A DNA stretch of 64,000 nucleotides, taken from positions 9,726-73,725 of the forward strand of contig JAYZFQ010000084.1 of NCBI GenBank assembly GCA_036336695.1, read 5' to 3'. This document shows positions 1 to 64,000 of this stretch, piece by piece. This stretch comes from Myxococcota bacterium. GTDB taxonomy: Bacteria > Myxococcota_A > UBA9160 > SMWR01. Under the pieces are notes generated by a model. It saw only the letters and a list, made by a program, of their open reading frames with translations, made no database searches and was not told the DNA's origin. The first letter of the stretch is position 1. Each line of letters begins with the position of its first letter. Made by a program: the position numbers and the translations under genes.

Positions 1-1033
1 GGAACCAAAGCGTCGTCGCGGCCTGGTCGTTTCGGTACCGGAAGAGGGCGTACCCGAGATTTCCCGGGTTGGTACCTGTGACGTCGTCGAAGAGGATGCC
101 CTTCGTTGCGAAGGGTTTGCCGATCTCGTTGTACTGGGTGTTGGAGTAGGCCGGGAGCCACCAGGACTCGGGGTACCCGTCGCTTTCCGGGTCGACGTGG
201 GAACCGTGTACGTGAGTCGTGATCGGGACGGGCCCCTCGTAGGGTTCGGGATTTCGTCCAGCGCAATCGGTGCGGTACACCCGCCGCGGCGGTCCCGGTC
301 CGCTTCGATCGGCGTAGAAGAAGCATTCCTGGCTGGGATTGGCCCAGTGCAGTGTCTGGTCGACAGGCAGGATGTGCCGCAGGTACTTGCGTCGTGCGTC
401 GCCGACGCGGTACGGCTTGCCGGTTTTCTCATTGACCTCGACGAGTTCGTTGACCCATTTCACCTGCACCGGCTTGTTGGCGATCGTCTCCATCGTGAAG
501 GCGGGGTAGTTGAACTGCGAAACCGCAAGTTCGCGCTTTCCGCAGCCGGGGAGCCCCGGCCAGATCGCGCAGTACGTTTCGAAGCGCCGACTGGGCTTGG
601 GAACCTCCGTGCGCAGGTCGGGCGCCACGGGGGGGATCGGGTCCTCCTGGGGGCCGTAGCTCCACACGGTGGTCGAGGGGTAGCCCCGGTTGCCGTCCAG
701 CCACGTCATTGCCGAGCAGTCGGCGCCCAGGTCGCACCACTGCCCGCCGGGCAGGATCTGTTGCTCGAACTCGCGGACCGCGATGTCGTAGCGGTTCGGC
801 CCCTCGGCGTTGTGACGCATCACCCCGGGAAACACCAGGCTGACCTGGTACTTGGGGATCTGGAATGGGTTGAGTACCGACAACGCGCCGCCCGTTCGGC
901 GGTCGATCTGCTTTGCCGTGGAGATCATGGGTTGGGCGTCGCTGGAACTGGGCTTCAGCACCAGTCCCGCGACGGCAGCCATGGCGACGAGGCCAATTAC
1001 GCCCCAGGTCGCCCGTCCAAAGAACTTCCGCAT
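1..1033 (-). CDS. Multicopper oxidase (CotA/bilirubin oxidase-like), N-terminal part; runs off the window edge
   Basis: Absent from the ORF track (no stop in window). Manual translation from ATG 1033 (GGAGG RBS at 1040-1044): MRKFFGRATW...signal peptide...IPKYQ...TTVWSYGP...FNYPAFT...VKWVNEL...LPVDQTLHWANP...PVPITTHVHGSHVDPESDGYPESWW...YRNDQAATTLWF. Has the HxH copper motif; the WF(HDH) motif starts at the edge. Confidence 0.9.
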   Translation of the reverse strand, partial: MRKFFGRATWGVIGLVAMAAVAGLVLKPSSSDAQPMISTAKQIDRRTGGALSVLNPFQIPKYQVSLVFPGVMRHNAEGPNRYDIAVREFEQQILPGGQWCDLGADCSAMTWLDGNRGYPSTTVWSYGPQEDPIPPVAPDLRTEVPKPSRRFETYCAIWPGLPGCGKRELAVSQFNYPAFTMETIANKPVQVKWVNELVEVNEKTGKPYRVGDARRKYLRHILPVDQTLHWANPSQECFFYADRSGPGPPRRVYRTDCAGRNPEPYEGPVPITTHVHGSHVDPESDGYPESWWLPAYSNTQYNEIGKPFATKGILFDDVTGTNPGNLGYALFRYRNDQAATTLWF

Positions 1034-1128
1034 GGAGAGCCTCCGCTTGGACACGTGCTATTCAGCAGCAATTATGTTCGATTGTCTTATTAAATATGGA
1101 GGGAAATCAACTCGAATCCCCCTCGCTT

Positions 1129-1150
1129 AACCTCAGAAGTGAGGTTTTTT
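1129..1150 (+). terminator. Intrinsic-terminator-like hairpin
   Basis: AACCTCA-GAAG-TGAGGTT followed by TTTT. It lies in a divergent intergenic region, so it could instead be an operator. Confidence 0.4.
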
Positions 1151-1434
1151 GACTACGATCCCCCCTCCAGCAGGTGCCGAGGCCCGATCGGCGGCGCCAC
1201 GGGCGCCCCCGGAGCCTTCATTGGGATGGGTGAGAGGCTTCTCCCTTGCCCATTTGAGCGATGAGGTTCTCGGCGGCCCGGCCCAGTCTGCGCCCCCATG
1301 TGCGAGTTGCTTCCCCGAGTGGAGTTGCCGCTGGCTTGCCGGTGGCAAGCCATTGCGTTCTGGCACCAACCCTCCAGTGACACGCGCCCCCGGGCCGCGT
1401 TAGCGGGTTGCCGCGTGCGGTTTCGTGACACCGC

Positions 1435-1461
1435 GCACTTCGACCGAGAAGCGGGCTCGAA
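1435..1461 (+). promoter_or_regulatory. Putative ECF (sigmaE-like) promoter of the GH16 gene
   Basis: GCACTT-N16-TCGAA, about 80 nt upstream of ATG 1542; a similar element lies at 32885-32912. Confidence 0.35.
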
Positions 1462-1541
1462 ATACTTCCGGGAGGGGATGGTCGAACGGCTGGGCGTTCG
1501 GGGCGTCGTTTTCAAGTCAACGACAGCGGGAGGATCTGCAG

Positions 1542-4500
1542 ATGGGGAGCGCCGGAATCGATTGTCTGAGCCAGGTCCCGACTTCCGAACCGCAGGCGCG
1601 TGCGCCCCGGAGTGCCGGCGCCCTGGTGGCGGGACTGTTGCTCGTGGTCTTGCTCCAGGTGGGTTGTAGTGACATTCCCGGCTTGTGCGCCCAGACCGGC
1701 GGGTGTGTCGTTTTGCCGCTTCCGGCGCGCTTCGAGCGCGACGTTCCGGTTCCGGGTGGGACGGTGCGGGTCGGGCTGGTGGAGGTCGAGGGCGGCATTG
1801 CGCGGTTTTTCGTCGTGGGAGCGCCATGGGCGGACCTGGAGGTGGAGAGCGACACGATTTCACGCCTCACCCGCATGCTCCACGCGGGTGGCCACAACGA
1901 ATACCCGGTCCACGGCTTGACACCCGGCGATGCGATCGATTTCCGCTTTCGCGTCGGGACCGGAATCTCTCCCGGGCAGGTCTGGAGTGACTGGTTCCAG
2001 CATGTCTACGTCGGTCGCAACGCCGAGCCCGCCACCGGATCCACACCGCGCGTTCGCCCCCTGGCCGGCGGGCGGTTGTCGTTCGAAGTCGACGACGTTC
2101 CCTGGGCGGAGCTGCACCGCGAAGAGGCGGGTGTCGTTCGCGGGCGGCGCCTCGGCGTTGACGGGAACCGTCACGCGCTGACCCTGGACGGTCTCGTGAA
2201 CGGGGAACTCGTCGTCTACCGCTGGGTGATTGGCATCGACCAGGTCCCGGGTCAGTACGACACCGACTGGACCACTCTCGTCTACGAGGATCCCTCCGTG
2301 GCAACCGCGCCGGCTCCCGCCGCCGGCAGCGAACCGCCGCAGCCCGCGGAAGCGGACGAATGGATTCTGGTGTGGGGGGATGAATTCGATTCCCCCGCTG
2401 GTGAGTCGCCGGATGCATCGCGCTGGGTGTTCGACCTCGGCGGGTCGGGCTGGGGCAACGCGGAGCGCCAGTACTACACCGACCGACCGGAAAACGCGTC
2501 GATGGACGGAGAGGGACACCTCGTCATCGCGGCCCGAGAGGAATCGCTGCCTGGAACGTCGTGCTGGTACGGAACGTGCCGCTACAGCTCCGCCCGCTTG
2601 AAGACCCAGGGGCGCTTCGAACAGCAGTACGGGCGAATCGAGATGCGGGCCCAGCTTCCGTTCGGCCCAGGACTCTGGCCGGCGTTCTGGATGCTCGGTG
2701 CGGAACTCGGCTCGGTGGGCTGGCCCGCCGCCGGGGAGATCGACGTCATGGAGAACATCGGTCGCGAGCCGTCCGAGGTCCACGGGACGGTGCACGGGCC
2801 GGGCTATTCCGGGGCAGGGGGAATCGGTTCCGGGTTTCGCCTTCCCGAAGGAGAACGGTTTGCCGATGCCTTCCATACGTTTGCGATCGAATGGGCTCCC
2901 GAATCGGTCCGGTGGTTCGTCGATGGCCACCTCTACCAGACCCTGACGCCCGCGAACCTCCCCCCCGACGCGCCGTGGGTCTTCGACCAGCCCTTCTTCC
3001 TGCTTCTCAACGTCGCCGTGGGTGGTTATTGGCCGGGTGATCCCGACGCGACCACGGCGTTTCCCCAGCATCTGCGGGTCGATTACGTGCGGGTCTTCGA
3101 GCGGCAAGAGTCTCCCTCCGGCACCACCCGGGAGGGATCCCGGCGCATCGAAGCCGAGGATTTCGACGCCCAGTGGGGTGTGCTCACCGAACGCGTCTCG
3201 AGTGCGAGCGGGGGAGCGAACATCGGCTGGGTCGCCCGGGGAGACTGGAGCGTCTACCGAGACGTCGACTTCGGGAACCGGGAGGTCGAATCGGCCGCCC
3301 TGCGGGTGGCCTCGGGGGCAGGCGTTTCCGGGGAAGTCGCGGTTCGGCTCGATTCCGTGTCGGGCCCGCGGCTCGCGGTCTTTCCCCTCGAGGATACGGG
3401 GGGCTGGGAGGACTGGGTCCGCCTGGAGCGCCCGTTGGAGACGCTTCCTGACGGCCGGCGCGATGTCTATCTCGTGTTCGACAGTGCGGCAGGCCGTCGA
3501 GAACTCGGGAACGTCGATTGGCTCGAGTTTGGCCTGGCCCCGATCGCCGAACCCGTGTCTCCGGAAGGGGTTGTGCCGCCCGCCGCCCCGGCGGCCATAC
3601 CCGAGACCGGCTCGGAAGCTCCCTCGGACCCGTCCGGTGCGAGCGAGCAGCCCGTGGCCTCTCCGCCCGCGACCCAGGCCCCCGGGCCCGTAGCCTCCGC
3701 GAAGCTGGAGGAGACCCAGCGCAGTCTCTACCTCCTCTCGGGCGCTAGTTCCGCGGGGGTCGGCGTGCTTTCGCCGGCCCCGGGTTCGGCGGGTTCGTTC
3801 GACCGGATTCCCGGGGACGGGTCCCCGATTGCCTGGGAGGCCCGGGACCTGGTTGCGCCCTACGTCCCCAGGCTTGGGGGTACCCGCCTCGAACTGTGGT
3901 TGGACGGTGTCCAGACGCCCGGCATCTATGCCCAGGCGCGGGTGCTCTACGACTTCGAAGGCGACGGCACGCCCGATCGGGTCGAGACCTTCGTCGCGGC
4001 TCCCGCGCACGACCACGTCGGTCTCGACCTCTACGACTCGGAAGCGTTTCCGCTGGTCGCGGAGCAAGGTGTCTTCGCAGACCTGGACGGGGGGACGGTG
4101 CGGCTGGAGTTGCGCGACCCGCATTTCCTCGACGGCCCGGAGGTGCGCGTCGGCGCCTCGCTTCGCGAGCACCAGGTGTCCAAGGTGGATGTCCCCTTCG
4201 AGCTGAACGTCGCGGAATTCACGGCCGTCTCCGTGACGCCGGAAGCCAACGCGTTCCACCCCGCGATCGTCTGCGCCGGTCCGGCAGTCGACCCGCGCTG
4301 TGGGCCGGCGTTCGATCCGGGCCGGGCCCTGACCGAACGCGAACTCGAGGCGGCGCTCGAAAATGGCCTGGAAGCCTTCCGCCTCGCCGGCGCACACGGA
4401 GCCTGCGCCGCGTGCCACAGCCCGGATGCTTTCGACCTCGCTGTGATCGGCTACAGCGACGCGGACATCCGGCGGCGGGCGTTGGAACACGTTTCCCAAA

Positions 4501-5921
4501 CCCGCGCAGAGGAGATCGTGCAGCTGGTCCATGCCCAGCGGCAGCAGCACGACCTTCGCGAAGTTCTTCACCCCGCGGAATTCCGACCGCTCCAGCCCGG
4601 GTTCGTACCGCTTCCGGGTTTGCGGCCCGCGGACCGGGACCTGGCGTTTCTTCAGCACCTGCGCGACGAGGTCGGTCTGTTGCTCGTGACGGATGTCATC
4701 GACTCGCGCGAGAAGGCCGAAGCTGCGGAAGAACAACTTCGGGGCATCGATCTCGGCGAACTCCGCATCGGGGTCCGGCTCGACCGTTGGTCCGAAGACG
4801 CATTCCACGGACCGAGTCACACGGGACAGGACCTGACGGATCCCAGCGGGACCCGCGGACACGCGGCCAGCGTGGCCGAGTGGCTGCCGAACCTGGGTGT
4901 CGCGCCCCAGTCGGAGCACGCAGACGCGTACTACGCGCTCTTCGATGCCTACGCGGCGGACCCTTCGGACCTCAACTTCTGGCGCTTCTACGCTGCGATC
5001 CGGGAGCTCACCGAGAGCGAAGAGCGGCTGGACGGGGAGGCGGAAAGGCGCGCCTACGAGTGGATGCTCACCAAGTACGAGTCGGTTCAGATCATGTCGC
5101 ACATGCTCCGGAAGCGTACGCGCGATTACCCGGACCGGGTCGTGGACCGGTTCGGTCATGACGAGATCGCCGACGTGGAGATTGCGATCCGCCGGAACCC
5201 CTTCTGGCGGGTGGGCGACCTGATCCGCCAGCGCCCGCTCCACTGCAATCACCCCGATGGTTGCACCGTGTTCCCGGATTTCGTGCCGGTGGAAGCCGAT
5301 CTCTGGAAGCAGGAGGTGCAGTCGCGGGTTCTCCAGCGCGCCTGGTTCTGGGCGGGGTGGGTCACCGACCCGGCGCTCCTCACGTCGGACGACTCCTTCC
5401 CGACGATTTCGGGCGACTACTTCTACCCGCTTCACCACGGGCCCTTCCCGGGGCACTACGCGTTCATCCTGGCGAAGCTGTCCACGGAAAAGGCGAACGC
5501 GACCGGCTGGGAGGTCTCCGGCGGTGCCGGAACGGCGGGACACGGAAAATGGGCGAGCATTCGGCCCTTCCTTGTCTACAAGCACAGCGAGTTCCAGAGG
5601 CCGCAGCTTTCCGAGGCCGACCCGCGGCACGCGCTCTACTACCGCTTGATGGCCAACGTCGCGCGCATGTGGATCTACCTGGTGGATGCCGACCTGGAGG
5701 CGACGGGAGAGGCCTTCGATCGTGCCGGCACGGCCAAGGCGGTGAACTTCGCCCGCTTGAACTGGCTCGACAGTGTCGAGCCCGGCGGCCCGAGAGCCGA
5801 GATCTACGGCGTGTTCGACGCCATCGTCGAGAAGCTGAGAACGGCGAAAGAACTCCGCCAGCAGCACCACACGTACGACCTCTACGATTATCTTCCCGTG
5901 GCCGACGTCGATGTGGACTAG
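1542..5921 (+). CDS. Multidomain lipoprotein: 2x CBM56-like, GH16 beta-1,3-glucanase, CBM6, accessory module, C-terminal CxxCH heme-c domain
   Basis: GGGAGG RBS before ATG 1542; lipobox-like LLQVGC; GH16 motifs WGDEFD, WGNAERQYY, WPAFWMLG, catalytic GEIDVME (2736-2753); CBM6 RIEAEDFD...NIGW...VDFG; CAACH at 4404-4418. Confidence 0.85.
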   Translation: MGSAGIDCLSQVPTSEPQARAPRSAGALVAGLLLVVLLQVGCSDIPGLCAQTGGCVVLPLPARFERDVPVPGGTVRVGLVEVEGGIARFFVVGAPWADLEVESDTISRLTRMLHAGGHNEYPVHGLTPGDAIDFRFRVGTGISPGQVWSDWFQHVYVGRNAEPATGSTPRVRPLAGGRLSFEVDDVPWAELHREEAGVVRGRRLGVDGNRHALTLDGLVNGELVVYRWVIGIDQVPGQYDTDWTTLVYEDPSVATAPAPAAGSEPPQPAEADEWILVWGDEFDSPAGESPDASRWVFDLGGSGWGNAERQYYTDRPENASMDGEGHLVIAAREESLPGTSCWYGTCRYSSARLKTQGRFEQQYGRIEMRAQLPFGPGLWPAFWMLGAELGSVGWPAAGEIDVMENIGREPSEVHGTVHGPGYSGAGGIGSGFRLPEGERFADAFHTFAIEWAPESVRWFVDGHLYQTLTPANLPPDAPWVFDQPFFLLLNVAVGGYWPGDPDATTAFPQHLRVDYVRVFERQESPSGTTREGSRRIEAEDFDAQWGVLTERVSSASGGANIGWVARGDWSVYRDVDFGNREVESAALRVASGAGVSGEVAVRLDSVSGPRLAVFPLEDTGGWEDWVRLERPLETLPDGRRDVYLVFDSAAGRRELGNVDWLEFGLAPIAEPVSPEGVVPPAAPAAIPETGSEAPSDPSGASEQPVASPPATQAPGPVASAKLEETQRSLYLLSGASSAGVGVLSPAPGSAGSFDRIPGDGSPIAWEARDLVAPYVPRLGGTRLELWLDGVQTPGIYAQARVLYDFEGDGTPDRVETFVAAPAHDHVGLDLYDSEAFPLVAEQGVFADLDGGTVRLELRDPHFLDGPEVRVGASLREHQVSKVDVPFELNVAEFTAVSVTPEANAFHPAIVCAGPAVDPRCGPAFDPGRALTERELEAALENGLEAFRLAGAHGACAACHSPDAFDLAVIGYSDADIRRRALEHVSQTRAEEIVQLVHAQRQQHDLREVLHPAEFRPLQPGFVPLPGLRPADRDLAFLQHLRDEVGLLLVTDVIDSREKAEAAEEQLRGIDLGELRIGVRLDRWSEDAFHGPSHTGQDLTDPSGTRGHAASVAEWLPNLGVAPQSEHADAYYALFDAYAADPSDLNFWRFYAAIRELTESEERLDGEAERRAYEWMLTKYESVQIMSHMLRKRTRDYPDRVVDRFGHDEIADVEIAIRRNPFWRVGDLIRQRPLHCNHPDGCTVFPDFVPVEADLWKQEVQSRVLQRAWFWAGWVTDPALLTSDDSFPTISGDYFYPLHHGPFPGHYAFILAKLSTEKANATGWEVSGGAGTAGHGKWASIRPFLVYKHSEFQRPQLSEADPRHALYYRLMANVARMWIYLVDADLEATGEAFDRAGTAKAVNFARLNWLDSVEPGGPRAEIYGVFDAIVEKLRTAKELRQQHHTYDLYDYLPVADVDVD

Positions 5922-5927
5922 TCGCTG

Positions 5928-7100
5928 CTAGGGAGAGACGCCATAGGCGCGGAGCACGTTCGCGCCGAGGAAGTCCGCACGGACGGGTTCGGGCAGCTCC
6001 TGGACGAGGCGCGCGAGTTCGGGAACGTACTCGGGCGGGTGGTCGGGGTGAGGAAAGTCGGACGCCCAGAAGAAACGGTCCGACCCGACGAGGGGAATGA
6101 TCGGGGCGAGCGCTGTTTCGTCCGGATCCCCCGAAATCCAGCACTGGCGTCGAAAGTAGAAACTCGGCTTCTCGGGGAGGACCTGCCGGGCCGGGATTCC
6201 CTGGGGTGAGGTGTAGACCGTGTCCATGCGGTCGAGCCAGTAACCCACCCAGCCGGCTCCCGATTCGAGTACAGCAACGCGAAGCTGGGGAAACTTTTCG
6301 AAGACGCCGTATTGAAAGAGCGACGTGAATGCATGACGCACGGCGTCTGCCGAGGTCACGTTGAGAAAGAACGAATAGCGGCCGCTCGTGTATTCGCCGA
6401 AGCGTCCTGGTGCGGTCCATTTCGGCTCGAGAGAAGGGTGGATGCCGAGGGGGAGGCCGCAGTCCTGGGCAGCTGCAAAGACCCGGTCATGGGCCGGGTC
6501 TCCCAGGGGCTTTCGGCTCCACTGGAACGGGGGGACGAACACGCCCTTGACCCCGTCGCGGGCGGCTCGTTGCACTTCTCGTTCTGCGGCCTCGGGGTCT
6601 CCCAGCGACAACTGCGCCACGGGGAACAAGCGTTCGTCGGAGTCCGAGCAGAAGTCCACGATCCAGCGGTTGTAGGCGCGGAGCACGGCCTGGGTGAGCG
6701 GCTCGTCTTCGCACTCGGCGATCCAGAAGAGCGTCAACGTGGGGTAGAGAAACGCCCGCGCAATGTTTTCCATGTCGAGCCGCTGGAGCCGCTCCCGGGG
6801 ATCCATCGCGCCCAGCGGTGCCTCGTCGACGTATTTCAGGCCTGTCGTGTGCTTGCGCTCGTAGACGTACCCGGCCACGCGGTCCATGGCGCCGAGACCG
6901 GCGGGCATGCCGCGGCGCACGATCCGCGAGCTGCGTCCATCGATCTCCAGGTACTCGAGGCCCTCGTCATCGACCCGGATCCCCGGGGCCCGCTTCCGCA
7001 GCCCGGTTTCGAGGTAGTGCTCCCAGAGGTCCGGGGGCTCGAGCACGTGGCCGTCGCCGTCCACGGCGCCGGGAAAGGGGAGTTTGGGCAGGGTTTTCAT
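5928..7100 (-). CDS. Amidohydrolase family protein (amidohydro_2)
   Basis: VDGDGHVLEP metal motif, LYPT, RAYNRW, LESGAGW, WASDFPHPD. Confidence 0.9.
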   Translation of the reverse strand: MKTLPKLPFPGAVDGDGHVLEPPDLWEHYLETGLRKRAPGIRVDDEGLEYLEIDGRSSRIVRRGMPAGLGAMDRVAGYVYERKHTTGLKYVDEAPLGAMDPRERLQRLDMENIARAFLYPTLTLFWIAECEDEPLTQAVLRAYNRWIVDFCSDSDERLFPVAQLSLGDPEAAEREVQRAARDGVKGVFVPPFQWSRKPLGDPAHDRVFAAAQDCGLPLGIHPSLEPKWTAPGRFGEYTSGRYSFFLNVTSADAVRHAFTSLFQYGVFEKFPQLRVAVLESGAGWVGYWLDRMDTVYTSPQGIPARQVLPEKPSFYFRRQCWISGDPDETALAPIIPLVGSDRFFWASDFPHPDHPPEYVPELARLVQELPEPVRADFLGANVLRAYGVSP

Positions 7101-7222
7101 CGGGCCCAGAGTTTCGCCGAGCCGCCCCCGGAGCGCATCGGGCCGACGCGAGAAACTTGCAGTCGCTCGACGCGGGAAACCCTGGCAGAATCTTGCGAGT
7201 TCCAAGCTTGGAGGATCTTCCC

Positions 7223-8176
7223 ATGGGTGAACCGTACGCGCTGGCGCCCGAATTCGTTTCGCAGCCCAAGATCACCATGCCGTCGAACCGGTTGCTTTTG
7301 CGTGGCATCAATCTGCTGGTCCGCCTGCAGCGCCGCGGCTTTGCCTGGAGCGACGACGTGGCGGTGCACACGCATCGGGTTCCCGGCGCCGACGGAAATA
7401 CGGTCCCGGTCTTCGAGATCGCGCCGAAGGATCTATCGGGCACCGCGCCGGCGCTCGTGGATTTTCACGGCGGCGGGTTCTTCTTCACCTACGCGGGGCT
7501 TCACCTGACTGCTGCGGCGCGGTACGCGGTCGAAGGCCGCTGCCGCGTCTTCTTTCCCGACTACCGGCTGTCGACCCGGAACCCGTTCCCCGCGCCTTTC
7601 GACGATTGTTATGCCACGTTGACCTGGATACACGCGAACGCCGATCGCCTGGGTGTGGATCCCCAGCGGGTCGGGTTGATCGGTGACAGCGCCGGGGGGG
7701 CCCTCGCTGCCGGTGTGGCCCAGAAGGCGTTGGACCGCAACGAAAATCCCATCTGTGCCCAGATCCTCATCTACCCCGTGACCGATCACGAGACGAAGAC
7801 CGAATCCGCACGCAAGTTCACGGACACCCCGTTCTGGAAGACGGCATCGAACCGCGTGATGTGGTCCGTCTATCTCCGGGGCAGCGAACACCTGGCGAGC
7901 GGCGGGCGCGTACCGGTACCGGCGTACGCGGCGCCGCTGCACCGCGAGGACTTCGCCGGCCTCCCGCCTGCCTGGATCGAGGTGGCGGAATTCGATCCGT
8001 TGCGAGACGAAGGTCGGGACTACGCCGCCGCGCTCGAAGCCTCGGGCGTCCCTGTTGCCCTGCACGAGGTGAAGGGCGGCATTCACGGCTATGACCTCGT
8101 CGCCGACAGCCCCACGGCCGAAGCCATCTTCGGAGAGCGCTTGGCCGCGATCCGGCGTTTCTTCGCCGGGTCATGA
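7223..8176 (+). CDS. Alpha/beta hydrolase, HSL-family esterase/lipase
   Basis: HGGGF oxyanion motif, GDSAGG nucleophile, EFDPLRDEG, HGY; GGAGG RBS. Confidence 0.92.
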   Translation: MGEPYALAPEFVSQPKITMPSNRLLLRGINLLVRLQRRGFAWSDDVAVHTHRVPGADGNTVPVFEIAPKDLSGTAPALVDFHGGGFFFTYAGLHLTAAARYAVEGRCRVFFPDYRLSTRNPFPAPFDDCYATLTWIHANADRLGVDPQRVGLIGDSAGGALAAGVAQKALDRNENPICAQILIYPVTDHETKTESARKFTDTPFWKTASNRVMWSVYLRGSEHLASGGRVPVPAYAAPLHREDFAGLPPAWIEVAEFDPLRDEGRDYAAALEASGVPVALHEVKGGIHGYDLVADSPTAEAIFGERLAAIRRFFAGS

Positions 8177-8535
8177 ACATGGAACCGGTCTTTTTCCTCG
8201 ATCGGATCGTGCTCCGACCGGGGAAGCTGCGCGCGTTTCGGGACAAGCTCGCTGGGGAATACGTTCCGGCAGCCCACGCCCGCGGCCTGCGCCTCGTCGA
8301 TGCGTGGTTGACGCCGCCCCTCGAACTGCACGACGACGGCAACGAACTCGTGCTCCTGTGGTCGCTGGCGGATGTCGGAGCGTTCTGGGAGATGCGCCGT
8401 TTGCAGGGCGAGGATCCGGAGGGTGCGCGCTGGTGGGGCGGCCTGGACGAGTGGGTGGTGTCCCGGAGTCGCCAGGTGCTGAAGCGGGACGGGCTCGTGG
8501 CGCCCGAAGCCGCCGGGAGCGCGAATCCGGCGTGA
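8173..8535 (+). CDS. Small NIPSNAP-like dimeric alpha/beta barrel protein
   Basis: IVLRPGKL...YVPAA..RGLRLVDAW...ELVLLWSL pattern; ATGA overlap with the esterase stop. Confidence 0.6.
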   Translation: MNMEPVFFLDRIVLRPGKLRAFRDKLAGEYVPAAHARGLRLVDAWLTPPLELHDDGNELVLLWSLADVGAFWEMRRLQGEDPEGARWWGGLDEWVVSRSRQVLKRDGLVAPEAAGSANPA

Positions 8536-9206
8536 TCCGACAGGTGGCGTTGTTGACTCTCCGCGCGGGCTGCACGCCGGCCCGGCTCCGGGCGTTCGAG
8601 GCCGCCCTGGACGCTGCCGACCGGGAACTCGGCGCCGTTTCGCACAGTCAGCTCGGTCGCCATCTCGCGGGGTCGCTGTGTGGGGACTACACGTGGGATG
8701 TTCGGTTCGCAGGCGCGAACCCTCCGACCCTCGAAGCGCTGCTTGCGTCGGCTCCCCTTGCGGGGTGGTTCGATCCCCAGAGCGCGGACTGCGTCGTGGC
8801 CGATACCGACGCGGTGCGTTTTGCTCCCCAGGGGAGGGAAATCCAGGCACCCGCCCTGGCGAAGGGAATCAAGCGGACCTTGTTGCTGCGGGTTGCGCCG
8901 ACCACGCCCCCCGAGATCTGCGAACGCTTCGAGCGCGACATCCAGCGCATGCCGGGCTATGTCGCCGAGATCCGGAACTGGGCCTTCAGCCGCACCGATT
9001 CGGCGCTCCACGCCACGGACTGGACCCACGTCTGGGAACAGGAGTACGACGCACTGGACGGTCTGCAGGGTGCCTACATGCTCAGCCCGTTTCACTGGGG
9101 CTACATCGACGGCTGGTTCGACCCGGAGTTTCCCCAGCGCGTCGTCGAGGATCGGTTTGCCCATGTCTTCTGCGGCACGCCTTCCAGCGTGCTTGCCTGG
9201 GAATGA
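8532..9206 (+). CDS. Dabb (stress-responsive A/B barrel) family protein, two barrels
   Basis: GTGA overlap; IRQVALLTLR and IKRTLLLRV repeats; WTHVWEQEY..LDGLQGAYMLSPFHWG. Confidence 0.7.
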   Translation: MIRQVALLTLRAGCTPARLRAFEAALDAADRELGAVSHSQLGRHLAGSLCGDYTWDVRFAGANPPTLEALLASAPLAGWFDPQSADCVVADTDAVRFAPQGREIQAPALAKGIKRTLLLRVAPTTPPEICERFERDIQRMPGYVAEIRNWAFSRTDSALHATDWTHVWEQEYDALDGLQGAYMLSPFHWGYIDGWFDPEFPQRVVEDRFAHVFCGTPSSVLAWE

Positions 9207-9227
9207 AGCGTTTTCGCGAGGAGACCC

Positions 9228-10097
9228 ATGACGGACAGCGCTGCGCCGAGACTGGATGGGAAGATCGCCCTGGTGACCGGGGCGAGTCGGGGACTGGGAC
9301 GCGCGATCGCCCAGCGCCTTGCCGCCGCGGGGGCGACCCCGGTCGTCACGGCCCGGAGCCTCGACCGTACGGTGGCGGAGCCCGGAACGCTCCGGGAAAC
9401 CGTCGCGCTCATCGAAGCCAGCGGTGGTACCGCGATCCCCCTCGCGGCTGATCTCGAGAACGCGGACGACCGGGCGGCCCTGGTCGGACGTGCCGTCGAA
9501 GCGGCGGGGGGGCTCGACATCCTGGTCAACAACGCGGGCTACGCCCAGTACGCCGGGATTGCCGCGATGTCCGACGACGTGTTCGATCAGACGCTCGGCC
9601 ACTACTTGCGTGCGCCTTTTGCACTGTCCCGGGCCGCCATCCCGCACCTGGAAGCGCGCGGGGCGGGTTGGATCGTGAACGTCGGGTCAGTGACGGCGCT
9701 CCCGCCCCTGGAGCCCTACAGCTGGTTCGACGTCCACGGGGGATCGACGCTCTACGCCGCGGTGAAGGCGGCTCTCGACCGCTTTACCCAGGGCCTCGCT
9801 GCGGAACTCCTGGAGCGCGGGATCGCCGTCAACATGGTGGCGCCGTCGACCGCCATCAAGACGCCGGGCTCGGCCCGGCACATTCCGGAAGACTATCCAA
9901 CGGAAGACGTGGCCTATTTTGCCGAGTCTGCGTTGCAACTCTGCCACCTGCCGGCCGCGAAGCGGACGGGAAGGCTCGTCTACAGCATGCACTTCCCCGG
10001 CACAGAGGGCTTCCCGGTCTACAGCTTGGATGGCGCGCGGAGAATGCCGCCTCCGGAGATCCCGGAAACGGCGCACCCGGGTCTGCTGGACCGCTGA
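9228..10097 (+). CDS. Short-chain dehydrogenase/reductase
   Basis: TGASRGLG, DILVNNAG, YAAVK (YxxxK). Confidence 0.93.
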   Translation: MTDSAAPRLDGKIALVTGASRGLGRAIAQRLAAAGATPVVTARSLDRTVAEPGTLRETVALIEASGGTAIPLAADLENADDRAALVGRAVEAAGGLDILVNNAGYAQYAGIAAMSDDVFDQTLGHYLRAPFALSRAAIPHLEARGAGWIVNVGSVTALPPLEPYSWFDVHGGSTLYAAVKAALDRFTQGLAAELLERGIAVNMVAPSTAIKTPGSARHIPEDYPTEDVAYFAESALQLCHLPAAKRTGRLVYSMHFPGTEGFPVYSLDGARRMPPPEIPETAHPGLLDR

Positions 10098-10288
10098 GTC
10101 CCCTGGGCCGGCCTCAGAATCAAGGGCCCCCAAAGGATTGGCGCCGGGTTCTGCGCACGGAAAGCGATTGGCCTGCCGGTTCCGTTCGGTTGGATGCGCC
10201 GAAACCGAACTCCAGGAGCGGCGATGCGTTAGTTTCTGGATAGCGTGGCGGACCCGTTCCGTTGGTGGTCGCCGCTGTGAGGAGGCCC

Positions 10289-10630
10289 ATGACGCGAGAG
10301 GCTGCCCTGGCGGACCTGAGCAGCGAGGAGCGGATGCTCCTCATGCGGTTCGTCTGTTCCTTCGCTTGGGCCGATTTGAAGATCACGGCGGAGGAGCGCT
10401 CCCTGGGTACCCGCCTGATCGCGCGTCTCGACCTCGACGAAGAGGAGCGGCGTCAGGTCCAGGAGTGGTTGAAGTTACCGCCTGCGCCCGATTCCGTGGA
10501 TCCGGCGGACGTGCCCCACCGCTTCCGCGTGCAGTTTCTGCGGGCGATGGAGACGATGGTTTCCATCGATGGCGAGGTGACCGATGAGGAGCGCGAGGCC
10601 GTGATCATCTTTGCGCAGCTCACGCGGTAG
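10289..10630 (+). CDS. TerB-like family protein
   Basis: AWADLKITAEER and IDGEVTDEER twin motifs; GGAGG RBS. Confidence 0.8.
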   Translation: MTREAALADLSSEERMLLMRFVCSFAWADLKITAEERSLGTRLIARLDLDEEERRQVQEWLKLPPAPDSVDPADVPHRFRVQFLRAMETMVSIDGEVTDEEREAVIIFAQLTR

Positions 10631-10664
10631 AAGCCGCGTGGCGTCCGAAGGACGGGAATTTCGA

Positions 10665-11294
10665 ATGGTGATGCCCAGAAGTAGTCTTACCCACGGAAGC
10701 CTCGCAGCGTGTAGCCGGACCGCCGGCGCAGCGTGCAGGGCCGCGATCAGTGCTGTCGTCCTGGTGACCGTGCTGGCGGGGGGGAGCCCCGCCCGCGCCG
10801 CCCAGAGTCAGCAGGACGAGCGGTTGGTCGGGTACAACCTGCTTGCGGAGTCCCTGTCCGGCGAGGCGTCCCTCAATTGGCTCTACCTGATGCGGGAAGT
10901 CACGCTCAAGGGGCCGCAGAAGGAAGTCGGGCGCCTGATGAAACGCATCAGCAAGATCTCCAAGCAGCGGGCCGAGGAACTCGAAGGACTCCGAAAACTC
11001 GCCCCCGATGTCACGGCCAGCCCGCCGCCGAGCCCGCTTGGGGACGCCATTCAGAACGCGGCGAAGGGCCTGGGCACGAAGGAGATGATCTTTTCCGACA
11101 AGAGCTTCGACATGCGTTTCCTGCTCCTGCAGGCTCAGGCGACGCGGATGATCGCCGTGATCGCCGAGGAAACCGCGAAGATCGATCCGAACGAGCGGCG
11201 GAAGGCCTGGCTCGACGAGCTTTCCAAGGAATATGAGGCACTGCGCGAGGAGATCGTCGTCGCCGTGAAAGCCTGCAGGATCGGCTCTCCCTAG
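10665..11294 (+). CDS. Hypothetical secreted helical protein
   Basis: Hydrophobic signal-like segment ending PARA-A, followed by a charged helical body; start uncertain. Confidence 0.6.
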   Translation: MVMPRSSLTHGSLAACSRTAGAACRAAISAVVLVTVLAGGSPARAAQSQQDERLVGYNLLAESLSGEASLNWLYLMREVTLKGPQKEVGRLMKRISKISKQRAEELEGLRKLAPDVTASPPPSPLGDAIQNAAKGLGTKEMIFSDKSFDMRFLLLQAQATRMIAVIAEETAKIDPNERRKAWLDELSKEYEALREEIVVAVKACRIGSP

Positions 11295-11389
11295 GTCACC
11301 ATTGCAAGCTGCGTTGCGTCCGCGACGCATGCATCGCGGCCCTTCCCCGGGTCGCCAACCCGAGCAACGGGCTGGTACCATGCCGCCCG

Positions 11390-12208
11390 ATGTGTGAACT
11401 CTTCGGCATGTCGAGCAACGCAGCCGTCAGCGTCAAGTACTCCCTCGAGGAGTTTTCGAAGCACGGCGGTCTTACCGCGGAAAACAAGGACGGCTGGGGC
11501 ATTTCCTTCTACGAAGAGAAGGAGGCGCGCCTCATCAAGGAGCCGGCGCCGGCCGCATCGAGCCCGTGGGTGCGCTTCGTGGCGGACCAGTATCTGCGAA
11601 GCGACTGTGTGATCGCACACGTGCGCCTCGCCTCGCGCGGCGAGCCCCGATTCGAGAACACCCACCCGTTCGATCGCGAGCTGGCCGGGCGCCGTCACAT
11701 CTTCGCCCACAACGGGTCGTTGGACGGTTTCCGCGAGGGCCTGCCGCTTGGGCGGGAGCTGTATCGGCCGATCGGAGACACCGATTCGGAGCATGCGTTC
11801 TGTGCTCTGCTCGGGCGACTCCACGATGTGTGGTGACAAAAGGATGTGCCGTCGCTCGACGAGCGGATGGAGATCGTTGCCGGCTTTGCCGCGGATGCGC
11901 GGAAGCTGGGCCAGGTGAACTTCCTCTACTACGACGGGGATACGCTCTTCGTGCACGCGCACAAGCGGCGCTGGGAGAAAAACGGCCAGCGGAGCGAACC
12001 GCGCTCTCCCGGTCTCCATCTGCGAAAGATCGAGAGCCACCTGGCCGGTGAAGGTGTGAACGTGGGCGGGTTGCAGGTCGACTGTCCGGAGCAGGACGTC
12101 CTGCTGTTCGCGAGTGTTCCGCTCGGACGGGACGGCTGGCTGCCGATCGACGCGGGCACGTTGCTGGCCGTCCAGTCGGGCCGGGAAGTCGCGCGCGTCG
12201 CGCCCTAG
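11390..12208 (+). pseudogene. Class II glutamine amidotransferase (YafJ/EgtC-like) interrupted by an in-frame TGA at 11834-11836
   Basis: N-terminal MCELFG, DGWG, AHVRLAS, NTHPF, FAHNG, GDTDSE. ORFs 11390-11836 and 11846-12208 share a frame, and the second holds NFLYYDG and FASVPL. Confidence 0.75.
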
Positions 12209-12227
12209 TTCGGCGCTCTAGGGTGGG

Positions 12228-13055
12228 TCAGGCAGGGCGGTAGAGGAGTCCGTCCGCAGTCCACACGTCCAGCATGCGGGCAAGGCGGGTCGCCGCCTCG
12301 TGGGGTGCCACACGTTTCGCAACGAGCCCGGCGATCCGGTCGAGGGTCGTTCCCGGGGCCGACAGGGCTGCGAGGCAGCGCGCCTCGGTGGGGTCCGACG
12401 GCCGGTGGAAGACTTCGAAGCCGCGGCGCCAGACGCAGACCGCCACCCGAGGCTCCGGCGAATCGTCGCGAATCGCGGTGCGCGGGTGGTGTTCACTCCA
12501 GAGCGAGAGACCGGCCCGGCTGAGATGGAGCAACCGGGCGGCGGGAACCAGCGCGAGGCGAACACTCTGGCGCGCATCTGTCGTCGCGTCGAGCAGTTGC
12601 TGTCTCGTGAGAGGCGTGGTGTCTGCCGCGTCGAAGCAGTCCAGGCGCGCCAATTCCAGGGCGGCGAGGTCGGCAATTCCGGGCGTCGTCCGCGCGATCT
12701 CGTGAGATGCCAGGAAGTCGGGAAGCGGGCGCCCGAAGTCCCGGAACGAGTGCTGTGTCGGGGGGCGTTCGAGCAGGAAGTCGCTGACCAGATCTCGGAA
12801 GGCCGTTGCCCCGACACACGAACCCAAGCGGGGGAAATCTGCGGCCAGGGAGTCCCGCAGCTGGTAGAAATACGGATTCGCGTAGATGTCGGCGCGCTCG
12901 GGTCGCTCGTCCCGGTCGATCGCCCGCAACAGGCTCCGCAGCTCTGCGGCTTCCGCCGTGTCGTGGGGGAGAAAGGGGTCCATGCCGCCGGCGAGCAGTT
13001 CGCGCAGCGCGCGTTGGAGCGTTCCGCTGCCTCGGGGAGGCTGCAGGTCAGCCAT
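12228..13055 (-). CDS. DUF2063 / HvfC-BufC-like putative DNA-binding or RiPP-partner protein
   Basis: RADIYANPYFYQLRDSLAADFPRL...VGATAF, FGRPLPDFL, DLAALELARLDCFDAAD, VWRRGF. Confidence 0.8.
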   Translation of the reverse strand: MADLQPPRGSGTLQRALRELLAGGMDPFLPHDTAEAAELRSLLRAIDRDERPERADIYANPYFYQLRDSLAADFPRLGSCVGATAFRDLVSDFLLERPPTQHSFRDFGRPLPDFLASHEIARTTPGIADLAALELARLDCFDAADTTPLTRQQLLDATTDARQSVRLALVPAARLLHLSRAGLSLWSEHHPRTAIRDDSPEPRVAVCVWRRGFEVFHRPSDPTEARCLAALSAPGTTLDRIAGLVAKRVAPHEAATRLARMLDVWTADGLLYRPA

Positions 13056-13365
13056 CGGTGACGACGCTGAGGGCGGGGATCGGCTCCCCTGCGGCAAGCA
13101 GGAATTTCGGTGCGCGCGGTGCCATCCGCATTGCCCCCCCCTTCGGCCTCTACCCCAACGCCGCGCATTGCGAAGGTCCCCGCAGTGCGCCCCCCTTCGA
13201 TCAGCATACATGGATGGACTAGAGCGTGGGGGTTTTACCTGATGCGAGAAGGCAATGAATTTGGTTCAGAAAGGACCCAGGCGGCCTGAACGACGCGATG
13301 GGAGAGAATGTTGTTATTTAACATCGTTCACATACGGTGCTTGATTCCGGCCGCGTGGAGGGGCA

Positions 13366-15261
13366 ATGCCACGTCCGGAGCGCAACTATTCCGGCGTGAG
13401 TAATCCCGCTGCGTCTCGGACGCCGGTCGCCTTGTTGGCCCTGGGGGTCGTCTTCGGCGATATCGGGACGAGCCCCCTCTACGCCTTCCGGATGTGCTTC
13501 TCGCCGGAGGTCGGTCTTACCCCGGACCGGGCAGCCGTGCTGGGCGTTCTGTGCCTGGTCTTCTGGTCGCTCACCGTCGTGATCTCGCTGAAGTACCTGG
13601 CGTATCTCTTGCGGGCGGACCTGTACGGTGAGGGCGGCATCCTGGCCCTGATGACCCTGGCGAACGCATCCTCCCACCCGACCCGCGTCCGGACTGCGGT
13701 GGTCTTCGTTCTCGGCATGTTTGGCGCCGCCCTGCTGTATGGCGATGGGATGATTACTCCGGCGATTTCCGTGCTCAGTGCCGTCGAGGGGTTGGGAGTT
13801 GCGACCACAGCGCTCCAACCCGTGGTGATCCCGATCACGATCGGCATTCTCGCCGCCCTGTTCGCGATCCAGCGCCGGGGCACACGTCACGTCGGTCGCT
13901 TGTTCGGGCCGGTGATGGTGCTGTGGTTTGCGATTCTCGTGGTTCTTGGACTGCGGTGGATCCTCGAGGCGCCGGAAGTCCTGCTCGCGGTCGATCCGCG
14001 CCATGGGGCGCGCTTGGTGGCCGACGATCCGGCCCGTGCGTTTCGGATCCTCGGGTTCGTGTTCCTCGTGGTGACGGGCGGAGAAGCGCTGTACGCCGAC
14101 CTCGGCCACTTCGGGACCCGGGCGACCCGCCAGGCCTGGTTCGCGATCGTGTTTCCAGCAGTCGGAATCAATTATTTCGGACAGGGGGCGCTTCTTCTGG
14201 TGCACCCGGATTCCGTGAGCCACAGCTTCTTCGACCTGGCGCCTAGCTGGGCCCTCTTCCCGCTGGTCGGAGTCGCGACCTTCGCGGCTGTCATTGCATC
14301 CCAGGCCGTCATCTCGGGGGCCTTCTCCCTGACGTTCCAGTGTTTCCGTCTCGGCTTCGCACCCCGACTCGAGGTGCGGCACTACGCCGAAGACGGCGAG
14401 GGCCAGGTCTACGTCCCGTGGGTCAACTGGCTGCTCTTCGCAATGAGCGTGTTGCTCGTGCTTGCATTCGGCTCCTCGGCGGCCTTGGCGAATGCCTACG
14501 GGGTTGCCGTTTCGACGACGATGGTGATCACGACGTTGCTGGCGTGCGTCTATTTCGGCCGGCGCTGGGGCCCGGCCCCAGCGCTGTTGGCAACTGTGGG
14601 CTTCCTGGCGCTCGACCTGCCGTTCTTTTTCGCCAACATCGTGAAACTCCCCGAGGGCGGTTGGGTACCGATTGCCGTGAGCCTGGTGATTTTTGGCGTC
14701 CTCACGACGTGGAAGAAGGGCAGAAGGCTCGAACTGCAGCGGCTGGAAAGTCTGCGTTCCGGGGAGTCGCAGTGGCTCGAGTCCCTGGCAGAGGACCCCC
14801 CGGCGCGCGTTCATGGAACCGCTGTGTTCTTCGACGCGGAGACTTCGGGCATTCCCCGGACGTTGATCCGAAACCTGATCCACAACCGGGTTCTTCACGA
14901 GCGGGTCATCATCTTTTCCGTCGTGACCGATCCGGTTCCTCGCGTTCCTCCGGACGAGCGGACCGAGGTGATACTCCTTGCCCCGGGAACCATTCGAGTC
15001 AACGCGCACTACGGATACATGCAACAACCCAACGTTCCGGTGGTGTTACGGGATCTCGAGGTAGAAGGCTTTCAGTACGACGCGGACACCACGACGTTCT
15101 TCGTCGGTTCGAACGATCTCGTAGTGACCCGCGCGCCGGGAATGACGCGGTGGAGGAAGATGCTCTTCACCTTCCTTTCCCGAAACGCGCTCGATGCGAC
15201 CCAGACCTACCGCACGCCGGTCGGAAGGATGATTTCCCTGGGCGTTCGAGTGAGTCTCTGA
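13366..15261 (+). CDS. kup: KUP/HAK/KT potassium transporter
   Basis: LGVVFGDIGTSPLYA, GEGGILAL, YGDGMITPAISVLSAVEG, TGGEALYADLGHFG, GQVYVPWVNW. Confidence 0.97.
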   Translation: MPRPERNYSGVSNPAASRTPVALLALGVVFGDIGTSPLYAFRMCFSPEVGLTPDRAAVLGVLCLVFWSLTVVISLKYLAYLLRADLYGEGGILALMTLANASSHPTRVRTAVVFVLGMFGAALLYGDGMITPAISVLSAVEGLGVATTALQPVVIPITIGILAALFAIQRRGTRHVGRLFGPVMVLWFAILVVLGLRWILEAPEVLLAVDPRHGARLVADDPARAFRILGFVFLVVTGGEALYADLGHFGTRATRQAWFAIVFPAVGINYFGQGALLLVHPDSVSHSFFDLAPSWALFPLVGVATFAAVIASQAVISGAFSLTFQCFRLGFAPRLEVRHYAEDGEGQVYVPWVNWLLFAMSVLLVLAFGSSAALANAYGVAVSTTMVITTLLACVYFGRRWGPAPALLATVGFLALDLPFFFANIVKLPEGGWVPIAVSLVIFGVLTTWKKGRRLELQRLESLRSGESQWLESLAEDPPARVHGTAVFFDAETSGIPRTLIRNLIHNRVLHERVIIFSVVTDPVPRVPPDERTEVILLAPGTIRVNAHYGYMQQPNVPVVLRDLEVEGFQYDADTTTFFVGSNDLVVTRAPGMTRWRKMLFTFLSRNALDATQTYRTPVGRMISLGVRVSL

Positions 15262-15306
15262 GCGCACGGCTGCGTGGGGTCGCGGTTTCGGCTATCCATG
15301 CGAGCC

Positions 15307-15762
15307 ATGAAGCACAACCCTCGCCGTTGTGGCGCTGCCCTGGGCAGCGTGCTGGTGATCCTCGCGCTCAGCCTTGTGGTGGTGCCTGGGGCCGCGGCGC
15401 GAAAGGCGTGGGACCAGGAGACGGTGACAGGGCTGGCGGCCCAGTTGGCGGAAGCAACCAAGGCCCTGGAAAAGACGCTCCGGCGCGAACCCCACCTGGT
15501 GCAGGCGACCCAGGGCGGTAACCGGAATGCCGTGGGCTTGTGGGAAGCGATGAACCGCCTCAAGAAAGCCACCGCCCAGTTGCAGACCCGGACCGCAGCC
15601 GGCGCCGGTTACGAGGCCACCCTGCCCATCGCGAAGAAGATCCGGACGCTCGTTCGTGACGCCAAACAGCGCGGTGCCCGGCTGCTGAAAACCGAAACGA
15701 TGGACGCGAAGATCGCGCCGGTCCAGGCGCTGCTGGACCGCCTCGCCCCGTACTATTTCTGA
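15307..15762 (+). CDS. Hypothetical secreted helical protein
   Basis: Signal peptide ending PGAAA; mature part WDQETVTGLAAQLAEA...LAPYYF. Confidence 0.65.
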   Translation: MKHNPRRCGAALGSVLVILALSLVVVPGAAARKAWDQETVTGLAAQLAEATKALEKTLRREPHLVQATQGGNRNAVGLWEAMNRLKKATAQLQTRTAAGAGYEATLPIAKKIRTLVRDAKQRGARLLKTETMDAKIAPVQALLDRLAPYYF

Positions 15763-15814
15763 AGCGCCCGGTGACGGACAGGCTCCCACCGTCCGATCCG
15801 GGATGCCGCACGAC

Positions 15815-16972
15815 CTAGCCGAGTGAATCGACGCTCACGACCTCGGTCTCGATCGGCGGCGCGGGTTCTTCGGGAAGCAGGAACCGCCAGAAGAGCATGC
15901 CCTCGCGCATTCCGGCGGTGTCGATCCAGTTCTCGACGCCCGGATCCCGGTGGGCCACGGCGATCTCGAAGCTGCCATCTGCGGCACAGCGAACCTGGCG
16001 ACGGTTCAGGGAAACCTGTCGGAAGCGGTAGGGCGGTGTCTGCAGGCGGCGGTTCCACAGCACGACGTTCGCGAAGCGGCAGCGGGGGAATCGCCCCCGC
16101 ATCACCAGCGCCTGGTCGGCTTCGAGTTCGTAACGCGTCTGGAGATACGCGTTGTCCTTTGCCGCGTATCCGATCGTGGTGTTGCTCTCTTCGTAGGCGG
16201 AGTTGTCGAAGCGATTGACTTCATTGGAAACCCAGGAGGGCATGATCTCGGGGGACAGCTCCGGGAAGTCGACGGTCAGGGCGCGTGCGAAGTTGATCAC
16301 CCGTTGAACTCCCGCTGCGATGGCAGCATCGTCCATCGGCGGCGCCGGGCCGGGATCTTCGAGGGGCTCAATCCACAACGGGACGTGGAACGTCGGGTCC
16401 GCTGCCACGCTTCGCTCCCATTCCCAGTAGTGCCGGGTCGTGATGCTGCCGGCACCCGGTTCGAGCCGGAGCCAGTTCCCGGAGTGACGCTCGGGGCTTG
16501 CGATGATCTCGTAGCTGCCGTCGGCGGCGATATCGAACTCCGTGTCGTTCAACGTCGCGATGACACCCTTCGACATGTGACCGTCATCGGCCCCGGCCTC
16601 GACGCTGAAGGACGTGTAACAGGCACCGTGGACGTTGCCGCGGATGCGGTACGTGCCGGCGGGGTCTGCAATGGCGCCGTAATAGACCGCGTCGGGGTTG
16701 TCTCCGAGGAGCTTCTTCGTCGGACTCAACCAGCGGTGAAAGACCGGCCGCATGGGATCCACGTCGAAGCAGCACTGAAAACCGTGCTGCAGGGCGTTCG
16801 CCACGAGATAGCGTCCCGCATTCCGGCCTTCGATGCTGTCCATCTCCGGATGCGTGGCAATGTACTTCGCCTCGATCTCGATGAGCTGGGAAGCGAGGTT
16901 CTCGAAGGCAGCCGCAGCAGCGTCGTCGCGCTGCTGGGTTTCGGCCGTGTTGGTAGCGCGTTGGCTCGCCAT
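15815..16972 (-). CDS. DUF1214 domain-containing protein
   Basis: LGDNPDAVYY, YRIRGN, DGSYEIIAS, DGSFEIAVAHRDPGVENWIDTAG. Confidence 0.85.
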   Translation of the reverse strand: MASQRATNTAETQQRDDAAAAAFENLASQLIEIEAKYIATHPEMDSIEGRNAGRYLVANALQHGFQCCFDVDPMRPVFHRWLSPTKKLLGDNPDAVYYGAIADPAGTYRIRGNVHGACYTSFSVEAGADDGHMSKGVIATLNDTEFDIAADGSYEIIASPERHSGNWLRLEPGAGSITTRHYWEWERSVAADPTFHVPLWIEPLEDPGPAPPMDDAAIAAGVQRVINFARALTVDFPELSPEIMPSWVSNEVNRFDNSAYEESNTTIGYAAKDNAYLQTRYELEADQALVMRGRFPRCRFANVVLWNRRLQTPPYRFRQVSLNRRQVRCAADGSFEIAVAHRDPGVENWIDTAGMREGMLFWRFLLPEEPAPPIETEVVSVDSLG

Positions 16973-17125
16973 GGCAGTCTCCCTCGCTCGAAGTATGACA
17001 CAATGACCCGAACGGGCGTCGGCCCGGGAGACCTGGGCGGCGTCGTTTCGATCGAGGTCGATCCGGGCGGTGCGCGTTCCGCCGGGATCCTCGGCTCGGA
17101 TCGCGTTCGAGAGCGGAGGAATCCC

Positions 17126-18580
17126 ATGGCGAGTACATCGGAACTGAGGATCGCGGTCATCGGCGCGGGACCTGCCGGGATCGTCACCGGGCGTGAACTC
17201 CTCGCCCAGGGATTCGACCGGTTCACCATCTTCGAGAAGGCCGCCGCTGTGGGGGGCACCTGGCATCTCCATTCTTATCCGGGCTTGGCATGCGACGTGA
17301 AGGCGGCGGCGTATACGTTTTCCGGGCATACGCGGCCCGATTGGACGCACTCCTTCGCTGAACGCCACGAGATCGAGGTGTACCTCCAGCGCTGCGCGTC
17401 GGAGTTCGGGCTCGACCCCCACGTTCGTCTCGATACCTGCATCGTTTCTGCTCGGTACCAGCCGGGCGGCACCTGGGAGCTCTTCAGTGCTGCCGGGGAA
17501 CGGTTCGAATTCGACGTGGTGATCAATGCCATGGGCAACCAGCACACGCCCCTCTATCCGGACCTGACGGGCATGGATTCTTTCGAAGGCGATTCCTGGC
17601 ACTCGACACAGTGGAACCACGAGGTTTCCCTCGAGGGGAAGCGCGTAGCGGTTGTCGGGTCTGCGGCGGCTGCCGTTCAGATCGTTCCCGAGGTGGCCAA
17701 GGTGGCGGGGCATCTCTATGTGCTCCAGCGAACACCGAACTGGATCTTGCCGCGTGGGCGCAAGCCCTATGCAGCCTCGACCCGGGCCATGTTGCGTCTG
17801 GGCTTCCTGCAGACCCTGCACCGCGGTCTGCACCGCAAGATCATGCACCTCGCTGCCGGAGCGTTCCTGCTGGGCCACAAGACCCAGGCGCGCGTCGAGT
17901 CCATGGGGCGCAGACACCTCGAGAAGTCGATCCGGGATCCCGAGCTCCGGGAACTGGTGCGGCCGAAGTCCCGTTTCGGCTGCAAGCGCCCCTTGATGTC
18001 CGACTGGTTCTACCCCGCGCTCGAGCGCGAAAACGTCACGCTCGTTCCTGCAGCGGCGAAGACCGTGAACGAAACGGGTCTCGTGACCGATGCGGGCGAA
18101 GAACTCGCCGTGGACGTGATCGTCTACTGCACCGGGTACAAAGTCATGGATTTCGACCGGATCGATGTTGTCGGCAGGAACGGAGCATCCCTGGGAAAGC
18201 GACTCGCAGAAGCACCGGAGGCCTACAAGGGCTTCGCGGTTCCCGGCTTCCCCAACCATTTCTTCGCCCTGGGGCCGAACTCGCTGGTCCCGACGGCTTC
18301 GTTCTTCGATTCAGCGGAAGTGAACGTCGCCTGTATCGTCCGCTTGCTGCGGGAAAAGCAGGAGGCGGGGATTCGCGCCATGGAGGTGCGGGAGAGCGCA
18401 CTCCAGGCCTACAACGCTTGGATCCAGGGCGAGCGAGAGGCTTTTTCCTGGGGTGTCGATGCATGCAGCAGCTATTACCGCACGCCTGCGGGTCACACGC
18501 CCTTTCTCTTCCCCGGCGAAATCACCGTGTACAAGCGGCAACGCGACGCATCTGGACTCCACGACTTCGAAGCCGTGTGA
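17126..18580 (+). CDS. Flavin-containing / Baeyer-Villiger-type monooxygenase
   Basis: GAGPAG, GGTWHLHSYPGLACDV, FEGDSWHSTQW fingerprint, QRTPNW, GCKR, CTGY. Confidence 0.93.
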   Translation: MASTSELRIAVIGAGPAGIVTGRELLAQGFDRFTIFEKAAAVGGTWHLHSYPGLACDVKAAAYTFSGHTRPDWTHSFAERHEIEVYLQRCASEFGLDPHVRLDTCIVSARYQPGGTWELFSAAGERFEFDVVINAMGNQHTPLYPDLTGMDSFEGDSWHSTQWNHEVSLEGKRVAVVGSAAAAVQIVPEVAKVAGHLYVLQRTPNWILPRGRKPYAASTRAMLRLGFLQTLHRGLHRKIMHLAAGAFLLGHKTQARVESMGRRHLEKSIRDPELRELVRPKSRFGCKRPLMSDWFYPALERENVTLVPAAAKTVNETGLVTDAGEELAVDVIVYCTGYKVMDFDRIDVVGRNGASLGKRLAEAPEAYKGFAVPGFPNHFFALGPNSLVPTASFFDSAEVNVACIVRLLREKQEAGIRAMEVRESALQAYNAWIQGEREAFSWGVDACSSYYRTPAGHTPFLFPGEITVYKRQRDASGLHDFEAV

Positions 18581-18648
18581 TTTCGCGTCGGGGCGGGTCG
18601 CTGCCAGCTTGCGGGAGGCTTGCCCGGGGCCTTCCCGCGCCCCCTGGG

Positions 18649-19215
18649 TCAGCGCGGAGCTGGGGCGCTGTACTTCGGCGTTGCAGCTGGTGCGACTCGC
18701 GGCTCCGGTGCCTTCCCCTGAGGGGCATCGCTCTGCTGGGCCAGCACGTGGGTCATGTGCCGCGCGAGACCGGCGACTTCGGTCATGTGCGCGGGGCTCG
18801 CCAGGCCACCGAAGCGTTCCGCAAGTGCGGTTTCGGCACGCGCCACGGCGAGGCGGCCGCTGTCGGTCGTTTCCAGCGCGATCCCACGACGATCCGAGGG
18901 CACCCGCGCCCTCGCCAGCAGCCCCAGGTGCTCCAGTCCGTTGACCAGTGAGGTCAGGGTGGGACGGCTGACTCCGAGGCGTGCCGCCATCGTGCTGGCG
19001 CGGCTCGGCCCTGTGGTGAGCTCCGACAGCAGCCGGTACTGAGGCAGGCTAATCCCCGTAGATTGGCAAGCCTGCTCGGCGAGCCGCGCCAGCTTGGCGA
19101 GCAGGCGCAGACCGAGCCGCATGTCGTCGGTGATCTCCGGAGTGGCCGGGGATCGATCGTCATCGTGCATGATGCCGTTCCTCCGGTTGGGTTGGATCGC
19201 CAGGTTGGTTGCCAT
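18649..19215 (-). CDS. MarR family transcriptional regulator
   Basis: ISLPQYRLL...LGVSRPTLTSLVNGLE..GLL...DRR; GGAGGT RBS. Confidence 0.9.
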   Translation of the reverse strand: MATNLAIQPNRRNGIMHDDDRSPATPEITDDMRLGLRLLAKLARLAEQACQSTGISLPQYRLLSELTTGPSRASTMAARLGVSRPTLTSLVNGLEHLGLLARARVPSDRRGIALETTDSGRLAVARAETALAERFGGLASPAHMTEVAGLARHMTHVLAQQSDAPQGKAPEPRVAPAATPKYSAPAPR

Positions 19216-19480
19216 TGTGTCTACCTCCGTTCGCGCGACGTGCCTGGTAAACAGGGACCGCCGCTCCGATGAAATATTTAGACGCAATAACCGCGCCGCT
19301 GGGAAGCGCTCTGGTGCGGTTGCAAGGCTGTCACGGAGGAGATGCTGTCGCCGTTTAGCCGATTCCGGCCAACGATTCCGGCGAAAAGGAATAAGTCACT
19401 AATATTGTAGCGTTTTCAACCCGCTTTAGACCAAGCCCCCGGTACCCTGAGCGGGACACGTTGTCCGGGAACCTCGATTG

Positions 19481-19789
19481 CTACCGAGGGTCCCAGAACC
19501 GGCGCTGCCACTCGAGATAGCGGGCTTCGGTCTTTCGCAGACGGTCGCGCCAGCGCGCCGGATCCAGCGGGTGCTGCGCCCGGCGGAGCGGCGCGAGGCT
19601 GCGCCGCAGCCTGTCGGGGGTGCGCGAGGCTTCGAGGTCGGCGAAGTCGAGGTGCTGGATCGCGCGCACCGGTTCGAGGAAGGCGCCCAGGACGGGGATT
19701 CCCGCTCCAGCGGTGCGGCCCTGGGGGTCCGCCGCGACGAGTCCAACGCAGGCGACCGACACCAACAGCAAGATTCCGGTCCGCTCCAC
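19481..19789 (-). CDS. Small hypothetical exported protein
   Basis: AGGAGAGG RBS, GTG start, hydrophobic N-terminus. Confidence 0.45.
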   Translation of the reverse strand: MERTGILLLVSVACVGLVAADPQGRTAGAGIPVLGAFLEPVRAIQHLDFADLEASRTPDRLRRSLAPLRRAQHPLDPARWRDRLRKTEARYLEWQRRFWDPR

Positions 19790-19876
19790 GCCGCGCCTCT
19801 CCTCGAGAGACCATCGGCCACCCCGCCCCGGATCTTGTGCTTGCCCCCGCCGGGGCGTGTCTGGCTGGTTTCTGCC

Positions 19877-20473
19877 TCAACCCCTCGGCCGCGTCGGGAA
19901 GTTCGCCAGGATCTTGCGAACGGCTTCGGAAATCAGTTCCTGGGGATCGTCGCGCCGGGAGAGTCGGGCGGAGGCCCAGCCGACCCAGACGGCCTGCTCG
20001 GTTTGCCGGTCGTAGAACTCCAGGGTCAGGGTTCCCTGGGTGTATTGCTGGACGCTCACCGTCGAGCCGCCGTACCAGCTGCCGTACCCGTAGCGCGCCG
20101 GGTAGGGATAGACGGCGCCGATCGCCGGTGACTCGTGGACGCGGACCTTGTCCTCGGCGCCCACGCTGTAGGCCACCACGAGGTCCGCCTTGGCGGGCGC
20201 GTCGACGAGCCGGTAGCCGCGCGTTTCCAGTACCCGATTGACGGCGCCCCGGATGCGCTGGTCGTCGAGAGCGCTCACGACGCCGGGCTTTCCCGAGCCC
20301 TCCTTGGCTCGGGCGAGGGGGCCCGGACCGATCCATGCGAAGGTCTGGAAGGCACTGAAATCCGCCTTGGGGTCCCGGTCGGTCCGGATCTGCATGGGGG
20401 TCGCACACGCCAGGAGTGCGAGGGTCGTGAAGAGGAGGACGAGCGGGCGACGCTGCTGGGAAAACGGACTCAC
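19877..20473 (-). CDS. DUF4136 domain lipoprotein
   Basis: Lipobox LLAC; DRDPKADFSAFQTFAW; YTQGTLTLEFYD..TEQAVWVG. Confidence 0.88.
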   Translation of the reverse strand: MSPFSQQRRPLVLLFTTLALLACATPMQIRTDRDPKADFSAFQTFAWIGPGPLARAKEGSGKPGVVSALDDQRIRGAVNRVLETRGYRLVDAPAKADLVVAYSVGAEDKVRVHESPAIGAVYPYPARYGYGSWYGGSTVSVQQYTQGTLTLEFYDRQTEQAVWVGWASARLSRRDDPQELISEAVRKILANFPTRPRG

Positions 20474-20830
20474 GCGAGAATCTCCTCTTCTGCCGGTCGG
20501 TCTTCCGGAGTTGGGGTGGCACGGCTCCGGTGTTCCGCACGCGGATGGGAAGCGCACCATGGTCCAGATCTCCCGCGAGTTCAAGAACGGAACATGGGGT
20601 GCGGCCGGAGGGGCCGCGGTGGCTCGTCGTTGCCGGGTGGTGTTCGGAGGGGCCTCGACGACTCGCCAGCGCCGGGTTGCGGCCGCTATGCTGTCCGCCG
20701 CAGGAGACATCCGCCGAGACGGTTCGCCGCACCGGTCGCAGGGCCGCGTGTTGGGCGACTTCCGGTCGGCAGTACGGGTGCGGAAGACCCGGGCACCCGC
20801 CGTTTTTCACCCCAGCATGGAGACGTTCGT

Positions 20831-21595
20831 GTGCGCGCTGTGATCGAAGCCTCCAGCGACCTGTTCGAGGCCCGGAAGCGGCTCCAGGATCATGCGCTGT
20901 ACGGTGCGGTTCGCACCATCGGCGACCTGCGCCGCTTTACGGAGTTCCACGTCTTCGCGGTCTGGGACTTCATGACGTTGCTCAAGAGCCTGCAGCGCGA
21001 GCTCACGTCGGTTTCGCTGCCGTGGAGTCCGCCCCGCGACCCCGAAGCGGCGCGCTTGGTGAACGAGCTCGTGCTCGCCGAGGAGAGCGATGCAATCGGA
21101 GCGGGCGCGAACCTCCGGCACCTTTCTCACTTCGCGTGGTACCTGGAGGCGATGACCGAGATCGGTGCCGACCGAACGGCGATCGATACCTGGGTCGATT
21201 CCAGTCGCCGAAGTGACTCGCTGCGTGCTGCCCTCGGAACGACGGAGCTGGTGCCTGCCGTGGGCGCCTTCCTGTCCGCTACTGCCGATACGCTCGACGA
21301 ACCGTTGCCTGTGCGCGCGGCGACGTTTCACCAGGCCCGCGAGTCGATCATTCCCGAGATGTTTCTGCCGATCGCAGACCAACTGGCGGCGCGGGGCTTC
21401 GAATGCGCGACGCTTCTCGCCTACTTGCGCCGGCACGTCGATGTCGATTCCCAGGAACACGCCGTGGCCTCGGAGCAGATGGTGGCACGGCTGCTGGAAG
21501 GGTCTCCGGAGCTGGCGTCGAGGGCGGACGCCGTCTCGGTGCACGCGCTCTCCGCACGCGCTGCCTTGTGGGATGCAATCCTCGAAGCGCTCTGA
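20831..21595 (+). CDS. DUF3050 family protein (heme-oxygenase-like fold, putative diiron enzyme)
   Basis: HALY, FHVFAVWDFMTLLKSLQ, RLVNELVLAEESD, SHFAWYLEAM, RESIIPEMF, YLRRHVDVD..EH; GGAGA RBS with GTG start. Confidence 0.88.
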   Translation: MRAVIEASSDLFEARKRLQDHALYGAVRTIGDLRRFTEFHVFAVWDFMTLLKSLQRELTSVSLPWSPPRDPEAARLVNELVLAEESDAIGAGANLRHLSHFAWYLEAMTEIGADRTAIDTWVDSSRRSDSLRAALGTTELVPAVGAFLSATADTLDEPLPVRAATFHQARESIIPEMFLPIADQLAARGFECATLLAYLRRHVDVDSQEHAVASEQMVARLLEGSPELASRADAVSVHALSARAALWDAILEAL

Positions 21596-22883
21596 TTCGC
21601 GCGGGCTTGCCGTCAGCGACGCGGACGCCGGCGCTTTGGCTGCCCTCGACCGGTTCGGCGCGGACCTCGTCTCCGTCCGTTCCGGAATGGAGGCGGTGCT
21701 CGATGCCGCGGAGGAGTACCCGCGCTGTCCGCTGCTCCAAGTCTACGCGGCGACCCTTCACCTTTACGCCCAGGACGCCGCCGGCCAGCGTTCCGCCCGA
21801 GCGCTGCTCGACCGGGCCGCGGCGCTGAGCGGCGCGATGAACCCACGGGAGCGCCTTTCCCTCGCCGCGGCCGAGGCGTGGTGGTCCGGCGACTTCGAAG
21901 CGGCGGCAGAACGGCTCGAGGCGCTTACCGCTCAGTGGCCCGGAGACCTCGTGGCGTTGAAGGCCTGCGAGTTTCTCTACTACGTCATGGGCCAACACTG
22001 GAGCGGTGCGCGCTTTCTCGCCCACGTAGAGCGGGTCGCCGAAGCCAACGCGGACTCCGGCCCGTTCTTCGGCATCTGGGGCTTCGCCGCCGAACTCTGC
22101 GGCCAGCGTGCCCGGGCGTTCGAGTTGGCGAACCGGGCGCTCGCCCTCTCACCCGACGACGCCTGGACCCACCACACCCTCGCCCACGCGTACCTGATGG
22201 AAGGCCGCGCGGCCGAGGGGCGCGGGGCCTTGCAACCCTGCCTCGAAGGCTGGGGCGGGGCCGCCCCGTCGATCCGAGGCCACAATACGTGGCACCTCGC
22301 GCTCTTCAGCGTCGTGCTGGCGGACCCGGAGCCCGCTGCCGTCCTCTATCGCGACCGCCTGGCGGTGGGCGAGTCTGCCGGGGTGGGGGAATTGATCGAC
22401 GCGATTTCGCTGCTCTGGTGGCTCGAGCACGCGGGCGCGCCCCAGGACGAGGCGTGGTCGCGCCTCCTTCCCCCCCTGTTGCCCCACGTGCGCGACCTGG
22501 CCTTCCCCTTTGCCGCGGCCCACTTCGCGATGGCGCTCTCCCGGGCGGGGGAGCGGGAGGCACTGGCCGTGCTTCAGGCCGACGTCCGCGAGCAGGCGTC
22601 CCGGCACGCCGGTGAGCGCCGGCGCGCCTGGGAGGTTGGCGTCCCCCTCGTCGACGCCTGCGCTGCGTTCGGCACGGGCAACGCGCCGGCGGGTTGCGAA
22701 GCCCTGTCTCCGGTGATCGAGGAGGTCGGGCGGGTCGGCGGTAGCGACGCCCAGGATGCCGTGTTTCGCTACGCGCTCGTCCGGGGGCTCGCCGAGGCGG
22801 GTCGGGGCCGGGAAGCGCGCGCCCAGGCCGAGGCGCTGTGCGCGGGGCGTCCCGTGCTCCCCTTCGAAGAGCGCTGGCTTTAG
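21573..22883 (+). CDS. TTC38-like tetratricopeptide repeat protein
   Basis: DSRGLAVS N-terminus, DAWTHHTLAH, HNTWHLAL, DAISLLWWL, GGSDAQDAVF; overlaps the end of DUF3050. Confidence 0.82.
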   Translation: MQSSKRSDSRGLAVSDADAGALAALDRFGADLVSVRSGMEAVLDAAEEYPRCPLLQVYAATLHLYAQDAAGQRSARALLDRAAALSGAMNPRERLSLAAAEAWWSGDFEAAAERLEALTAQWPGDLVALKACEFLYYVMGQHWSGARFLAHVERVAEANADSGPFFGIWGFAAELCGQRARAFELANRALALSPDDAWTHHTLAHAYLMEGRAAEGRGALQPCLEGWGGAAPSIRGHNTWHLALFSVVLADPEPAAVLYRDRLAVGESAGVGELIDAISLLWWLEHAGAPQDEAWSRLLPPLLPHVRDLAFPFAAAHFAMALSRAGEREALAVLQADVREQASRHAGERRRAWEVGVPLVDACAAFGTGNAPAGCEALSPVIEEVGRVGGSDAQDAVFRYALVRGLAEAGRGREARAQAEALCAGRPVLPFEERWL

Positions 22884-22928
22884 CAGTCGGTGCGCTCGGT
22901 ATACTTCGGCTCTCCGGGAGACAGCGTT

Positions 22929-24677
22929 GTGAAGATTGCGTCCCGCGCGCGCGGGCTATTTGTCGCCAGTGTCGTGTGGGTCGGGGCTTGCGGTCCGGGC
23001 GCGCCGCCGCCCGAGGTCGAGGTTGTTGTCGTGGATTCCGTGCCGCGTCCTCTCGAAGAGCACACGGCGGAATTCGAGCAGCGCGTGTACGAGGTGACCG
23101 ATGGCGTCCACGTCGCCGTCGGCTTTGGTCTCGCGAACTCGATCCTGGTCGAGGGCGACGATTGCGCCTTCGTCGTCGACGTCCTGGGAAGTATCGAGCG
23201 TGCCCGGGAGGTCCGCGCCGAGTTCGAGAAGATTACCGATAAGCCCATCGCGGCGTTGATCTACACCCACAACCATGCCGACCACGTCTTCGGCGGACCG
23301 GGCTTCGTCGATCCGGACGCGGAGGTCGCGGTCTACGCCCATGCGGACACCGAGTTCTACATCGACCGCATGGTCAGCCGGATCCGACCGGTCATTGCGA
23401 AGCGCGGTGCCCGGATGTTCGGAAGCCATCTCCCCGATGAGGGGCCGGACCGCTTCGTGAACGCTGGCATCGGTCCGGCCCTGGAGATCGGGCCCGAGGG
23501 CGGAACCCTGGGCCTGCTGCGGCCCACGCAGACTTTCGAAGACACTCTCGCGGTCGAGATCTGCGGCGTGGAGGTGGAACTCGTTCACGCCCCGGGCGAA
23601 ACCAACGATCAGCTCTTCGTGTGGCTGCCCGAGAAGCGCGTGCTCATGCCGGGGGACAACGTCTACCGCGCCTTTCCCAACCTGTACACGATCCGGGGCA
23701 CGCTCTACCGGGACGTCATGGCCTGGGCGGACAGCATCGACGAGATGCGGGCGCGCCGCCCCGCGTTTCTCGTGCCCAGCCACACGCGGCCGGTCTCCGG
23801 GGAAGCGCGCATCGACTCGATCCTGCTCGCCTATCGCGACGCCATCCAGTACGTGCACGACCAGACGATTCGCGGCATCAACCGGGGTCTGACGCCCGAC
23901 GAGCTCGTCGCCGAAATCGAGCTGCCCGAGGCCTTGCGCGATCACCCCTATCTACAGGAGTTCTACGGCACGGTGCCCTGGTCGGTGCGGTCCGTTTTCA
24001 ACGGCTACCTGGGATGGTTCGATGGGGACACGGCGACCCTCGCCCCGGCCCATCCCCTCGAGCGCGCCGAGGGCTACGCGGCCCTGGCCGGGGGACCCGA
24101 CGCATTGCTCGCCGGCGCGCGCGACGCGATCGCCGAGGAGCGCTACGCCTGGGCCGCGGAACTCGCGACCCATGCTGCACGTCTGCGTCCCGACGACCCG
24201 GAACCGCGGCGGGTGAAGGCGCGGGCCCTCCGGGCCCTCGGGCAGCGCAGCATGAGTCCCAACGCGCGGAACTATTACCTGACCCAGGCACTCGAACTGG
24301 AGGGTGCGGTCACCCTGCCCGCGGGTTCGGAGGTGGGCGAGGAACTCATGGAGCTGGTGCAGTCGATTCCAATCGAGAACTTCCTCGCCGCGATGCCGGT
24401 GAACCTCGATCCCGAAAAGGCAGGGGACGCCGAGTTGATCGTCGGGTTCGACTTCACGGATCTTGGCGCCGGCTACGGGATTCACGTGCGCAACGGCGTT
24501 GCCGACCTGCAGCCGGGCTTTCCCGAAACGCCGGACCTGGCCCTTCGGCTGCCGTCGGGGCTGTGGAAGGAAATCGTGGTAGGCGCCCGGAACCCCGCGC
24601 TGGCATTCGTAGGAAGCGATGTCGAGGTGGAGGGCAGCACGCTCCAACTCATCCGGTTCCTCGGCTGGTTCCGCTAG
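22929..24677 (+). CDS. Alkyl sulfatase (SdsA1-like metallo-beta-lactamase with dimerisation and SCP2 domains), probable lipoprotein
   Basis: YTHNHADH, HAPGETNDQ, FPNLYTIRGT, PSHTRP, EFYGTVPWSVR..YLGWFDG, ARNYYLT. Confidence 0.92.
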   Translation: MKIASRARGLFVASVVWVGACGPGAPPPEVEVVVVDSVPRPLEEHTAEFEQRVYEVTDGVHVAVGFGLANSILVEGDDCAFVVDVLGSIERAREVRAEFEKITDKPIAALIYTHNHADHVFGGPGFVDPDAEVAVYAHADTEFYIDRMVSRIRPVIAKRGARMFGSHLPDEGPDRFVNAGIGPALEIGPEGGTLGLLRPTQTFEDTLAVEICGVEVELVHAPGETNDQLFVWLPEKRVLMPGDNVYRAFPNLYTIRGTLYRDVMAWADSIDEMRARRPAFLVPSHTRPVSGEARIDSILLAYRDAIQYVHDQTIRGINRGLTPDELVAEIELPEALRDHPYLQEFYGTVPWSVRSVFNGYLGWFDGDTATLAPAHPLERAEGYAALAGGPDALLAGARDAIAEERYAWAAELATHAARLRPDDPEPRRVKARALRALGQRSMSPNARNYYLTQALELEGAVTLPAGSEVGEELMELVQSIPIENFLAAMPVNLDPEKAGDAELIVGFDFTDLGAGYGIHVRNGVADLQPGFPETPDLALRLPSGLWKEIVVGARNPALAFVGSDVEVEGSTLQLIRFLGWFR

Positions 24678-24723
24678 GGCCCCGGGAAATCGCATGGGAT
24701 TGCGAGACCTCTGAAGCGTCGTC

Positions 24724-25581
24724 GTGTCGCTCGTTTTCGTGGCGGGGCCCGCGGCTTTGGCGGACGGGCTGGGGGGGGGCCTCGAACGGGGAGACCGCGC
24801 CTACGCCGCCCGCGGCGTGGACAACGACGGCCGCGGTCGTGCGGCGCCCGATCGCATCGCGGTCGCGATCGAAGCCTACGAGGAGGCCCTGGCGGAAGAC
24901 CCTGGAAACCTGGTTGCCCGCTGGAAAGCCATGGCGGCCCTGTACTTCGCTGGGGATTTCGCTGCGCCTGATGTGGAGGCGGCGCACGCCTTTTTCGAGC
25001 GGGGCCGGCTCCTGGGCGAGGACGGGATCGCGCGCGTGGCTCGGAGGCTCGACCTGGGCCGACCCCTCGTGGATCTCGACGCGGAAGTCATACGTGCCTC
25101 GGTACCGCGGGCGCTCGCGACCCCGGTCGGTCGGCTCTACTTCTGGGCGGCGATCAACTGGGGCGCCTGGACTCGGGAGGAGGGCTTCCTGCAGATCGTC
25201 CGCCAGGGCGTTGCCCGGCGGCTTCGCGACTACGCGAAGGTAAGCCTGGCGCTCGATCCGGCGATCTACCGCGGGGGGAGCCAGCGTTTGCTCGCACACA
25301 TGCATGCGAATCTCCCCCGGGTTCCGTTCATCTCGGGGTGGGTCGACAGGGAGTTGGCCGTCGGGTTTGCCGACCAGGCCCTCATCGTTGCGCCGGACGA
25401 CGTCGGCAACCGCGCGATCCTGGGGTTGGTTCTGCTGGACACGGTGCCCGCGCGGCGCGCCGAGGCGCTGTCGATCCTGGCCGAAGTCGCGGAAGCGGCG
25501 CCTCGCGAACACCTGGTGGTGGAAGACCAGGCGACGCGCGAGATGGCGCGCAGGCGCCTCGCAGAGGAGCGCGCCGATTAG
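24724..25581 (+). CDS. TPR-like secreted protein (possible true start at ATG 24694, blocked by an in-frame TGA)
   Basis: Helical repeats YEEALAEDP, LYFWAAINWG, ALDPAIYRGG, LPRVPFISGW; signal peptide ending PAALA. Confidence 0.65.
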   Translation: MSLVFVAGPAALADGLGGGLERGDRAYAARGVDNDGRGRAAPDRIAVAIEAYEEALAEDPGNLVARWKAMAALYFAGDFAAPDVEAAHAFFERGRLLGEDGIARVARRLDLGRPLVDLDAEVIRASVPRALATPVGRLYFWAAINWGAWTREEGFLQIVRQGVARRLRDYAKVSLALDPAIYRGGSQRLLAHMHANLPRVPFISGWVDRELAVGFADQALIVAPDDVGNRAILGLVLLDTVPARRAEALSILAEVAEAAPREHLVVEDQATREMARRRLAEERAD

Positions 25582-25599
25582 CCCCCGGCACGGGCGGCC

Positions 25600-26568
25600 C
25601 TAGCGCTGGATCGTCAGGGCCTCGGCGGCGACGACCCCCCAGGACCCGTCCGGGTCGAACGCCTGGATCTTGTCGGCCAGTTGCGCGGTGTCGGGGCCGA
25701 GGTTCTTCTCGTAGACGATGCCCGTCTGGTTCACCAGGAACGTCATGACACCGGAAGCTCCGTACTGAGCCGGGCGGGCGATCAAGGCGAATCCGTTCGT
25801 CATGGCGCCGTCGACGACGTAGTCCATGGATCCGCCGTAAGCCTCGGGTCCTTGGGCGAGCAGGATGCGGTAGACGTAGCCGTGGTAGGGCGTGTCGGGT
25901 CCCTGGCTCCCGGAGTAGCCCTCGGCGCGCGCGGCTGCGTAGAGTTCCCCCAGCGGGCTGGGAAGTTCGCCAGGGCCGACCTTCCAGAAAAGCCCGTCCT
26001 TTTTTCCAGGGGTACTGGTGAGGGTTCGCGCGTACTGGGGCGTTCCTCCCATCGGGTTTCGGGCGAAGTACTCGCGCTCGGCATCCACGAAGGCAAGGCT
26101 CGCCTGGATGGCACTGAATTCGTTGCGGCCGATCCGGCGGTTCAGCATCTCTTCGCGCCCGCTGGCGGTGTCGAAGCGCCAACCGTCGTTGCCCGGAACC
26201 AGCGGGATGGGAAAGGCCCAATTGCTCGCTCCGGCTTCGAGGATCTTGCTCCCCTCGTTTCCGGCCACCCACTGGTGCTTCTTTTCGTAGGCCGAGACGA
26301 ACACCTTGCGCAGGTACGCGTCCGAGGTCGGATCGCCCGAGGACACGAGGGCGGCGGCATCGGTCCCGAAGATGGCGAGGAGCCGTTCCGTGTCGTTCGT
26401 TCGGGCCGCCTCGACGAGCGCTGCCCCTGCGCCCGCCGGCGATGCGAAGAGTTCGGGGCCGTGCGCGTCCGCGTGGGAAGCCACCGGTGCGAGCAAGACT
26501 GCAGTGGTCGCCAGGAATCGGGCGAGACTCGATCGCGCCTGGATCCGCGTCATCGGGGTTCCCTTCAT
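25600..26568 (-). CDS. DUF2950 family protein
   Basis: WAFPIPLV, WRFDT..GREEMLNRRIGRNE, KKDGLFW, PYHGYVYRIL, YGASGVMTFLVN; ATGA overlap with DUF3300. Confidence 0.93.
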   Translation of the reverse strand: MKGTPMTRIQARSSLARFLATTAVLLAPVASHADAHGPELFASPAGAGAALVEAARTNDTERLLAIFGTDAAALVSSGDPTSDAYLRKVFVSAYEKKHQWVAGNEGSKILEAGASNWAFPIPLVPGNDGWRFDTASGREEMLNRRIGRNEFSAIQASLAFVDAEREYFARNPMGGTPQYARTLTSTPGKKDGLFWKVGPGELPSPLGELYAAARAEGYSGSQGPDTPYHGYVYRILLAQGPEAYGGSMDYVVDGAMTNGFALIARPAQYGASGVMTFLVNQTGIVYEKNLGPDTAQLADKIQAFDPDGSWGVVAAEALTIQR

Positions 26569-27794
26569 CGCCGTCGTCCTCCGCCAAAGTGCCGTCCGCC
26601 GCCTCGTCCTCCGCCCCAACCGCCGCCGCCGCCGCCGAAGCTGTCCCGGCTGGCGCGGCCGCGATTGGAATTGCGGCGCGCTTCAACGCCGTTGCCGGCG
26701 CCGCCGAACGCGCCGTCACCCCAGCGGGATTGCCCCTGCTGGCGCGCGCCCGCGCGGTTTTGCTCGAAGCCCCCTTGCCGGGTGTTGGCGCCTTCGCGCT
26801 TTCCCCCGAAACTTCCGCCGCCGGAACCCGCGCCCTTGAAGCGGTCGGCGTTGCCCTGGGCGATCTGCTGCCGCCCCTTCTCCGCGTGTCCGCGGAAGGA
26901 GTCTCGGGCCTTCTGTCTCTGGGCCGAATTGTCGCCGTATCTGTTCTGGAGGTTCCGGTCGCCGTACCCGACGCCCCTGCGGTGGGTGTTGTCGTGTTTC
27001 CAGGTGTTGTTGGTGATGTTGGTTCTGTTGAAATTGTTGTAACGGTTGACGTTGATGTTGACTTCGGACCGGCCCCAGTTGCAGTTGCCCCAGAGCGCAG
27101 CGCCGACGGCCATGCCCATGCCGAACGAGATTGCTGAAGACGCATACCGGTAGCCGGGGGGGTACCAGTAGAAGGGCGCGTAGGCGGGGTAGGGCCACAC
27201 GCCGTACACGACCGTCGGGTTGTAGGTGGGGACGTAGACGACTTCCGGGTTTGCGGGCTGGATGATGATGGTCTGCGACTGGTTGCCTGTGGGTTTGTCC
27301 TCGACTGTCACGGTCTGCTGATCATTGCTCTTGAGGTTCCCGGCGTCCTCGGCGCGCTTTCGCAGCCCTTGGATTGCACTCATGACGTCCGATTGCTGTG
27401 CGAGGAACGCGTTGCCCAGTTGGGTGGTCCAGTCGAGCTTGTCGTTCATCATTTCCAGCGTCTGCGGAAACGCGGTGAGCGACTTCACGCTCGCGTCCCA
27501 GCTTTCTTTCTGGAGCGCGGCCTCGAGTTGCTTGCCTTCCAGCTTTGGGTTGGCCTTTACCCAGCGCGCGGCCTCGACGATTTCCAGGGGGTAGGTGGAG
27601 GCCATCAGCACCTGGGCGATCAGGGAATCCGGGTACAGGGCGATGGGAGCCACGAGTTGATCGAGCTGCTCCGTGGAGAGGGTCTTCGTGTCGCTCTTGG
27701 CCCCCTGCGCAGCCGGGATCCAGGCAAGCAGAGCCAGGAGAACCACGAGCGTGGGTTCTCCGAGAGAACGCATCGGGCTTCGGGTGCGGGTCAC
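26565..27794 (-). CDS. DUF3300 domain protein with Gly/Arg-rich tail
   Basis: QLDQLVAPIALYPDSLIAQVLMASTYP, WDASVKSL, PEVVYVPTYNP. Confidence 0.93.
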   Translation of the reverse strand: MTRTRSPMRSLGEPTLVVLLALLAWIPAAQGAKSDTKTLSTEQLDQLVAPIALYPDSLIAQVLMASTYPLEIVEAARWVKANPKLEGKQLEAALQKESWDASVKSLTAFPQTLEMMNDKLDWTTQLGNAFLAQQSDVMSAIQGLRKRAEDAGNLKSNDQQTVTVEDKPTGNQSQTIIIQPANPEVVYVPTYNPTVVYGVWPYPAYAPFYWYPPGYRYASSAISFGMGMAVGAALWGNCNWGRSEVNINVNRYNNFNRTNITNNTWKHDNTHRRGVGYGDRNLQNRYGDNSAQRQKARDSFRGHAEKGRQQIAQGNADRFKGAGSGGGSFGGKREGANTRQGGFEQNRAGARQQGQSRWGDGAFGGAGNGVEARRNSNRGRASRDSFGGGGGGWGGGRGGGRHFGGGRRR

Positions 27795-28066
27795 TGGGGT
27801 TCCTCTCCTCGCTTTTGACTCGGAAAGCTCGGCATTCGGTCGCGGCGTTCCGACGACTGCGCCGCCGGCGGCCGTCCATCGTGGAGCCTCCTATGACCGA
27901 TCGGGAGACATTCTGTCAACTGCGTTCATTCCGTCTCGCGAAATCCCGGTTCGCCGTCGGGTCGGGACTCGGTATTGCGGAGCCGATTTCGTCCACCGGG
28001 AACGCGCTGGGCCCGGCCGAGCAATGTGTGCGATTTTACGGGCGCTGCCAACGGGGTGACGCGCCG

Positions 28067-28744
28067 ATGAAGGACGAATGGAAGCGGCTACTGGGTCAAC
28101 TCGACGGGATCGAGGCGCGCCCGGCTCAGGCGCTGGAGTACGTGCGCGGGTGCGCCGAGCAGGGCGACGCCGCCAGCGTACTGGCCGCCCTGGATGAGTT
28201 CGCCGTCACCCAGGGCTTCCTGATGAACGTGGGCCCGGTGAAGGGCGTGCTCCTGGAGGAAGAGGCCGCCCGAGCGGGGACGGAAGCCCGTGTACTCGAA
28301 CTCGGCGCCCATTGCGGCTATTCGGCAATCCTCCTGGCGCGACGGCTCGAGGGCAACGGGCGGCTGGTCTCCGTGGATTCGAGCCGGGTCTCCGTGGACG
28401 CGACCCTCGGAATCGTGGCGTTTGCCGGTCTGGCGGACCGTGTCGAAGTGCTGTGCGGAGACTCCACGCCGACGCTTCCATCGCTCGAGGGTCCCTTCGA
28501 CTTCGTGTTCCTCGACCATTGGAAGGGTCTCTACCGGACGGACCTGGAGGCCATGGAGTCGGCCGGTCTCTTGCGCCCCGGGAGCGTTGTCTTCGCCGAT
28601 AACGTCGGACCGATGTTCGGCGCTGACGAATACCTGGCCTATGTGCGCGACTGTGGCCGGTACGAAAGCCGCCACCTGGTTTCGACCGTGGAATACACGG
28701 AGATCGAGGACGCCGTCGAAATCTCCACCTACCTCGGGCCCTGA
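28067..28744 (+). CDS. Catechol O-methyltransferase-like SAM-dependent methyltransferase
   Basis: LMNVGPVKG, VLELGAHCGYS, FDFVFLDHWK, ADNV. Confidence 0.9.
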   Translation: MKDEWKRLLGQLDGIEARPAQALEYVRGCAEQGDAASVLAALDEFAVTQGFLMNVGPVKGVLLEEEAARAGTEARVLELGAHCGYSAILLARRLEGNGRLVSVDSSRVSVDATLGIVAFAGLADRVEVLCGDSTPTLPSLEGPFDFVFLDHWKGLYRTDLEAMESAGLLRPGSVVFADNVGPMFGADEYLAYVRDCGRYESRHLVSTVEYTEIEDAVEISTYLGP

Positions 28745-28750
28745 GCCGCG

Positions 28751-29494
28751 GTGGCGCCACCCGTGTCTCTGCTTCCCGTTGACCCGGCGGAATTTTTGGT
28801 TGCGCTCGGGGTGGTGGTGCTCGGTTCTGCTGTCCAGGCGACCGTCGGTTTCGGCCTCGCCCTCATCGCGGCTCCCGTCTTGATGCTGATCCATCCAGCG
28901 TTCGTTCCAGGGCCGCTCATGGCGGCGGCGCTCGTCTTGGTCCTTTTGATGGCGTACCGGGATCACGATGCGATCGACTTTGCCGGACTGGGCTACGCCA
29001 TGGCAGGTCGGGTCGTGGGAACGCTCGCGGCTGGGCTCTTTCTCGCCGTGGCTTCCATCGCGACCTTCAACCTCGTATTCGGGGGGCTGGTGCTGGCTGC
29101 GGCGCTCATCAGCGCTTTCGGTTTTCGCGTCACTCCGGGTCCCAGGAATACGACGATTGCGGGGGCGCTTTCCGGGTTGATGGGAACCATCTCCTCGATT
29201 GGCGGTCCGCCGATGGCGCTCCTCTACCAGGGCGCGGGCACGACCCGTCTCCGGGGAACCCTCGCAGGCTTCTTCATCGCTGGCGGCGCATTCACACTCG
29301 GCGTTCTTGCCGTGGTGGGCCGCTTCGGCTGGGAGGAGTTGCGGCTGGCCGGACTCCTGGCGCCGGCCACGCTGGTGGGGTTCCTGCTCGCGCTACCCCT
29401 GCGCCGGCGGGTGTCCGAAGGCGCGGCGCGGCCCGTCATCATCGTGCTCTCTGCCGCTTGCGGTATCGCCGTATTGTGGCGGACGGTTGCCTAG
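28751..29494 (+). CDS. TauE/SafE family sulfite exporter
   Basis: QATVGFGLALIAAP, SIGGPP; multiple TM helices. Confidence 0.88.
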   Translation: MAPPVSLLPVDPAEFLVALGVVVLGSAVQATVGFGLALIAAPVLMLIHPAFVPGPLMAAALVLVLLMAYRDHDAIDFAGLGYAMAGRVVGTLAAGLFLAVASIATFNLVFGGLVLAAALISAFGFRVTPGPRNTTIAGALSGLMGTISSIGGPPMALLYQGAGTTRLRGTLAGFFIAGGAFTLGVLAVVGRFGWEELRLAGLLAPATLVGFLLALPLRRRVSEGAARPVIIVLSAACGIAVLWRTVA

Positions 29495-29522
29495 CGGAAG
29501 CGTCGGGCCCGGTGGGTGGGCG

Positions 29523-30224
29523 TTACCGGGCGTTGCGAGAACGGCTGCGCCGAAGACCCGCGAGCGCGGTGATGCCCGCCGCGAGGAGCACGCCGGTTCC
29601 CGGTTCTGGAATCGGCACGGCCGCAGAGGCCTCGATGAAGTACGTGCCGAAGATGACCAGGCTCTCGGTTTCGCCGTAGGTTGCGCCATCGATCTGGTTG
29701 AGCGTGACCGAGTTGATTGTGACGGTGGAGGGAGTCGAGGAAACGACCCCCGTAAAGGATTGGACCGGAAAGGAGATGCCGTTCCCCGACGTGGCCGGGT
29801 TGGTTCCGGTCGAATCGGTTGCCCCCCAGCTCCCGTCGACCGTGAGCGGCCCGGCGACACTGGTGTAGTGACTCGGGAGACCCGAGCCCAGCAGGGTGGA
29901 GAAGCTGGCGTCGCCCTCCAAGACGGCGCTTTCTACCGTGATGTTGTCGTAGCCCCCGAAGGGCGTGGTCAGGGCGATCGGAGTCGCAGAGATCGTGACC
30001 CGGATTGCCTCGATGCTGAGCGCCGCCGAGTCCAGGGTGATGCTGTCGCCGGTCAGGGAGACGTTCGGCGCGGAGCCAATCTGGGTTCCATCGGTCAGCT
30101 TGACGACGATATCGACGTACCCGGAATCGATGTCGTAGACCACCGGAACCGCGTTGGCGGTGCCTGCGAGCAGCAATCCGAAGAAAAGGCCCGCCGCGGA
30201 CCTCAACTTGTAGGGCAACGCCAC
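29523..30224 (-). CDS. PEP-CTERM sorting domain protein
   Basis: Signal peptide ending TANA; Ser/Thr-rich body; IPEPGTGVLLAAGITALAGLRRSR C-terminus. Confidence 0.92.
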   Translation of the reverse strand: MALPYKLRSAAGLFFGLLLAGTANAVPVVYDIDSGYVDIVVKLTDGTQIGSAPNVSLTGDSITLDSAALSIEAIRVTISATPIALTTPFGGYDNITVESAVLEGDASFSTLLGSGLPSHYTSVAGPLTVDGSWGATDSTGTNPATSGNGISFPVQSFTGVVSSTPSTVTINSVTLNQIDGATYGETESLVIFGTYFIEASAAVPIPEPGTGVLLAAGITALAGLRRSRSRNAR

Positions 30225-30316
30225 GGAACCCCTTCCGTTTCACGCTCTCGACGGAGAACCGTTGAGAAGACAGCGGCACGAGAGTACTCCAGCGGACCCT
30301 GGAATGTTGAGGTTCT

Positions 30317-30339
30317 TGGGTTTTCGATGAGAAAACCCA
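30317..30339. promoter_or_regulatory. Inverted repeat upstream of the PEP-CTERM gene
   Basis: TGGGTTTTC-GATGA-GAAAACCCA, perfect 9-bp arms. Confidence 0.4.
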
Positions 30340-30484
30340 GGTTGCTTGCCCACCGGATTGCCGCGCTCCGAGCGGTCTCCTCCCGCACTCCATCGCCGAC
30401 CCTCGCGCTTCGGCCGTGGGGATACGTCGCGTACCGGCTCGAGTCCGGGCGTGGGGCGCGGTGCGGTTGTCTGCTGAAACAGGT

Positions 30485-32683
30485 TCACCCGTTCCAAAGA
30501 AGGGTGTTGGACGGACTCGCGTGCGGGGGCGCTGCCGACCCGGATCGAAGCGGAGTGCAGACGCCCGAATCCGAGCGTGGATCAAGGAATTCCGATTCGG
30601 GCCGGAGAATTCGCAGCAGGTCGCTGTAATCGTCGGTCCAGAGCGGGACCCCGATGAGACGCTGTTTGTCAGGCTCCCAAACTTGTGCTGAATCGGCGCA
30701 GGCGAGGGCGGCGATGGCCTCCACCGCGTCGGCGTCCTTGCTGACGATGACCCACCGGGAGGCGTACGAGGCGCCGTGGTCGTCGTTCGTGATGGCCACT
30801 GCGGGAAGGCCGGCGTGCTGTGCCCACTGCAGCACGAGGGAGACCAGGTCCAGGTGGCGCGTCGAGAGGTGGAACGCGATGACCCCATCCACTGCCACGC
30901 GGCGGCGGTAGAGGGCGAAGGCCTCCTGGGTGAGAAGGTGCACCGGTACGGCGTCGCTCGCGAAGGCATCGAGCACGAGCAGATCCAGCGGCGCCTCGTT
31001 GCCACGGGCAAGTTCGGCTTCGATCGAGAGGCGCCCATCGCCGGGCACCACGCGGACATCGGACCGGCTATCCCCCAGGTAGGTGAACCGGCCCGTGTCG
31101 CGCGCGATTCGGATGACATCCGGGTCGATCTCGTAGAAGCGAATGCGGTCGCCGGGCCGTCCGTAGGCCGCCAGGGTTCCGATGCCAAGCCCGACCACTC
31201 CGATGCGTCGGTCCGCCTTCGCCCGGAGTGCGCGCATGACGAAGCCGATCCCGGTCCGGGTGCCGTAGTAGGCCGTCGGTCTGCGCGGGGTGGGGTGGAT
31301 TAGTTGCGCGCCGTGGAGCGTGGTGCCGCTGCTGAGTTCTCGTTGGATGCGGTCCGGGTTCTCCGCCTTCACCTCGGTCACGGTGAGTACGCCGAAGAAG
31401 TTGCGTTCCTGGAGCAGCACGCCCCGTCGGGTTGGAAATGCGGCCCAGCCCGTGCCGAGCGCGAGCAGTGCGGCGCAGACGAGAGCCAGGGAGCGCCACG
31501 TGCGTCTGCGAGGACTCGCCTGCAAGGGTCCGGACCGATCCCGCCAGCAGCAGGCCAGAAAGAGCAGCCAGCACGCGACGAGGCCGATCGGAAGTTCGAA
31601 GTAGTCCGAGAAGAGCAGGGGAGCGGCGAGCCCGACGAAGAGACCGCCCAGCGCGCCCCCTCCGGCGACGCAGAGATAGAAGGTGGTGAGACGCGCCGGC
31701 GCGGGGCGCAGGCGGTAGAGTTCGCCGTGGGCGAGCATGCACCACGAGAACAGTGCGACCGAGTAGAGCGCGATCTTCGCGTCCATCGAACCCGTACTCG
31801 ACCACCAGCCCTGTTCGTCCGACGCGGCCCACACGCCGAGAATGGCGACTGTCGCAGCGGCTGCCAGCGCCGCGACCGCGCCGCGCCGATACGCTCCGTC
31901 CGATGAAAAGCAGACGATGAGCGTCAAGAGATAGAGAGAGAGGGGAAGCACCCAGAGAAACGGGATGCTTGCGATGTCGAGACAGAGTTCGTTGGTAACG
32001 CCGAGGAGCAGCACCACGGCGACGGCGGGCAGGAAGATCCATAGCAGGACGTTCGGGAAACCAGGGGCAGCGGTCGGGGAAGTCGGCGTCGCGGTGGTTG
32101 CGGTGCTGCGTGTTGCCCGCCACGCGCAGAGCAGGAGCGCCAGCCCGCAGGCCGCGAATGCCCACGACCACAGCCGGGACGCCTGGGCGAGGCCCAGTGT
32201 CGGCTCGATGGCGAAGGGAAAGCCGACCAGGGCGACCAGGGACCCGAGGTTGGACGCCGCGTAGAGCGGGTACGGGGAGCGGTTCGGAAAGACTCTCGCG
32301 TACCAGGCCTGCACGAGGGGGCCGCTGGCCGCGAGCAAGAAGAATGGCAGGCCGACGCTGGCGACCAGGGTCAGGAGAATGCGCGAGCGCGGGTCTGCCC
32401 CGGGATCGGGCTGCCAGGACGCGTCGGGGAGCACGGGGAGTGCCAGCAGCGCGGCGACGAGGAGGCCGCCGTGCACGACCGGCTGGAGCCGCGGGGGGGC
32501 GCCCCGGATCAGCAGGTGCGCGTAGGCGTACCCGAGAAAGAGTGTCGATTGGTAGAAGGTGAGACACAGGGTCCACACGCCCGTGCCGCCGCCGAACCAC
32601 GGCAGGATCTGCTTGCCCACCATGGGCTGCACCAGGAAGAGCAGGAACGCACTCGCGAAAATCGACCCGACGAACCACGGCAC
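30485..32683 (-). CDS. Fused membrane / spermidine-synthase-like methyltransferase protein
   Basis: SAFLLFLVQP..GK.ILPWFGG, PYPLYAASNLGS, GTTLHG, VVGLGIGTLAAY, YEIDP, GDGR, LDAFASDAVPVHLLT, WTDDYS. Confidence 0.9.
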   Translation of the reverse strand: MPWFVGSIFASAFLLFLVQPMVGKQILPWFGGGTGVWTLCLTFYQSTLFLGYAYAHLLIRGAPPRLQPVVHGGLLVAALLALPVLPDASWQPDPGADPRSRILLTLVASVGLPFFLLAASGPLVQAWYARVFPNRSPYPLYAASNLGSLVALVGFPFAIEPTLGLAQASRLWSWAFAACGLALLLCAWRATRSTATTATPTSPTAAPGFPNVLLWIFLPAVAVVLLLGVTNELCLDIASIPFLWVLPLSLYLLTLIVCFSSDGAYRRGAVAALAAAATVAILGVWAASDEQGWWSSTGSMDAKIALYSVALFSWCMLAHGELYRLRPAPARLTTFYLCVAGGGALGGLFVGLAAPLLFSDYFELPIGLVACWLLFLACCWRDRSGPLQASPRRRTWRSLALVCAALLALGTGWAAFPTRRGVLLQERNFFGVLTVTEVKAENPDRIQRELSSGTTLHGAQLIHPTPRRPTAYYGTRTGIGFVMRALRAKADRRIGVVGLGIGTLAAYGRPGDRIRFYEIDPDVIRIARDTGRFTYLGDSRSDVRVVPGDGRLSIEAELARGNEAPLDLLVLDAFASDAVPVHLLTQEAFALYRRRVAVDGVIAFHLSTRHLDLVSLVLQWAQHAGLPAVAITNDDHGASYASRWVIVSKDADAVEAIAALACADSAQVWEPDKQRLIGVPLWTDDYSDLLRILRPESEFLDPRSDSGVCTPLRSGSAAPPHASPSNTLLWNG

Positions 32684-32884
32684 GTCGCGGGAGCATAAGC
32701 CATGCGGGCGTTGTCCCGTGTCCGGACAGCGGGCCCCGGTACGAACGGGTGACGGGATTGCCCCCCGCGGGTCGCGCCCCCGGCCTGCCTGTTGTCCCGG
32801 CCGGAATCGTCCGACTGCGAAGGCGTTTGTGCGGTTCCAGCTGTTGTCCCGCGACTTCCCGAACTCTTCTTGAACGTGTGCACG

Positions 32885-32912
32885 GAACTTTTCTGCCGTG
32901 GCCGCGATCGAA
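32885..32912 (+). promoter_or_regulatory. Putative sigmaE/ECF promoter of the LPMO-chitinase gene
   Basis: GAACTT-N17-TCGAA, about 80 nt upstream of ATG 32994. Confidence 0.45.
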
Positions 32913-32993
32913 GGGGGGACCTTTCCGCAGTGCCTTCGATCACAGACTCAACGCCGGTGAGTTGCGACGCTTTGACTGAGCCGAGGAGACATC

Positions 32994-35921
32994 ATGAAGA
33001 GTTCGGACTCGAGACGGCGCCCTTTCGCATACCGTGCGGGGGGCTTCGCGATTCTTGCGATCGGATTGCTCTCGACGCTTGCGGCGGCGCCGCCGGCCGG
33101 TGCGCACGGTTCCCTGGAGCAGCCGCCATCGCGTACGACCGCCTGTCGCTTCCATGACCTCGACAACCCCATGTGTGCCCAGGCCTGGGCGGCCGAGCCC
33201 CAGGCCTTGTACGACTGGATGGAGGTCAACATCGGGGACGCCGCAGGGCGCCATCGCGAACTGATTCCCGATGGTCGGTTGTGTGGCGCGGCGCGGGAGA
33301 AGTACGCGGCGTTCGACCAACCGGGGGATTGGCCGGCCCGGGCGATGGTTCCCGACGCCGACGGGCTCCACACCGTTGAATTCTTTGCCACCGCGCCCCA
33401 TGCCGCGGAGTACTTCCGTTTCTACCTGACCCGCGAGGGTTTCGATCCCCTGGTGGATTCGCCGACCTGGGACGATCTCGAACTGGTGCACGATTCCGGC
33501 CCGGTTCCCTACGTCGATCTCGCGGCGTCGCCTCATTACCCGTTCCGTTTCGCGCTGCCCGGACGGGAAGGCCGGTACGTTCTCTATTTCGTCTGGCAGA
33601 GGAGCGACAGCCCCGAGGCGTTCTACGGCTGCAGCGATGTGCTGCTTGGCGCGTCGGACGGCGCCCCTGTCGACGAAGCTCCCGTTTCCGCGCCGGAGCC
33701 GTCTCCTGAGGCGTCGGAAGGACCCGTTGCTCCTGCGCCGGGGCTGACGGGGGTCGATGTTTCGGTCGGCTTGACGGACGACTGGGGCGGCGGTGCGTGT
33801 GGCGAGGGCGTCGTGACGAACCACGGGACCAACGCCGTCGTCTGGGAAGCGCACGTGGAACTCGGGGGCATGGTCACGACCTACTGGGACTCGGAGATCA
33901 GCCTCTCGACCCATCCGCATGGAGAACACAGCGCGATCGCGCAGAACTGGCGCGTGGTCGGCGCCCCGTGGAACGCGACGCTCCCGGCCGGGGGCGCCAC
34001 GTCCTTCGGGTTCTGCATCGATCGGACGGCCGCTGCGCCGGTTACCGAGCCTTCACCCGATCCGGTGTCGCCCGCCGAGCCCGCCGAGCCCGCCGAGCCC
34101 GCCGACGAGGCGCCGGCTTCGAACGAGGAACCGGCGGTGCCAGCCGTGCCGGAAGACGGGGACGCGGAACCTGCAACCCCGCCGGCAAGTCCCGCAAGCC
34201 CGAGCGAGGCGATCCTCGCCGGTTATTTCCCCGAGTGGGGAATCTACGCGCGGAACTACCGCATCGCCGATGTGCCTGCCGCGGAGTTGACGCACCTGAT
34301 CTATGCCTTCGCGGACCTGGATCCGAACGGGAACGTGACGCTCTTCGATGCGTTCGCCGCGGTCGAGAAACGCTTCCAGGCCGGCGAGTCGGTTGCGGGC
34401 GTGGCCGATGCCACCGATCCCGATGCCGGGATTGCGGGAAACTTCGGGCAGATCGCACTCCTGAAGGCGCGTCATCCGCACCTCCGCGTGAGCATTGCGA
34501 TCGGGGGCTGGACGCTGTCCCGGAACTTCAGTGCCGTTCTTGCGACACCATCGGGCCGAGACCAGGCCAGCGACTCGGTGGTCCAGTTCGTCGAGCGGTA
34601 CGAGATGTTCGACGGCGTCGACTTCGACTGGGAATACCCGGGCGGCGGGGGACTGGCGGAAAACGGCACGAGTGCCGATGACGGTCGGAACTACGCGCTC
34701 TTCCTCGGGCTGGTCCGCGAGAAATTGGACGCCCTGGGCAGCGCGACGGGCCGCCGTTACGAAATTTCGGTCGCCTCTCCGGCGGGGTACGACAAGATCG
34801 CGAACTTCAATCTTGCGGGTCTCGTGGACGTCGTCGATTTCTTCAACGTCATGACGTACGACTTTCACGGCACCTGGGAGAGCGTCACGGGGCACCTGGC
34901 TGCCTTCGAAGCCGACCCGGGCGGCTACGACATTTCGACGACGACCCGCCTGTACCTGGAGGCCGGCGTGCCTCCGGAAAAGATCGTGCTCGGCTCGCCG
35001 CTCTACACCCGAGCCTGGTCCGGCGTGGCCGCCGGAAACGACAGGGGGTATGCAGCGGCCGCTGCAGGGCCGGCCCCCGGGAGTTTCTGGGATCAGCCCG
35101 GCATGTACGACTACAAGGATCTGCTCGGGCGCTTGCGCGCTGCGGACAGCAGCTGGGAACTCTACTGGGACGACGCTTCCCAGGCGGCGTATCTCTACGA
35201 TGCGAGCCAGGGCATCTTCAGTTCCTTCGAGACGCCGACCACGGTGGCCTTGAAGTCGGAGTGGGCCCGTCGTTCCGGCTTTGGCGGGATGATGTTCTGG
35301 GACCTCTCCAGCGATGCCACGGGAGACGCCGAGAGTCTCGTGTCTGCTGCGTACGACTTCTGGAGCGGTGGACGCTCGTTCGAGGCAGTTGCCGCCGGCT
35401 CGCAGCTTGCCTTCGATCACGTGCTGGGCGGCAACGGTCTCGTCGACCCCTTCGGAGATGGGGCAGCCCCTTCGGATCCGCCTGCAGTGGAAGAGCCCGC
35501 AACCGAGGAGACCCCGCCGGAAGCGCCCGCGTCCGCTGAAGCGGAGGTGCCGGAAGCGCCCGAAGACGACCCCGGTGTCCTCGAACGGCTTTCGATCACC
35601 GTCGGAGGCTCCCTGTGGTGGCAGGGCCTGACCGCGCAACTCGCGGTGCGCAACGAGACGGCGGAACCCATCGACGGGTGGAGCTTCGCCTTCCGCAGCT
35701 CGCACCGGGTTTCGGGAGCGCCCTGGGGCGCGGAGATCGTGTCGGTCGACCTCGGCAACGGGTTCTATGAGTACCGGGTCACCGGTACCGGCTGGGCGTC
35801 CGTCATTCCGGCGGGTGGCTCTGTCGAGGTGGGCTTCAACGCGAGCCAGGGGACGCTCATTGGAAACGCGGGCGTGCTGACGGCAGCGCAGCTGTTCGAC
35901 GGGGGGCTGGTCGCCGAATGA
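32994..35921 (+). CDS. Secreted AA10 LPMO - CBM2 - GH18 chitinase - CBM2 fusion
   Basis: Signal AGA|HG places His at the mature N-terminus (33105); PPSR, LCGA, TAPH, WQRSDSPEAFYGCSDV (AA10); GAPWNATLPAGG..SFGF (CBM2); YFPEWGIY, IGGWTLS, FDGVDFDWEYPG, MTYDFHG, GGMMFWD (GH18). Confidence 0.93.
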   Translation: MKSSDSRRRPFAYRAGGFAILAIGLLSTLAAAPPAGAHGSLEQPPSRTTACRFHDLDNPMCAQAWAAEPQALYDWMEVNIGDAAGRHRELIPDGRLCGAAREKYAAFDQPGDWPARAMVPDADGLHTVEFFATAPHAAEYFRFYLTREGFDPLVDSPTWDDLELVHDSGPVPYVDLAASPHYPFRFALPGREGRYVLYFVWQRSDSPEAFYGCSDVLLGASDGAPVDEAPVSAPEPSPEASEGPVAPAPGLTGVDVSVGLTDDWGGGACGEGVVTNHGTNAVVWEAHVELGGMVTTYWDSEISLSTHPHGEHSAIAQNWRVVGAPWNATLPAGGATSFGFCIDRTAAAPVTEPSPDPVSPAEPAEPAEPADEAPASNEEPAVPAVPEDGDAEPATPPASPASPSEAILAGYFPEWGIYARNYRIADVPAAELTHLIYAFADLDPNGNVTLFDAFAAVEKRFQAGESVAGVADATDPDAGIAGNFGQIALLKARHPHLRVSIAIGGWTLSRNFSAVLATPSGRDQASDSVVQFVERYEMFDGVDFDWEYPGGGGLAENGTSADDGRNYALFLGLVREKLDALGSATGRRYEISVASPAGYDKIANFNLAGLVDVVDFFNVMTYDFHGTWESVTGHLAAFEADPGGYDISTTTRLYLEAGVPPEKIVLGSPLYTRAWSGVAAGNDRGYAAAAAGPAPGSFWDQPGMYDYKDLLGRLRAADSSWELYWDDASQAAYLYDASQGIFSSFETPTTVALKSEWARRSGFGGMMFWDLSSDATGDAESLVSAAYDFWSGGRSFEAVAAGSQLAFDHVLGGNGLVDPFGDGAAPSDPPAVEEPATEETPPEAPASAEAEVPEAPEDDPGVLERLSITVGGSLWWQGLTAQLAVRNETAEPIDGWSFAFRSSHRVSGAPWGAEIVSVDLGNGFYEYRVTGTGWASVIPAGGSVEVGFNASQGTLIGNAGVLTAAQLFDGGLVAE
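34071..34106 (+). repeat. 9-bp tandem repeat encoding the PAE-PAE-PAE-PAD linker
   Basis: CCCGCCGAG x3 followed by CCCGCCGAC. Confidence 0.85.
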
Positions 35922-35954
35922 CCCGGCGACGGGTCTTCCCGCCCGCGCTGGCAA

Positions 35955-37178
35955 TCAGGCGGGCGGGAAGGCCCGAGTGGCCTCTTCGACCCGTCGGGGT
36001 AGCGGCGCGCGCAGTCCGTCGCCCATCAGGTCGACGAAGTTGTCGAAGTAGAAACGCTGCTTCTGCGGCTCGGAAAGCTCGGCGATGCTGGCCTCGAAGC
36101 GCTGGATCGGCCGGCGTCCGCCCTCGACGTGCGGGTAGTCCGAGGAAAACAGGCAGACTTCGTCGAACGAGTTGCGGATGGTCCACCCGACGTTCTCCGC
36201 CGGGTAGGGTGTGGCCCGCACCTGCCGCCGTACGTAGTCGCCGGGCCGCAGGGCCAGCTTCTGCAGCCGCTCCTCCCGTTTGCGGAACGCCTCGAACGCC
36301 GACTCCATGAACTGGATCCAACTCGGGATCCAGGAGGCCCCCTGTTCGATCACGCCGAAGCGGAGCTTGGGAAAGCGGTCGAATACGCCGTCGAAGATCA
36401 GCGTGGCGAGCGTCTGCATCGGGGCGGTAGGAATCGCCATGTAGTCCACGGACCGGAAGTTCTCGTCGCCCCCGTGGAAATCCTTCACGGGCGGTCCCCC
36501 GTTCCGGAAGTAGTCGGTGTCGAGGAGCATCCCGTCGGCCAGGCGCTTGCCCCCGCCGACGTGGAAGACGATGGGGATGCCGGCTTCCTGGGCCTGGGCC
36601 CAAACTGGATCCAGGTCCTTGTGGCTGGGCGAATGGCCGCGCGGGCAGCCAGACGCGACGAGCAGGGAATTGACGCCCGCCGCGATCAGTTCCCCGGCCA
36701 TCTCCCGCGCCCGGGCGAAATCGCGCAGCGGGACGTAACCCGAGGAGAGCAGGCGCGGGTCGGCAGAACAGAAATCGAGCATCGAGCGATTGTGGGCGCG
36801 CGCGAAGCCGTACGCGAAATCGAGGTCGTCCCCGCGCTCGGCCTGTTGGAGTTCACCGTTGACGAAGGTATTGAAGACGAGTTGGGATTCGAAGCCGAGC
36901 AGGTCGATCGCGCGTGGGCGGTCTTCCTTCAGAAAGGAACCCGTTGCGGCCCAGTTCTTGCGCTCGAGGATCTTTGCCTCGTCCTCCGCGCGGTAGGCGG
37001 GGTCGGCGTGGCGTGCGCGAAAGCGTTCGATCTGGTCACCCTCGCCCGGCGCGACGCCGCCGATCACGCTTGCCGGGAGTTTTTCCCGGACATCCGGCTC
37101 GGCAAATTCATGGAACCACTGGGGGGTCTCCACGAAATGGGCGTCGGCATCGTGGATGGGGCGATGCGCGTAGGGCAT
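35955..37178 (-). CDS. Amidohydrolase family protein (amidohydro_2)
   Basis: HDADAHFVE, FHVGGG, IEQGASW, FSSDYPHVEGG. Confidence 0.9.
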   Translation of the reverse strand: MPYAHRPIHDADAHFVETPQWFHEFAEPDVREKLPASVIGGVAPGEGDQIERFRARHADPAYRAEDEAKILERKNWAATGSFLKEDRPRAIDLLGFESQLVFNTFVNGELQQAERGDDLDFAYGFARAHNRSMLDFCSADPRLLSSGYVPLRDFARAREMAGELIAAGVNSLLVASGCPRGHSPSHKDLDPVWAQAQEAGIPIVFHVGGGKRLADGMLLDTDYFRNGGPPVKDFHGGDENFRSVDYMAIPTAPMQTLATLIFDGVFDRFPKLRFGVIEQGASWIPSWIQFMESAFEAFRKREERLQKLALRPGDYVRRQVRATPYPAENVGWTIRNSFDEVCLFSSDYPHVEGGRRPIQRFEASIAELSEPQKQRFYFDNFVDLMGDGLRAPLPRRVEEATRAFPPA

Positions 37179-37211
37179 TACGGGGGGTCCGGAATGGGTT
37201 GCCTGCGTCGC

Positions 37212-37757
37212 TTACGGGCCGCCCGGCGTTCCACCCGACAGGGCGACGATGATTGCCGCGAGGCCGAACATCGACAGGACGTAGGCGACGAAGCCGAAGA
37301 TGCAGACCGCGATTGCCCGCCAGGTCGACTCGTAGTCCAGGGCCTGGCGGACGGCGACGACCATGGCCGCGAGCATCCAGAAACTCGCGATCCACAGGAC
37401 GATCCCCCCCAGCATCGGGATGACTCCGAAGACCTGGAGCAGCCCCGGGGAACTCGAGAAGCCGAGGGTGCGCAAGAGTTGCCCGGTATCGGCCTCGGTG
37501 TCCGGTCCGGGGAGAATCCGCGTGCCCACGATGTAGGTCACGAAGGCCCAGACGAACCAGCCGACCAGGGAGCCGAAGGCTCCGCCGATCAATCCGGCGA
37601 AGCCGAGTTCGTCCCAGACCGCGATTCCACCGGCGATGCTGGAAAGGATCACCACGGCGGCGGCCTGGCCCGTGGCGCCGGCGTCGTGCTCGACTTCTTC
37701 GTAGGTTGCGGCGTCGAGCTTTGCCGCCCCCACCATTCTCGCACCGAAGCTTGCCAT
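37212..37757 (-). CDS. YIP1 family membrane protein
   Basis: AAKLDAATYEEVEHD..ATGQA, LLRTLGFSSSPG, AVRQALD. Confidence 0.82.
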   Translation of the reverse strand: MASFGARMVGAAKLDAATYEEVEHDAGATGQAAAVVILSSIAGGIAVWDELGFAGLIGGAFGSLVGWFVWAFVTYIVGTRILPGPDTEADTGQLLRTLGFSSSPGLLQVFGVIPMLGGIVLWIASFWMLAAMVVAVRQALDYESTWRAIAVCIFGFVAYVLSMFGLAAIIVALSGGTPGGP

Positions 37758-37846
37758 GCTGGACCCCCGGAAGGCGGTTTCGGGGACAGGGTGGACTGTT
37801 TTGCGCGGGGAGTCCAGCACCGGGTGCCCCGCTGCTCCCGCCGGCC

Positions 37847-38641
37847 TCAGCGGATCGGGTTGCCCAGGTTGTAGAGCTTCTCTGCAGCGGAGTAGTCGAC
37901 GCCCGCTTCGCGCTCGCATTCCGGCGGGAATTTCTCGCGTTTGTCCGCGAAATAGTCGGAGCGCCGGTCGCCTTCGGAAGCCCGGTTGTACGTGACGTAG
38001 AGGGCACGTCGGGGAGACCGGCTGGTGTTGCTTGCCGAGCGGTGAGGGAGATAGGAATCGAAGAAGACGACGTCCCCTGGCGAAAGCTCCAGGGCGCGCC
38101 ACGGCAGCGCGTCTTCCAGTCCGGGCTGGAGGGCTCCCCCTGCGTCCTGGGCCAGCGTCTCGTAGAGCGGGACGGGATCCGAAAACTCCAGGCAGCCGTT
38201 CTCGGGGGTCTGCGCGTCCACCGCGATGAGCAGGGTCACGTGAAAGCGCTGCCCGAAACTCTTGAAGGCCGGCGCATCCTGGTGCGCCTGGAAGCCGCCG
38301 CCCCCCGGCAGTTTGTAGTTGATCTTCTCCTTGAAGAGGCAAGCAGGCTCTCCCATCAGCTGTTCGAGGATGGCCATCACGCCGTCGCCGACGATCAGTT
38401 CTCGGAGCCCCGGGTGGTAGGGCACGAAGTTCTCGACGCGGCAGAGCTGGCGGGCGCCGGATTCGCTTCCCTGTTCGAAATATTTCATCCACCGGCCCGG
38501 GGTTTCGGGCCAGGCCTGGAGTTCGTCGGTCCATTGGGTCAGGTGGGCTAGCTGCTCCGCGTCGAAGGGGCAGGGCAGGTGGAGCCGGCGGTCGCGCTCC
38601 CATGCATTCTGTTCGGCGCCGCTCAGGTCCCGTGTCAGCAC
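37847..38641 (-). CDS. phnY: Fe(II)/2-oxoglutarate dioxygenase, PhyH family, PhnY-like
   Basis: LCRVENF, LFKEKINYKLPGGGGFQAHQD (HxD), ENGCL, PGDVVFFDSYLPHRS..N.S..PRR; overlaps the phnZ-like stop. Confidence 0.75.
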   Translation of the reverse strand: MLTRDLSGAEQNAWERDRRLHLPCPFDAEQLAHLTQWTDELQAWPETPGRWMKYFEQGSESGARQLCRVENFVPYHPGLRELIVGDGVMAILEQLMGEPACLFKEKINYKLPGGGGFQAHQDAPAFKSFGQRFHVTLLIAVDAQTPENGCLEFSDPVPLYETLAQDAGGALQPGLEDALPWRALELSPGDVVFFDSYLPHRSASNTSRSPRRALYVTYNRASEGDRRSDYFADKREKFPPECEREAGVDYSAAEKLYNLGNPIR

Positions 38642-39234
38642 GTGCCGTGCCTCGTGCGATTGGCTTCGATATGGGCCTCGAGACTTGCGCGGTAGCTCTC
38701 GAGGCCCGGAGGGTTGGCACCGGGGTCCTTGGCCTGCTCGTCCCAGGATCGCAATGCCAGGATCCAGCGGAGGTTCGGCAGGGTCGAGAAGCGGCGCGCC
38801 TCGGCTGTGCTCATCGGGCCGCCCTGGAAGGCCAGGGTTCGCTCGGAAGCGGCCGAGAGCCTCGACCGGTAGGCGGCGTCTCGGAAGCACAGGTAGCGCT
38901 TCGCGGCTACGTGGCTTTCGACGAGGTGGGCGACCTCGGCCGAGCAGCCCGTTTCCAAGAGCAGGTGCGCCCCGATGACCTCGTGGTCGACCACGCCCAA
39001 ACCGTCCATGTCGGGGCGCCCCGCGGCCCGGAGGTGGCCCACGTCGTGGAAGAGCGCCGCAAGTACCGCTGCTGTGGGGGCGCGGGCGTGCGTGGCGGCT
39101 GCGGCGCACTGCAGCGCGTGCTGGAGCTGGGAGACCGGTTCCCCGATGTAGTCCTGTTCCGCGGAGTCTCGGAGCCAGCCGAGCAGCGATTCGGCTCGTT
39201 TTGCCGCTGTACTGGAACGAGTGCCTCCTGTCAT
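38635..39234 (-). CDS. phnZ: HD-domain mixed-valent diiron oxygenase, PhnZ-like
   Basis: YIGEPVSQLQHALQCA, ALFHDVGH, HEVIGA, HVAAKRYL, LSAASERTL..QGGPM, LRSWDEQAK. Confidence 0.82.
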   Translation of the reverse strand: MTGGTRSSTAAKRAESLLGWLRDSAEQDYIGEPVSQLQHALQCAAAATHARAPTAAVLAALFHDVGHLRAAGRPDMDGLGVVDHEVIGAHLLLETGCSAEVAHLVESHVAAKRYLCFRDAAYRSRLSAASERTLAFQGGPMSTAEARRFSTLPNLRWILALRSWDEQAKDPGANPPGLESYRASLEAHIEANRTRHGTC

Positions 39235-39391
39235 CAAAGCGAGGGTAACGCGTCGCGCTCCAGGACACTTTGCCGTGCGCCGGCCCATTCCGACAAACGG
39301 GGCGGAGGCATGCAATCTTGCAGGCGGCCGCTTTGATTCCAGGGATCCCAGCTGGAATACTGGAAGTTTCGCAACTCTGGAGAGGGTCCGG

Positions 39392-40789
39392 TTGTCGGTT
39401 TTTCAGCGCGTGTCCGCGAAGCTCCAAAAAGCCGCGTCGGTTTGCCCGGATTCCTGCCCCCCGCGCTGGGGTGCGGTGGCGAGTTCCTGGTGGGCGCTTG
39501 CGTTGGCCGTCGCGGTCTTCGGTTGTAGCGACTCGCCCCAGCAGGTTTCTGCGCCCGATGTTTCGCGATTCCGCGGTGTCGTGTTGCTGTGCCTGGACAC
39601 GCTCCGTGCGGATCACCTTGGTGCCTACGGGTACCCGCGGGAGACGAGCCCGGCGATCGACGCACTTGCGGCGGAGAGCGTCGTGTTCGAACGCGCGATT
39701 GCCCAGGCGGCGTCCACGCTTCCCTCGCACCGCGCTCTCTTTCAATCGCGCCATGTGTCCCAGGAGACCGGCGAAGCGCCAGTTCTCGCGGAGGTCTTGC
39801 GGGAACATGGTTTCCGTACGGCCGCCTTTACCGGCGGTGGCTATGTCGCCGCGACCTTCGGCTTCGATCGCGGCTTCGAGCGCTACGAAGAAGACGAGCA
39901 GGGGCTCGGGGCGGCCCTGCCGCGTCTGGAAGCCTGGCTCGAGGAAATCGGCGACGCGCCGTTCTTCATCTTCCTCCACACCTACGAAGTCCATCTCCCG
40001 TACGACCCCCCGGCTCCCTTCGATTCGATGTTCGGTTCCGAATATTCAGGTCGCGTGGAGGGTTCGGAAACGCGTTCCCTCTTGCGCCGTCACAAGGGTC
40101 TGGATGGGGCCGCTGAGGACCCGCCGGAACCGCTTGCACCCGCGGACGTCGAACGCATCGTCGCGCTCTACGATGGCGGGATCCGCTACGTGGACGGCTG
40201 GGTGGGCGAACTCATGGAGCGGCTCGGTCGTCTCGGACTGTCGGATGAGACCCTCGTGGTGCTCTTCTCCGACCACGGCGAAGAGTTCGGAGACCACGGG
40301 TCGTGGCTCCACTCCACCACGGTCTACGAAGAAGTCGTGCGCGTTCCGTTGATCTGGCACGAGCCGGGTGCCACCCCCGGTCGGGTCGAGACCCAGGTTC
40401 GTCTGGCCGACGTTTCGCCCACACTCCTGGATGTCTTTGGAATCCCGATCCCGGAGAGCTTCCGCGGTCGGAGTCTGTTGCCGCTCATTGCAGGCGCGGA
40501 AGAGCCGCATCGCCCGGCGATGAGCCATGCGCGCCGCGCAAAGTCATTTACGCAATGGCCGTGGAAGCTCATTGTCGATGGCAGCCGGATTCGCCTTTTC
40601 GATCTCGGTTCGGACCCCGGGGAACGCCTGGACCTGTCCGCCCGGGAGCCGGGGCGTACCGATGAGATGGCGGCGTCGATGGTCGGCTTCGCGGAATCGG
40701 GCGAGGGCACAGGGACTTCGGCGACCGGGGGGGAGGCGATCGACCCGGAGCTTTCCGAGCGCCTGCGCAGCCTCGGTTACCTGGAGTAA
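39392..40789 (+). CDS. Sulfatase-like (alkaline phosphatase superfamily) lipoprotein with atypical TxPSH motif
   Basis: LDTLRADHLGAYGY, STLPSH, HTYEVHLPY, YDGGI, SDHGEEFG, LFDL..DPGE, LRSLGY; lipobox VFGC; start uncertain. Confidence 0.85.
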   Translation: MSVFQRVSAKLQKAASVCPDSCPPRWGAVASSWWALALAVAVFGCSDSPQQVSAPDVSRFRGVVLLCLDTLRADHLGAYGYPRETSPAIDALAAESVVFERAIAQAASTLPSHRALFQSRHVSQETGEAPVLAEVLREHGFRTAAFTGGGYVAATFGFDRGFERYEEDEQGLGAALPRLEAWLEEIGDAPFFIFLHTYEVHLPYDPPAPFDSMFGSEYSGRVEGSETRSLLRRHKGLDGAAEDPPEPLAPADVERIVALYDGGIRYVDGWVGELMERLGRLGLSDETLVVLFSDHGEEFGDHGSWLHSTTVYEEVVRVPLIWHEPGATPGRVETQVRLADVSPTLLDVFGIPIPESFRGRSLLPLIAGAEEPHRPAMSHARRAKSFTQWPWKLIVDGSRIRLFDLGSDPGERLDLSAREPGRTDEMAASMVGFAESGEGTGTSATGGEAIDPELSERLRSLGYLE

Positions 40790-40800
40790 CGCGCCGCGGC

Positions 40801-41565
40801 TCAGTCGAGATGCGTCTGCAACGCCGCCAACACCACCTCGGGACCCGAACGGCGTTGGTAGTTCGCGGAGACGTCCATCCACAACACCTTGCCGTCGGCG
40901 TCCACGAGCAGCGAGGTCGGGATGGGCAACGCTTCGATCTCATCCCTGGGGTCACCGGAGTGGGCTCCCTGGTTTCGCAACCCGAACGCGTCCGTCACCC
41001 CGAGGGCTCGGTCGGAGAGCATGGTTGCTTGCAGTCCGTGAGCGCGGCGGCCCTTGCGGATTTCTTCGGGGTGGTCGGTGCTGACGGTGACTACCTGGAT
41101 GCCGCGCTTGTCGAACTCGTCTCGAAGCTCTTCCCATCGCCGTAACTCGGCGACACAGTACGGTCACCAGTGGGCGCGAAAGAACTTGATGAGGACCGGG
41201 TTTCCGCGCAGGCGCGCGGAGTCGAAGGCCTGGCCGCGATCGTCCAGCGCGCTGAAGCTGGGCATCGTATCGCCGACCCGGATGGCGTTCGGGGGCAGGA
41301 TCTGTTCGCTGATGCTCACGGTAAAGGGAAGGAACAGCCCGATGACGATCGCCGGTACGGCGGCGATGCGGCCCAACCATCCGGCCTTCTTGACGAACGC
41401 GGCAATGGCGAGTGCAGCGGCGCTGAGCCAGACCGCGATGAAGAGCGTACGATTTTCCGGGAGGGCTACGTTCCTCGCCAGGTTGAACCAGACCATGGTG
41501 CAGCCAACGGCCAGGGCGAGCGCGATGAGACCGAGCTGGGTTCCCCGGTTCTGCAAGGCCTTCAT
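40801..41565 (-). CDS. Membrane-anchored AhpC/TSA peroxiredoxin-like selenoprotein (Sec at TGA 41164-41166, UxxC)
   Basis: AGGAGA RBS; 3 N-terminal TM helices; VGDTMPSF...PVLIKFFRAHW-TGA-PYCVAELRRW...VVTVSTD...LSD...PIPTSLLVDADGKVLW. The frame is continuous across the TGA. Confidence 0.88.
41137..41153 (-). promoter_or_regulatory. Bacterial SECIS-like hairpin
   Basis: On the mRNA: UGA + 10 nt + UCGCCG-AGUUA-CGGCGA. Confidence 0.7.
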
Positions 41566-41701
41566 CGCCAATCTCCTCGCCCGGTCTGGTGCGGTCGCCG
41601 GTCTCGGGTCGAAATCGACGCTCCCGAAGGCGTGAGAGTAGTGGCCTTGCAGGCGAAGGCAACTCGTTCCGAAGGCACGAGGCGACTCGTCTTGCGCGGC
41701 A

Positions 41702-44065
41702 TCATGCATCCCCCGCTTGGCCGGCGGCGCGCAGCGCTTCCACGGTGGCGCCCAGGGTCAGGAGTTCGGGCAGGAGTTGAGGTGGCTTGGTGGGGTCCGC
41801 GGGGTAGACGAGGTACATCGGCACGCCTGCGCGGCCCCATTGGGCAAGCGCCTGGGTAATCCCGTCGTCGCGCAGCGTCCAGTCGGCCTTGAAGGTCGCG
41901 AACTCCCAGCGCGCGAGTTCTTCCTGGACCGCTGCGTTGGAAAGCACCACGGCTTCGTTGACCTTGCACGTGATGCACCAGTCGGCGGTGAAGTCGACGA
42001 AGACCGGTCGCCCCGCGGCACGCTCGCGATCGATCGCCAACGGGTCGAAGGCGAGCCAGTTGATTCCGCCTGGAGAGGATGCGGCGTCGTCAGACCGTTC
42101 ACGCGGCGCCGGTGCGAGGGGTAATGCGGTGAGCGACCCGACCGCGAGCGCCACGATGACTGCGGCGATGGCGCGTGCCGCCATGGGGCGCGCGGTGGCC
42201 TGGACGGCGCCGAAGACCCAGAGGAGGAATGCGATGGCGATGAGATGCGCGAGCAATAACGCCTGGGCGTCCACACCGATGGCGCGTCCTGCTACCCAGG
42301 CCAGCCACACCACCGTGGCCAGCAGCGAGAACCCCAGCACCTGGCGGACGCGCAGCATCCAGGCGCCGGGGCGCGGAACCAGGCGCGCCCAGCCAGGCAC
42401 GAGCGTCACGAGCACGTAGGGCGCGGCCAGTCCAACGCCAATCGCGGTGAACACGGCGAAGATCACCGTCCCCGAGCTCGCGAAGGCGAAGCCGACGGCT
42501 GTGCCGAGGAAGGGCGCGGTGCAGGGCGTTGCGAGGGCGACCGCGAGGCTCCCTTCGAAGAAGCTGCGTGCGGGGGAGGTGGGGCCGGTGTTGGGGCCGA
42601 GGTTGGGGCCGGAAGGTTGCAGCGTGATCTCGAAGGCACCGAAGAGGTTCATCGCGAAGACGACGAGGAGCGTGCAGATCACCGCGAGGAACCCTGGGTC
42701 CTGAAGCTGAAAGCCCCAGCCCACCGCGGTGCCGGCTGCGCGGAGGGCGACCACGACCGAGGCGAGCGCGGCCATCGATGCCAGCACGCCTGCCAGGTAG
42801 GCCACGCCGTGTTGCACGACGTGGCTGCGGTCGGCGCGAGCCAGGTCGGCAATTCCAAAAACCTTGATGGCGAGCACGGGCAGCACGCACGGCATCAGGT
42901 TGAGGATCAGGCCGCCGATCAGTCCAAGCACGAGCGCCCAAGCGAGCGAAGGCGGGCCGAGGCCGCCGGGCGTCTCGGCGCCGATGCTGTGCTCGGCGCC
43001 CGCGGGCTGCGAGGGCAGGGCGACCACCACTTCGAACGCAGCGGGGTCGGCGGTCTCCGCATGGGTGATCGGAACGTCTACGGCGAGGTGGGTGTTGCCG
43101 CTGGGTCCGGAAATCGGCACGACACCGCGCAGGCGTTGGCGGTCCACGTGGGGTTCATTCTCGAAGGCGTGCGCGTTGAGGGCGAGGGAAAAGCCGCGCG
43201 TATTCTCGGCCTGTGCGGCGGGTGGGCGCGCGAGGCCGAGTGCCGAGAAGCCCAGGTTTGCTTCTTCCAGGGGGAAGAACGCCCCTTCGGCGTTGCTGGC
43301 ATCGAGGGTCCACGGACGGCACTCGGCGCCGGAATCGGCCGCGGAATCGACGCACGACAGGACCTCGAGGACGAGTGGGACGTCGTCTCCCATATCCGCC
43401 GCCGCCCGTGAGGCCCGTGCGTTGACGGCGACGCCGAGCGATTCGGGTGTCCGTGGCAGGCGCGACGCGGCTCGTTCGAAGCGGGCACGGATCTCGGGGG
43501 GCGGCGGTGTCGTCCGAACGCTGAGCGGCACCTCTTTCGCGAGTTGGATTTTCCCAGGAACGCATTCGACCCGGCACGCAACGAAGCCCGTGTCCACTTC
43601 GAGGCGCCACGTTCCCTGTGTGTCTTGGGATACGAGGGCGTCGCTTGCGAGCAAGACGTCGTTCTCGTAGCCGAAAGTCGTCAGCAGGCCGTCTGCCTCC
43701 TGAAAGACCCTGGGTGCCGGCCACTGGGTCGGTTCGATGGCCGCGTCTGTAGCGCGCCAGACGAACTTGGGGGGGGAGCCTGCATCGCCTGGGTTGCGCC
43801 AATAGAGATGCCAGCCCGGGTCGAGGTCGAAGAGCACACCGACCCGCACGCGATCGCCGGGCGCGACGGAAGCCGCATCAACGAGGAGTTCGGCCGCGAC
43901 CCGGGCGTCGCCCGAGCCGAGGGCGGCCTCTCCGCGGGGGCCGGGGTCGGCGGCCGAGGCACTCGCAGCGAGCCAGGGCAGGAGCGCGACGCCGATCAGC
44001 GCCAACTGCGCGAGGCTGCCGCGAATCGCCGGTTTCGCCGACCGTTTGAGCGCTCGATCGTTCAT
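41702..44065 (-). CDS. dsbD: DsbD-like thiol:disulfide interchange protein (N-terminal, TM and thioredoxin domains)
   Basis: GWHLYWRNPGDAG, ACRVECVP, LNLMPCVLPVL, ATPCTAPFLG, VDFTADWCITCKVNE, GRAGVPMY. Confidence 0.9.
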   Translation of the reverse strand: MNDRALKRSAKPAIRGSLAQLALIGVALLPWLAASASAADPGPRGEAALGSGDARVAAELLVDAASVAPGDRVRVGVLFDLDPGWHLYWRNPGDAGSPPKFVWRATDAAIEPTQWPAPRVFQEADGLLTTFGYENDVLLASDALVSQDTQGTWRLEVDTGFVACRVECVPGKIQLAKEVPLSVRTTPPPPEIRARFERAASRLPRTPESLGVAVNARASRAAADMGDDVPLVLEVLSCVDSAADSGAECRPWTLDASNAEGAFFPLEEANLGFSALGLARPPAAQAENTRGFSLALNAHAFENEPHVDRQRLRGVVPISGPSGNTHLAVDVPITHAETADPAAFEVVVALPSQPAGAEHSIGAETPGGLGPPSLAWALVLGLIGGLILNLMPCVLPVLAIKVFGIADLARADRSHVVQHGVAYLAGVLASMAALASVVVALRAAGTAVGWGFQLQDPGFLAVICTLLVVFAMNLFGAFEITLQPSGPNLGPNTGPTSPARSFFEGSLAVALATPCTAPFLGTAVGFAFASSGTVIFAVFTAIGVGLAAPYVLVTLVPGWARLVPRPGAWMLRVRQVLGFSLLATVVWLAWVAGRAIGVDAQALLLAHLIAIAFLLWVFGAVQATARPMAARAIAAVIVALAVGSLTALPLAPAPRERSDDAASSPGGINWLAFDPLAIDRERAAGRPVFVDFTADWCITCKVNEAVVLSNAAVQEELARWEFATFKADWTLRDDGITQALAQWGRAGVPMYLVYPADPTKPPQLLPELLTLGATVEALRAAGQAGDA

Positions 44066-44120
44066 GGCCCGAGACCTCTCGTGACTCGCGCGGGAAACCG
44101 GCCCTGCATCCGCGGGAGCC

Positions 44121-44176
44121 TTGACATTACCGACTGAGAGTGGAACTCTCAAGATTGATTGAGAGTACTGCTCTCA
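44121..44176. promoter_or_regulatory. TTGACA -35 box plus two TGAGAG-N5-CTCTCA palindromic operators
   Basis: TTGACA 44121-44126; palindromes at 44135-44151 and 44160-44176, between divergent dsbD and tetR. Confidence 0.75.
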
Positions 44177-44191
44177 CACGGGAGCTTCAAG

Positions 44192-44806
44192 ATGTCCGGA
44201 GCGGCAGACCGCGTCCCCGCTGGGCTTCCCGGCACGCCTGCGGCCCACCGGCGGCGCATCCGCGCGCTCGACGCCTTCATCGACCTGGTGCTCGAGGGAA
44301 ACCTTCCGCCGACCCCGAAGCAGGTGGCGGACCGCGCGGACATCTCCGTGGCCACGTTCTTTCGCTACTTCGAGAACCTCAACGCCCTGCGACACGATGC
44401 GGCTTCCCGCATGCTCGAGCGTTTTCCACTCCTGGAGGTCGAAGCGATCGGCGAAGGTCCTTTGCTTGCGCGCATCGAGCGTTTCGTTGCGCTCCGCGTG
44501 GCGCTCTGGGAGAAGGTGCATCTCCTGGCGCGGCTTCAGCGCACCGTCATGCTTCAGGATCCGGATGCAGCCCAGATGGTCGACTACGTCCGGGGTGTCA
44601 TGGCCAACCAGGTGCGGGTGCACTTCGCACCCGAACTGACGGAGTTCACCCCGGCCCAGCAGGATGACACGGTCGCGGTGATCGCGTCGCTGACCTCGGT
44701 CGAGTCGTGGGAACAATTCCGCCACGCCTCCCGCCGCAGTCCCCTGCAGATACGCCGCGCGTGGTCCGATGCGATCGGCGCCGTGCTGCGTCGAGGCAAC
44801 GACTGA
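44192..44806 (+). CDS. TetR/AcrR family transcriptional regulator
   Basis: PTPKQVADRADISVATFFRYFENL helix-turn-helix. Confidence 0.9.
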   Translation: MSGAADRVPAGLPGTPAAHRRRIRALDAFIDLVLEGNLPPTPKQVADRADISVATFFRYFENLNALRHDAASRMLERFPLLEVEAIGEGPLLARIERFVALRVALWEKVHLLARLQRTVMLQDPDAAQMVDYVRGVMANQVRVHFAPELTEFTPAQQDDTVAVIASLTSVESWEQFRHASRRSPLQIRRAWSDAIGAVLRRGND

Positions 44807-44893
44807 TGGGGAAAGGCCCGCGGCGGGTGAGGGCGTGATGTCCGGAGCGCTTCGGGATGCCGCTTTGCAAACCCGGAAGCGTGGAGAGTGTGC

Positions 44894-45340
44894 ATGATCA
44901 AGATTCGAGTCGAGTATCTGATCGACAAGGGCCCCGAGGAGGTCTTCGACGCCATCACAGACCACGAGCACTACGACCGCTACCCCGGCTTCGACACCTC
45001 GGTCCTCCTCGAGCCGGGCAAGACGGAAAAGAATGGCGAAGGCGCACTCCGGCTCCTCGCCAACGGAAGAGTTCGGTTCAAAGAGCGCATCACCTGCTAC
45101 GAACGCCCGCGGAAGCTGAGTTACCACTGTGAAGAGGTGAAGCCCATCTCCATGCACCACGAGCGCGGCGACATCATCCTGGAGCCGGTCGGCGGCAAGA
45201 CCAAGGTGACCTGGATCTCCGAGGGGCGACTGGGGGTTCCCGTCGTCGGCTTTCTCTTCGGGAAGTTGATCGCACGTCGCGCCTCGCGGGTATTCCTGGC
45301 TGTTCTCAAGCACATCGACGCAAATCCGGCGCGGGCGTAG
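44894..45340 (+). CDS. SRPBCC (START/polyketide cyclase-like) family protein
   Basis: [39 protein letters not shown]. Confidence 0.85.
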
Positions 45341-45407
45341 CGTCAAGCGAAGAGGAGCAAGCTGGACTTCGTCGACGCCCCCGAAACTACGAGCGGAAAG
45401 GTCTTTC

Positions 45408-47237
45408 ATGAGTGACGAAACACGTACGCCGGGCGCCGGTGCAAACCCGGACCCCGCCCTTGATTTCGATCCGGAGGCGCTGCGGCGCAAATACCGGGAA
45501 GAGCGCGAGAAGCGTCTTCGCCAGGATGGGAACGAGCAGTATGTCGAGGCAACCGGAGAGTTCCATCATTTTCTGGACGATCCGTACGTGGAGTCCGGCC
45601 CTGCGCGAGAGCCTCTCTTGGACCGGGTCGAGGTGCTCGTGATCGGGGGCGGTCTCGGCGGGCTCCTCGCAGCGGCTCGACTCCAGGAGGCGGGCATCGA
45701 GGACTTTCGACTCGTCGAAAAGGGCGGAGACTTCGGCGGGACCTGGTATTGGAATCGCTACCCCGGTGCCATGTGCGATATCGAGTCCTATATCTATCTC
45801 CCGCTCCTGGAAGAAACCGGTTACGTCCCGAAGGAAAAGTACGCGCGGGCGCCGGAGATTCTCGAGCATTGCCGGGCCATCGGAAGGAAATACGATCTCT
45901 ATCCGCGGACGTGTTTCCAGACCGAGGTGACGGAAATGCGCTGGGACGAAGAGAGTGCCCACTGGGTGGTCGCCACGAACCGTGGTGACCGGATTCGCGC
46001 CCATTTCGTGTGCATGGCGAACGGGCCGCTGCACCGTCCGAAGCTCCCGGGGATCCCGGGAATCGAGACCTTCGAGGGGCACGCCTTCCACACCAGTCGC
46101 TGGGACTATGGCTACACCGGGGGAGATCCGGAAGGAAACCTCACGGGGTTGGCCGATAAGCGGGTCGGAATCATCGGTACCGGGGCCACGGCGATCCAGT
46201 GCGTGCCTCACCTCGGAGAGGCGGCCAGGGAACTCTACGTCTTCCAGCGCACGCCTTCGTCCGTCGATGCACGGAAGAACCGGAAGACCGATCCGGAATG
46301 GGCAAACCGCCTCGAGCCCGGATGGCACCAGCGTCGCATGGACAACTTCAACATTCTCGTATCCGGCGGCTTCCAGGCCGAGGATCTCGTCAACGACGGC
46401 TGGACGGACATCATTCGGAACCTGCTCTTCCTCGTGCAGCAGGACGAAAAAATCGACCTGTCCGAGGAGGCGCTGATGAAAAAGATGGAACTTGCCGACT
46501 TCCAGAAGATGGAGGAGATCCGTGCGCGGGTGGAGAGCAGCGTCGCCGATCCTCAGACGGCGGAAGCGCTCAAGCCCTACTACCGCCAGTTCTGCAAGCG
46601 GCCTTGTTTTCACGACGAATACCTGCAGACCTACAACCGCCCCAGCGTCAACCTGGTCGATACGCGGGGGAAGGGGGTGGAACGCATCACGCCGAAGGGC
46701 GTCGTGGCGAATGGGGTCGAATACCCGCTGGATTGCCTCATCTACAGCACGGGTTTCGAGGTCGGGACGGATTACTCGCGACGCTGCGGCTACGAGATCG
46801 TAGGAAGGGACGGGCTGCGTCTCAGCGACAAGTGGGCCGACGGCGTTTCCACGCTCCACGGCATCCATTCCCGGGGGATGCCCAACTGTTTCATCATGGG
46901 CACGGCGCAGACCGGGTTCGCGGCCAACTTTCCGCACCTGCTCAGCGAGTTGAGCACGCATATCGCGTACGTCATCCGACAGGGGATCGACCGGGGGGTG
47001 CAAGAGGTCGAAGCGTCGGCGGAAGCCGAGGCGGCATGGGTGGAGACCATCATCCAGCTTGCCGGACGCGGTGCCCAGTTTCTCGAAGAATGCACGCCGG
47101 GCTACTACAACAACGAGGGCAAGCCGGGCGAGAGGCGCGGGCAGGACGGTTTCTACGGCGGCGGATCGCCCGAGTACTTCAAGCTCCTCCACGACTGGCG
47201 CGAGACCGGCGAACTCCCGGGGCTCGAGCTTCGCTGA
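45408..47237 (+). CDS. Baeyer-Villiger monooxygenase
   Basis: [62 protein letters not shown]. Confidence 0.95.
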
Positions 47238-47281
47238 CCCGTGCCGCGGGACACGGCTGCTGTCGGGGCCCTCGTCGTGGA

Positions 47282-48103
47282 TCAGCCGAAGGAGCGCCAG
47301 AGCATGTCGGCACTGATGCCGAGGAGGAAGATGCCGAAGATGATCCGGAGTCGCGTTTCGCTGAGGCGGTTTGCCAGCTTCACACCGCGGGGCGCTGAAA
47401 TGAGGATCGCCGGGAGCATCACGAGGAAGGCGAGGCCGTCGACGTAGCCCAGGGACCAGGCAGGTCTTCCCGCGGCCCCGATGCCGTTGATGATCGCCCC
47501 GATCGTTCCCACCGTGGCGATCGCGCACGACCCGGCGGCTGCTACGGCCACGGCGCGATGAATCGAGACGCCACACAAGGTGAGGGCGGGTGTCGTGAAG
47601 GTCCCGCCCGTGATCCCGATCATGGTGGAAATGCACCCGATGGCGGCCGAGATCAGGTCGCGAATGGGGTGTCCGGGCACCTTCTGGGCGATTTTCACGT
47701 GCTTGGGAAGGGCGAGCATCTCGATCGCGATGGCCAGGGATGCAAAGGCGAAGACTGTGGCGAGGGTCGTGCCCGGTACAACGCGCGCGATGAAGATGCC
47801 GCCGATCACACCGACCACCAGCGCGGGAATCCACGAGCGCAGGAAGGCCACATCCAGGTTTCCCGCACGGTGTTGCATCATCGCGCTGCGCAGGCCGGTG
47901 GGAATTGCGAGCGCAAGCGAGGTGCCGGCGGCAACGTGCATGACCTGAGTGGGGTCGACGCCGAAGATGGGAAACATGAAGAGAAAGATCGGAACGCGGA
48001 GGATTCCGCCGCCTACGCCGAACAGGCCCCCGACGAATCCCGAGCCGAGCCCGGCCAACAAGAGTGAAAGCACATAGAGAACGGTCGGGTTGATGTCCGG
48101 CAT
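47282..48103 (-). CDS. TauE/SafE family sulfite exporter
   Basis: GLFGVGGG, AAGTSLA, IGITGG, SLGYVD. Confidence 0.88.
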   Translation of the reverse strand: MPDINPTVLYVLSLLLAGLGSGFVGGLFGVGGGILRVPIFLFMFPIFGVDPTQVMHVAAGTSLALAIPTGLRSAMMQHRAGNLDVAFLRSWIPALVVGVIGGIFIARVVPGTTLATVFAFASLAIAIEMLALPKHVKIAQKVPGHPIRDLISAAIGCISTMIGITGGTFTTPALTLCGVSIHRAVAVAAAGSCAIATVGTIGAIINGIGAAGRPAWSLGYVDGLAFLVMLPAILISAPRGVKLANRLSETRLRIIFGIFLLGISADMLWRSFG

Positions 48104-48161
48104 GGTATGCAGATTCCCCCGGGCGAGTTCCTGGAGTGCGTTTCGGAACTCGTAGCGGGCG

Positions 48162-49109
48162 TCAGCTGGCGGCTTCGCTCCGGTAGCGTGCGAGCCTTTC
48201 GAGGGTTGCTTCGAAACCGCGCACGGTATCGGCGATGATCTCTGCCACCGGGCGGACCTGGTCGATGCGGCCTGCGACCTGTCCCGTGAGGGCCAGCCCC
48301 GCCTCCAGGTCGCCACCGAAGTAGAGGTCCCGGATGCCCCCGGCGAGTGCCTGCATCGGGTCGCCGTCACCGTTTTCGAGTCGTTCACTGCGTTGGCTGC
48401 GGAGCACGCGGAGCGCAGGCCCCTTTTCGGGCTTGAGCAGGACTGTTCCCGTTTCGGGGGCCTCGGTGATTGCGTGTTTCCAGTTTTCGTGAACCGGGGA
48501 CTCGGCGGCCGATACCATGCGCGTGCCCATCACGATTCCCTCGGCGCCCAGGGCGAAGGCCGCCGCCATGCTGGCACCGTCGCAGATGCCGCCGGCCGCG
48601 ATGATCGGCACGTCCACGTGCGCCCGGACCAGGGGCAGCAGGACGAATGTCGCCACTTCGCGATGGTTCTTGAATCCGCCGCCTTCTCCGCCTTCGACGA
48701 TCAGGCCGTCCACCCCCGCATCGACCGCCTTGAGGGCGCCGGCCAGGTTGGGAACGACGTGAAAGACGGTGAGGCCCGCGTCCTTGATCTGGCGCGTGTA
48801 GCGCGTAGGGCTTCCGGCCGACGTCGTGACGAACTCGACCCCCTGGTCGATGACGAACTGCACGATGTCCGGGTCGCGGACGAAGGCCTGGGCGATGTTG
48901 ACGCCGAACGGCCGGTTCGTGAGTTCTCGCATCTTCCGGATCTCGTCCCGTACCGCATCCAACTCCCCGGACGAGGTCTCGATGATGCCCATGGCGCCCG
49001 TTTGTGAAACGGCGGACGCGAGCTGGGCCCGCGCGATCCATCCCATGGGGGCCTGGACGATCGGAATGTCGATCCCCAGCATCCGAGTGACGCGGTTTTC
49101 GAATTGCAT
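48162..49109 (-). CDS. Nitronate monooxygenase / FabK-like FMN oxidoreductase
   Basis: PIVQAPMG, PFGVN, EGGEGGG, PIIAAGGI.DG, LGAEG..MGTR, GQVAG. Confidence 0.9.
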   Translation of the reverse strand: MQFENRVTRMLGIDIPIVQAPMGWIARAQLASAVSQTGAMGIIETSSGELDAVRDEIRKMRELTNRPFGVNIAQAFVRDPDIVQFVIDQGVEFVTTSAGSPTRYTRQIKDAGLTVFHVVPNLAGALKAVDAGVDGLIVEGGEGGGFKNHREVATFVLLPLVRAHVDVPIIAAGGICDGASMAAAFALGAEGIVMGTRMVSAAESPVHENWKHAITEAPETGTVLLKPEKGPALRVLRSQRSERLENGDGDPMQALAGGIRDLYFGGDLEAGLALTGQVAGRIDQVRPVAEIIADTVRGFEATLERLARYRSEAAS

Positions 49110-49245
49110 GGAGGTGGAGCGTCCCTTCGCGATCGGAGGGCCATCCTAGGGGATGCAGATCCGCTCGTCGAAGGCGGGCGGCGCCGGTGGCGCGGGCCGT
49201 ACAGGGATGGTTGCCCCGGATCGGGGGGAGAACTATGAATCGGGC

Positions 49246-50091
49246 ATGGACTACCAATGTTTCGCCGTCGAGGTCTCGGACGGGATCGCCGAGGTACGCC
49301 TCAACCGTCCGGAAGCTTTCAACTCCATGATTCCCGCTTTCTGGGAAGAACTCCCCGCACTGGTCCGGGAACTCGATGCAGAGGGGGGTCCCCGTGTGAT
49401 CGTCCTCACGTCGACGGGGAAGCATTTTTGCGCGGGCATGGACCTCGCTGTCTTCACGAGCGGGTCCGAGAACGTGACAGGCGGGGAGGGGCACGAGGTC
49501 GGGCGCCAGCGGGCGAACATGCGTCGGAACGTGCTCGCGCTCCAGGAAACCTTTACGGCCCTTGAGCGTGCGCGCATCCCGGTGATCGCCGCTGTGCAGG
49601 GCGGCGCCGTGGGCGGCGCGGTGGACATGATCACCGCGTGTGACATGCGATACATGACGGAGGACGCCTTCCTCTGCGTTCAGGAAATCAACATCGGAAT
49701 GACAGCGGACGTCGGGACGCTGCAGCGCCTGCCGAAGCTCATTCCGGAGGGGATTGCGCGCGAACTCGCCTATACCGGCCGCCGAATGCCGGCTGCCGAG
49801 GCCAAGGCTTGCGGGTTGGTGAACGAGGTCTTCCCGGACCACGACGCGCTGCGGGAGGGAGTCTTCGAAGTCGCCCGCCAGATCGCGACCAAGTCGCCGC
49901 TCGCCATCTGGGGCACGAAGGAGATGATCAATTACACGCGCGACCACTCGGTCGAAGATTCCTTGAACTTCATTGCCACCTGGCAGACGGGCATGTTCCA
50001 TCCCAAGGACATGGCGGAAGCGTTCGAGGCGAAGCGGGAGCAGCGCGCTCCCGAGTTCGACGACCTGCTTCCGATGAAGAAACCCATCTAG
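49246..50091 (+). CDS. Enoyl-CoA hydratase/isomerase (dienoyl-CoA isomerase-like)
   Basis: LNRPE, FCAGMDL, PVIAAVQGGAVGGAVD, ADVGTLQRLP. Confidence 0.92.
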   Translation: MDYQCFAVEVSDGIAEVRLNRPEAFNSMIPAFWEELPALVRELDAEGGPRVIVLTSTGKHFCAGMDLAVFTSGSENVTGGEGHEVGRQRANMRRNVLALQETFTALERARIPVIAAVQGGAVGGAVDMITACDMRYMTEDAFLCVQEINIGMTADVGTLQRLPKLIPEGIARELAYTGRRMPAAEAKACGLVNEVFPDHDALREGVFEVARQIATKSPLAIWGTKEMINYTRDHSVEDSLNFIATWQTGMFHPKDMAEAFEAKREQRAPEFDDLLPMKKPI

Positions 50092-50099
50092 GTTGCGAG

Positions 50100-50963
50100 A
50101 TGGAGGCACCGGCCACGTGGTTTGAGGCTGGGGCTCGCCTTGCCTGGCTGGCCGGACTCTTCCTGGGCCTTTCGGGAACTTCCGGTGCCGAGTCGGGGAC
50201 GCAGGGCCTGGGCCTGGCGTGTCCCCTGGAACCGGGGCGCTCGACCCGGGAGATCAAGGTCGACGGGCGCAATCGGAGCGTGGTGGTGGAGGTCGGCGCC
50301 CTGGCGGGGAAGTCGGGTCCGGCGCCCGTGGTGTTCTTCTGGCACGGCTGGGGCGGCGCGGCGGGCGCGCTCCTCGACGGGATCGGGGCTTCGCGGTCCT
50401 GGCCCGAGGCGGTGTTCATCGCACCGGAGGGCCTTCGCCGCCGCTTCCCGGGGCTAAGCTCCCGGTCCCAGCCGGGCTGGCAGGTTGCGCCCGGAGAACA
50501 CTCGGACCGCGACATGGCTTTCTTCGACGCTCTCGTTGCGGACCTGTCCCGGCTTCCATGTCTCGATACGAGGCGTTTCCTGAGCACGGGTTTCTCGAAC
50601 GGCGGGTACTTTTCGAACCTGCTCGGCTGTGAGCGCGCCGGGGTTCTCGCAGGCATCGCGCCCGTAGGTGGTGGGGGACCCACCGAGGCCTGCGAGACGC
50701 CGGTGCCGGTCTGGATCGCCCACGGCAGGGGCGATCGCGTCATCCCTCTGCGCGAGGGGCGCGGCAGCTTCTCCCGTTGGCAGGAAACCAACGGCTGCAA
50801 GGACATCGAAGTCGACCGCGACGGCTGCCAGGTGGCCCGAGGCTGCAAACGCGAGACGGTGCTCTGCACCTTCCCCGGTCGGCACACCTGGCCCATGGCC
50901 TTGACGCGCCGCTGGCAGCAATTTCTGGCCGCACAACGTCGCGCCGCCGCACCACAGCCCTGA
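50100..50963 (+). CDS. Secreted esterase (LpqP / PHB-depolymerase / feruloyl-esterase-like)
   Basis: PVVFFWHG, TGFSNGG nucleophile, HGRGD, GRHTWP; signal peptide. Confidence 0.82.
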   Translation: MEAPATWFEAGARLAWLAGLFLGLSGTSGAESGTQGLGLACPLEPGRSTREIKVDGRNRSVVVEVGALAGKSGPAPVVFFWHGWGGAAGALLDGIGASRSWPEAVFIAPEGLRRRFPGLSSRSQPGWQVAPGEHSDRDMAFFDALVADLSRLPCLDTRRFLSTGFSNGGYFSNLLGCERAGVLAGIAPVGGGGPTEACETPVPVWIAHGRGDRVIPLREGRGSFSRWQETNGCKDIEVDRDGCQVARGCKRETVLCTFPGRHTWPMALTRRWQQFLAAQRRAAAPQP

Positions 50964-50995
50964 CACGCAGGTTGTCGCGTGTGGGAGGGCGCCGG

Positions 50996-51592
50996 TCAGC
51001 GTCGCCTGCCGTGACGCCGCCTTTCACGCCGGTCCTCGCGTTCGGGCATCAGCAGGTGAAAGGTATGTTGCCAGGTGTCGTTGGTGAAATGTCTCGACTC
51101 CGCCCACCCGGTCGTGCCCGCGAATCTCCCGGCGCCTCCGGTAACCGGGCGAATCGTCGTCGTGTCGAAAGCGAGGGTCGGACCGGCGGGGGGATAGACT
51201 GCGGTTCCATTGACGACGATCTGGTCGATGCCTGCGGCGCCGAAAGCGAAGATCAGGGTGCTGATCCGGGTTTCGTCGTCGGGCTCGGTAACGTCGATTC
51301 CGGTGGTAATCAGGGTTGCGTCGAGGCGGCCGGCGGTCTTTCCGGAAGCGAACTCGGTCGGGAGCGAGACGACCCGAAGGTCCCCGAGTTGGTGCCCGGT
51401 CGAATCCGGGTTGGCGAGCACCGTGCGCGCGGGGCCGTGGAAGACGGAGAACACGAACTCATCGTCGTCGTCGAAGTCCCTGTCCGCGGCGGCGGGCCCG
51501 ACCCAGGCCCCAAGGCAGAACAGGACGAGAAGCGTAGTAGCGAACCGGAAACGAATGGAGGGGTTGTCAGCGATACAACGGAGCTTCAGCAC
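50996..51592 (-). CDS. Secreted dirigent / allene-oxide-cyclase-like beta-barrel protein
   Basis: Signal peptide ending PAAA; G.QLGD, AGRL and RPVTGGAGRFAGTTG motifs. Confidence 0.6.
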   Translation of the reverse strand: MLKLRCIADNPSIRFRFATTLLVLFCLGAWVGPAAADRDFDDDDEFVFSVFHGPARTVLANPDSTGHQLGDLRVVSLPTEFASGKTAGRLDATLITTGIDVTEPDDETRISTLIFAFGAAGIDQIVVNGTAVYPPAGPTLAFDTTTIRPVTGGAGRFAGTTGWAESRHFTNDTWQHTFHLLMPEREDRRERRRHGRRR

Positions 51593-51831
51593 AGGGAGAA
51601 CCTCACGATAGAGCAGCAGGGCGGAGCAGGGCGCGGTGTCTCTCACCGCGCAGCGCAGATCTGGGATACAGCGCGCACACTTTAGCATCCACCAACGGGC
51701 CAGCACGTTCGAATCGATCCCGACTCTGCTCGCCGAGGTCGCAAGGGCGCTTCGGAAACCCCTTTCCGGACGGGTCGCCCGGGTTTCGGAAATGCTTTTC
51801 TTTTTCGGCGTGGCGTCATAGCCTCTAGGTC

Positions 51832-53154
51832 ATGAAGCCTGAAGCAAACTCGAAAGTGGTGATCGTGGGGGCGGGGTTTGGCGGCCTGTTGTGCGCCCGA
51901 GACCTCGATGGATTCGAGACGCGGGATCGGCGCTCTGTCCACGTCACGCTGATCGATCGCCATGACTACCACACGTTTCAGCCGCTTCTCTACCAGGTGG
52001 CGACGTCGCTGCTGGAACCGCTGGACGTGGCCTATCCAATTCGCAAGATCTTTCGCGGCTCGAAAAACATCCACGTCCGCCAGGCGATGGTCGAACGGGT
52101 GGACTTCGAGCGGAAGGTGGTCTGCAGCTCCGATGGCGCGGAGCACTCCTACGACATGCTCGTGCTTGCCACCGGTAGCACGACCAATTTCTTTGGAAAC
52201 GAAGCGATCGAGGCCAGTTCCTTCGGTGTGAAGGATCTCTCCGAGGCCCTCCAACTGCGCAACCACGTCCTGGCCTGCCTGGAGCGGTCGGTCGAGTTCG
52301 CGGACCCCGAAGAGCGCCGCCGCCTGTTGACCTTTGTCGTCTGTGGCGGCGGCCCGACGGGCGTCGAATTCGCGGGCGCTCTCGCCGAACTCCTGGACCT
52401 GGTCGTGCCTGCGGAATACCCGGAGCTCCAGCGCGAGGAGTGCCAGATCCACCTGATCGAAGGCCAGGAGCGGGTGTTGGGTCCGTTCCATCCGAGTCTC
52501 TCGGCCTATGCCGGGCGCGTTCTCGAGGGGAAGGGGGTCAAGCTCCACCTGGGCGTCCTCGTGAAGGAGGCCACTGAGAGCCGGGTGGTGACCGGGGACG
52601 GAGAGGTGATCGAGTGCGGGACGATCATGTGGTCTGCCGGCGTGAAACCCGCGGACCTTGGGGACGGGTGCGCGGCGCAGAAGAACAAGGGAAAGCGCAT
52701 CCAGGTGGATCGGTGGTTGCGTCTGGTGGAGCACCCGGAGGTCTTTGCCATCGGAGACGTGGCCTGCGTTCCGGAAGATCCCCGGGGCATTCCGATGTTG
52801 GCCCAGCCGGCGATCCAGCAGGGCGGGTACGCAGCGGCGCGGATTCGCGAAATCGTCGAGGGCAAGGACCCGGCGGGCGCCGCTCCCTTCGAGTACAAGG
52901 ACAAGGGAACCATGGCGACGGTCGGAAAGAACGCCGCCGTGGTCCAGCTGGGGAAGCTGCGGATTCGCGGCTTCGCGGGTTGGGTGGCATGGATGGCGCT
53001 CCACATCTTCTACCTGATCGGCTTCCGGAACCGGCTCTCGGTGATGCTTTCCTGGGCGGGTTATTTCTTCGGGCGTGATCGCCCAAGCCGTATCATGACC
53101 AGCCCTGCCGGAGACTCCCTTTCTGCGTCGGTGGACGAGGAGTTGAAGCCGTAG
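51832..53154 (+). CDS. ndh: Type II NADH dehydrogenase
   Basis: VGAGFGG, FQPLLYQVAT, GGGPTGVEFAG, FAIGD, AQPAIQQG, YKDKGTMATVG, HIFYLIGFRNR. Confidence 0.93.
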   Translation: MKPEANSKVVIVGAGFGGLLCARDLDGFETRDRRSVHVTLIDRHDYHTFQPLLYQVATSLLEPLDVAYPIRKIFRGSKNIHVRQAMVERVDFERKVVCSSDGAEHSYDMLVLATGSTTNFFGNEAIEASSFGVKDLSEALQLRNHVLACLERSVEFADPEERRRLLTFVVCGGGPTGVEFAGALAELLDLVVPAEYPELQREECQIHLIEGQERVLGPFHPSLSAYAGRVLEGKGVKLHLGVLVKEATESRVVTGDGEVIECGTIMWSAGVKPADLGDGCAAQKNKGKRIQVDRWLRLVEHPEVFAIGDVACVPEDPRGIPMLAQPAIQQGGYAAARIREIVEGKDPAGAAPFEYKDKGTMATVGKNAAVVQLGKLRIRGFAGWVAWMALHIFYLIGFRNRLSVMLSWAGYFFGRDRPSRIMTSPAGDSLSASVDEELKP

Positions 53155-53192
53155 TCTCCGGTGTCCCAACGGGTTTCTAAAGAAGGCAACAC

Positions 53193-54467
53193 GTGGCGCG
53201 GACGCTTCTGATCTTCCTCGCGGGTCTCCTCGCGGGCGCGGTGGGATTCCTCTTGTGGGATCTACGCCCGGAAAGGGTGGAGAAGGTGGCAGCGAACCAG
53301 GATCTCGAAGCCAGCCTGGACGCGTTGGCCGATTCGTTGCGGGATGCAGGGGGGTTCGTTCGCGGTCACGAGTGGTTCGGCAGCGAGGAGGAGCAGGCCG
53401 AGGCCTACCGGCACATCGTGCGGATCTTGATCAACAAGCTGGAAGCGCACGCTCTGGCCGAGCCGGACTTCCCGGTGTTTCTTTCGCTGAACCATTTCAA
53501 CAAGGCCGGTATGGACAACTCGGACCAGCGGTACCGCATCGCCTTGTTCGACGGCGATGGCGTCTACCGGGTCTGGGGAAACCGCGGCACGAGTCGGCGG
53601 CTCGACTTCGCGGTGTATGGCCTGCACTCGCTATCGGACACGGTGGATACGCTTTCGACCGATGAACTCGAGGTCGCACCCGATGGCACCTTCGAATTGA
53701 TCCTTGGCGGTGAGGAACGCGCGGGGAACTGGTTGCGAACGGATTCGGGGCCGCAGCGGATTCTCGTGCGCCAGATCCATTCGGACTGGGCGAACGAATC
53801 GCCGGGAGAAATGCATATCGACCGGATAGACGCGGGAAGGCCCGTGTATCCCGAGTTCTCCCAGCTCGTCATGGCCGAGCGCCTCGCGGCTGCGACCAAC
53901 GCGTTTGCCGAAGAGGTCCGCCTGTGGCCGGAATTCAGTCGGACCCGACTCGCGGCGCTCGCACCGGCGAACGCCCTGTCGCCGCCCCGGGATACGGGAG
54001 GGCAGGGGGGATTGGCGGGGCGCCTCATGGTCGGAGGGCACTACGCCCTCGAAGACGACGAAGCGCTGATCATCACCAGCTGGCCGGCCGACGCCGCCTA
54101 CCAGGGGATTCAGCTCGGCCATCACTGGTGGGAATCCCTGGACTACGCCAATCGCCAGACCAGTCTCTCCGCGGATCAGGCACGCGTGAGTTCCGATGGG
54201 GCCTACCACTACGTAATCTCCGAGCGGGATCCCGGCGTCCCCAACTGGCTGGACACGGAAGGTTTTTCACGCGGCGTGATCATGATGCGTTTCGACGGCC
54301 TGTCGGAACCGGCGTTGCCGCCGGACAAGCACCCAACCGCAACCGTGGTGAAGTTCTCCGAGATCCGCAGGCATCTTCCCGACGACGAACCGGTGGTCAC
54401 CGAAGAGGAGCGGTCCACGACCATTGCGGGTCGGCGCGCGCATGTCCAGAGGCGTGAAGACTTCTAG
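53193..54467 (+). CDS. DUF1214 domain-containing protein with N-terminal membrane anchor
   Basis: GMDNSD, YRVWG.RG, DGTFEL, WWESLDYANRQTSL, DPGVPNWLDT. Confidence 0.85.
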   Translation: MARTLLIFLAGLLAGAVGFLLWDLRPERVEKVAANQDLEASLDALADSLRDAGGFVRGHEWFGSEEEQAEAYRHIVRILINKLEAHALAEPDFPVFLSLNHFNKAGMDNSDQRYRIALFDGDGVYRVWGNRGTSRRLDFAVYGLHSLSDTVDTLSTDELEVAPDGTFELILGGEERAGNWLRTDSGPQRILVRQIHSDWANESPGEMHIDRIDAGRPVYPEFSQLVMAERLAAATNAFAEEVRLWPEFSRTRLAALAPANALSPPRDTGGQGGLAGRLMVGGHYALEDDEALIITSWPADAAYQGIQLGHHWWESLDYANRQTSLSADQARVSSDGAYHYVISERDPGVPNWLDTEGFSRGVIMMRFDGLSEPALPPDKHPTATVVKFSEIRRHLPDDEPVVTEEERSTTIAGRRAHVQRREDF

Positions 54468-54539
54468 TCGCGGCGGCGTGTTTCCATGTTCGCCGATGCG
54501 TCCTAGTCGTTGCATTGTCGGGTCTTGAAGGCCCTGGGA

Positions 54540-55181
54540 TTACGCGTCCATACCTTGTTCTGCGGCGCAATTCGGGCAGACGCCGTGGCTGAAACTCGCC
54601 TCGGAGCGTTCCTGGATGAAGCGCTCCACGGCAACCCAGGAGCCGTCGTCTTTCCGGATCTGTTTGCAACCGGCGCAGATGGGGACGATGCCGCGCAGCG
54701 TGTGGACTTCCTCGAGTGCCGATCGCAACTGCTGCTCGGTGCGTTCCCGTTGGTGGATCTCGCTTTCCACCTTGCGGCGTGATTCGCCGAAAAATCCGGC
54801 CTGCAGGCCGATGCCCACCAGGGCCAGCGAGGCGAACGCAAAGGGAACTCCGGGCTCCGTCGGTCCGGGCCATCTTCCGGCGTTGTCGAGCAACTGGTAG
54901 TTGACGAAGGCCAGGCTTAGCCCGGCGAGCACGCCTCCCCAGCGGCCATACAAGTGCCCACTGACAATAATCGGAAAAGCGGACAGAGCGATCATCCCAT
55001 CGCCCACGTAGTCATAGAGGACGGCAAAGGCGGCCCAGTAGAAGAGGAAGGTTGCCACGGTAGTCGCAAACCGACGCGCGGCCGCATTTTCCATGGGGCC
55101 AGCGTAGGGCGCTTTCATGGCGTGTCCAAATTTGGTCGAATCTGGAAAGAACGGCGCCTGCGAATCGTTGGTAGAATGCAC
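54540..55181 (-). CDS. Membrane protein with coiled coil and C-terminal PICxxCK...SHGxCPxC module
   Basis: About 4 TM helices; LEEVHTLRGIVPICAGCKQIR.DDGSW...FSHGVCPNC. Confidence 0.8.
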   Translation of the reverse strand: MHSTNDSQAPFFPDSTKFGHAMKAPYAGPMENAAARRFATTVATFLFYWAAFAVLYDYVGDGMIALSAFPIIVSGHLYGRWGGVLAGLSLAFVNYQLLDNAGRWPGPTEPGVPFAFASLALVGIGLQAGFFGESRRKVESEIHQRERTEQQLRSALEEVHTLRGIVPICAGCKQIRKDDGSWVAVERFIQERSEASFSHGVCPNCAAEQGMDA

Positions 55182-55432
55182 GTGTTCCCCTCCCTAGGAG
55201 TCCCGTTCCTTGCTGGAGCGATCGATTCATGGGGCACGCGCGGGAAGAGGAAAAGAGGACCGCATGAGCCCCCACGGACGCTTCGATGGCTTCTTCGCGA
55301 TGCGGCCCCTCCAGGCTGCGCGAACCCCGCTTCGGGCGCTGTCTCGACGGGCGAATGGAGGTCCGGGGTTTTGCGTCGCGGCCCAGTGCGCCGCGGCCGG
55401 GCAATCGCGCATATGCGCGGTAGGAGTTGTCC

Positions 55433-56704
55433 TTGTCTGAGACGCCGACGCGACGTCCCGCGCCCCTCGCCGCCCGGGTGGCACTGCTTTTGGGGACCAC
55501 CGCGTTGTTGGGTCTCATCTTCGAGGTGGGGGTCCGTGTCGCCAAGAACGAGATCGCTTTTCAGCCCGATCCCGATGTAATTCGTTCATTGGTTCCCAAC
55601 AAGGAAAGAGCGGTCTACACCTACGAAACAGATGACAATCTCAACGGGAGATCCAGCGAACTCGCGAATCCGCCGGCGCTCCTAGGACATTGCCATACCA
55701 ACAACCTGGGGCTCCGGATGCAGGCCGACATCGGCCCGAAAGCTCCGGACGAAAAGCGCATTCTCGTCTTCGGCGATTCGTATACCGAAGCGCTCGAGAC
55801 ACTCGAGGAGGACCGGTTCGTTCAGGTCGCGGCGCGGCACATTGAGGCAGCGGCGGGCGCCGCTGCCAGTGCAGGGGAGAACTGGCGCTGGACTGTCGTC
55901 AACGCGGGCATTCAGAACGGAACGCCTTCTCAGTACATTCTTTTATTGCGCCGCTTCTTGCCCCTGATCGAACCAGACATCGTTGTGGTGGTGACGGGTG
56001 CCAACGATCTTACCGACGACAGCAATCTCGAGCGGAAGCACGGCTTTGCTTTGGACGCTGACGGGATTCCCCTTGCTCCAGAGAATCGCTGGCGTCTCTG
56101 GTGGATCCAGAACTCGTATTTCTTGCGTTATGTCGAAGTGGGTGCGCGGCGGCTAATTCCTGACCTCTACGAGGCGGCGTTTCCACCGGCCAACCCCGAT
56201 CTGGTAGTGCCGTTCTGGATGGACATTCTCTGCGACGAAGACCCCGCGTCCCGCGACCAGTATCCGGAGCGGACTGGCCGGTACCTGCTCGCCATGAAGC
56301 AACTGACCGAAAGCGCCGGAGTCGAGTTCGCAGTGCTCGTGATGCACTACCTCTACACCTTCGAAAACGAGCCCTACTACGAGCCGAGATTTCCCTGGCT
56401 GCGGGAAAAGCTCGAAGAGTTGGGCTGCTACGAAAATTACGGGGCTCCCTTCAACCAGTACATCGAAGCCTTTCTCGAAGAGAACGGGGTCCGCTACCGC
56501 AATTCGCAAGACGCCATGGCAGCGGCGAAGCGGGAGGTTCCCAGCCGGAAACTGTGGAACTTTTACGACTACCACTTCTCGCGTGCTGGACACCAGGTCA
56601 TGGGCGATGAGTTGTACGAGTTGATTGCGCCCATCATGAGCGAACAGGCGGCGCAGGGACCGGGTGCCCCACGGGCATCCGCAGCGCCTCCGACCGACTC
56701 GTAG
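55433..56704 (+). CDS. SGNH/GDSL hydrolase-like protein with N-terminal membrane anchor
   Basis: TNNLGLR, ILVFGDSYT, VNAG, GAND, DYHFSRAGH. Confidence 0.82.
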   Translation: MSETPTRRPAPLAARVALLLGTTALLGLIFEVGVRVAKNEIAFQPDPDVIRSLVPNKERAVYTYETDDNLNGRSSELANPPALLGHCHTNNLGLRMQADIGPKAPDEKRILVFGDSYTEALETLEEDRFVQVAARHIEAAAGAAASAGENWRWTVVNAGIQNGTPSQYILLLRRFLPLIEPDIVVVVTGANDLTDDSNLERKHGFALDADGIPLAPENRWRLWWIQNSYFLRYVEVGARRLIPDLYEAAFPPANPDLVVPFWMDILCDEDPASRDQYPERTGRYLLAMKQLTESAGVEFAVLVMHYLYTFENEPYYEPRFPWLREKLEELGCYENYGAPFNQYIEAFLEENGVRYRNSQDAMAAAKREVPSRKLWNFYDYHFSRAGHQVMGDELYELIAPIMSEQAAQGPGAPRASAAPPTDS

Positions 56705-56731
56705 CCGTCTCATGCCGGGCCGGACTCGTTT

Positions 56732-57535
56732 CTAGTGAACGAGCGTCTCGACGATCCAGTACACCCACACGGGGATGACGGCTGCCCAGTAGCTCACCAT
56801 CCAGGTGAGTCCGACCCATCCGCCCCACGACTCGGCATCCCGCGCCGGCGTCCGCGCGTAAATGGACGCGTGGAGCCCCTCTACCAGTACATCGCGTGTG
56901 GGGCGCGAGTCGGGGGTCGAGAGGTCGCCTTCCGAACGCGCATCCGACCACAGGGTGATCAAGTGGACGGCCTGCCAGGGCAGGTAGAAGAGCCCGAAGA
57001 GCAGGTTCAGCTGAAGGAGAATCTCCCGGCCGCCCAGGGAGTCGAGCGTTGCGTAGAGGTAGACGCTGGCCAGGGTATTGGCGGCGAAGATCGCGGCCCA
57101 GCCGAGTTCTTCGTAGTAGTAGAACACCCGGCGCTTGGTGAGAATCGCCCACCAGACGAAGCCCTGGGAGACCGCGGCCTGGAACACCATCGCCCAGGAA
57201 AACCAGTCGACCCATGCCACGTGATGGACGTTGAGCAGGCGAAGCACGTGGGAGAACAGGTAGATGTACGCCACCTCCGTCACGGTGGCGAGCATGCGGG
57301 TCAGGAACGCCGAGGAAAGCAGGGAATCGTGAAAGACGACGTTGTCCTGGTAACGCATCGGGAACAGGCACCGGTAGGCCGAAACGGCGAACAGGATCTG
57401 GGCCGGAATCAAGATGTGGGGATCGGCGGAACCGCAGGGAAGTGAGAACGTCGTGGCCAGAAAGTAGAGGTTAAGCGGCGCACCGAGCTTCAAGAGCCAG
57501 AGGGCGGCTGTGAAATTCTTCACCATTCTCTTCAC
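56732..57535 (-). CDS. Hypothetical multi-pass membrane protein
   Basis: Long ORF with about 7 hydrophobic segments; no motif recognised. Confidence 0.65.
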   Translation of the reverse strand: MKRMVKNFTAALWLLKLGAPLNLYFLATTFSLPCGSADPHILIPAQILFAVSAYRCLFPMRYQDNVVFHDSLLSSAFLTRMLATVTEVAYIYLFSHVLRLLNVHHVAWVDWFSWAMVFQAAVSQGFVWWAILTKRRVFYYYEELGWAAIFAANTLASVYLYATLDSLGGREILLQLNLLFGLFYLPWQAVHLITLWSDARSEGDLSTPDSRPTRDVLVEGLHASIYARTPARDAESWGGWVGLTWMVSYWAAVIPVWVYWIVETLVH

Positions 57536-57656
57536 CCCCGACTTCGACGGACGTTAGCCTACAGAAAGCTGTGTGTACTTGGTGATTAGCGCGCTCTAAA
57601 CCCTGAACAACTTCGCTTGCTGGCCTCGTGACCTTTCGCACCCCCCGAAAAACCAA

Positions 57657-57960
57657 ATGAAGCTTCTTGTTCTGGGGGTTGGTGACTCCATCGGGAGTCA
57701 TCTCGAGCGGCGGCTCAAGTCTGAAGGTGCTTGGATTCGGGGTGCAGACCTGAAGAGGCCGGAATTCTCTAGAGCAGACGCGGATGACTTCGTGACTGGA
57801 GATCTCCGAGCGCCTGCGCGAGCGCTCTAGATTTTCCATTTGATGAGGTCGATCAGCTAGCCGCCGAACTGGGACACGTCGGCTGAATCTTCACGGTTGA
57901 TAACGATGCCGTCCTCACGAACAACACACCGGTGATTAACGCAACATCTTGAACCGCTGT
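57657..57960 (+). pseudogene. Decayed NAD-dependent epimerase (GDP-mannose 3,5-epimerase-like), N-terminal remnant
   Basis: MKLLVLGVGDSIGSHLERRLKSEGAWIRGADLKRPEFS...DDFVTGDLR, then a frameshift to FDEVDQLAAELGHVG*IFTVDNDA...IN. This matches the family pattern GAGGFIG.HL...RGVDLK...GDLR...FDEVYQLAADMGG.GYIFTG..DA. Confidence 0.8.
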
Positions 57961-58149
57961 AGGGGATTGGCCATCAAACCGGACCTGGAGTAGATCCACC
58001 GGAAGCCGCTTTGGCAGGAGTGCGAGATCTCGCTCGCACCGCTCTCGGTCCCGCTTCCCCGCATGCTCCACGAGAGCTGAGGCACGCCGTTACGGCGCCG
58101 GTCGCTGCGTGAGGTAGCGCGCCCGACTTAGATTCGGAAAGCTCGCCCG

Positions 58150-59229
58150 GTGCATCTTGCCCTCGACATGACGCCGGCAGCTCGCTCGGACGCAACGGGC
58201 GTCGGTCGGTACGCGCGAGACCTTGCCCATGCGCTGATCGGGGAGCTTTCCGCGGGAGACGAGCTGTCCGTCTGCACGCGCCTTTCCCGTTGGCGCGAGC
58301 ACCGGCAGCGTTTCCGCCACCCGCAAGCGCGCAACCGCTGGTTTCACGCTTTCGGCGGCCCCGGGGGGCGCCCGGATGTCTTTCACGGCACCGACGCGCG
58401 ACTCCCCGAGCGCTGTCGCGCCGCGCTCGTAGCGACGGTGCACGATGTGTTCAGCCTGGACAGCGAGCACTGGGCGAGTCCCCGTTTCCGCGCGCGCAAG
58501 CGGGGACACTACGCAGCGATCGCTCGCGACGCTGAGCGGATCGTCTTCGACTCGAATGCAACGCAGGAGCGCTTCCTGGAGCATTATCCCGAGACGGCGG
58601 CACGAGGGCGGGTGGTCTACCTCGGCGTGACGCCGCACTTTCAACCCGCGGAAGCGTCGCGGATCGCGGCTCTGCGCGCGCGGTACGACTTACCGTCGGA
58701 GTATGCGCTCTACGTGGGGGAGATCTCGGCTCGCAAGAACCTCGTGAACCAGGCGCGCGGTTTGGCGGCGTCGCGGACTGCGCTGCCCTGGGTGTGGGTG
58801 GGGCGGGACTCGTTCGGCGCACCGGAGATCCATGAACAGGTACGGCAGGTTCCCGGCGTCGAACCGCGGTGTCTCGGTTACGTGTCCGATGAGTGGCTGC
58901 CGGCCATCTATTCCGGGGCCTCGCTCCTGACTTTCGCCAGTCACGACGAAGGCTTCGGGTTCCCGGCCCTCGAGGCCATGGCCTGTGGCACCCCCGCGGT
59001 GGTGGCGAGTGGAGGCGCCGTGGCCGAAGTCACCGGAGACGCCGCCATGGGAGCCGATCCCCAGGATCCGGAGTCCATCGCAGGGGCGATCCGCGACGTG
59101 GTGGAAAACCCGAACCTGCGCGAACAACTCGCGGTGCGAGGCCTCCAGCGTGCGGCACGCTTTTCGTGGCAGAACACGGCCCGGGAGATGTTCGCGGTGT
59201 ATCGCGAACTCGTGCCCCGCGCATCCTGA
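58150..59229 (+). CDS. Glycosyltransferase family 4
   Basis: TGVGRY, TVHD, YVG..SARKN, EGFGFPALEAMACGTP, FSW. Confidence 0.93.
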   Translation: MHLALDMTPAARSDATGVGRYARDLAHALIGELSAGDELSVCTRLSRWREHRQRFRHPQARNRWFHAFGGPGGRPDVFHGTDARLPERCRAALVATVHDVFSLDSEHWASPRFRARKRGHYAAIARDAERIVFDSNATQERFLEHYPETAARGRVVYLGVTPHFQPAEASRIAALRARYDLPSEYALYVGEISARKNLVNQARGLAASRTALPWVWVGRDSFGAPEIHEQVRQVPGVEPRCLGYVSDEWLPAIYSGASLLTFASHDEGFGFPALEAMACGTPAVVASGGAVAEVTGDAAMGADPQDPESIAGAIRDVVENPNLREQLAVRGLQRAARFSWQNTAREMFAVYRELVPRAS

Positions 59230-59231
59230 CG

Positions 59232-61043
59232 CTACAGGTCAGCGCACGGCATGATGCGTGTGTACATGCACTTCGCCTTCATCGGCCAGTTGTTGTAGGC
59301 GTTGCGATTTGCGTCCTGGATCTGACCGTTTTCGCAGGCGATGCTGATGCTGCCCTGCTGGCGAGCCCCGTCGCTCCCCGAGTTGTAACAGGCCCCGGGA
59401 AAGGTCCCCCCGTCGCACAGATTCTGGACACGTGTGAACGTCTGGCGATATCCCGCCGCGTTCCAGTCGACGCTGTCGCAGTTGGTCGTGTCATCTTCCC
59501 AGAAGCGAATCGCGACACAGTAATCCTTGTAGTACGTGTCGGCGCAGACTTGGTAGGGTTGACCGGCCCCGTTGACGGAATTTCCCGTGCAATAGGCTCC
59601 TGAGCCGTCCCCATTCCATGTGCTTCCGTAGAGGTTGTAGAAGATGCTTCCGAGAGGGTAGGCCCCGAAACTGTAGGCAATCGTGCCTGGGCCACCTTCC
59701 CCTGCAAAATCGAGATTGCCGGGCGGCGGCCCGATCAACCAGTTCTTGGCGCTCGTCGTTTCACTCCCCTGTGTCCCGTACCGAGTAGTGAAATTCTTAT
59801 CGGTTGGCGAGAGGCAGAAGATCCGATCGTCCGCCGAGGCGCACTGGTTGGGCCAGTTTCCCTTCTGCGCGTTGTTCGGGTCCTTCAGGCCGAGATTCGG
59901 CTGTGGGTTTTCGCGGCAGGTGATTTCGTCGTACCAATCCAGGTTTTCGCCGGGGAAAAAGACGACCTTGAGGCCAACGCCCGGGAGCCCCGGTTCAGAG
60001 TTCTGCTGGATGCGTGGACGCATCGACTTGATGGCGGCACCACCGAGACTCTTTCCATCCCACGATCCCGGCTGGAACAAAAAGTTTCCTGCTCTGTTTC
60101 CGGTGCAGTAGTCACTGGTGAAAAATTCCAGCCTGGCGGCCGCGTTCGTGGAAGCGAATACAAAAGTGCCGTTGATCTCCAGGGGCCAGCTGGAGCCCAG
60201 GTTGGCGAGTGTGTCGCAGGTATTGCCCTCTTTCGAAGGGTCGAGATCCCAGGTGCGCTTGATGTTTCCAAACGTGAACGAGACTTCCACGGAGTTGGGG
60301 ACAGCTTCGGGAACGGAGCAGGCGCCGTCCTCGTTGCACTGATTGTCTTCGATGTCCTGGGTGTTCCCTTGGCATGCATTCGATCCGTTGCACGAGTTCT
60401 TCCCGATCGCGCCGATATTGTCCTGGCATGCCCCCTCGGCATTGCACGAATTTCTTGCGATCGAACCGCCTTGCTCCACGCAGGAAAATTCCCGATTGCA
60501 CGAATTTTTCCCGATTCTTCCGCTCTGGTTGTCGCACGCGTTCCCAGCATTGCAGGAGCCCTTGCTCACCTTGCCGGACTGAAAGAAGCAGGCTGCTTCG
60601 CCGTTGCAGGATCGGGTCGAGATCCGGCCTTCCTGGAACTGGCAAGCCGCTCCGCGGTTGCACGCGGACTTTCGAATGCGCCCACTCTGGGCAATACAGG
60701 CATCCTCGTCATTGCAGGAGGCGCGCTCGATCCGGCCTTCCTGGGACCGGCAGGCGCCCGACTCGTTGCACGCCTGGTTCTTGATCCTTCCGGTCTGGGC
60801 GGTGCATCCCGCGGCTGCGTTGCAGGCCTGGTTGCCGATCCGTCCGGCGTTGGCTTCGCAGGCGCCTTCTGCGTTGCACGAACGCTTGCCGATTCGCCCC
60901 TCGTTCGAAAGGCAGGCGTCGAGAGCATCGCAGGAGCGCTCCCCTACCTGGTCCTTCGCGATTGCCGGTTGGGTCGAACCTGCGAACACCGCGAGTGCGG
61001 TAAGTGCAAGAAACAAGGCAACACCGTGGGAACACTTCATCAT
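59232..61043 (-). CDS. Secreted protein with Cys-rich 18-aa repeats and an unknown C-terminal domain
   Basis: Signal peptide ending PAIA; 12 repeats; Asn/Gly/Tyr/Cys-rich C-terminal region. Confidence 0.85.
   Translation of the reverse strand: MMKCSHGVALFLALTALAVFAGSTQPAIAKDQVGERSCDALDACLSNEGRIGKRSCNAEGACEANAGRIGNQACNAAAGCTAQTGRIKNQACNESGACRSQEGRIERASCNDEDACIAQSGRIRKSACNRGAACQFQEGRISTRSCNGEAACFFQSGKVSKGSCNAGNACDNQSGRIGKNSCNREFSCVEQGGSIARNSCNAEGACQDNIGAIGKNSCNGSNACQGNTQDIEDNQCNEDGACSVPEAVPNSVEVSFTFGNIKRTWDLDPSKEGNTCDTLANLGSSWPLEINGTFVFASTNAAARLEFFTSDYCTGNRAGNFLFQPGSWDGKSLGGAAIKSMRPRIQQNSEPGLPGVGLKVVFFPGENLDWYDEITCRENPQPNLGLKDPNNAQKGNWPNQCASADDRIFCLSPTDKNFTTRYGTQGSETTSAKNWLIGPPPGNLDFAGEGGPGTIAYSFGAYPLGSIFYNLYGSTWNGDGSGAYCTGNSVNGAGQPYQVCADTYYKDYCVAIRFWEDDTTNCDSVDWNAAGYRQTFTRVQNLCDGGTFPGACYNSGSDGARQQGSISIACENGQIQDANRNAYNNWPMKAKCMYTRIMPCADL
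60306..60953 (-). repeat. Twelve degenerate 54-nt / 18-aa repeats, consensus GxIxxx(S/A)CNxxxACxxxx
   Basis: e.g. GRIGKRSCNAEGACEANA, GRIGNQACNAAAGCTAQT, GRIKNQACNESGACRSQE, GAIGKNSCNGSNACQGNT. Confidence 0.92.
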
Positions 61044-61225
61044 CTGCCTCCGGTTGGGTGCATCAGGAGCGGCAAAAAGGGTCTCGTTGGCTGTGTGGGA
61101 GGTCCTCGATCGAAATTTTCAGGCTGTGACCCGAGGTCGATTGCCCGCCGCCGGGCGACGCTTGAGGTTAGCGACAGCCCCAGGGACCGTCACCGGTGGA
61201 CTCGGAAGTCCGTCGCGGTTACCCG

Positions 61226-62476
61226 CTAGGAGAATCTCAACGGCAACTCCGAGAGCCCGCGCAGAAAGAGGTTGCTGCGGTAGGCGCCACGCGCGCCGGA
61301 AAACTTCAGTTTCGGAAAGCGCGCAAGCAGGGTACGCAGTGCGGTCTGGATCTCGAGCCTCGCCAGGGAAGCGCCGAGGCAGGTGTGGTAGCCCATTCCG
61401 AAGGTGAGGTGCGGGTTCGGCGTGCGCGCGACATCGAGCTGGTCGGGGGATGCGAAGACTTCGGGGTCGCGATTGGCGGCGCCGTTGAAGAGCACGCACA
61501 CCTCGCCGGGGGGGATCACCTGGCCGCCGATCGTCATGGCTTCGTCGGCGACGCGTTGGCTGATCTGCACCGAAGTGTCGAAGCGCAGAAACTCTTCGAC
61601 CGCCACGGGGATGCCTTCGGGAGCGTCCCGCAGCCGGGCTTCCTGTTCCGGGTTTTCGAGCAGGGCGTTCACGGACATGGCGATCAGGTCGGCGGTGGTG
61701 CCGTGCCCCGCCTGGAGGAGGATGTAGCAGCTACCGACCAGGTCTTCGTCGGAGAGGCGTTCCCCGCCGTCTTCGGCGGCGAGGAGTGCCGACATGAGGT
61801 CGTCGCGCGGGTGCTTGCGATGGTCTTCGATCAGGCCCCGGAAATACTCCTGGAAGCCCCGGGTCGCTTCCTCGCCGCGAGCGATCACTGCGTCGGAAAT
61901 CAGACCCAGTTCGCCCCGACGATGGGAGTCGTGGGCCCAGCGCTGGAATCGGGGCAGGTCTTCCGCGGGCACACCCAGCATCTCGCAGATCACCACCATG
62001 GGCAGCGGGTAGGCAAAGTCGGCGACGAGGTCCATTTCGCCGCGATCCTCGACGGCATCGAGGAGGGTGTCCACGACCTGCTGGATGCGCGGCAACCGCT
62101 GCTCCACCGAGCGCGGCGTGAAGGCCTTGGAGATCAGGGAGCGAACACGGTCGTGGCGATCCGGGGGCAGGAACAAGAGCGTGTTCAACTGCATCTCGTA
62201 GAACACCCGACCTTCGGGGCCCTGGTCGAAGATCTCGACCCCGCGGTGGTCGCTCCGTGCGGCGCGATGCCGTAACACCGTCTGTACATCGGCGTGGCGG
62301 GTGAGCAGCCAGGCCGGGCTTCCCGTCAATGCATCCGTGTGGAAGCGCGGTTCCACCTCGCGCAGCCGGTGCAGGTCGGGGTAGAGGGTGCCGCGCCGCG
62401 CCGGGTCCGAAATGATGGCGAGGATCTCGCCGGGATCTTCGAGCTCCGCGGCGTCCGGCGGTTTGATGGCCTGCAA
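61226..62476 (-). CDS. Cytochrome P450
   Basis: PPDRHDRVR, AGHGTT I-helix, EEFLR, ANRDP, HLTFGMGYHTCLG heme motif. Confidence 0.95.
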   Translation of the reverse strand: MQAIKPPDAAELEDPGEILAIISDPARRGTLYPDLHRLREVEPRFHTDALTGSPAWLLTRHADVQTVLRHRAARSDHRGVEIFDQGPEGRVFYEMQLNTLLFLPPDRHDRVRSLISKAFTPRSVEQRLPRIQQVVDTLLDAVEDRGEMDLVADFAYPLPMVVICEMLGVPAEDLPRFQRWAHDSHRRGELGLISDAVIARGEEATRGFQEYFRGLIEDHRKHPRDDLMSALLAAEDGGERLSDEDLVGSCYILLQAGHGTTADLIAMSVNALLENPEQEARLRDAPEGIPVAVEEFLRFDTSVQISQRVADEAMTIGGQVIPPGEVCVLFNGAANRDPEVFASPDQLDVARTPNPHLTFGMGYHTCLGASLARLEIQTALRTLLARFPKLKFSGARGAYRSNLFLRGLSELPLRFS

Positions 62477-62661
62477 TTCGAATTCACCCCTCGCCCACTA
62501 TAAAGCGTCTGGACGGTGCACTGGGAAGCCAGTGGGCTGAGGCCCCCGGGGGCCATTGGAAGAATTTTCCCTGCCGAGTGAAGTGCTTCACAGGCACTGC
62601 AGCGCGGGGCGCCCTAGATTGGGGGCCGTCCAGCTGCCTGGGCGCAGGAGAGGAGTATCCG

Positions 62662-63558
62662 ATGAGCCAAGCCAAGCGAACCTCCCGATGGGTGGGGTTC
62701 TTCCTCGTAGTGTCGGTTTGCGGTCCCCCGGGGCTGGCGGCGGCGGCGGGCCGTCTGACCGCGGCACTGGGAACCACCTCGGGCGATCAGGTGCTCCATG
62801 AAAGCTCCGCGGTCGAAGACGGCGCCGGGCTCGACACCGACGACGACGGGGGCTGCTCGGTGCTCGTCGACGAGGATGTGCTGATGGAAGTCTGCGAGAA
62901 CACTTCGCTCCAGCTCGAGCGAAAGGACGGCGCCCGGGATGGCGCACGCATCGTGAAACTCGACCGGGGCGAGATCCGCCTGGTGGTGGAGCCGCGTCTG
63001 GGCGAGGAGAAGATCGAAATCCACACGCCGGCTGCGATTGCCACGGTGCTGGGGACGATCCTCCGGGTCGCCGTCGATGCCAACGGGGTCACGACGATCA
63101 CGTCGGAGGAAAGCCGGGTGCTGGTCGAGAGCGCCGACGCGTCCTTGAGCGGTGCGACGACGATCCAGGGGGGGCAGCAGGTGGTGGTCGAGCCGGGCCA
63201 GGCGCCGCCGCCCCGGCCCGAGCAGTTGTCGCCGCGCGCGATCGCGGGCCTCGGGGGCTGCCGGCTCGATTTCGGTGAAGCCGCACTCCGGGCAGCCCGC
63301 CTCTCCGGGGCCCAGGACCAGATCGATGAGACGGTGGCCGAGGACATCGCCGCTGCCGGGCTGCCCGAGGAGTTCTCGGCGCGGTTGAAGAGCCTGCGTG
63401 TTGGTGGTGCGGTTGCGGGCCTCGATGATTCGTCCACGGACCCGCCGTTCCCGACAGCGGAACCTCCGCCCGATCCCCGGTCCGACACCTACATACCGCC
63501 GCCGCCGCAAAATCCCCCCGGCAGTCCCGGGGGTACGATCTCTAACCAGGGTCCCTAG
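62662..63558 (+). CDS. FecR-domain secreted protein
   Basis: Signal peptide; ENTSL, LDRGEIR, IHTPAAIATVLGT; Pro-rich tail; AGGAG RBS. Confidence 0.78.
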   Translation: MSQAKRTSRWVGFFLVVSVCGPPGLAAAAGRLTAALGTTSGDQVLHESSAVEDGAGLDTDDDGGCSVLVDEDVLMEVCENTSLQLERKDGARDGARIVKLDRGEIRLVVEPRLGEEKIEIHTPAAIATVLGTILRVAVDANGVTTITSEESRVLVESADASLSGATTIQGGQQVVVEPGQAPPPRPEQLSPRAIAGLGGCRLDFGEAALRAARLSGAQDQIDETVAEDIAAAGLPEEFSARLKSLRVGGAVAGLDDSSTDPPFPTAEPPPDPRSDTYIPPPPQNPPGSPGGTISNQGP

Positions 63559-63685
63559 CCCGGTCGCGCCCTCACGCACCTCTCCCGCAAACCAAGCGAG
63601 ACAAGAAGCCTTGACTCGACTGTGGGGAGGCTGAGCGCCTCAGCGCCTTCGGGTTTCGGCCGGCAAGCGGCTCTTGGCTCCGGAT

Positions 63686-64000
63686 CTAGTAGTGCTCGAG
63701 AGCCTGTCGCAGCATATCCGCAGCCAGCACGACCAGGAGACAACCAAATACCAGTTCGAGGTGCCGGGCTGGCAATCGATTGGCCAAGCGAACCCCCAGC
63801 GGCGCGAAGAGGAGAACCGCAGGTGCCATCAATCCAAGCGCCGGAAGATCCACGTAGCCGAGCGCATAGGCGGTTGTTCCACCGGCGCCGATCCCATTAA
63901 TGACCATCCCAGCCGTGGCCACGATAGAAATCAAAAGGCCTCCAGCACTGGCCGTCGCCAGAGCGCGATGGATGGATTGGCCAAAAGCCACCAGAGTCGG
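63686..64000 (-). CDS. TauE/SafE family exporter, C-terminal part (start outside window)
   Basis: IHRALATASAG...ALGYVDLPAL...APLGVRLANRL; paralogous to 47282-48103. Confidence 0.8.
   Translation of the reverse strand, partial: PTLVAFGQSIHRALATASAGGLLISIVATAGMVINGIGAGGTTAYALGYVDLPALGLMAPAVLLFAPLGVRLANRLPARHLELVFGCLLVVLAADMLRQALEHY

Follow-up and report, generated by a model that had tools for sequence, protein, structure and literature searches.

A GH16 beta-1,3-glucanase fused to a conserved single-CxxCH domain of an unnamed, phylogenetically wide family in a marine Myxococcota bacterium

When bacteria break down polysaccharides, the way in which they supply or use redox power extracellularly is an unsettled question, and the sole candidates so far, Cbp2D/Cbp2E and proteins of shipworm symbionts, are still functionally unclear (PMC8981238, PMC10916295, PMC12542752). 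The locus described here raises this question in an unfamiliar form. In the window, i.e., the whole 64,000-nt stretch of Myxococcota DNA that was analysed, a single gene (nt 1542–5921, + strand) encodes a 1459-aa protein in which a hydrolase half is followed by a large domain with one CxxCH motif. The initial annotation had described it as a surface-anchored beta-1,3-glucanase joined to a heme-c domain with a possible role in redox partnering of lytic polysaccharide monooxygenases (LPMOs). What the C-terminal domain is, and what it may do next to a glucanase, is addressed below.

A single gene with a laminarinase half

The open reading frame spans nt 1425–5921 and has an in-frame upstream GTG at nt 1425. 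ATG 1542, with GGGAGGA directly ahead of it, is the likely start; GTG 1425 is disfavoured because a 1-nt insertion after nt 1499, found in contigs from three of the four metagenome runs compared, would break the frame from there. The source genome is fragmented (155 contigs, 86% complete), and an open reading frame of this length could in principle be an artefact, i.e., two genes joined through misassembly or a sequencing frameshift. This is extremely improbable. One contig of metagenome run X3 spanned nt 3087–5362 gap-free, nt 1300–5619 were tiled by contigs of run X2, and contigs of other marine metagenome studies ran indel-free from the CBM6 through the linker and the mid module into the heme domain. 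Codon-position GC is uniform along the whole open reading frame. The same architecture, which the initial annotation had suggested looking for in other genomes, recurs in at least six other proteins or loci independent of the window protein (64–71% identity): a single frame encodes both GH16 and heme domain in L001 and L002, in P0186, P0188 and P0004, and in the genomes G109 and G134 (frames of 1416 and 1504 aa, respectively). The gene is genuine and no assembly artefact, and the objection that two separate genes had been read as one is contradicted by the bridging contigs and by the fusions in independent genomes.

The N-terminus (nt 1542–1667, +) consists of the start, a long n-region, a hydrophobic core, and the lipobox-like LLQVGC ending at Cys42 (nt 1665–1667). 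The lipobox consensus after a signal peptide is [LVI][ASTVI][GAS]C, and the Q at position −3 of LLQVGC is atypical; in relatives, the equivalent position is occupied by canonical lipoboxes (LTLSGC, LSVTAC, LLGLGC). Judged from these sequences, the protein is exported and probably lipid-anchored. Two modules follow, proposed earlier to be repeats and confirmed as related by 32% identity over 75 aa (E 5e-11). Repeat 1 (nt 1716–2030, +) is CBM56-like, with a weak match to Pfam CBM_56 (18.6 and 21.7 bits, the latter with E 2.4e-4) below the cut-off of 27 bits; it shares 39–49% identity with repeats of L001–L004 and P0034, and the homologous repeats of L002 and L003 (41–49% identical to repeat 1) pass the cut-off with 32.1 and 32.8 bits. 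Repeat 2 (nt 2031–2300, +) gave no CBM_56 match in the Pfam scan and is 45–56% identical to the second repeat of the relatives.

The GH16 endo-beta-1,3-glucanase catalytic domain lies at nt 2379–3116 (+; PF00722, 6.9e-26), its Pfam match covering aa 318–515 with 91.2 bits against a cut-off of 22. The catalytic motif EIDVME (ExDxxE; aa 399–404, nt 2736–2753) is part of GEIDVMEN, which aligns with GEIDIMEN of 3atg. Searches of this half against solved beta-1,3-glucanases gave E-values of 2.7e-85 (3atg) and 3e-85 (2hyk), and the top eight PDB matches of the GH16 domain are all named glucanase, beta-1,3-glucanase, hydrolase, GH16 or laminarinase (E 2.7e-85 to 2.5e-71). The CBM6 (nt 3150–3530, +; aa 537–663; PF03422, 4.2e-26) scored 92.1 bits against a cut-off of 28.9, its closest solved relative being 1w9s (BH0236 protein, E 2.2e-20), followed by 2v4v (E 5.6e-19). 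It is succeeded by a Pro/Ala/Ser/Glu-rich linker (nt 3537–3698, +; 14 P, 12 A, 7 S and 5 E among 54 residues). By homology, the hydrolase portion is a genuine GH16 beta-1,3-glucanase with CBM6 and CBM56-like modules and a standard member of the GH16 laminarinases with CBM6/CBM56 (3atg, 2hyk, 3azx; E 3e-85, ExDxxE aligned). Unlike the window protein, none of the solved or described GH16 laminarinases has a heme domain, and no laminarinase–heme domain fusion was found in the literature searched. All features listed in the initial annotation were recovered, in place or close by, in open-reading-frame, Pfam and motif checks.

Anatomy and conservation of the C-terminal heme-domain unit

The linker leads into a conserved, beta-rich module of 180 aa (nt 3699–4238, +), here called the mid module, which contains the previously noticed YDFEGDGxxDRVE motif and accompanies the heme domain. 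The latter (nt 4239–5918, +) is a mainly alpha-helical domain of 560 aa with one CxxCH, and it belongs to an unnamed family of 626 clusters at 50% identity from several phyla. It has no Pfam match. Its predicted model is confident (pLDDT 87.7), and a fold search with this model returned no convincing PDB match among the matches listed; as modelled, the domain is unlike any solved fold.

The putative covalent heme-c site is CAACH (C955, C958, H959; aa 955–959, nt 4404–4418, +), located within CxxCHxPDxxDLA. It is the sole CxxCH of the window protein, with 0.003 expected by chance given the Cys/His content. The motif was kept in 34 of 34 covering homologues and then in all 185 family members covering the column, which contradicts the objection that it might not be conserved. 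With strict conservation of CxxCH and recurrence of the architecture in independent genomes, the sequence-based refutations considered in the initial annotation do not apply. The genome encodes CcmE and has three Cytochrom_C_asm matches (CcmF/CcmC-type) on contigs C109 and C11, whereas ResB was not found in it; the proposed exported heme-c context is supported by the export signal and a Ccm heme-attachment system. From its sequence, the domain most likely binds heme c covalently on C955, C958 and H959.

A simple cytochrome identity fits the domain poorly. In a profile search against the PDB, cytochrome c4 (6q2u) was matched at its heme-site helix (E 0.0068 over 58 positions), only 15 columns aligned with 61 class-I cytochrome c domains in hhalign, and the core heme domain has no Pfam match to class-I cytochrome c (PF00034/PF13442). 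Likeness to class-I cytochrome c being confined to about 15 residues around CxxCH, the plain label "cytochrome domain" falls short, and for the same reason we infer the heme pocket from the motif.

Besides CxxCH, about 15 polar or aromatic residues are nearly invariant across phyla in the family alignment, among them Y1137 (188/188), Q1018 (185/186), P1019 (186/186), R978 (183/186), R979 (181/186), D1086 (183/187), W1268 (184/187), H1187 (176/187), K1178 (174/187), H1305 (167/177) and N1372 (165/167). H983 is kept in 159 of 186 members, and a conserved Met is absent from the alignment, the best Met column reaching 124/167. This conservation across phyla reads as enzyme-like. At least one further CxxCH, so at least two in total, occurs in 59 of 189 family members, and a PF13442 cytochrome c is added at the N- or C-terminus in 13 of the 37 long members scanned; the extra CxxCH domain in the scanned members is a small class-I cytochrome c. 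A core domain with an added cytochrome c is the layout typically seen where a catalytic heme has its own electron-transfer domain.

A different possibility is that the C-terminal unit is a non-redox binding, anchoring or sensing module in which heme, or a metal held by CxxCH, has no more than a structural or regulatory part, so that the protein would functionally be a laminarinase with an appendage. We regard this as quite unlikely: the full CxxCH including its His, kept by all 185 of 185 members, is a hallmark of covalent heme c, the frequent fusion to class-I cytochrome c implies electron transfer, and numerous charged or aromatic residues remote from CxxCH are invariant. What we tentatively favour, at a little short of even confidence, is that the C-terminal domain acts as a heme-c redox enzyme which the CBMs tether to glucan or chitin. 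Against a redox enzyme counts that the window protein itself lacks the extra cytochrome c domain and with it an obvious electron source at the surface. The neighbourhoods of heme-domain loci give no hint at a substrate, as any neighbour family is common to at most 5 of 32 loci.

Comparison with known redox systems and the link to AA10 LPMOs

Among periplasmic or exported heme-c enzymes, di-heme cytochrome c peroxidase/MauG follows a similar logic, with one heme domain handling electron transfer for a catalytic heme, as in the family members fused to PF13442. It differs in that the heme domain described here has a single core CxxCH and another predicted fold and is about twice as large. The profile match to the di-haem peroxidase family protein 6v59 was weak (E 0.29 over 34 residues), and membership was rejected on the basis of the one CxxCH in the window protein and the lack of a PF03150 match in it and in the family members scanned. 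Fungal cellobiose dehydrogenase and the AA8-AA12-CBM1 pyranose dehydrogenase likewise employ a CBM-tethered cytochrome as redox partner in oxidative polysaccharide degradation; their heme is b-type and lies in a beta-sandwich AA8 fold, accompanied by a flavin or PQQ dehydrogenase. In the window protein, by contrast, the heme would be c-type, the domain is helical, and there is no dehydrogenase domain.

The nearest bacterial counterparts in layout are Cellvibrio japonicus Cbp2D and Teredinibacter turnerae TERTU_2913/TERTU_3803, which are described as secreted proteins with CBMs, flexible linkers and the CxxCH domains X183 and X132, the latter being a C-terminal, single-CxxCH "novel sequence" without characterised homologue (PMC8981238, PMC10916295, PMC12542752). 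The window protein is likewise secreted, with CBMs and a C-terminal single-CxxCH domain, and its sister proteins carry CBM2. As far as those descriptions go, however, the Cbp2D and TERTU proteins have no glycoside hydrolase, whereas the window protein has GH16. X132, which was compared via DUF1587 and its published description, is preceded by Pfam DUF1587 (PF07626), which the window protein and its relatives lack: there was no match at E up to 1 in the window protein, nor in 35 + 37 family members, and hhalign of a DUF1587/DUF1592-type protein against the family profile gave a probability of 1.6%. No X183 chain was among the PDB sequence matches at E up to 10, whether the query was a single sequence or the family profile. 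The window protein is linked to Cbp2D only by analogy.

This analogy would make the heme domain a polysaccharide-tethered electron donor to the organism's AA10 LPMO, functionally analogous to Cbp2D; electrons would reach the LPMO copper with both proteins bound to one and the same insoluble substrate. There is a precedent in Cbp2D itself, whose X183 cytochrome domain reduced AA10s in vitro (PMC8981238). The only LPMO_10 match of the genome is an AA10-GH18-CBM2 protein in the same window (nt 32994–35921), about 27 kb from the GH16-heme gene, and CBM2 is common to it and the sister proteins. In a sample of 151 genomes of the class, AA10 was present in five of five heme-domain genomes and in 3 of 146 without the heme domain. 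Both were jointly present or absent within two genera: in g1, G000 has both and G072 neither; in g19, G109 and G134 have both and the other two neither. GH16 occurred in 19 of the 151 genomes (four of the five with the heme domain) and GH18 in 14 (again four of five), and by these counts the heme domain tracks AA10 more tightly than GH16 or GH18.

The co-occurring genomes are, however, kin (three genera), and the pattern may reflect a common chitin- or glucan-degrading lifestyle or joint gain and loss of genes. The genes are not adjacent here and lie on separate contigs in G021, G102, G109 and G134. Among family-bearing genomes from other phyla just 1 of 10 has AA10, so a donor role cannot be family-wide and the core function of the family would be independent of LPMOs. 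A domain of 560 aa with many invariant polar residues also far exceeds the needs of an electron-transfer cytochrome, and the sequence and Pfam searches found nothing to connect it with X183 or with the DUF1587 next to X132. The LPMO connection proposed in the initial annotation hence gained co-occurrence within the class and failed elsewhere, and we consider a donor role rather unlikely.

Proposed role and significance

Under the tentatively favoured reading of a tethered heme-c redox enzyme, one gene would yield one modular, exported and probably lipid-anchored protein, whose N-terminal half would act as an ordinary GH16 endo-beta-1,3-glucanase between beta-glucan-type binding modules (two CBM56-like, one CBM6). 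The flexible Pro/Ala linker would couple this hydrolase to a two-part unit of the small beta module and the 560-aa helical domain, which may be a catalytic heme oxidoreductase of the peroxidase or oxygenase type rather than a plain electron shuttle. The large conserved domain could alternatively serve for docking or binding, as a scaffold built around an electron-transfer heme. In other phyla, the presumed enzyme would work alone or with a fused small class-I cytochrome c feeding or draining electrons. In one marine clade it would be held on insoluble polysaccharide by CBM2, CBM56 or CBM6, here also with GH16. Consistent with this, CBM56, CBM2, CBM6/35, GH16 or a metallophosphoesterase are found on the same heme unit in the clade of the window protein and its sister clade, and the glycan-module-bearing proteins fall within a 17-row clade of the tree (support 99/97). 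A single particle or cell wall rich in glucan or chitin might then be exposed to hydrolysis and heme redox chemistry alike.

A bolder version would make the 560-aa domain the founder of a new class of oxidative enzymes, heme-c-dependent and active on polysaccharides, that carry out LPMO-independent, iron-based oxidation or cleavage of beta-1,3-glucan or chitin at the particle surface, coupled to GH16, with the class-I cytochromes of other phyla as electron supply; we judge this highly unlikely as things stand.

The analysis adds a large, phylogenetically wide and previously unannotated putative heme-c domain family whose confident model resembles none of the solved folds. It further adds that abundant, uncultured marine bacteria have repeatedly recruited this domain to modules that bind beta-1,3-glucan and chitin/cellulose; the sequence is found near-identically in seawater metagenomes of many studies. 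If the domain were a plain electron-transfer or scaffold module, it would still be a useful new domain family, of modest importance. Its covalent fusion to a glycoside hydrolase provides a clear hypothesis on substrate context, and the architecture hints at redox chemistry directly on polysaccharide surfaces. An oxidative accessory activity on laminarin or chitin would matter for carbon cycling and enzyme discovery, because both are major marine carbon pools.

Gene model and hydrolase half

The window protein (1459 aa) is encoded in a single open frame (window 1425-5921, + strand) with uniform codon-position GC (0.72/0.50/0.81), and its flanking genes are unrelated and lie on the opposite strand. 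The start codon is probably the ATG at 1542, which has GGGAGGA ahead of it. In contigs from three of four other metagenome runs (X2, X3, and X9), an extra G follows nt 1499 upstream of this ATG, which would break a GTG start further upstream and leaves 1542-5921 untouched. This extra G is population variation, or an error of the window, in the 5' leader and bears on the choice of start codon only. One Logan contig of run X3, assembled from another study, spans 3087-5362 (CBM6, linker, mid module, and into the heme domain) with zero indels, and in X2 the stretch 1300-5619 is tiled by three Logan contigs. Positions 3300-4700 recur near-identically, at half or more of their words, in 12 runs labelled as marine or seawater metagenomes, with 11 studies represented among the 20 runs listed. 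An assembly chimera is contradicted by the junction-bridging Logan contigs of other studies; these contigs, together with recurrence in relatives, establish that the frame from GH16 to heme domain is one gene, as the initial annotation had read it, and not two.

All features listed in that annotation were found in the product. The signal carries LLQVGC, with Cys42 at the position of the canonical lipoboxes of relatives, and is followed by two related N-terminal modules (32% identity over 75 aa, E 5e-11), the first of which shows weak CBM56 likeness. The GH16 domain (motif EIDVME, nt 2736-2753, + strand) was matched to solved beta-1,3-glucanases and laminarinases at an E-value of 3e-85 with the catalytic motif aligned. 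For the CBM6, the nearest solved relative is 1w9s (from the protein named BH0236, E 2e-20), a module that binds beta-1,3-glucan. A Pro/Ala-rich linker and a 180-aa module with YDFEGDGxxDRVE (the mid module) follow. Sequence searches of the mid module against the PDB gave no meaningful match, and its model had a pLDDT below 50, with weak jelly-roll matches as the sole fold hints; in 13 proteins or loci the module immediately precedes the heme domain, and three Verrucomicrobiota loci have it twice. The hydrolase half is ordinary; what is new in the window protein is the C-terminal domain.

The C-terminal heme domain and its family

The 560-aa C-terminal region contains a single CxxCH, identified by motif scan as CAACH at nt 4404-4418 (+ strand), for which about 0.003 occurrences were expected by chance. 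This half of the protein had zero Pfam or NCBIfam matches, the heme domain as a single sequence had zero sequence matches in the PDB, and ESM Atlas look-ups returned only uninformative scores of 0.83 and 0.77. A word-indexed search retrieved 36 homologues, mostly stand-alone and 575-700 aa long, of which the few with a name are annotated as "mono/diheme cytochrome c family protein" or "cytochrome c." When 1.84 billion representatives were searched with a profile, 626 clusters matched at E ≤ 1e-3 and 323 at E ≤ 1e-30. According to record titles, members occur in marine Myxococcota, "Deltaproteobacteria," and Binatia MAGs (64-65% identity), in Verrucomicrobiota (41-45%), and in Armatimonadota, Acidobacteriota, Rhodothermales, Balneolaceae, and Flavobacteriaceae (26-35%).

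The motif that the initial annotation had singled out is conserved across these homologues, reading CxxCHxPDxxDLA in all 34 sequences covering it and in 185/185 of a larger set. Further near-invariant positions (full-protein numbering) are R978, R979, R1000, R1015, Q1018, P1019, D1033, D1086, Y1137 (188/188), K1178, H1187, R1190, W1268, H1305, and N1372; no conserved Met was found in the family alignment. A CxxC thiol-redox motif in place of heme was considered and dropped, the His being invariant. The genome carries CcmE and CcmF/CcmC-type genes, so covalent heme attachment is feasible. The family profile matched the heme-site helix in cytochrome c4 at E 0.0068 and that in a di-heme peroxidase family protein at E 0.29; compared by hhalign with 61 domains of class-I cytochromes, however, it aligned over just 15 columns around CxxCH. 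Membership in the PSD/DUF1592 planctomycete-type cytochrome family was rejected at an hhalign probability of 1.6%.

Recurrence of the fusion and comparison with known proteins

The GH16 plus heme-domain architecture, sought in other genomes, recurs. In L001 (a locus with the record title MAG TMED88) and L002 (from a Myxococcota MAG), CBM2, CBM56, GH16, mid module, and heme domain share a single frame; the homologue P0186 (1525 aa) combines CBM56, GH16, and CBM6/35 with a heme domain 71% identical; GH16 is also present in homologue P0188 and the fragment P0004; and in genomes G109 and G134 of the class sample, GH16 and heme-domain matches share single frames of 1416 and 1504 aa. The search with the full window protein covered homologues of 802-2554 aa; an alignment-based search for longer homologues, over 1713-4890 aa, gave zero matches. 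In P0192 (1239 aa, Candidatus Binatia MAG), the mid-plus-heme unit is 65% identical, and CBM6/35 and a calcineurin-like metallophosphoesterase (PF00149) replace GH16. At least two CxxCH motifs occur in 59 of 189 family sequences, and in 13 of 37 long members scanned a PF13442 cytochrome c is appended N- or C-terminally; other long members carry CBM56, CBM2, Golvesin_C, PA14 with a T9SS tail, Big_7/PKD, or Lipoprotein_15. When 25 heme domains were placed in a maximum-likelihood tree, the CBM-bearing marine forms constituted one 13-row clade (100/99), nested in a 17-row clade (99/97) that also includes CBM56 forms and has GH16-bearing proteins in two of its three subclades.

The nearest described proteins are Cellvibrio japonicus Cbp2D and two Teredinibacter turnerae proteins, which link CBMs to X183, a small cytochrome c of solved structure, and to X132, a C-terminal domain with one CxxCH that is described as lacking a characterised homologue (PMC8981238, PMC10916295, PMC12542752). 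The window protein resembles these in outline; the comparisons made, through DUF1587 and X183, do not establish membership. Neither the window protein nor the family members scanned contain DUF1587, the domain with which X132 begins, and a DUF1587/DUF1592 protein was unrelated to the heme-domain family by hhalign. X183 was not matched in PDB searches with the heme domain, either as single sequence or as family profile. No GH16-cytochrome fusion was found in the article texts searched.

No conserved neighbourhood emerged, the largest shared neighbour family (ABC-type ATPases) occurring in 5 of 32 loci. The window also encodes a DsbD-type thiol:disulfide interchange protein (41702-44152, - strand) and a DUF2950 plus DUF3300 gene pair (25600-27794, - strand); a DUF3300 protein adjoins the family gene in locus L009 too. 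Two family members stand in tandem in a Myxococcota MAG (L019:7197-9338 and L019:9366-11558), the first with an extra N-terminal CxxCH. In the TMED88 record, and in this locus only, the second gene upstream of the GH16-heme gene (L001:3025-4611, - strand) encodes a molybdopterin oxidoreductase of the sulfite-oxidase type that ends in a cytochrome c domain. Stand-alone members in Aquimarina/Flavobacteriaceae (L025, L027, and L029) have as neighbours T9SS-secreted proteins that contain lectin, CBM96, malectin, or GH39-like domains, a hint that the setting may be glycan-related in Bacteroidota as well.

Candidate roles of the heme domain

The heme domain might serve as an electron donor to LPMOs, which we consider unlikely and which would be a clade-specific use rather than the function of the family. 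The sole AA10 (LPMO_10) match of the genome lies within the same window, in a single-frame protein of 975 aa (32994-35921, + strand) that combines AA10 at aa 38-216 with a chitinase of family GH18 at aa 408-774 and with CBM2; AA10-GH18 fusions were also observed in genomes G021, G059, G070, and G085. Among 151 genomes of the class, AA10 was present in 5/5 with the heme domain versus 3/146 without it, an association tighter than that with GH16 (19/151 genomes) or GH18 (14/151), and presence and absence were concordant within two genera. However, the co-occurring genomes are kin from three genera, the heme-domain and AA10 genes lie unlinked in the rest of these genomes, and in other phyla only 1 of 10 family-bearing genomes had any AA10. 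Support for electron donation to LPMOs is real but limited; a complex prediction of heme domain, heme, and AA10 domain (score 0.00, mark 0.32) was counted neither way. G072, a 94% complete genome of the same genus, lacks heme domain, AA10, and GH18 and keeps a stand-alone GH16 (310-aa frame); within this genus, gain or loss seems to affect the glucan/chitin toolkit as a whole.

We tentatively favour a heme-c oxidoreductase, a reading that falls a little short of an even chance and is the most economical because the domain is large, many Arg, Asp, Tyr, His, Lys, and Trp residues are kept invariant across phyla, the His/Met signature of a simple carrier is absent, and fusion to a small electron-transfer cytochrome is frequent. 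In the marine clade, CBMs would carry this putative oxidoreductase to insoluble glycans, and in the window protein it would act next to a laminarinase. The fusion of a laminarinase to this heme-c domain, which belongs to a large family without annotation, is real and recurs in other genomes, and it has so far gone undescribed. Its function is putative and read from sequence, and it merits experimental study.

Follow-up and report, generated by a model that had tools for sequence, protein, structure and literature searches.

A predicted membrane-anchored UxxC selenoprotein, divided by gene calling at an in-frame TGA codon, next to dsbD in a Myxococcota bacterium

The stretch of DNA analysed here (hereafter, the window) comprises 64,000 nucleotides from a Myxococcota bacterium (GenBank assembly GCA_036336695.1, contig JAYZFQ010000084.1, positions 9,726 to 73,725 of the forward strand). 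On its minus strand, it carries a redoxin-like gene interrupted by an in-frame TGA codon. This gene is directly preceded, on the same strand and at a distance of 136 nt, by an intact dsbD gene (Table 1). The ordinary ORF listing divides the redoxin-like gene into a 181-residue N-terminal ORF, beginning at an upstream ATG (41709), and a 73-residue tail. When the TGA, which occurs in the motif FFRAHW-U-PYC, is read through, the same frame continues for 120 codons. The ATG at 41565-41563 is favored as the start codon because orthologs, which also have one in-frame TGA, align with the protein from residue 1, and they do so over residues 1-254.

Table 1. Features of the selenoprotein locus in the window.
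Feature	Position	Strand	Basis or remark
Selenoprotein gene, complete; 254-residue predicted product	40801..41565	-	Predicted Sec at residue 134; terminal TGA 40803-40801
Shine-Dalgarno-like GAGGAG, 7 nt 5' of the ATG	41573..41578	-	Sequence read directly; putative function
Transmembrane helix 1, residues 7-31	41473..41547	-	AlphaFold2, hydropathy
Transmembrane helix 2, residues 40-58	41392..41448	-	AlphaFold2, hydropathy
Transmembrane helix 3, residues 63-84	41314..41379	-	AlphaFold2, hydropathy
Thioredoxin-fold redoxin domain (AhpC-TSA/Redoxin match), residues 97-229	40879..41277	-	Pfam, ResA alignment, Foldseek
UGA codon as predicted Sec (U134), first residue of the W-U-P-Y-C redox motif	41164..41166	-	
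SECIS hairpin GUCGCCG-AGUUA-CGGCGAU, within the codons for V-A-E-L-R-R-W	41136..41154	-	Comparison; bSECIS rules
Full-length dsbD (DsbD_N, DsbD_TM, Thioredoxin_7), candidate redox partner	41702..44152	-	Pfam

The protein obtained by reading through the TGA gives one continuous match to each of the Pfam families AhpC-TSA (4.1e-26) and Redoxin (1.9e-21), both spanning the TGA. Its score against PF00578 is 91.8 bits for a cut-off of 26, and its AlphaFold2 model has a mean pLDDT of 94.7 and a pTM of 0.90. The original prediction, made from the sequence of the window, was that of a hidden membrane-anchored UxxC selenoprotein split by the ORF caller, with about 120 further codons carrying family motifs after the TGA. 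Both parts are borne out, by the domain match across the TGA and the 120 codons following it as well as by the conservation of the TGA and the Sec machinery of the genome, which are described below.

In the window's order, 61 genomes were sampled. Among the 60 matches listed, 58 contain exactly one in-frame TGA, one contains none, and one contains two; all of the 26 best order-level matches (E ≤ 1.2e-44) have one. At the level of the phylum, 301 genomes were evenly drawn and the gene was counted at E ≤ 1e-30. It was found in 25 of them, all belonging to the window's order, and each of the 29 matches of this sample has one in-frame TGA. Relatives found in public genome contigs belong to Myxococcota, Halieaceae and other Gammaproteobacteria, Acidobacteriota, and Binatia; among the best 80 loci of these 304 relatives, TGA is present at the motif in all 80.

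Sec and Cys occupy the same position in the family. Metagenome loci retrieved with a profile of the Cys form (80 loci kept) have TGA in 62 cases, TGC in 16, and TGT in two. Moreover, HWCPYC is found at the Sec columns of 20 of the 21 aligned full-length database homologs (252-326 residues). The alignment of the motif with the FxRxxWCPxC signature of redoxins, first noticed in the window itself, is thus confirmed by WCPYC at the equivalent columns of the Cys homologs. The remaining full-length homolog, P0010, from a metagenome, has Trp at this column (HWWPYC); this could reflect either a change from TGA to TGG or gene calling with a code in which TGA means Trp. In a FastTree phylogeny of 213 rows, five Sec/Cys changes are needed, at least three of which are forced by well-supported branches. 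The tree is read without a root, and no direction is claimed for these changes.

Logan contigs from four marine metagenome runs span positions 41164-41166, and no alternative letter is listed at the site; the assembly itself may derive from one of these runs. TGC or TGT in the reads, which had been named as an outcome that would speak against selenocysteine, is therefore not found in the metagenome contigs covering the codon. The sole variant near the UGA in these contigs is synonymous and turns the codon that follows from CCG into CCC. As a side observation, the summed contig depth in the marine metagenome runs increases 10- to 50-fold across 41139-41190, a segment corresponding to the active site and the SECIS element, as would be expected if many different organisms had near-identical sequence there.

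The search for selA, selB, selC, and selD that had been proposed with the original prediction found all four genes in the genome, above curated cut-offs. The tRNA-Sec scores 75.6 bits and is called SeC, with anticodon tca, by ARAGORN, and selA, selB, and selD score 522.7, 282.7, and 269.2 bits, respectively. TGA is also used as an ordinary stop codon: it terminates both dsbD and the selenoprotein gene itself, where no SECIS-like hairpin follows the final TGA (40803-40801). Because the in-frame TGA is conserved, pairs with Cys in homologs, occurs in a genome equipped with the Sec machinery, and contrasts with TGA codons that serve as stops, comparison of sequences indicates that the codon at 41166-41164 almost certainly encodes selenocysteine.

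Other selenium-related genes were observed in the same genome. Contig C77 (locus L017, 1393-3624, minus strand) carries a selD gene for a 743-residue protein with an N-terminal pyridine nucleotide-disulfide oxidoreductase domain; the GOS paper (PMC2398784) mentions a matching fusion, Ndh-SelD. On contig C52 (locus L231, ~1456-1956, minus strand), a gene interrupted by an in-frame TGA specifies a classical Sec-peroxiredoxin, WFPKAFTPGU-TREL, with Sec at the peroxidatic position and a hydrophobic N-terminal leader. Finally, contig C113 (locus L233, 1441-2400, plus strand) carries a second UxxC selenoprotein gene, with the motif FYRSAVW-U-PPC, in which AhpC-TSA is fused to a DsbD_N-like domain; the product has ~400 residues and a basic C-terminal tail, and no signal peptide was seen.

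A hairpin follows the UGA directly, beginning at the 10th nucleotide past it (9-nt gap). It had originally been described as a 6-bp hairpin with an AGUUA loop starting 10 nt after the UGA, and this description stands, the stem having 7 bp if the closing G-U is counted with the six Watson-Crick pairs. Its energy, when folded alone, is -10.2 kcal/mol. The rules for bacterial SECIS elements given in the legend of Fig. 2 of PMC13188914 specify a loop of 3-9 nt, a stem of 4-16 bp, an MFE ≤ -7.5 kcal/mol, a G within the first two loop positions, and a UGA-loop distance of 16-37 nt. The hairpin agrees with these rules, with a 5-nt loop, 7 bp, a G at loop position 2 followed by a U, and a distance of 16 nt. 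The single-sequence fold energy of a 73-nt stretch of this GC-rich gene is not unusual as compared to shuffled sequences (z = 0.47), and an Rfam scan of positions 40700-41700 at permissive thresholds returned no SECIS family, only a chance snoRNA-like match (E 1.2). The case for the SECIS element is therefore a comparative one.

Codon usage in the two forms of the gene provides this comparison. Among 96 distinct Sec forms, codons +4 to +9 begin with GTC only, GCC only, GAG only, and TTR (TTG/TTA) only; the first Arg codon is CGG, CGT, or CGC, and 86 of the 96 have CGA as the second. The 25 codons upstream of the hairpin use two to six synonymous codons each in these same Sec forms. In 16 distinct Cys forms encoding the identical VAELRRW, Val is encoded by GTC, GTG, or GTT, Ala by GCC, GCG, or GCA, and each Arg by four codons, whereas Leu is encoded by CTG, CTC, or CTT and never by TTR. 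A hairpin in the same register has energies of -0.1 to -8.3 kcal/mol in 10 Cys forms, vs. -10.2 kcal/mol here. Judging from these codons, the hairpin is under constraint at the RNA level in the UGA forms only, the synonymous sites being free in the Cys forms.

Pairing is kept in 99.2% of 623 pair cells from 89 distinct sequences. The stem is nearly invariant, and real covariation concerns one pair in one clade, that of the Halieaceae-type sequences: in 21 of the 89 sequences, a C-G pair is replaced by G-C or G-U, through an Ala to Gly change and a matching silent change of Arg. The covariation score was reached in none of 500 shuffles; because the 21 sequences form one clade, they possibly reflect only one or two events. 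A longer lower stem of the SECIS element, pairing CCC with GGG, was considered and rejected as the GGG is not conserved. UGA 41166-41164 would be recoded by SelB and Sec-tRNA(Sec) upon signalling by the downstream hairpin. A remoter subfamily was also observed in the genomes of relatives (loci L044-L050, 29-36% identity, motif FYRG[DSGH]W-U-P[FY]C), and in four of its loci, L044-L047, the UGA is followed by a different hairpin, such as AUCGAGCUG-GUU-CAGCUCGAU.

With regard to the enzyme class, the nearest sequences of solved structure are of the ResA type (E 1e-8). Their WCxxC motif aligns with WUPYC, and the cis-Pro loop PLPTS of ResA aligns with PIPTS of the protein. With Foldseek, the model matches BCP and ResA structures with TM scores of 0.80-0.86, normalised to target length; these matches cover the soluble domain only, and BCP-type peroxiredoxins and ResA are about equal. 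In the ESM Atlas, a natural Cys homolog falls into generic “AhpC/TSA/Redoxin” clusters only. Peroxiredoxins have a PxxxTxxC active site and a conserved catalytic Arg before the following β-strand. Upon alignment with the Sec-peroxiredoxin of the same genome (C52), the Thr is matched by Sec134 and the Pro by Arg130, and Cys137 coincides with the peroxidatic position, so that only the Cys of the strict peroxiredoxin motif is retained; this alignment stops short of the cis-Pro-loop region. Features of ResA/TlpA/CcmG are present: a thioredoxin fold, the cis-Pro loop, and the W-C-x-x-C motif, with Sec for the first Cys. Since Sec aligns with the Thr, Arg replaces the Pro, and the cis-Pro loop matches that of ResA, the domain is predicted to be a ResA/TlpA-like thiol-disulfide oxidoreductase of the CxxC class and not a true peroxiredoxin. 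The qualification “peroxiredoxin-like” given originally hence holds for the fold and has to be abandoned for the enzyme type. By analogy with CxxC enzymes, whose exposed N-terminal Cys it would replace, Sec134 would act as the attacking nucleophile and would form a selenenylsulfide either with the substrate or with Cys137.

Taken as a whole, the gene encodes, with a probability of about 90%, a single 254-residue predicted selenoprotein having three N-terminal transmembrane helices and a ResA/TlpA-type domain, with UGA recoding directed by a SECIS element. Other readings have to be weighed against this one. If the protein were a true peroxiredoxin, it would be a membrane-bound hydroperoxide reductase in which Cys137 is peroxidatic and Sec134 auxiliary or resolving. 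AhpC-TSA is indeed the best Pfam family, the BCP thiol peroxidase is the top NCBIfam model, Bcp4, BcpB, and Tpx are among the top Foldseek matches, and Cys137 aligns with a peroxidatic position, as described above. However, the active-site Pro and Thr are replaced, and the region expected to hold the catalytic-Arg loop is matched by the cis-Pro loop in the ResA alignment. Moreover, the NCBIfam scores are below the cut-offs for BCP (59 vs. 140 bits) and PrxU (18.8 vs. 270). A peroxidase is for these reasons improbable. It counts against the preferred reading, in turn, that no NCBIfam model at all reaches its cut-off, the scores being 47.2 vs. 170 bits for ResA, 27.7 vs. 230 for TlpA, and 20.8 vs. 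123 for DsbE.

Two further readings concern the TGA itself. It could be a real stop codon, the gene being either a pseudogene or a source of a 133-residue membrane protein followed by an untranslated or separately started remnant. This is how gene callers treat the locus; the N-terminal fragments of 139-172 residues that fill the protein database and the downstream 73-residue ORF, which starts with ATG, are in keeping with it. Against a stop, protein-level conservation extends over the TGA and the 120 codons after it, down to 42% identity and in several phyla, the thioredoxin fold would be cut at its active site, the Cys homologs are single chains, and the SECIS element is constrained specifically in the TGA forms, all of which makes this reading highly implausible. 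UGA is also leaky in some contexts, and the Trp of P0010 might be taken to indicate read-through without selenium, by near-cognate insertion of Trp or Cys or by a local change of the code. Genome-wide reassignment of UGA is contradicted by the TGA codons that terminate the selenoprotein gene and dsbD. With the complete Sec machinery in the genome, a hairpin that fits the bacterial SECIS rules and is conserved only together with TGA, and a position that pairs with a redox Cys, selenium-free read-through is hardly credible, and selenocysteine insertion remains the preferred reading.

The N-terminal part of the protein consists of three transmembrane helices, as had been proposed from the sequence of the window; they are found both in the AlphaFold2 model and in the hydropathy of the family, the mean Kyte-Doolittle value of the helix segments being 1.9-2.2 over 46 family members. 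The fusion of these helices to the redoxin domain had been thought to be the unusual part. This view does not hold: the module, with a V-x-[IL]-P loop motif and S-x-Q past helix 3, is conserved in Sec and Cys forms and thus characterizes the family as a whole rather than this locus. The possibility of a lipoprotein, raised by AVGC near residue 22, was rejected, since orthologs do not retain the Cys and a single long helix is predicted for this segment.

The distribution of charged residues distinguishes two types of proteins. According to the positive-inside rule, segments rich in Lys and Arg indicate the cytoplasmic side. In type A, which corresponds to the window's clade, Lys and Arg are found at the N-terminus and in loop 2 (bias 0 to +3, +1 for the window protein). 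In type B, they are found in loop 1 and after helix 3 (bias -3 to -9). Of the 34 Cys forms counted, 32 belong to type B, as do most Sec forms from metagenomes; the other two Cys forms have a bias of 0 and lie within the type A clade. All four of the two-copy genomes examined have one copy of each type. The charge bias of type B points to a redox domain in the cytoplasm (C-in). That of type A weakly suggests a redox domain outside (N-in/C-out), a soft call because N-terminal counts derived from loci may include untranslated residues. Seven metagenome loci (L142, L176, L177, L198, L217, L224, and L228) have a type B gene adjoining selB, and SelB winged-helix domains were seen on L176; some of these type B genes also adjoin a gene for a membrane subunit of the NADH:quinone oxidoreductase/antiporter type.

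The dsbD gene upstream of the selenoprotein gene has readable Cys motifs in its transmembrane and thioredoxin parts. ResA/TlpA/CcmG-type proteins are clients of DsbD/CcdA, and the dsbD neighborhood observed here matches this relationship. Adjacency to dsbD was found in 20 of ~110 loci tested, all from the closest clade, with DsbD proteins 55-78% identical, and was absent from the remaining loci. A consensus scan for promoters and terminators between dsbD and the selenoprotein gene gave nothing usable that would bear on co-transcription. A search for a neighbor conserved family-wide found none; spurious ORFs of high GC content dominate the clusters. Six loci with the same dsbD synteny (L051, L059-L061, L068, and L080) come from MAGs titled Spirochaetaceae or Spirochaetales, and their genes are closest to those of Myxococcota MAGs; these labels may be wrong.

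A second association with DsbD-type domains occurs in Halieaceae. A convergent neighbor is common to a cluster of 10 Halieaceae loci, and in L128, the only one assigned with Pfam, this neighbor is an AhpC-TSA + DsbD_N gene. The Halieaceae fusion neighbor contains WUPPC in 7/7 loci examined and has ~400 residues with no evident signal peptide; its ortholog in the window's genome is located on contig C113, away from the 3-TM gene. Orthologs of the redoxin-DsbD_N fusion were observed beside the 3-TM gene in L078, L107, L117, L121, L124, and L128. Because the family is associated in two independent ways with DsbD-α-type domains, a shared redox relay is suggested, in which the 3-TM selenoenzyme would probably exchange electrons with a DsbD-α-type domain.

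The two associations leave the compartment unsettled. The chances are about even that the 3-TM selenoenzyme accepts electrons from the adjacent DsbD in the periplasm. A cytoplasm-facing enzyme, for example one feeding DsbD, is a possible but tentative alternative. A broader scheme, which is rather unlikely, would involve two paralog types of opposite orientation, placing the UxxC module on both faces of the membrane and wiring it to DsbD-α-type domains, type A being extracytoplasmic and reduced by DsbD. If the DsbD link holds, the selenoenzyme would be tied to the envelope thiol-reduction pathway. A literature search combining selenoprotein, DsbD, and periplasmic found nothing related.

A class of Prx-like selenoproteins with a UxxC motif has been described. 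Table 1 of PMC13188914 lists it under “PF00578, UxxC”. In the GOS study (PMC2398784), it corresponds to the Table 2 entry “Prx-like 1, pfam00578, UxxC”, which comprises 225 selenoproteins along with 2,740 Cys homologs. The protein resembles this class by a PF00578 score above the cut-off, Sec as the first residue of UxxC, the existence of Cys homologs, occurrence in marine samples, and a SECIS element directly after the UGA. It differs in that the domain is here always preceded by the conserved 3-TM module. In the text available for these papers, the word “transmembrane” is absent from PMC2398784, PMC1794560, and PMC13188914, and “membrane” is absent from PMC2398784; the supplementary sequence sets of the GOS “Prx-like 1” class (PMC2398784) may already include the 3-TM family. 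On the basis of domain and motif, we assign the predicted protein to the known Prx-like thiol:disulfide oxidoreductases (PF00578, UxxC). It is an unannotated member of this class with a particularly clear SECIS signature.

Two other systems are related. ResA, TlpA, and CcmG share with the protein the cis-Pro loop, an N-terminal membrane anchor, and a W-C-x-x-C motif corresponding to W-U-P-Y-C; here, however, Sec replaces Cys, three helices are present instead of one, and the family scores are below the cut-offs. Sec-peroxiredoxins (Prx TxxU; PrxU), one of which is encoded in the same genome (C52), have the superfamily fold in common, but their Sec is peroxidatic (TxxU), whereas here Sec stands in place of the Thr (UxxC) and the Pro is exchanged for Arg.

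Sec forms of the family are miscalled in the protein database, where many N-terminal fragments of 139-172 residues are found, one cluster having 691 members; one NCBI record labels the N-terminal fragment “hypothetical protein”. Hundreds of orthologs from marine and soil Myxococcota, Halieaceae and other Gammaproteobacteria, Acidobacteriota, and Binatia are thus cut at the Sec codon. Because they are filed as hypothetical membrane proteins of ~140 residues, selenoproteomes and redox inventories are undercounted. The family also offers a very clean natural experiment on the evolution of SECIS elements, one set of seven codons being frozen in the UGA forms and free in the Cys forms, and the 19-nt element could become a search pattern.

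Among the public runs matching the locus, none is listed as an RNA run. Elsewhere in the window, positions 32994-35921 of the plus strand encode a large protein of secreted type with LPMO_10, GH18 chitinase, and CBM_2 domains.
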